This document shows, one piece after another, positions 1 through 21,171 of a stretch of 21,171 bases of DNA. Position numbers and translations under genes: made by a program. The notes beneath the pieces were generated by a model, which was not told where the DNA came from, did not search any database, and saw nothing but the letters and a program-made list of their open reading frames with translations. This DNA is from Escherichia coli. GTDB lineage: Bacteria; Pseudomonadota; Gammaproteobacteria; Enterobacterales; Enterobacteriaceae. Each line of letters opens with the position of its first letter. Positions within the stretch are counted from its first letter, which is position 1. The stretch lies in NCBI RefSeq assembly GCF_003334355.1, contig NZ_QOWP01000047.1, one strand, 5' to 3'.

Positions 1-75
1 GGTCGTTAGCTCAGTTGGTAGAGCAGTTGACTTTTAATCAATTGGTCGCAGGTTCGAATCCTGCACGACCCACCA
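1..75 (+). tRNA. lysZ: tRNA-Lys (anticodon UUU), 5' end cut by window edge (first G missing)
   Basis: Identical to the complete tRNA copy at 208-283 minus its first base; anticodon TTT at 33-35; ends in CCA at 73-75. The paralogue name is by position (penultimate gene of the lysT-valT-lysW-valZ-lysY-lysZ-lysQ operon) and is less certain than the tRNA identity. Confidence 0.9.
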
Positions 76-156
76 ATTTAAAGGTGGTTACTGGTAGAGA
101 ACGTGAAGGATAACGTTGCGTTAGCAACGGCCCGAAGGGCGAGACGAAGTCCAGTC

Positions 157-174
157 ATCCTGCACGACCCACCA
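157..174 (+). repeat. Orphan copy of the tRNA-Lys 3' end (ATCCTGCACGACCCACCA) inside the inter-tRNA spacer
   Basis: 18 nt identical to the last 18 nt of both flanking tRNA-Lys genes, including the encoded CCA, with no upstream tRNA body. Confidence 0.8.
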
Positions 175-207
175 TCCTGAATGATTAAAGCAGCATAATC
201 CCGCAAG

Positions 208-283
208 GGGTCGTTAGCTCAGTTGGTAGAGCAGTTGACTTTTAATCAATTGGTCGCAGGTTCGAATCCTGCACGACCCACCA
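208..283 (+). tRNA. lysQ: tRNA-Lys (anticodon UUU), complete 76 nt
   Basis: GGGTCGTTAGCTCAGTTGGTAGAGCAGTTGACTTTTAATCAATTGGTCGCAGGTTCGAATCCTGCACGACCCACCA: cloverleaf with D-loop AGTTGGTAGA, anticodon loop CTTTTAA, T-loop GGTTCGAATCC, encoded CCA. Last tRNA before nadA. Confidence 0.93.
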
Positions 284-287
284 ATGT

Positions 288-314
288 AAAAAAGCGCCCT
301 AAAGGCGCTTTTTT
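288..314 (+). terminator. Intrinsic terminator of the tRNA operon
   Basis: Stem GCGCC (294-298) / GGCGC (304-308) with loop CTAAA, followed by TTTTTT (309-314), directly after the last tRNA. Confidence 0.8.
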
Positions 315-470
315 GCTATTCAGGCATCTCTCAATTTCAATTCTTGACCCTGATGACATACTCCGCGCTTGCTGCGTAAACAACTTTACGTCGGAGGAAT
401 AAGACGCAAAGTGTGGCATTCGGCATCTCATACGTAATTCGAGTGACTTTTCCCCACCATTCGACTATCT

Positions 471-488
471 TGTTTAGCATATAAAACA
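471..488. promoter_or_regulatory. Candidate NadR operator (TGTTTA-N6-AAAACA) in the nadA promoter region
   Basis: TGTTTAGCATATAAAACA lies about 75 bp upstream of the nadA ATG. It resembles the NadR box TGTTTA-N6-TAAACA as I recall it (5 of 6 in the right half-site); nadA-pnuC is the classical NadR-repressed operon. Confidence 0.55.
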
Positions 489-560
489 AATTACACCGAT
501 AACAGCGAATATTACGCTAATGTCGGTTTTAACGTTAAGCCTGTAAAACGAGATGGTAAG

Positions 561-1604
561 ATGAGCGTAATGTTTGATCCAGACACGGCGATTTATCCTT
601 TCCCCCCGAAGCCGACGCCGTTAAGCATTGATGAAAAAGCGTATTGCCGCGAGAAGATAAAACGTCTGCTAAAAGAACGTAATGCGGTGATGGTTGCCCA
701 CTACTATACCGATCCCGAAATTCAACAACTGGCAGAAGAAACCGGTGGCTGTATTTCTGATTCTCTGGAAATGGCGCGCTTCGGTGCAAAGCATCCCGCT
801 TCTACTTTGTTAGTCGCTGGGGTGAGATTTATGGGAGAAACCGCCAAAATTCTCAGTCCGGAAAAAACAATTCTGATGCCGACACTTCAGGCTGAATGTT
901 CACTGGATCTCGGCTGCCCTGTTGAAGAATTTAACGCATTTTGCGATGCCCATCCCGATCGTACTGCCGTCGTCTACGCCAACACTTCTGCTGCGGTAAA
1001 AGCGCGCGCAGATTGGGTGGTAACTTCAAGCATTGCCGTCGAACTTATTGATCATCTTGATAGTTTGGGTGAAAAAATCATCTGGGCACCCGACAAACAT
1101 CTGGGGCGTTACGTGCAAAAACAGACGGGTGGAGACATTCTATGCTGGCAGGGTGCCTGTATTGTGCATGATGAATTTAAGACTCAGGCGTTAACCCGCT
1201 TGCAAGAAGAATACCCGGATGCTGCCATACTGGTGCATCCAGAATCACCACAAGCTATTGTCGATATGGCGGATGCGGTCGGTTCCACCAGTCAACTGAT
1301 CGCTGCTGCGAAAACATTGCCACATCAGAGGCTTATTGTGGCAACCGATCGGGGTATTTTCTACAAAATGCAGCAGGCGGTGCCAGATAAAGAGTTACTG
1401 GAAGCACCAACCGCAGGTGAGGGTGCAACCTGCCGCAGCTGCGCGCATTGTCCGTGGATGGCCATGAATGGCCTTCAGGCCATCGCAGAGGCATTAGAAC
1501 AGGAAGGAAGCAATCACGAGGTTCATGTTGATGAAAGGCTGCGAGAGAGGGCGCTGGTGCCGCTCAATCGTATGCTGGATTTTGCGGCTACACTACGTGG
1601 ATAA
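561..1604 (+). CDS. nadA: Quinolinate synthase A
   Basis: 347 aa ORF; translation recognised as E. coli NadA, full length, with the C-terminal CxxC Fe-S motif (CRSCAHC). Confidence 0.96.
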
Positions 1605-1641
1605 CGAATAATAAGGCGTAACGTTACGCTTTGGGGGAAAG

Positions 1642-2361
1642 ATGGATTTTTTTAGTGTGCAGAATATCCTGGTACATATACCAATAGGGGCAGGCGGTTA
1701 TGATCTCTCATGGATCGAAGCGGTAGGCACGATCGCCGGGTTGCTGTGTATTGGCCTTGCCAGTCTGGAGAAGATCAGCAACTACTTCTTTGGCCTGATC
1801 AACGTCACCTTGTTTGGCATTATTTTCTTTCAGATTCAGCTGTATGCCAGCCTGCTATTACAGGTGTTTTTCTTTGCCGCGAATATTTACGGTTGGTATG
1901 CGTGGTCGCGACAAACCAGTCAGAACGAGGCGGAGTTGAAAATTCGCTGGTTGCCATTGCCGAAGGCACTCAGCTGGTTGGCGGTTTGCGTTGTTTCGAT
2001 TGGTCTGATGACGGTATTTATCAATCCGGTGTTTGCATTTTTGACCCGCGTGGCAGTCATGATCATGCAAGCATTAGGATTACAGGTTGTGATGCCTGAA
2101 CTGCAACCGGACGCTTTCCCGTTCTGGGATTCATGCATGATGGTGTTATCTATCGTGGCAATGATTCTGATGACGCGTAAGTATGTGGAAAACTGGCTGT
2201 TGTGGGTGATTATTAACGTGATTAGCGTCGTTATTTTTGCACTTCAGGGCGTTTACGCCATGTCTCTGGAGTACATCATCCTGACCTTTATTGCGCTCAA
2301 CGGCAGCCGGATGTGGATCAACAGCGCACGTGAAAGAGGCTCACGCGCGCTGTCCCATTAA
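1642..2361 (+). CDS. pnuC: Nicotinamide riboside transporter PnuC
   Basis: 239 aa hydrophobic multi-helix ORF recognised as E. coli PnuC; GGGGGA ribosome-binding site 6 nt upstream; 37 bp downstream of nadA, consistent with a nadA-pnuC operon. Confidence 0.95.
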
Positions 2362-3299
2362 TGGTGATGATGTGAATGGCCAGACACCCCTTCATTCAGG
2401 TGGCAGTCTGGCCCATGACAAGGTTGATATTCCATCTGAATGGTGGCGTGCTCAATCTGATAGTGATCCATCAGGTAGTGTTGGATCTGATCCAACAAGG
2501 CATCGTGATCGTGTGGCGGGATCACCTGCACATGCAACGTCATCACCGGCTTCTCGCCTACCATCCATACATGTACATGGTGCACATTGCGGACTTCCGG
2601 GATTTCCCGGCACATACGACGCTTCAGTTCAGCGATATCCAGCGATACCGGTGCACCTTCAAGTAATTCATTCACGCTATCTTTCAACAGTCGCCACGCG
2701 CTACGCAGAACCAGAAGCGACACCAGTATCGAGAGAATGGGGTCAGCAGGTGTCCAGCCAGTCCAGATAATAATCAACGCGGCAATAATAGCCCCAACCG
2801 AACCCAGCAGGTCCCCGAGCACATGCAGTGCCGCTGCTCGTACGTTGAGGTTTTTCTCTTCGCTGCCGTGATGAAGTAACCAGAAAGAAAGTATATTTGC
2901 CAGCAACCCAGCCACGGCAATTGCCATCATCATGCCGCCCTCGACCGGACGCGGCGTGCGGAAGCGTTCTATCGCCTCCCAGACAATCAAAATGGTAATT
3001 ACCACGAGGGCTATGGCATTCACAAACGCCGCGAGCGTGGTCAGTCTTAGCCAACCGAAAGTGTGGCGAATGGTGGGAGGACGACGTGAAAATTGCACGG
3101 CGAGTAGGGCGAAAAGCAGGGCGGCAGTATCGGTCAACATATGACCCGCATCGGCCAGCAATGCCAGAGAACCAGAAAGAAAACCACCAACGACTTCTAC
3201 CAGCATAAACCCGGCAGTCACGCCGAAAGCATACAACAAGCGACGAGCATTATTATCTTCTGGCAGGTGTGAGGACGTGTGTGAGTGTGAGTGCGCCAT
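2358..3299 (-). CDS. zitB: Zn(II)/H+ antiporter of the cation diffusion facilitator family, ZitB
   Basis: 313 aa ORF with His-rich N terminus ([11 protein letters not shown]) and C terminus (HSHHHH) and CDF-type transmembrane core; recognised as ZitB (YbgR). AGGGA ribosome-binding site upstream of the ATG at 3299. The 3' end overlaps the pnuC stop by 4 nt. Confidence 0.95.
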
Positions 3300-3360
3300 G
3301 ACGAGTCATCCCTTAATTATTCTCACTTAACTTTATGACATCATACTGCTTTTAGAAGTG

Positions 3361-3391
3361 AAAAATTAAAAGGGAGAGACTCCGCTCTCCC
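3361..3391 (-). terminator. Intrinsic terminator downstream of ybgS
   Basis: Stem GGGAGAG (3372-3378) / CTCTCCC (3385-3391); on the minus strand the hairpin is followed by a U-rich tract (complement of AAAAATTAAAA at 3361-3371). Confidence 0.7.
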
Positions 3392-3412
3392 ATTATTGGC
3401 TATTTTGCAGGG

Positions 3413-3793
3413 TTACTGCGTGGTACCGTCGGTTTTGGTATCGACATCATTATTGATGCCATCACCGGTTTGTACCTTTTTATTGATATCCGGACAGCGA
3501 CCATCTTTGCACATGGTGTTCTTGTGCTCTTCATCTTTGGTCATTCCGTCATTGTTCATTGAAGAACCATCCGAATGCAGCATTGTGCCGCCAGAACCGG
3601 TATTTACCCCGTTATTGTCGACGTTATTTGGCGCGACATTTTCACGGGCGTCAGGGGCTACCTGGCCCGCATCAGCTGCGGCGTTTGCCTGGCCGTTATT
3701 AGTTTGCGCTCCGCTATCGGCAGCCAGTGCGGCACCGCTGGCAAGGCTTAGAGTGGCAGTCAGAAATAATGTGGCCAGTTTTGTCATTTTCAT
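3413..3793 (-). CDS. ybgS: Uncharacterised secreted Asn/Asp/Gly-rich protein YbgS
   Basis: 126 aa ORF with a good ribosome-binding site (AACAGGAGCATCCT-ATG) and a signal-peptide-like N terminus ([26 protein letters not shown]); the mature part is low-complexity, rich in N/D/G/T. Recognised as E. coli YbgS. Confidence 0.9.
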
Positions 3794-4020
3794 AGGATGC
3801 TCCTGTTATGGTCGTTATGTCGGATAACCTCTTCCAACAGTGCATTTGCAGGTGAATATAAGGCATTGGTTTAAGATTTCAGCCAGGTTATGAAACGCAG
3901 CAGAGAATCTTGAAATAATTAACAAACAAAGGAGTTACAGTTAGAAATTGTAGGAGAGATCTCGTTTTTCGCGACAATCTGGCGTTTTTCTTGCTAATTC
4001 CAGGATTAATCCGTTCATAG

Positions 4021-4038
4021 TGTAAAACCCCGTTTACA
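4021..4038. promoter_or_regulatory. TyrR box (TGTAAA-N6-TTTACA) in the aroG promoter
   Basis: TGTAAAACCCCGTTTACA is a perfect match to the TyrR box consensus, about 70 bp upstream of the aroG ATG; aroG is a known TyrR-regulon member. Confidence 0.8.
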
Positions 4039-4108
4039 CATTCTGACGGAAGATATAGATTGGAAGTATTGCATTCACTAAGATAAGTATGGCAACACTG
4101 GAACAGAC

Positions 4109-5161
4109 ATGAATTATCAGAACGACGATTTACGCATCAAAGAAATCAAAGAGTTACTTCCTCCTGTCGCATTGCTGGAAAAATTCCCCGCTACTGAAAA
4201 TGCCGCGAATACGGTTGCCCATGCCCGAAAAGCGATCCATAAGATCCTGAAAGGTAATGATGATCGCCTGTTGGTTGTGATTGGCCCATGCTCAATTCAT
4301 GATCCTGTCGCGGCAAAAGAGTATGCCACTCGCTTGCTGGCGCTGCGTGAAGAGCTGAAAGATGAGCTGGAAATCGTAATGCGCGTCTATTTTGAAAAGC
4401 CGCGTACCACGGTGGGCTGGAAAGGGCTGATTAACGATCCGCATATGGATAATAGCTTCCAGATCAACGACGGTCTGCGTATAGCCCGTAAATTGCTGCT
4501 TGATATTAACGACAGCGGTCTGCCAGCGGCAGGTGAGTTTCTCGATATGATCACCCCACAATATCTCGCTGACCTGATGAGCTGGGGCGCAATTGGCGCA
4601 CGTACCACCGAATCGCAGGTGCACCGCGAACTGGCATCAGGGCTTTCTTGTCCGGTCGGCTTCAAAAATGGCACCGACGGTACGATTAAAGTGGCTATCG
4701 ATGCCATTAATGCCGCCGGTGCGCCGCACTGCTTCCTGTCCGTAACGAAATGGGGGCATTCGGCGATTGTGAATACCAGCGGTAACGGCGATTGCCATAT
4801 CATTCTGCGCGGCGGTAAAGAGCCTAACTACAGCGCGAAGCACGTTGCTGAAGTGAAAGAAGGGCTGAACAAAGCAGGCCTGCCAGCACAGGTGATGATC
4901 GATTTCAGCCATGCTAACTCGTCCAAACAATTCAAAAAGCAGATGGATGTTTGTGCTGACGTTTGCCAGCAGATTGCCGGTGGCGAAAAGGCCATTATTG
5001 GCGTGATGGTGGAAAGCCATCTGGTGGAAGGCAATCAGAGCCTCGAGAGCGGGGAGCCGCTGGCCTACGGTAAGAGCATCACCGATGCCTGCATCGGCTG
5101 GGAAGATACCGATGCTCTGTTACGTCAACTGGCGAATGCAGTAAAAGCGCGTCGCGGGTAA
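4109..5161 (+). CDS. aroG: 3-deoxy-D-arabino-heptulosonate-7-phosphate synthase, Phe-sensitive
   Basis: 350 aa ORF recognised as E. coli AroG (MNYQNDDLRIKEIKELLPP...), full length. Confidence 0.96.
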   Translation: MNYQNDDLRIKEIKELLPPVALLEKFPATENAANTVAHARKAIHKILKGNDDRLLVVIGPCSIHDPVAAKEYATRLLALREELKDELEIVMRVYFEKPRTTVGWKGLINDPHMDNSFQINDGLRIARKLLLDINDSGLPAAGEFLDMITPQYLADLMSWGAIGARTTESQVHRELASGLSCPVGFKNGTDGTIKVAIDAINAAGAPHCFLSVTKWGHSAIVNTSGNGDCHIILRGGKEPNYSAKHVAEVKEGLNKAGLPAQVMIDFSHANSSKQFKKQMDVCADVCQQIAGGEKAIIGVMVESHLVEGNQSLESGEPLAYGKSITDACIGWEDTDALLRQLANAVKARRG

Positions 5162-5169
5162 GGTTTAAT

Positions 5170-5246
5170 TGTCGGATGCGCCGTCAGAGTGGCGTATCCG
5201 ATGAATCACCACAGGCCTGATAAGTCGCGCAGCGTCGCATCAGGCA
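5170..5246. repeat. Two REP (palindromic unit) elements in opposite orientation, BIME-like
   Basis: TCGGATGCGCC...GGCGTATCCGA (about 5172-5202) and GCCTGATAAGTCGCGCAGCGTCGCATCAGGC (about 5213-5246) match the E. coli REP consensus families (GCCGGATGCGGCG... / GCCTGATGCGACGC...) and form imperfect palindromes. Confidence 0.75.
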
Positions 5247-5265
5247 ATGTGCTCCATTGTTAGCA

Positions 5266-5305
5266 ACAAAAAAGCCGACTCACTTGCAGTCGGCTTTCTC
5301 ATTTT
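5266..5305. terminator. Bidirectional intrinsic terminator between convergent aroG and gpmA
   Basis: Stem AGCCGACT (5273-5280) / AGTCGGCT (5288-5295) with loop CACTTGC, flanked by an A-run on the left and a T-rich tract on the right, so it is followed by U-runs on both strands. Confidence 0.8.
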
Positions 5306-5318
5306 AAACGAATGACGT

Positions 5319-6071
5319 TTACTTCGCTTTACCCTGGTTTGCAACCGCCGCTGCTTTCGCTGCGATCTCGTCAGCATTACCCAGATAATAGCGTTTCAGC
5401 GGTTTGAAATTCTCGTCGAACTCATACACCAGCGGCACGCCAGTCGGGATATTAAGCTCAAGAATCTCTTCTTCGCTCATGTTATCAAGATATTTCACCA
5501 GCGCACGTAAAGAGTTACCGTGTGCAGCGATGATCACGCGCTCACCGCTCTTCATACGCGGCAGAATAGTTTCATTCCAGTAAGGGATCACGCGGTCAAT
5601 GGTCAGCGCCAGGCTTTCCGTCAGCGGCAGTTCTTTCTCGCTCAGTTTCGCGTAACGCGGATCGTGACCCGGATAACGCTCATCATCTTTAGTCAGTTCC
5701 GGCGGAGTCACTGCAAAACCACGACGCCACTGTTTCACCTGCTCGTCGCCATACTTTTCAGCAGTTTCCGCTTTGTTCAGACCCTGCAACGCACCGTAGT
5801 GACGTTCGTTCAGTTTCCAGGATTTCTCAACGGGCAGCCATGCCTGATCCAGTTCGTCCAGCACATTCCACAGGGTATGGATAGCGCGTTTCAGCACAGA
5901 AGTGTAAGCAAAGTCAAAGCTGTAACCTTCCTCTTTCAGCAGCTTACCTGCTGCTTTTGCTTCGCTTACGCCTTTCTCAGACAGATCCACGTCGTACCAA
6001 CCGGTGAAACGGTTTTCTTTGTTCCACTGACTTTCGCCATGACGAACCAGAACCAGCTTAGTTACAGCCAT
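5319..6071 (-). CDS. gpmA: 2,3-bisphosphoglycerate-dependent phosphoglycerate mutase
   Basis: Translation recognised as GpmA ([25 protein letters not shown]...), 250 aa. The ORF-track entry (5319..6086) extends 5 codons to an upstream TTG; the ATG at 6071 is preceded by a GAGGAG ribosome-binding site and matches the known N terminus. Confidence 0.94.
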
Positions 6072-6095
6072 ATACTTACTCCTCAAATCATCTTT

Positions 6096-6117
6096 TAATG
6101 ATAATAATTCTCATTAT
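6096..6117. promoter_or_regulatory. Fur-box-like AT-rich hexamer array in the gpmA promoter
   Basis: TAATGATAATAATTCTCATTAT lies about 25-45 bp upstream of the gpmA ATG and resembles the Fur consensus GATAATGATAATCATTATC; gpmA is, as I recall, a reported Fur target. Confidence 0.5.
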
Positions 6118-6247
6118 ATTGCCGCGACGAAGCAACAGCAATGCTTACGCATAACCATAGCGAAAATAGTGGCGCAGTGTAAGGTTGTTGTGAATATTGA
6201 GTTGCAAATATGTCGGTGTTTGCTGGTGATTTGAACAATATGAGATA

Positions 6248-6268
6248 AAGCCCTCATGACGAGGGCTT
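6248..6268 (-). terminator. Probable terminator hairpin downstream of galM (end of the gal operon)
   Basis: Stem AAGCCCTC (6248-6255) / GAGGGCTT (6261-6268), loop ATGAC, immediately after the galM stop at 6273; the downstream U-tract on the minus strand is only moderate. Confidence 0.45.
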
Positions 6269-6272
6269 AACA

Positions 6273-7313
6273 TTACTCAGCAATAAACTGATATTCCGTC
6301 AGGCTGGAATACTCTTCGCCAGGACGCAGGAAGCAGTCCGGTTGCGGCCATTCAGGGTGGTTCGGGCTGTCCGGTAGAAACTCGCTTTCCAGAGCCAGCC
6401 CTTGCCAGTCGGCGTAAGGTTCGGTTCCCCGCGACGGTGTGCCGCCGAGGAAGTTGCCGGAGTAGAATTGCAGAGCCGGAGCGGTGGTGTAGACCTTCAG
6501 CTGCAATTTTTCATCTGCTGACCAGACATGCGCCGCCACTTTCTTGCCATCGCCTTTGGCCTGTAACAAGAATGCGTGATCGTAACCTTTCACTTTGCGC
6601 TGATCGTCGTCGGCAAGAAACTCACTGGCGATGATTTTGGCGCTGCGGAAATCAAAAGACGTTCCGGCGACAGATTTCAGGCCGTCGTGCGGAATGCCGC
6701 CTTCATCAACCGGCAGATATTCGTCCGCCAGAATCTGCAACTTGTGATTGCGCACGTCAGACTGCTCGCCGTCAAGATTGAAATAGACGTGATTAGTCAT
6801 ATTCACCGGGCAAGGTTTATCAACTGTGGCGCGATAAGTAATGGAGATACGGTTATCGTCGGTCAGACGATATTGCACCGTCGCGCCGAGATTACCCGGG
6901 AAGCCCTGATCACCATCATCTGAACTCAGGGCAAACAGCACCTGACGATCGTTCTGGTTCACAATCTGCCAGCGACGTTTGTCGAACCCTTCCGGCCCGC
7001 CGTGCAGCTGGTTAACGCCCTGACTTGGCGAAAGCGTCACGGTTTCACCGTCAAAGGTATAACGGCTATTGGCGATACGGTTGGCATAACGACCAATAGA
7101 GGCCCCCAGAAACGCGGCCTGATCCTGATAGCATTCCGGGCTGGCACAGCCGAGCAGCGCCTCGCGGACGCTGCCATCGGAAAGCGGAATACGGGCGGAA
7201 AGTAAAGTCGCACCCCAGTCCATCAGCGTGACTACCATCCCTGCGTTGTTACGCAAAGTTAACAGTCGGTACGGCTGACCATCGGGTGCCAGTGCGGGAG
7301 TTTCGTTCAGCAC
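6273..7313 (-). CDS. galM: Aldose 1-epimerase (galactose mutarotase)
   Basis: 346 aa ORF recognised as GalM; its start overlaps the galK 3' end by 7 nt. Confidence 0.95.
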
Positions 7314-8455
7314 TGTCCTGCTCCTTGTGATGGTTTACAAACGTAAAAAGTCTCTTTAATACCTGTTTTTGCTTCATATTGTTCAGCGACAGCTTGCTGT
7401 ACGGCAGGCACCAGCTCTTCCGGGATCAGCGCGACGATACAGCCGCCAAATCCGCCGCCGGTCATGCGTACGCCACCTTTGTCGCCAATCACAGCTTTGA
7501 CGATTTCTACCAGAGTGTCAATTTGCGGCACGGTGATTTCGAAATCATCGCGCATAGAGGCATGAGACTCCGCCATCAACTCGCCCATACGTTTCAGGTC
7601 GCCTTGCTCCAGCGCGCTGGCAGCTTCAACGGTGCGGGCGTTTTCAGTCAGTATATGACGCACGCGTTTTGCCACGATCGGGTCCAGTTCATGCGCAACA
7701 GCGTTGAACTCTTCAATGGTGACATCACGCAGGGCTGGCTGCTGGAAGAAACGCGCACCGGTTTCGCACTGTTCACGACGGGTGTTGTATTCGCTGCCAA
7801 CCAGGGTACGTTTGAAGTTACTGTTGATGATGACGACAGCCACACCTTTGGGCATGGAAACTGCTTTGGTCCCCAGTGAGCGGCAATCGATCAGCAAGGC
7901 ATGATCTTTCTTGCCGAGCGCGGAAATTAGCTGATCCATGATCCCGCAGTTACAGCCTACAAACTGGTTTTCTGCTTCCTGACCGTTAAGCGCGATTTGT
8001 GCGCCGTCCAGCGGCAGATGATAAAGCTGCTGCAATACGGTTCCGACCGCGACTTCCAGTGAAGCGGAAGAACTTAACCCGGCACCCTGCGGCACATTGC
8101 CGCTGATCACCATGTCCACGCCGCCGAAGCTGTTGTTACGCAGTTGCAGATGTTTCACCACGCCACGAACGTAGTTAGCCCATTGATAGTTTTCATGTGC
8201 GACAATGGGCGCATCGAGGGAAAACTCGTCGAGCTGATTTTCATAATCGGCTGCCATCACGCGAACTTTACGGTCATCGCGTGGTGCACAACTGATCACG
8301 GTTTGATAATCAATCGCGCAGGGCAGAACGAAACCGTCGTTGTAGTCGGTGTGTTCACCAATCAAATTCACGCGGCCAGGCGCCTGAATGGTGTGAGTGG
8401 CAGGGTAGCCAAATGCGTTGGCAAACAGAGATTGTGTTTTTTCTTTCAGACTCAT
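7307..8455 (-). CDS. galK: Galactokinase
   Basis: 382 aa ORF recognised as GalK, full length, with the GHMP kinase motif ([11 protein letters not shown]); GGAG ribosome-binding site upstream. Confidence 0.96.
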
Positions 8456-8458
8456 TTC

Positions 8459-9505
8459 TTACACTCCGGATTCGCGAAAATGGATATCGCTGACTGCGCG
8501 CAAACGCTCTGCTGCCTGTTCTGCGGTCAGGTCTCGCTGGGTCTCTGCCAGCATTTCATAACCAACCATAAATTTACGTACGGTGGCGGAGCGCAGCAGA
8601 GGCGGATAAAAGTGCGCGTGCAGCTGCCAGTGTTGATTCTCTTCGCCATTAAATGGCGCGCCGTGCCAGCCCATAGAGTAGGGGAAGGAGCACTGGAAGA
8701 GGTTGTCATAACGACTGGTCAGCTTTTTCAACGCCAGCGCCAGATCGCTGCGCTGGGCGTCGGTCAAATCGGTGATCCGTAAAACGTGGGCTTTGGGCAG
8801 CAGTAGCGTTTCGAACGGCCAGGCAGCCCAGTAAGGCACGACGGCTAACCAGTGTTCGGTTTCGACAACGGTACGGCTACCGTCTGCCAGCTCGCGCTGA
8901 ACATAATCCACCAGCATTGGTGATTTCTGTTCGGCAAAATATTCTTTTTGCAGGCGGTCTTCGCGCTCAGCTTCGTTAGGCAGGAAGCTATTTGCCCAAA
9001 TCTGACCGTGCGGATGCGGGTTAGAGCAGCCCATCGCCGCGCCTTTGTTTTCAAAAACCTGCACCCATGGGTACGTTTTCCCCAGTTCTGCGGTTTGCTC
9101 CTGCCAGGTTTTGACGATTTCCGTCAATGCTGCAACGCTGAGCTCTGGCAGCGTTTTACTGTGATCCGGTGAAAAGCAGATCACCCGGCTGGTGCCGCGC
9201 GCGCTCTGGCAACGCATCAGCGGATCGTGACTTTCTGGCGCATCTGGCGTGTCAGACATCAAAGCCGCAAAGTCATTAGTGAAAACGTAAGTCCCGGTGT
9301 AATCGGGGTTTTTATCGCCTGTCACCCGCACATTACCTGCGCAGAGGAAGCAATCTGGATCGTGCGCAGGTAACACCTGTTTGGCTGGCGTTTCCTGCGC
9401 CCCCTGCCAGGGGCGCTTAGCGCGGTGCGGTGAAACCAGAATCCATTGCCCGGTGAGCGGGTTGTAGCGGCGATGTGGATGATCAACGGGATTAAATTGC
9501 GTCAT
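8459..9505 (-). CDS. galT: Galactose-1-phosphate uridylyltransferase
   Basis: 348 aa ORF recognised as GalT, including the HPH active-site motif ([11 protein letters not shown]); AAGGAA ribosome-binding site; 3 bp from galK. Confidence 0.96.
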
Positions 9506-9514
9506 GGTCGTTCC

Positions 9515-10531
9515 TTAATCGGGATATCCCTGTGGATGGCGTGACTGCCAGTGCCAGGTGTCCTGCGCCATTTCATCGAGTGTGCGCGTTACGCGCCAGT
9601 TCAGTTCACGGTCGGCTTTGCTGGCGTCCGCCCAGTAGGCCGGAAGGTCGCCCTCGCGACGCGGTGCAAAATGATAATTAACCGGTTTGCCGCAGGCTTT
9701 GCTGAAGGCATTAACCACGTCCAGCACGCTGTTGCCTACGCCAGCGCCGAGGTTGTAGATGTGTACGCCTGGCTTGTTCGCCAGTTTTTCCATCGCCACG
9801 ACGTGACCGTCCGCCAGATCCATTACGTGGATGTAATCGCGTACGCCAGTACCATCTTCGGTCGGATAATCGTTACCAAAAATCGCCAGCGAGTCGCGAC
9901 GGCCTACAGCAACCTGGGCGATGTATGGCATCAGGTTATTCGGAATGCCTTGCGGATCTTCGCCCATATCGCCCGACGGATGCGCGCCAACCGGGTTGAA
10001 GTAGCGCAGCAGGGCAATGCTCCAGTCCGGCTGGGCTTTTTGCAGATCGGTGAGGATCTGTTCCACCATCAGCTTGCTTTTGCCGTAAGGGCTTTGCGGT
10101 GTGCCGGTCGGGAAGCTTTCAACGTATGGAATTTTGGGCTGATCGCCATAAACGGTGGCGGAGGAGCTAAAAATAAAGTTTTTGACGTTAGCGGCGCGCA
10201 TGGCGCTAATCAGGCGCAGAGTGCCGTTGACATTGTTGTCGTAATATTCCAGCGGTTTTTGTACCGATTCGCCCACGGCTTTCAGCCCGGCGAAGTGGAT
10301 CACGGTGTCGATAGCGTGATCGTGCAGGATCTCGGTCATCAACGCTTCGTTACGAATATCGCCTTCAACAAACGTTGGATGTTTGCCGCCTAAACGCTCG
10401 ATAACAGGCAGTACGCTGCGCTTACTGTTACAGAGGTTATCAAGAATGATGACATCATGACCGTTTTGCAGTAATTGCACACAGGTATGACTTCCAATGT
10501 AACCGCTACCACCGGTAACCAGAACTCTCAT
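9515..10531 (-). CDS. galE: UDP-glucose 4-epimerase
   Basis: 338 aa, MRVLVTGGSGYIGSHTCVQLL... (Rossmann GxxGxxG motif). The ORF-track entry (to 10573) extends 14 codons into the gal promoter; the ATG at 10531 follows a GGAG ribosome-binding site and matches known GalE. Confidence 0.95.
   Translation of the reverse strand: MRVLVTGGSGYIGSHTCVQLLQNGHDVIILDNLCNSKRSVLPVIERLGGKHPTFVEGDIRNEALMTEILHDHAIDTVIHFAGLKAVGESVQKPLEYYDNNVNGTLRLISAMRAANVKNFIFSSSATVYGDQPKIPYVESFPTGTPQSPYGKSKLMVEQILTDLQKAQPDWSIALLRYFNPVGAHPSGDMGEDPQGIPNNLMPYIAQVAVGRRDSLAIFGNDYPTEDGTGVRDYIHVMDLADGHVVAMEKLANKPGVHIYNLGAGVGNSVLDVVNAFSKACGKPVNYHFAPRREGDLPAYWADASKADRELNWRVTRTLDEMAQDTWHWQSRHPQGYPD
10497..10512. promoter_or_regulatory. 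gal internal operator OI (GalR/GalS site) inside the 5' end of galE
   Basis: The minus strand reads GTGGTAGCGGTTACAT, matching the known OI sequence and the GalR operator consensus GTGnAAnCGnTTnCAC; located about 20-35 bp inside the galE coding sequence. Confidence 0.8.
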
Positions 10532-10555
10532 AATTCGCTCCATTAGGCTTATGGT

Positions 10556-10608
10556 ATGAAATAACCATAGCATAACAAAGATGCGAAAAGTGTGACATGG
10601 AATAAATT
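10556..10608 (-). promoter_or_regulatory. gal P1/P2 overlapping promoters with CRP site
   Basis: The minus strand reads ...AATTTATTCCATGTCACACTTTTCGCATCTTTGTTATGCTATGGTTATTTCATACC..., the classical gal promoter sequence with TGTGA-containing CRP site (about 10587-10608) and overlapping -10 elements (TATGCTATGGTTAT). Confidence 0.85.
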
Positions 10609-10609
10609 A

Positions 10610-10625
10610 GTGGAATCGTTTACAC
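10610..10625. promoter_or_regulatory. gal external operator OE (GalR/GalS site)
   Basis: The minus strand reads GTGTAAACGATTCCAC, matching the known OE sequence and the GalR operator consensus. Confidence 0.85.
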
Positions 10626-10702
10626 AAGAATTTAGCCGTTTTTTATGCGCGATTAAGTGATTATAAAACAGAGGGTTTATGAATGATTGCGCTTTTTATC
10701 TG

Positions 10703-10774
10703 AAAAAAAGACGCGGTTTAATGCCTGCATGCGTCGAACCGTTGGCCGGAGAGGGCGCTTAGGCCGCCTCCGGC
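10703..10774 (-). terminator. Probable modF terminator region (two stem-loops; the distal one is followed by a U7 tract)
   Basis: GC-rich hairpin GCCGGAG...CTCCGGC (10745-10774) directly after the modF stop, then a second hairpin GACGC...GCGTC followed by TTTTTTT on the minus strand (complement of the A-run at 10703-10709). Confidence 0.45.
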
Positions 10775-10792
10775 AAGGTCAGCACTACCGAC

Positions 10793-12265
10793 TCAATATA
10801 TTTTTGTCAGCACATAGCGATAGAGTCCACCGTCCGGCACGAACTCAAGGCGATGGGTAATACAGGCAGGCGCATCTTCAGCGTGGTGCGAAACAAACAA
10901 CAATTGCGTTTCACCTTCGCTAATCAGCACATCAACAAAACGGCGGATAAGCTGGCGATTGAGCGGATCAAGCCCCTGTAGTGGTTCATCGAGAATAAGC
11001 AACGTCGGATGTTTCACCAGTGCGCGGACGATCAGCGCCAGACGCTGCTGTCCCCAGGAAAGACTATGGAACGGAGCGTCAGCCGTGCGTTTATCAATGC
11101 CGAGAATATCCAGCCACTGCTGCACCAGTTTTTGCTGGCGATCCGAAACGGCCTGATAAATGCCAATCGAATCAAAATAGCCAGAAAGAATCACATTACG
11201 CACGGTAGTGCTGACCCGGTAATCCAGATGCAAACTACTGCTGACGTAACCGATATGCTTTTTGATATCCCAGATGGTTTCGCCGCTGCCGCGACGTCGG
11301 CCGAAAAGCGTCAAATCGTTGCTGTAACCTTGCGGATGATCGCCAGTAATCAGGCTTAATAACGTCGATTTTCCCGCGCCATTTGGCCCGACAATTTGCC
11401 AGTGTTCGCCTGGATTCACCTGCCAGCTAAGGTTATTAAGAATGGGGCGATCATTATAAGAAACCACGCCATTGTTCAGCACAATGCGCGATTCGTTGGC
11501 GGGTAAGGCGTGACGTGCTGAAGGTTCATCCGGCTCCGGCAGTTGCACACCTTCAAGCTGTTCACTATGCGCAAGTTGCGCGACGAGTGCTTGCTGGAGC
11601 AGTTCCTCTTTAGCGCCAGTTTCCGCTAACGTACAATCCGCCAGCACGCCAGCAAACTGGACAAATTCCGGGATCTCATCGAAGCGATTGAGCACCAGTA
11701 CCAAAGTAATACCGGACTGATGTAACGAGGCGAGTCGCTCAGCCAGCTGCTGACGTGAGGCAACATCCAGGCCATCGAACGGCTCATCAAGAATCAACAA
11801 GTCAGGCTCCGACATCAGCGCCTGACACAGCAGGGTTTTTCGCGTCTCGCCAGTGGAAAGGTATTTAAAGCGTCGGTCGAGGAGGGCGGTAATACCGAAC
11901 TGCTGCGCCAGTTGCATGCAACGCGGTGCATCCTTTACTTCATCCTGAATAATCTCAGCCGTAGTGCGTCCGGTGTCATCTTCGCCAGGGCCGAGCATAT
12001 CGGTGTTATTCCGTTGCCATTCGTCGCTGACGAGCTTTTGCAATTGCTCGAAGGAGAGACGAGTGATGTGGGAAAACTGGCTTTGCCGTTCACCTTTCAA
12101 AAGCGGAAGTTCCCCCGCCAGCGCGCGGGCCAGCGCCGACTTTCCACTTCCATTCGAACCGACAAACGCCCAACTATCACCCGCGTTTAACGTTAGCTGA
12201 GGCAATTGCAGCGTTTTTGTGTCGCTAAGACGAAACGTGCCTTGCAAAATTTGCAACGATGACAT
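10793..12265 (-). CDS. modF: ABC-type ATPase ModF (two nucleotide-binding domains, molybdate-related)
   Basis: Two Walker A motifs (GSNGSGKS, GPNGAGKS) and two ABC signature/Walker B regions; recognised as ModF, 490 aa starting MSSLQ. The ORF track starts 4 codons earlier (12277); neither start has a strong ribosome-binding site, so the start is chosen by agreement with the known protein. Confidence 0.9.
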   Translation of the reverse strand: MSSLQILQGTFRLSDTKTLQLPQLTLNAGDSWAFVGSNGSGKSALARALAGELPLLKGERQSQFSHITRLSFEQLQKLVSDEWQRNNTDMLGPGEDDTGRTTAEIIQDEVKDAPRCMQLAQQFGITALLDRRFKYLSTGETRKTLLCQALMSEPDLLILDEPFDGLDVASRQQLAERLASLHQSGITLVLVLNRFDEIPEFVQFAGVLADCTLAETGAKEELLQQALVAQLAHSEQLEGVQLPEPDEPSARHALPANESRIVLNNGVVSYNDRPILNNLSWQVNPGEHWQIVGPNGAGKSTLLSLITGDHPQGYSNDLTLFGRRRGSGETIWDIKKHIGYVSSSLHLDYRVSTTVRNVILSGYFDSIGIYQAVSDRQQKLVQQWLDILGIDKRTADAPFHSLSWGQQRLALIVRALVKHPTLLILDEPLQGLDPLNRQLIRRFVDVLISEGETQLLFVSHHAEDAPACITHRLEFVPDGGLYRYVLTKIY

Positions 12266-12332
12266 TTTATATCCCATTTTGTGCAGCGATTACTGACAGG
12301 GATACGTGTTTCATAACAAATTGTCAACACGC

Positions 12333-13121
12333 TTAGCACAGCGTGGCGATAATCACGCTGTCGGCATTAAAGTAGGCCGTGACATTCTGCCCTTGCTGAA
12401 GAGAAGTCGCTTCATTTACCGGCACTGTGGCGCACAGTGTTTGCCCGTCGGGTAGCGCCATTAATACTTCGCACTGCTCTGCGCCGCGCTCAATATGACT
12501 AATAATACCCGGTAATTGGTTGTCGGCGTTTTGTGCGACCGCTTCGTCCTGAGTAATGCCTACCCACGGCGCTTTTAGCAATATCAACACTTCTTTGCCT
12601 TCATCCAGCCCCAGACGTGCGCCGCTTTGTGCGGTAATTGCGACTTTCAGGCGTGTTTTTCCGTCAGCCAGTAAGACATCAACATGCTGTTGAACGTCAT
12701 CATGATCGCGGGCGGTGATGGTACCGAACCACTGGTTACGGGCGCTGGTTTGCAGTGAAAAACGTGAGATCGCGGCCAGCAGGCTGTTCAGCGGCAGGGC
12801 GTCATCGTCACTTAACACATCAAAGGCTTTTTGCTGGATTTGCGCCAGTAAGTCATAGAGCTGAATCAGTCGCTGACCATAGCGGGTCAGTACTGCGCCT
12901 CCGCCACCTTTACCGCCTGTTGCGCGCTCAACCAGAATATGCTCGCTTAACTGATTCATCTCGTTAATGGCATCCCAGGCGCTTTTATAGCTGATACCGG
13001 CATCTTTCGCTCCCTGGCTAATGGAACCGGAAAGCGCAATGTGTTTTAGTAGCGAAATGCGGCGCGGGTCGGCGAATAATTTTTGTTGGAGCTTAAGGGT
13101 GAGAAGGATTTCGGCCTGCAT
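12333..13121 (-). CDS. modE: Molybdate-responsive transcriptional regulator ModE
   Basis: 262 aa ORF recognised as ModE (N-terminal HTH, C-terminal Mop domains); upstream of modF in the same orientation (modEF operon). Confidence 0.95.
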   Translation of the reverse strand: MQAEILLTLKLQQKLFADPRRISLLKHIALSGSISQGAKDAGISYKSAWDAINEMNQLSEHILVERATGGKGGGGAVLTRYGQRLIQLYDLLAQIQQKAFDVLSDDDALPLNSLLAAISRFSLQTSARNQWFGTITARDHDDVQQHVDVLLADGKTRLKVAITAQSGARLGLDEGKEVLILLKAPWVGITQDEAVAQNADNQLPGIISHIERGAEQCEVLMALPDGQTLCATVPVNEATSLQQGQNVTAYFNADSVIIATLC

Positions 13122-13231
13122 AACAATGTCCTGGCAAAAGTCTTATTGTGACGGAAAACGAACGCCACGCAAAGCTGACCGCACAAAAGGGGAGTGCTTT
13201 TCTGTGCTTAGCGGTTAGAATAGTCTCATGA

Positions 13232-13399
<168 letters not shown>

Positions 13400-13406
13400 T
13401 TCCCTG

Positions 13407-13437
13407 AATGCCCGCTTAGTCGGGCATTTTCTTTTTC
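13407..13437 (+). terminator. Intrinsic terminator of acrZ
   Basis: Stem AATGCCCG (13407-13414) / CGGGCATT (13421-13428), loop CTTAGT, followed by TTTTCTTTTT. Confidence 0.8.
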
Positions 13438-13521
13438 TCAACTTCCTGCTTTTCCTGCCGATATTTTTTCTTATCTACCTCACAAAGGTTAGCAATAACT
13501 GCTGGGAAAATTCCGAGTTAG

Positions 13522-13545
13522 TCGTTATATTGTCGCCTACATAAC
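13522..13545. promoter_or_regulatory. ModE operator at the modA promoter
   Basis: CGTTATATTGTCGCCTACATAACG has inverted-repeat arms CGTTAT / ATAACG about 20 bp upstream of the modA ATG; it matches the known ModE-molybdate binding site of modABC. Confidence 0.8.
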
Positions 13546-13565
13546 GTTACATTAAGGGGTTACCA

Positions 13566-14339
13566 ATGGCTCGTAAATGGTTGAACTTGTTTGCCGGGGC
13601 GGCACTCTCTTTCGCTGTTGCTGGCAATGCACTGGCAGATGAAGGGAAAATCACGGTGTTCGCCGCCGCATCACTGACTAACGCAATGCAGGACATTGCT
13701 ACGCAGTTTAAAAAAGAGAAAGGCGTGGATGTGGTTTCTTCTTTCGCTTCGTCATCTACTCTCGCCCGTCAGATTGAAGCGGGTGCGCCTGCGGATCTGT
13801 TTATTTCTGCCGATCAGAAATGGATGGATTATGCGGTTGATAAAAAAGCGATCGATACAGCTACGCGTCAGACACTGCTCGGCAATAGCCTGGTCGTTGT
13901 AGCACCGAAAGCCAGCGTGCAGAAAGATTTCACCATCGACAGCAAAACCAACTGGACTTCACTGCTGAATGGCGGTCGCCTGGCGGTTGGCGATCCGGAA
14001 CATGTTCCCGCTGGCATTTATGCAAAAGAAGCACTGCAAAAACTGGGCGCATGGGATACGCTCTCTCCGAAACTGGCCCCAGCGGAAGATGTTCGTGGGG
14101 CGCTGGCGCTGGTCGAACGTAACGAAGCGCCTCTGGGCATTGTCTACGGTTCTGACGCAGTTGCCAGCAAAGGGGTAAAAGTGGTTGCCACCTTCCCGGA
14201 AGATTCACATAAAAAAGTGGAATATCCGGTTGCTGTTGTGGAAGGGCATAACAATGCGACAGTGAAAGCATTTTATGATTATCTGAAGGGACCGCAGGCA
14301 GCGGAAATCTTTAAACGTTACGGATTTACAATCAAGTAA
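13566..14339 (+). CDS. modA: Molybdate ABC transporter periplasmic binding protein
   Basis: 257 aa ORF with signal peptide (MARKWLNLFAGAALSFAVAGNALA/DEG); recognised as ModA; AAGGGG ribosome-binding site. Confidence 0.96.
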   Translation: MARKWLNLFAGAALSFAVAGNALADEGKITVFAAASLTNAMQDIATQFKKEKGVDVVSSFASSSTLARQIEAGAPADLFISADQKWMDYAVDKKAIDTATRQTLLGNSLVVVAPKASVQKDFTIDSKTNWTSLLNGGRLAVGDPEHVPAGIYAKEALQKLGAWDTLSPKLAPAEDVRGALALVERNEAPLGIVYGSDAVASKGVKVVATFPEDSHKKVEYPVAVVEGHNNATVKAFYDYLKGPQAAEIFKRYGFTIK

Positions 14340-15028
14340 TGATACTGACCGATCCAGAATGGCAGGCAGTTTTATTAAGCCTGAAAGTTTCTTCCCTGGC
14401 TGTGCTGTTTAGCCTGCCGTTTGGGATCTTTTTTGCCTGGTTACTGGTGCGTTGCACGTTTCCGGGCAAAGCTCTGCTCGACAGCGTACTGCATCTACCG
14501 CTGGTGTTACCGCCCGTGGTCGTCGGTTACTTATTATTAGTTTCGATGGGACGGCGCGGATTTATCGGTGAACGTCTGTATGACTGGTTTGGTATTACCT
14601 TCGCCTTTAGCTGGCGCGGCGCGGTTCTCGCTGCCGCCGTCATGTCGTTTCCGCTGATGGTGCGGGCAATTCGTCTGGCGCTGGAAGGGGTTGATGTCAA
14701 ACTGGAACAGGCCGCAAGAACACTGGGGGCCGGGCGCTGGCGCGTTTTCTTTACTATCACGTTACCGCTGACCTTACCGGGAATTATTGTTGGTACGGTA
14801 CTGGCTTTTGCTCGTTCTCTCGGTGAGTTTGGTGCAACCATCACCTTTGTGTCGAACATTCCTGGTGAAACGCGAACCATTCCTTCTGCCATGTATACCC
14901 TGATCCAGACCCCCGGCGGGGAAAGTGGAGCGGCGAGACTGTGCATTATTTCTATTGCGCTGGCGATGATCTCCCTGTTGATTTCAGAATGGCTGGCCAG
15001 AATCAGCCGTGAACGGGCGGGGCGCTAA
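14339..15028 (+). CDS. modB: Molybdate ABC transporter permease
   Basis: 229 aa ORF; its ATG overlaps the modA stop (TAATG); recognised as ModB (ABC permease with EAA loop region). Confidence 0.96.
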
Positions 15029-15030
15029 TC

Positions 15031-16089
15031 ATGCTGGAACTGAATTTTTCCCAGACGTTGGGCAACCATTGCCTGACTATTAATGAAACGCTGCCCGCCA
15101 ATGGCATCACTGCTATCTTTGGCGTCTCCGGTGCCGGAAAAACTTCGCTGATTAACGCCATCAGTGGACTGACGCGCCCGCAAAAAGGGCGGATTGTCCT
15201 CAATGGGCGGGTACTAAATGATGCCGAAAAAGGTATCTGCCTGACGCCGGAAAAGCGTCGCGTTGGCTATGTTTTTCAGGATGCGCGGCTGTTCCCGCAT
15301 TACAAAGTGCGTGGCAATCTGCGCTACGGCATGTCGAAAAGTATGGTCGATCAGTTCGATAAGCTGGTGGCGCTTTTAGGCATTGAACCGTTGCTTGACC
15401 GTTTACCAGGCAGCCTGTCCGGAGGCGAAAAACAGCGCGTGGCGATTGGTCGGGCTTTGCTGACAGCACCGGAATTGCTGTTGCTGGATGAACCGCTGGC
15501 GTCACTGGATATTCCGCGTAAACGCGAACTGTTGCCTTATCTGCAACGGCTGACACGGGAAATCAACATTCCGATGTTGTATGTCAGCCATTCGCTGGAT
15601 GAGATCCTCCATCTGGCAGACAGAGTGATGGTACTGGAAAACGGTCAGGTGAAAGCCTTTGGCGCGCTGGAGGAAGTGTGGGGCAGTAGCGTGATGAATC
15701 CGTGGCTGCCGAAAGAGCAACAAAGTAGCATTCTGAAAGTGACGGTGCTTGAGCATCATCCGCATTACGCGATGACCGCGCTGGCGCTGGGCGATCAGCA
15801 TTTGTGGGTCAATAAGCTGGACGAACCGCTGCAAGCTGCGCTACGTATCCGCATTCAGGCTTCCGATGTTTCTCTGGTTTTACAACCGCCGCAGCAAACC
15901 AGCATTCGTAACGTATTGCGGGCAAAAGTTGTTAATAGTTATGACGACAACGGCCAGGTGGAAGTGGAACTGGAAGTCGGCGGTAAAACGCTGTGGGCGC
16001 GTATCAGCCCGTGGGCCAGGGATGAACTGGCGATCAAACCAGGCCTGTGGCTGTACGCGCAAATTAAAAGTGTGTCGATAACCGCCTGA
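15031..16089 (+). CDS. modC: Molybdate ABC transporter ATP-binding protein
   Basis: 352 aa ORF with Walker A (GVSGAGKTS), ABC signature (LSGGEKQRV), Walker B (LLLLDEP) and a C-terminal Mop/TOBE-type domain; recognised as ModC. Confidence 0.96.
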
Positions 16090-16908
16090 TTAAATCAGGT
16101 GGCTATAAATGAATTGGGCAATGCTGTCGGTGGTGTTATCACCAATCACAATGTTGGCGCGCGCTTTTACCGCGTCATCGGCGTTGCCCATCGCCACGCC
16201 TGTACCAGCGGCTTCCAGCATACTGATATCATTAAAGTTATCGCCGAATGCCACGACGTTTTCCATCGACCAACCTTGCGCCTCAACCCATTTCGTCAAA
16301 CGTTTACCTTTGCTGTTGCCGCCGCGTGCAATATCAACCTGATCGTGCCAGGACCATTCACACTCCAGTCCCAGTTCATGTTCGACATGCTTACCAAAAT
16401 GCTGCAATTGCGGCAGGTCATCGTGCGTCAGGGCGAACTTCCATACGGCGTTAACTTGTTGCGCCGTTTCAGCCAGAGAAGCGACTTGTGTGAAAGTCGG
16501 ACGCTGTTCCGGCGGCAGGGTTTGCGCCCAGTTAGATGTGCGAATGACATGCCCGGTCGGGTGCTCATAGACCATTGCATCATCGACATACATCAGACCG
16601 TGAATGTGGTGTTCATTCAGCATCTCAATGAGTTGCAGGGCTTTAATAACGGGCATTGGGTCCGCTTCCAGCACGGTTTTTGCATGATAATCATACAAAT
16701 AGGTGCCATTACAGCAAATAGCAGGTGTATCCAGCGCCAGCGCCTGATAAAAAGGATGAATAGCGACGTGATGGCGACCTGTGACGATGATTAATTGATA
16801 GCCTGCTTCGCGAGCGCGGGCCAGGGCTTCTATCGATGAAGGAAGCAGGGTCTTTTTCGGGGTCAATAAGGTGCCGTCTAAGTCGAGAGCAATCACGCGT
16901 GTGGTCAT
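16090..16908 (-). CDS. ybhA: HAD-superfamily (Cof-type) sugar-phosphate / pyridoxal-phosphate phosphatase
   Basis: 272 aa starting MTTRVIALDLDGTLL (HAD motif I DxDGT). The ORF track extends 34 codons upstream (17010); the trimmed start matches known YbhA. Confidence 0.92.
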   Translation of the reverse strand: MTTRVIALDLDGTLLTPKKTLLPSSIEALARAREAGYQLIIVTGRHHVAIHPFYQALALDTPAICCNGTYLYDYHAKTVLEADPMPVIKALQLIEMLNEHHIHGLMYVDDAMVYEHPTGHVIRTSNWAQTLPPEQRPTFTQVASLAETAQQVNAVWKFALTHDDLPQLQHFGKHVEHELGLECEWSWHDQVDIARGGNSKGKRLTKWVEAQGWSMENVVAFGDNFNDISMLEAAGTGVAMGNADDAVKARANIVIGDNTTDSIAQFIYSHLI

Positions 16909-17026
16909 GGCGTATTCCAGATTAAGGTTAAGAATTTTCGTCTGCGCGAATGGTACACCGATACCACTATCGGACAAAATTCTGCGTTTTAATTCAGCAT
17001 TCACCGCCAAAAGCGACTAATTTTAG

Positions 17027-18058
<1,032 letters not shown>

Positions 18059-18070
18059 CCGCTGATTTAC

Positions 18071-18094
18071 CCGGCGCAGTCTCTCCTGCGCCGG
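18071..18094. terminator. GC-rich stem-loop between convergent pgl and ybhD (possible shared terminator)
   Basis: CCGGCGCAG (18071-18079) / CTGCGCCGG (18086-18094) form a 9-bp stem with loop TCTCTC; no strong U-tract on either side, so it may be rho-dependent or only a stabilising hairpin. Confidence 0.4.
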
Positions 18095-18098
18095 TGTA

Positions 18099-19052
18099 TT
18101 AACCTATCTCCTGTAACGCGTGTCTCTGGCGTTCGACGATATTGGTCCACAAATTGTCTTTATCGTCAGTCCATAAATTAATCAGCAAGGCAAAAAAGCG
18201 TTCTGCTGCTGGAGAAAGTACGGCATCTTTACGGCGAATTATTCCCAATGTTCGACGTATAACGGGTTCCACCAATGGGATACCAATAATCGAAGAATAG
18301 GGCGCATGAGGCATTGCCAGGCCAGGAAGCGCCGAAATCCCCAGTCCCGCCTCCACCAGTCCTAATGACGTCGAAAGATGACGCACTTCGTAAAACCAGT
18401 CCAGCTTCCAGGGCTTGTCGGCCAGCTGTTGTTCTATCAACAGTCGGTTGCCGCTGGAGGAGCGTACGCCAATCATTTTGTAACCCACTAACTCCTGCCA
18501 TTCTACAAGCTGCTTTTTGGCCAATGGATGGTCACGCCGACAGGCCAGCACGAACGGCTCGTTGACCAGTGGGGTAAAATCAATGGATGAATTTGTGACG
18601 TTGTTCATGTTTATGCCAAAGTCTGATTCGTTACACAGCACCGATTCCATGCAATTATTCGTGCCTTGTTCCAGAATCCGCACTTTAATATTGGGATACA
18701 GCTCATTAAATTTACCGATTGCCAGCGGTAAAAAATAAAATACTGCGGTCGGAATACACGCTAACGTCACCATACCACGATGATAAGCATTCATATCACG
18801 AATATTAAAAAGCGTTTCATCGAATTTCTTTATTAATTCCCGCGCCTCCGGGAGCAACCTTTTTCCTGCTTTTGTTAACGTAACCTTGCGAGTTGTACGC
18901 TCAAATAGTTGAATATGTAAATCTTCCTCCATCTTTTTTATTCTTCGCGTTAATGCAGGTTGCGTAATATTGAGTAATTTAGCGGCATTGTTAAACGAAC
19001 TGGACTCTGCCAGTATGACAAATGCCTTCATACTTGATAATTCATGCTTCAT
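18099..19052 (-). CDS. ybhD: LysR-family transcriptional regulator (uncharacterised)
   Basis: 317 aa starting MKHELSSMKAFVILAESSSFNNAAKLLNITQPALTRRIKKME (LysR HTH); GGAG ribosome-binding site upstream of the ATG at 19052. The ORF track extends 21 codons further (19115) with no support. Confidence 0.9.
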   Translation of the reverse strand: MKHELSSMKAFVILAESSSFNNAAKLLNITQPALTRRIKKMEEDLHIQLFERTTRKVTLTKAGKRLLPEARELIKKFDETLFNIRDMNAYHRGMVTLACIPTAVFYFLPLAIGKFNELYPNIKVRILEQGTNNCMESVLCNESDFGINMNNVTNSSIDFTPLVNEPFVLACRRDHPLAKKQLVEWQELVGYKMIGVRSSSGNRLLIEQQLADKPWKLDWFYEVRHLSTSLGLVEAGLGISALPGLAMPHAPYSSIIGIPLVEPVIRRTLGIIRRKDAVLSPAAERFFALLINLWTDDKDNLWTNIVERQRHALQEIG

Positions 19053-19235
19053 TATTACTCCGGAAAATGGAAGCGACGATTTTGGGTGGCTGGCCGTTAA
19101 AAATTTTAACTGCATTTAGCCAACTTAAATTAATGAAAAAATGTTATTAATCGTTGAGCTAAAGTCATTAGAGATGCTTTGCCCTTAATGTAACCATATC
19201 GCAATAAGTTATGTTTTTAAATTGAGGGCATTATT

Positions 19236-20288
19236 ATGAAAAAAATACCCTGCGTGATGATGCGAGGTGGAACCTCGAGGGGCGCGTTCCTGTTAGCGGA
19301 ACATTTACCCGAAGATCAAACGCAGCGCGATAAAATATTGATGGCAATTATGGGTTCCGGTAACGATCTGGAAATTGACGGTATTGGCGGCGGTAATCCA
19401 CTGACCAGTAAAGTCGCCATTATTAGCCGTTCCAGCGATCCGCGTGCTGATGTCGATTATCTGTTTGCGCAGGTAATCGTTCATGAGCAACGTGTCGATA
19501 CCACGCCTAACTGCGGCAATATGCTGTCTGGTGTTGGGGCATTCGCCATTGAAAATGGTTTGATTGCAGCGACTTCGCCAGTTACTCGCGTACGTATCCG
19601 CAACGTCAATACGGGTACGTTCATCGAAGCTGATGTGCAAACGCCAAATGGTGTTGTCGAGTACGAGGGTAGCGCCAGAATTGACGGCGTACCGGGTACT
19701 GCCGCACCGGTTGCGCTCACTTTCCTGAATGCCGCTGGAACCAAAACCGGAAAAGTTTTCCCGACTGATAATCAGATTGATTATTTTGACGATGTCCCGG
19801 TGACCTGTATCGATATGGCGATGCCAGTCGTCATTATTCCGGCTGAATATCTGGGAAAAACAGGTTATGAATTACCGGCGGAACTGGATGCCGACAAAGC
19901 ATTATTAGCCCGCATTGAATCTATCCGTCTACAAGCGGGTAAAGCAATGGGCTTAGGTGATGTCAGTAATATGGTTATCCCTAAACCTGTGCTTATTTCT
20001 CCAGCGCAGAAAGGCGGGGCAATTAATGTGCGTTATTTTATGCCGCATTCTTGCCATCGCGCGCTGGCGATAACCGGTGCTATTGCTATTTCCAGTAGTT
20101 GTGCATTGGAAGGCACCGTCACCCGACAAATCGTCCTTTCTGTAGGATACGGCAATATCAATATTGAACACCCCAGTGGTGCGCTCGACGTTCATTTAAG
20201 TAATGAAGGTCAGGATGCCACGACGTTACGCGCATCTGTTATTCGGACGACCAGAAAAATATTTTCCGGTGAAGTTTATCTTCCCTGA
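19236..20288 (+). CDS. ybhH: PrpF / methylaconitate-isomerase-like putative isomerase (diaminopimelate-epimerase fold)
   Basis: 350 aa ORF; GAGGG ribosome-binding site; contains a TPNCGNM motif reminiscent of the catalytic Cys region of the PrpF/DapF-like fold; recognised as E. coli YbhH. Confidence 0.9.
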   Translation: MKKIPCVMMRGGTSRGAFLLAEHLPEDQTQRDKILMAIMGSGNDLEIDGIGGGNPLTSKVAIISRSSDPRADVDYLFAQVIVHEQRVDTTPNCGNMLSGVGAFAIENGLIAATSPVTRVRIRNVNTGTFIEADVQTPNGVVEYEGSARIDGVPGTAAPVALTFLNAAGTKTGKVFPTDNQIDYFDDVPVTCIDMAMPVVIIPAEYLGKTGYELPAELDADKALLARIESIRLQAGKAMGLGDVSNMVIPKPVLISPAQKGGAINVRYFMPHSCHRALAITGAIAISSSCALEGTVTRQIVLSVGYGNINIEHPSGALDVHLSNEGQDATTLRASVIRTTRKIFSGEVYLP

Positions 20289-20327
20289 AAAAATTCGTTG
20301 TCAGGATAAGGACAATCAATAAAGGAC

Positions 20328-20348
20328 TTCTGTATGAGTCATACAGAA
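20328..20348. promoter_or_regulatory. 21-bp perfect palindrome between ybhH and ybhI
   Basis: TTCTGTATGA-G-TCATACAGAA; the two 10-nt arms are exact reverse complements; 16 bp upstream of the ybhI ATG. Confidence 0.5.
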
Positions 20349-20363
20349 AGAACAGGATTTTAA

Positions 20364-21098
20364 ATGAATAAGAAATCGTTATGGAAGCTAATTCTGATAT
20401 TAGCGATCCCATGTATTATTGGCTTTATGCCAGCTCCGGCAGGATTAAGCGAACTGGCGTGGGTGCTTTTTGGTATTTACCTGGCGGCCATTGTGGGGCT
20501 GGTTATCAAGCCTTTCCCGGAACCTGTCGTACTGTTAATTGCCGTTGCTGCCTCAATGGTGGTGGTCGGTAACTTATCCGACGGTGCGTTTAAAACCACC
20601 GCCGTATTAAGCGGTTACTCTTCAGGTACCACCTGGCTGGTGTTCTCGGCGTTTACCTTAAGCGCCGCATTTGTGACCACCGGTTTAGGTAAACGTATTG
20701 CCTATCTGCTGATTGGTAAAATCGGTAACACCACGCTGGGTCTGGGTTACGTTACGGTATTCCTCGATCTGGTACTGGCTCCGGCAACACCGTCTAACAC
20801 CGCGCGTGCGGGCGGCATTGTGTTACCGATCATCAACAGCGTGGCGGTGGCTTTGGGGTCCGAACCGGAAAAAAGTCCGCGTCGTGTCGGACATTACCTG
20901 ATGATGTCCATTTACATGGTCACCAAAACCACCAGCTATATGTTCTTTACCGCAATGGCGGGGAACATTCTGGCGCTGAAAATGATCAACGACATTCTGC
21001 ACCTGCAAATTAGCTGGGGTGGATGGGCGCTGGCAGCCGGATTGCCGGGCATCATTATGCTGCTGGTCACCCCGCTGGTGATTTACACCATGTACTGA
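20364..21098 (+). pseudogene. ybhI: DASS-family (divalent anion:Na+ symporter-type) transporter YbhI, N-terminal 244 codons only, interrupted by an IS10 insertion
   Basis: The hydrophobic multi-helix translation is recognised as the N-terminal half of YbhI (about 477 aa in reference K-12 as I recall). The reading frame ends ...VIYTMY-TGA, where the TGA is supplied by the first bases of the IS10 terminus (CTGATGAATCCCC). Confidence 0.85.
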
Positions 21099-21171
21099 TG
21101 AATCCCCTAATGATTTTTATCAAAATCATTAAGTTAAGGTAGATACACATCTTGTCATATGATCAAATGGT
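21095..21171 (+). mobile_element. Terminus (outside end) of IS10 / Tn10-type insertion sequence, partial, running off the window
   Basis: CTGATGAATCCCCTAATGATTTTTATCAAAATCATTAAGTTAAGGTAGATACACATCTTGTCATATGATCAAATGG is recognised as the IS10 terminal inverted repeat and adjacent transposase-promoter region, including an IHF-like site (TATCAAAATCATTA) and the Dam GATC site at 21161-21164. The transposase ATG would lie about 30 bp past the window end. Confidence 0.8.

Follow-up and report, generated by a model that had tools for sequence, protein, structure and literature searches.

Very probable IS10-Left-type outside end in ybhI of a natural-type Escherichia coli, and recurrence of its insertion site

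The gene ybhI encodes a putative di/tricarboxylate transporter of the YbhD-regulated ybhHI cluster (PMC9068703). In one contig of Escherichia coli, 21,171 nucleotides long and analysed here in full (hereafter the window), its reading frame closes after 244 codons, shortly before the contig itself ends. This raises the questions of what interrupts the gene, whether the interruption arose in a laboratory or in nature, and whether it is peculiar to this strain. The evidence presented below leaves me in little doubt that positions 21095–21171 are the outside end of an IS10-Left-type element, inserted into ybhI behind its nucleotide 731; the host would be a natural E. coli of a phylogroup-A-like type. 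What the window itself offers on the element is one junction and 77 nucleotides.

A 400-nt query spanning the junction (window 20772–21171) matched ybhI in 5,321 complete E. coli genomes over query positions 1–323 only, that is, up to 21094. From there on, the wild-type gene of strain PSS-12 continues with TCCACC (TCCACCAG), whereas the window reads CTGATGAATCCCC. As IS10 references, both copies were cut from the Tn10 of plasmid R100 (NC_002134). The final 77 nt of the window, with an outside end of the TTTTTATCAAA type, agree with the IS10-Left outside end at every one of the 77 positions. From IS10-Right they depart at four, namely IS bp 24, 25, 27 and 47 (window 21118, 21119, 21121 and 21141); the copy is therefore not IS10-Right, although the first 23 bp are identical in the latter too. 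The original prediction, that ybhI gives way to an IS10 terminus at 21095 and that this may be the IS10-Left copy or a variant, is borne out by this alignment. It had also put the differences from IS10-Right at some three, around 21116–21119 and 21143; there are four, at the positions just given. Among 5,426 complete E. coli genomes, 1,803 contain the same 77 nt, with 6,174 occurrences in total. At the two places inspected, H58 (DH5alpha) and H31 (strain 50579417), a 402-aa gene annotated as 'IS4-like element ISVsa5 family transposase' begins 108 nt from the same end. That the 77 nt of the window match IS10 by chance can be regarded as excluded on sequence grounds.

Table 1. Coordinates of the features discussed in the text, in window positions.
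Feature	Position	Strand	Basis or detail
Left contig end	1..77	+	77 nt of tRNA-Lys + 2 nt, recurring at 209-285; tRNA-Lys annotated in PSS-12
Truncated ybhI ORF, 244 aa of a 477-aa DASS-family anion permease	20364..21098	+	ORF list; Pfam Na_sulph_symp on the product
9-bp target CACCATGTA (ybhI nt 723-731), duplication expected at the far side	21086..21094	.	Duplication seen in L026
IS10 outside end, IS bp 1-77, very probably IS10-Left type	21095..21171	+	77/77 to IS10-Left of R100
Terminal inverted-repeat segment, IS bp 1-23	21095..21117	+	17/23 match to inside end CTGAGAGATCCCCTCATAATTTC
Stretch discriminating IS10-Left/IS10-Right	21118..21141	+	21118 T/G, 21119 A/G, 21121 C/A, 21141 A/G
IHF-consensus-like site AATCATTAAGTTA, IS bp 30-42	21124..21136	+	Pattern match
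RNA-OUT, 3' 32 nt (IS bp 77 to 46)	21140..21171	-	Rfam RF00240 on the L026 copy
Dam site GATC, IS bp 67-70	21161..21164	.	Pattern match

The terminal repeat, the transposase-binding end of IS10, was compared directly with inside ends of the element from L014, L007 and L010. An IHF-like site and a Dam GATC had been predicted in this end, and pattern matches locate both. IHF is known to bind IS10 at the bp 30–42 site and would be expected to do so in the window, and the GATC would overlap the -10 element of the transposase promoter pIN. Scans for consensus promoters and terminators in the IS end, both that of the window and that of L026, found none, neither pIN nor pOUT. The antisense RNA-OUT family (RF00240) is recognized in the IS10-Left-identical copy at L026, at IS bp 115–46 on the minus strand with 97.3 bits. 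Only IS bp 46–77 of this 70-nt RNA are contained in the window, a fragment on which Rfam makes no call, and pOUT and the 5' part of RNA-OUT lie beyond its end. The transposase gene (402 aa, from IS bp 108, on the plus strand) would likewise lie beyond the window; it is present in every inspected complete copy with the same end.

At the junction, TA/C TGA, codon 244 consists of TA and the first base of the element (TAC, so that the tyrosine is kept), and the stop codon TGA is made of IS bp 2–4. A frame closed by a junction-made TGA, giving 244 residues against about 477, was thus correctly foreseen. By this reading YbhI would lack the last 233 residues at its C terminus, which almost certainly leaves no working transporter, and ybhI of this strain appears to be a pseudogene made by a known mobile element. 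Transcription from pOUT, antisense to ybhI, had been expected as well. Its orientation is confirmed; outward read-through I infer, the promoter lying beyond the window. Because RNA-OUT lies on the minus strand in L026, any read-through from pOUT would be antisense to ybhH as well as to the 5' fragment of ybhI.

The abrupt end of the window at IS bp 77 is probably not biology, but the point where the assembler met a repeat. Both ends of the window are repeats of 77 nt (1–77, which recurs at 209–285, and the IS end at 21095–21171), which suggests that the window represents one whole contig from a de Bruijn assembly at k=77, blocked by a multi-copy repeat. On the left, its first letter is base 2 of a tRNA-Lys gene, which is thus cut at its 5' end. 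Positions 209–285 hold a second copy of tRNA-Lys with 2 further nucleotides, and an RtT RNA is called by Rfam at 7–174, between both tRNAs of the segment 1–285.

In order to find the same junction elsewhere, I looked up the exact 244-aa product, together with its counterparts cut at the same point from two further YbhI alleles, for which 30 places were listed. Among these, 13 have an IS10 end at exactly the junction nucleotide of the window, making 14 left-junction contigs when the window is included. An IS10-Left-type outside end is found in the window, L003, L004, L006, L009 and L037, an IS10-Right-type outside end in L005, L008, L011, L039 and L040, and an IS10 inside end, that is, the opposite orientation, in L007, L010 and L029. 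The flanks of these contigs diverge by as many as 79 SNPs over 2.4 kb, or some 500 over 10.7 kb, with SNPs also within 25 bp of the junction, while L029 and L037 share an identical 2.4-kb flank and carry IS10 in opposite orientations. Together the contigs fall into about 12 classes of background and end, with three kinds of IS10 end, so that many independent IS10 insertions must have occurred at ybhI nt 731. One of the contigs, L004 (SRR3823860), is an independent assembly with the same junction and 0 SNPs in 10.7 kb relative to the window. In addition, L026 holds a complete 1329-bp copy at the same ybhI site, identical to IS10-Left at 1329 of 1329 positions and with the CACCATGTA repeat on each side; it encodes an IS4-family transposase (NF033591, 402 bits against a cutoff of 152) as well as RNA-OUT. 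Among the 5,426 complete RefSeq E. coli genomes, no junction at nt 731 was found in either orientation, which leaves this insertion without a finished reference.

The other 17 of the 30 listed places are wild-type contigs that end 2–3 nt past the site, at ybhI nt 733–734 (L012, L030–L036, L038 and L041–L048), many of them from metagenomes or mixed samples. The cause is an A/G polymorphism at +4, nt 735 (CCA/CCG, as seen in L051), at which assemblies of mixed samples fork. Truncations at other positions, taken as controls, show the same contig-end artefact; a product of 238 aa, for instance, is found on 310 contigs. For this reason the exact 244-aa product, present on 322 contigs (394 blocks), was rejected as a count of insertions, and the counts given here take in only directly inspected junctions.

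I consider it probable that the element is a solo 1329-bp IS10-Left-type copy, followed after its inside end by CACCATGTA and the rest of ybhI, rather than Tn10. The competing explanation, which I regard as rather unlikely, is a complete composite Tn10 (∼9.1 kb, carrying tet(B)), whose IS10-Left would border the 5' fragment of ybhI while its IS10-Right formed the far junction. In Tn10, the two IS10 copies stand in inverted orientation around tetR/tetA(B) and the jem genes. Several observations would suit this explanation: in R100, Tn10 uses the IS10-Left outside end as one of its own two termini; the same 77 nt occur in a Tn10 left arm of a natural isolate, where IS10-Left is followed by a gltS-like gene (L002); and the IS10-Right-type outside ends at the same site (L005, L008, L011, L039 and L040) are what the other orientation of Tn10 predicts. 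Moreover, IS10-Left is the textbook 'defective' arm of Tn10 and is reputed to be a weak source of transposase on its own, which would favour movement within Tn10, or in trans.

However, the contigs themselves argue for the solo copy. L028 (GCA_003334355.1), in a near-identical background (1 SNP in 2.2 kb to PSS-12), begins with 158 nt of an IS10-Left-type inside end followed directly by CACCATGTA and the rest of ybhI, which is the right junction expected for the orientation of the window's element. The complete copy at the same site in L026 is likewise solo, and a further solo copy, 1329/1329 identical to IS10-Left and with a target duplication, is present in a complete genome (L017). The points at which the contigs break tell against Tn10 as well. 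IS10-Left and IS10-Right differ in this region at bp 24, 25, 27, 47, 83 and 107, and with one IS10-Left end per genome the stops are predicted at about bp 184 for the window and about bp 78 for the k=31 contig L004. The observed stops, at bp 77 and bp 30 respectively, fall short of these, and the genome therefore probably holds at least two IS10-Left-type ends or copies.

A look-up of 17 predicted N-termini of right-junction products found only MRGSLST-YbhI(243–477), on 1 contig (L028), and a 235-aa product starting at Met243, which comes mostly from other ybhI lesions. The former (L028 142–870, RCQ22703.1) is an open reading frame that starts at an ATG in the IS10 inside end (MRGSLST...), runs in frame into YbhI 243–477, and carries the annotation hypothetical protein. 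Sequences that match IS10-Left fully or almost fully and stand as solo copies, as they do in natural isolates, were noted at L017 2901–4229, L026 168–1496, L028 1–158 and L001 2501–3829, some with fresh 9-bp duplications at different sites; IS10-Left would either move by itself or be mobilised in trans. The last of these copies, in DH5alpha (NZ_CP025520; L001 2142–5077), is an IS10-Left-type copy lying between phoE-like porin fragments and a crl fragment. Its 9-bp repeats do not match (GGCGTTGTA versus CACCCTGCG), an IS10-Right-type copy lies nearby, and the arrangement looks like an IS10-mediated rearrangement.

The original prediction had also considered that the insertion might be left over from Tn10 mutagenesis in the laboratory, which here would mean a K-12 derivative. 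Tn10 and elements derived from it are indeed standard laboratory tools, and DH5alpha carries IS10-Left-type and IS10-Right-type copies, but the backbone of the window makes such an origin extremely improbable. Its best match over 21,094 nt is PSS-12, a human faecal isolate from Ecuador, with 9 mismatches, against 53 mismatches and 1 gap over 20.3 kb for MG1655 (K-12), which places the host among natural isolates rather than K-12 laboratory strains. In PSS-12 ybhI is intact (1434 nt), as it is in K-12. Furthermore, no laboratory strain among the complete genomes has the junction, while it recurs in metagenome assemblies, both environmental and from the gut, as well as in numerous unrelated isolates.

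Within this background, the insertion appears to mark a small sequenced clone. The nadA gene of the window (561–1604) encodes a NadA with two substitutions, Y29C and V136A, that are rare and set it apart from K-12 and PSS-12. An exact-sequence look-up found this protein on 6 public contigs only, of which one, GCA_012531255.1 (65.5 kb), ends at most 1 nt from the ybhI/IS10 junction; it is on this allele and this contig end that the reading of a small clone is based. The NadA protein should thus be a handy marker of the clone. The insertion had been described as strain-specific, which is true in that the K-12 reference lacks it, but not in the strict sense, as it belongs to a small clone and recurs elsewhere.

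That a ybhI contig was falsely joined to an IS10 k-mer, leaving the real gene intact, is hardly credible even though the junction sits at a contig end, where errors concentrate, and many public 244-aa 'products' are wild-type contigs that stop 2–3 nt past the site, since 77 nt of perfect IS10 abut ybhI from IS bp 1 with zero overlap, other read sets independently yielded the identical junction (L003, L004 with 0 SNPs, and more), the copy in L026 is fully assembled with its 9-bp duplication, and one of the contigs with the rare NadA breaks within 1 nt of the same point.

I next consider why this nucleotide was used. The target CACCATGTA shares only 2 of the 6 bases that the strict consensus 5'-NGCTNAGCN-3' (GCTNAGC) specifies, and ybhI has 259 positions that match the latter better, so that the site is not a canonical hotspot. 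Reading C-A-C-C-A-T-G-T-A, it conforms to the relaxed consensus 5'-NRCNNNGYN-3' of Kovarik et al. (quoted in PMC4574204), as do 34 sites in ybhI overall. A non-canonical IS10 site that is hit repeatedly at one nucleotide has been reported (PMC4574204). The suggestion that this was a non-hotspot insertion is therefore correct as regards the misfit to the strict consensus, but the inference drawn from it is not supported, given the fit to NRCNNNGYN and the 14 left-junction contigs in both orientations. Inspection by eye for palindromes or flank symmetry around the target revealed nothing convincing beyond positions 2–3 and 7–8.

The relaxed consensus is followed by the other IS10 insertions in ybhI as well, at nt 443, 829, 931, 1175 and 1241, the first four seen at loci L015, L016, L017, L050, L051 and L052 and the last known from the product look-up. 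The target at nt 443 is CACCGCGCG. Those at nt 829 (TGCTCGGTG) and nt 931 (TGCTGGGTA) carry IS10 in three complete genomes; at nt 931 the copy is IS10-Right-like in one complete genome and identical to IS10-Left in another. At nt 1175 (TGCTATGTT), IS10 is found in both orientations and in two backgrounds. Because several other relaxed sites are used too, repeated insertion at the same nucleotide is a general consequence of IS10 target specificity in ybhI, a gene that tolerates disruption. The site at nt 731 has the most independent events among comparable ybhI sites, an excess for which sampling may account. A reading of nt 731 as a unique hotspot is to be tempered for this reason, since other relaxed sites are hit repeatedly, with nt 1175 as an example.

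A stronger proposal is that nt 723–731 ([C/T]ACCATGTA) form a natural IS10/Tn10 hotspot beyond what the core sequence predicts, owing to flank context or structure or to selection for loss of YbhI, and that IS10-Left is spreading as an autonomous solo element. This is possible, but I hold it doubtful. It is suggested by the number of independent events, at least about 12, among which both orientations and both IS10-Left- and IS10-Right-type copies are represented, together with IS5-family and Mu-like ends within 27 bp. A literature search for ybhI with IS10 or with Tn10 found no papers.

These other elements are observations in their own right. In L020–L024, an IS5-family element (NF033579, 171 bits) adjoins ybhI at nt 722, which puts it 5 bp to the upstream side of where IS10 is inserted. 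The end of this element (...GATTTATTCAACAAAG[C/T]C) looks IS903-like; it occurs in two variants and in several assemblies whose downstream 2.2 kb are identical to PSS-12. In L025 (ERR769162), the end of a Mu-like prophage (com, mom; ...CGTGCGCCGCTTCA) abuts ybhI at CTGCTGGTCACC, 27 bp upstream of the junction. Three kinds of mobile element thus lie within about 30 bp of the junction, although this clustering is partly an effect of the search, as the look-up of the Met243-start product finds only lesions within about 33 nt. A further type of lesion is seen in L018 and L027, where a 1-nt insertion in a run of C in ybhI, at about nt 705–712 (CACCCCCG or CAGCCCCG), results in overlapping ORFs of 248 and 235 aa. 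Such frameshifts add to the evidence for a ready decay of ybhI among natural strains.

The steps by which the insertion would have come about are established for IS10/Tn10, and are inferred for that of the window. An IS4-family DDE transposase would have excised the element, captured the target through symmetric R-C...G-Y contacts of the relaxed consensus NRCNNNGYN, and joined the ends to 9-bp staggered cuts, the repair of which would duplicate CACCATGTA. YbhI would then be cut by the junction TGA to the N-terminal 244 of its 477 residues, and RNA-OUT and pOUT would be directed leftwards, antisense to the ybhI 5' fragment.

Among known systems, the nearest is IS10-Left of the R100 Tn10 (NC_002134; WP_001352368.1), whose outside end is identical to the 77 nt of the window, and to which the complete copies at ybhI sites (L026 and L017) are identical over all 1329 positions. 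In R100, however, IS10-Left is one arm of the composite Tn10, while the copy in the window is probably solo and multi-copy in its genome. IS10-Right (ISVsa5 in NCBI annotation; WP_001339197.1) has the same family, length and organisation, with 15 nt differences over 1329 bp and 4 aa differences in the transposase. It uses the same ybhI site in the five contigs with an IS10-Right-type end, but is unlike the window at the four positions given above. The closest parallel to the site is TACCGGGCG, upstream of cat in plasmid pSU8 (PMC4574204), which is also a recurrent nucleotide that misses NGCTNAGCN, fits NRCNNNGYN and yields a 9-bp duplication. The pSU8 insertions arose under chloramphenicol selection in a laboratory plasmid, in contrast to those in ybhI, which are chromosomal and found in natural isolates.

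Element and mechanism are thus already known, and this is an ordinary gene-breaking insertion, whose consequence is that the strain is probably without the di/tricarboxylate-type transporter YbhI. The recurrent use of the ybhI site is a modest curiosity. Nonetheless, it illustrates that public assemblies form a minable natural record of IS10 target choice, and, because the same nucleotide is hit repeatedly in unrelated strains, that identical IS10 junctions are unsafe as markers of common descent.
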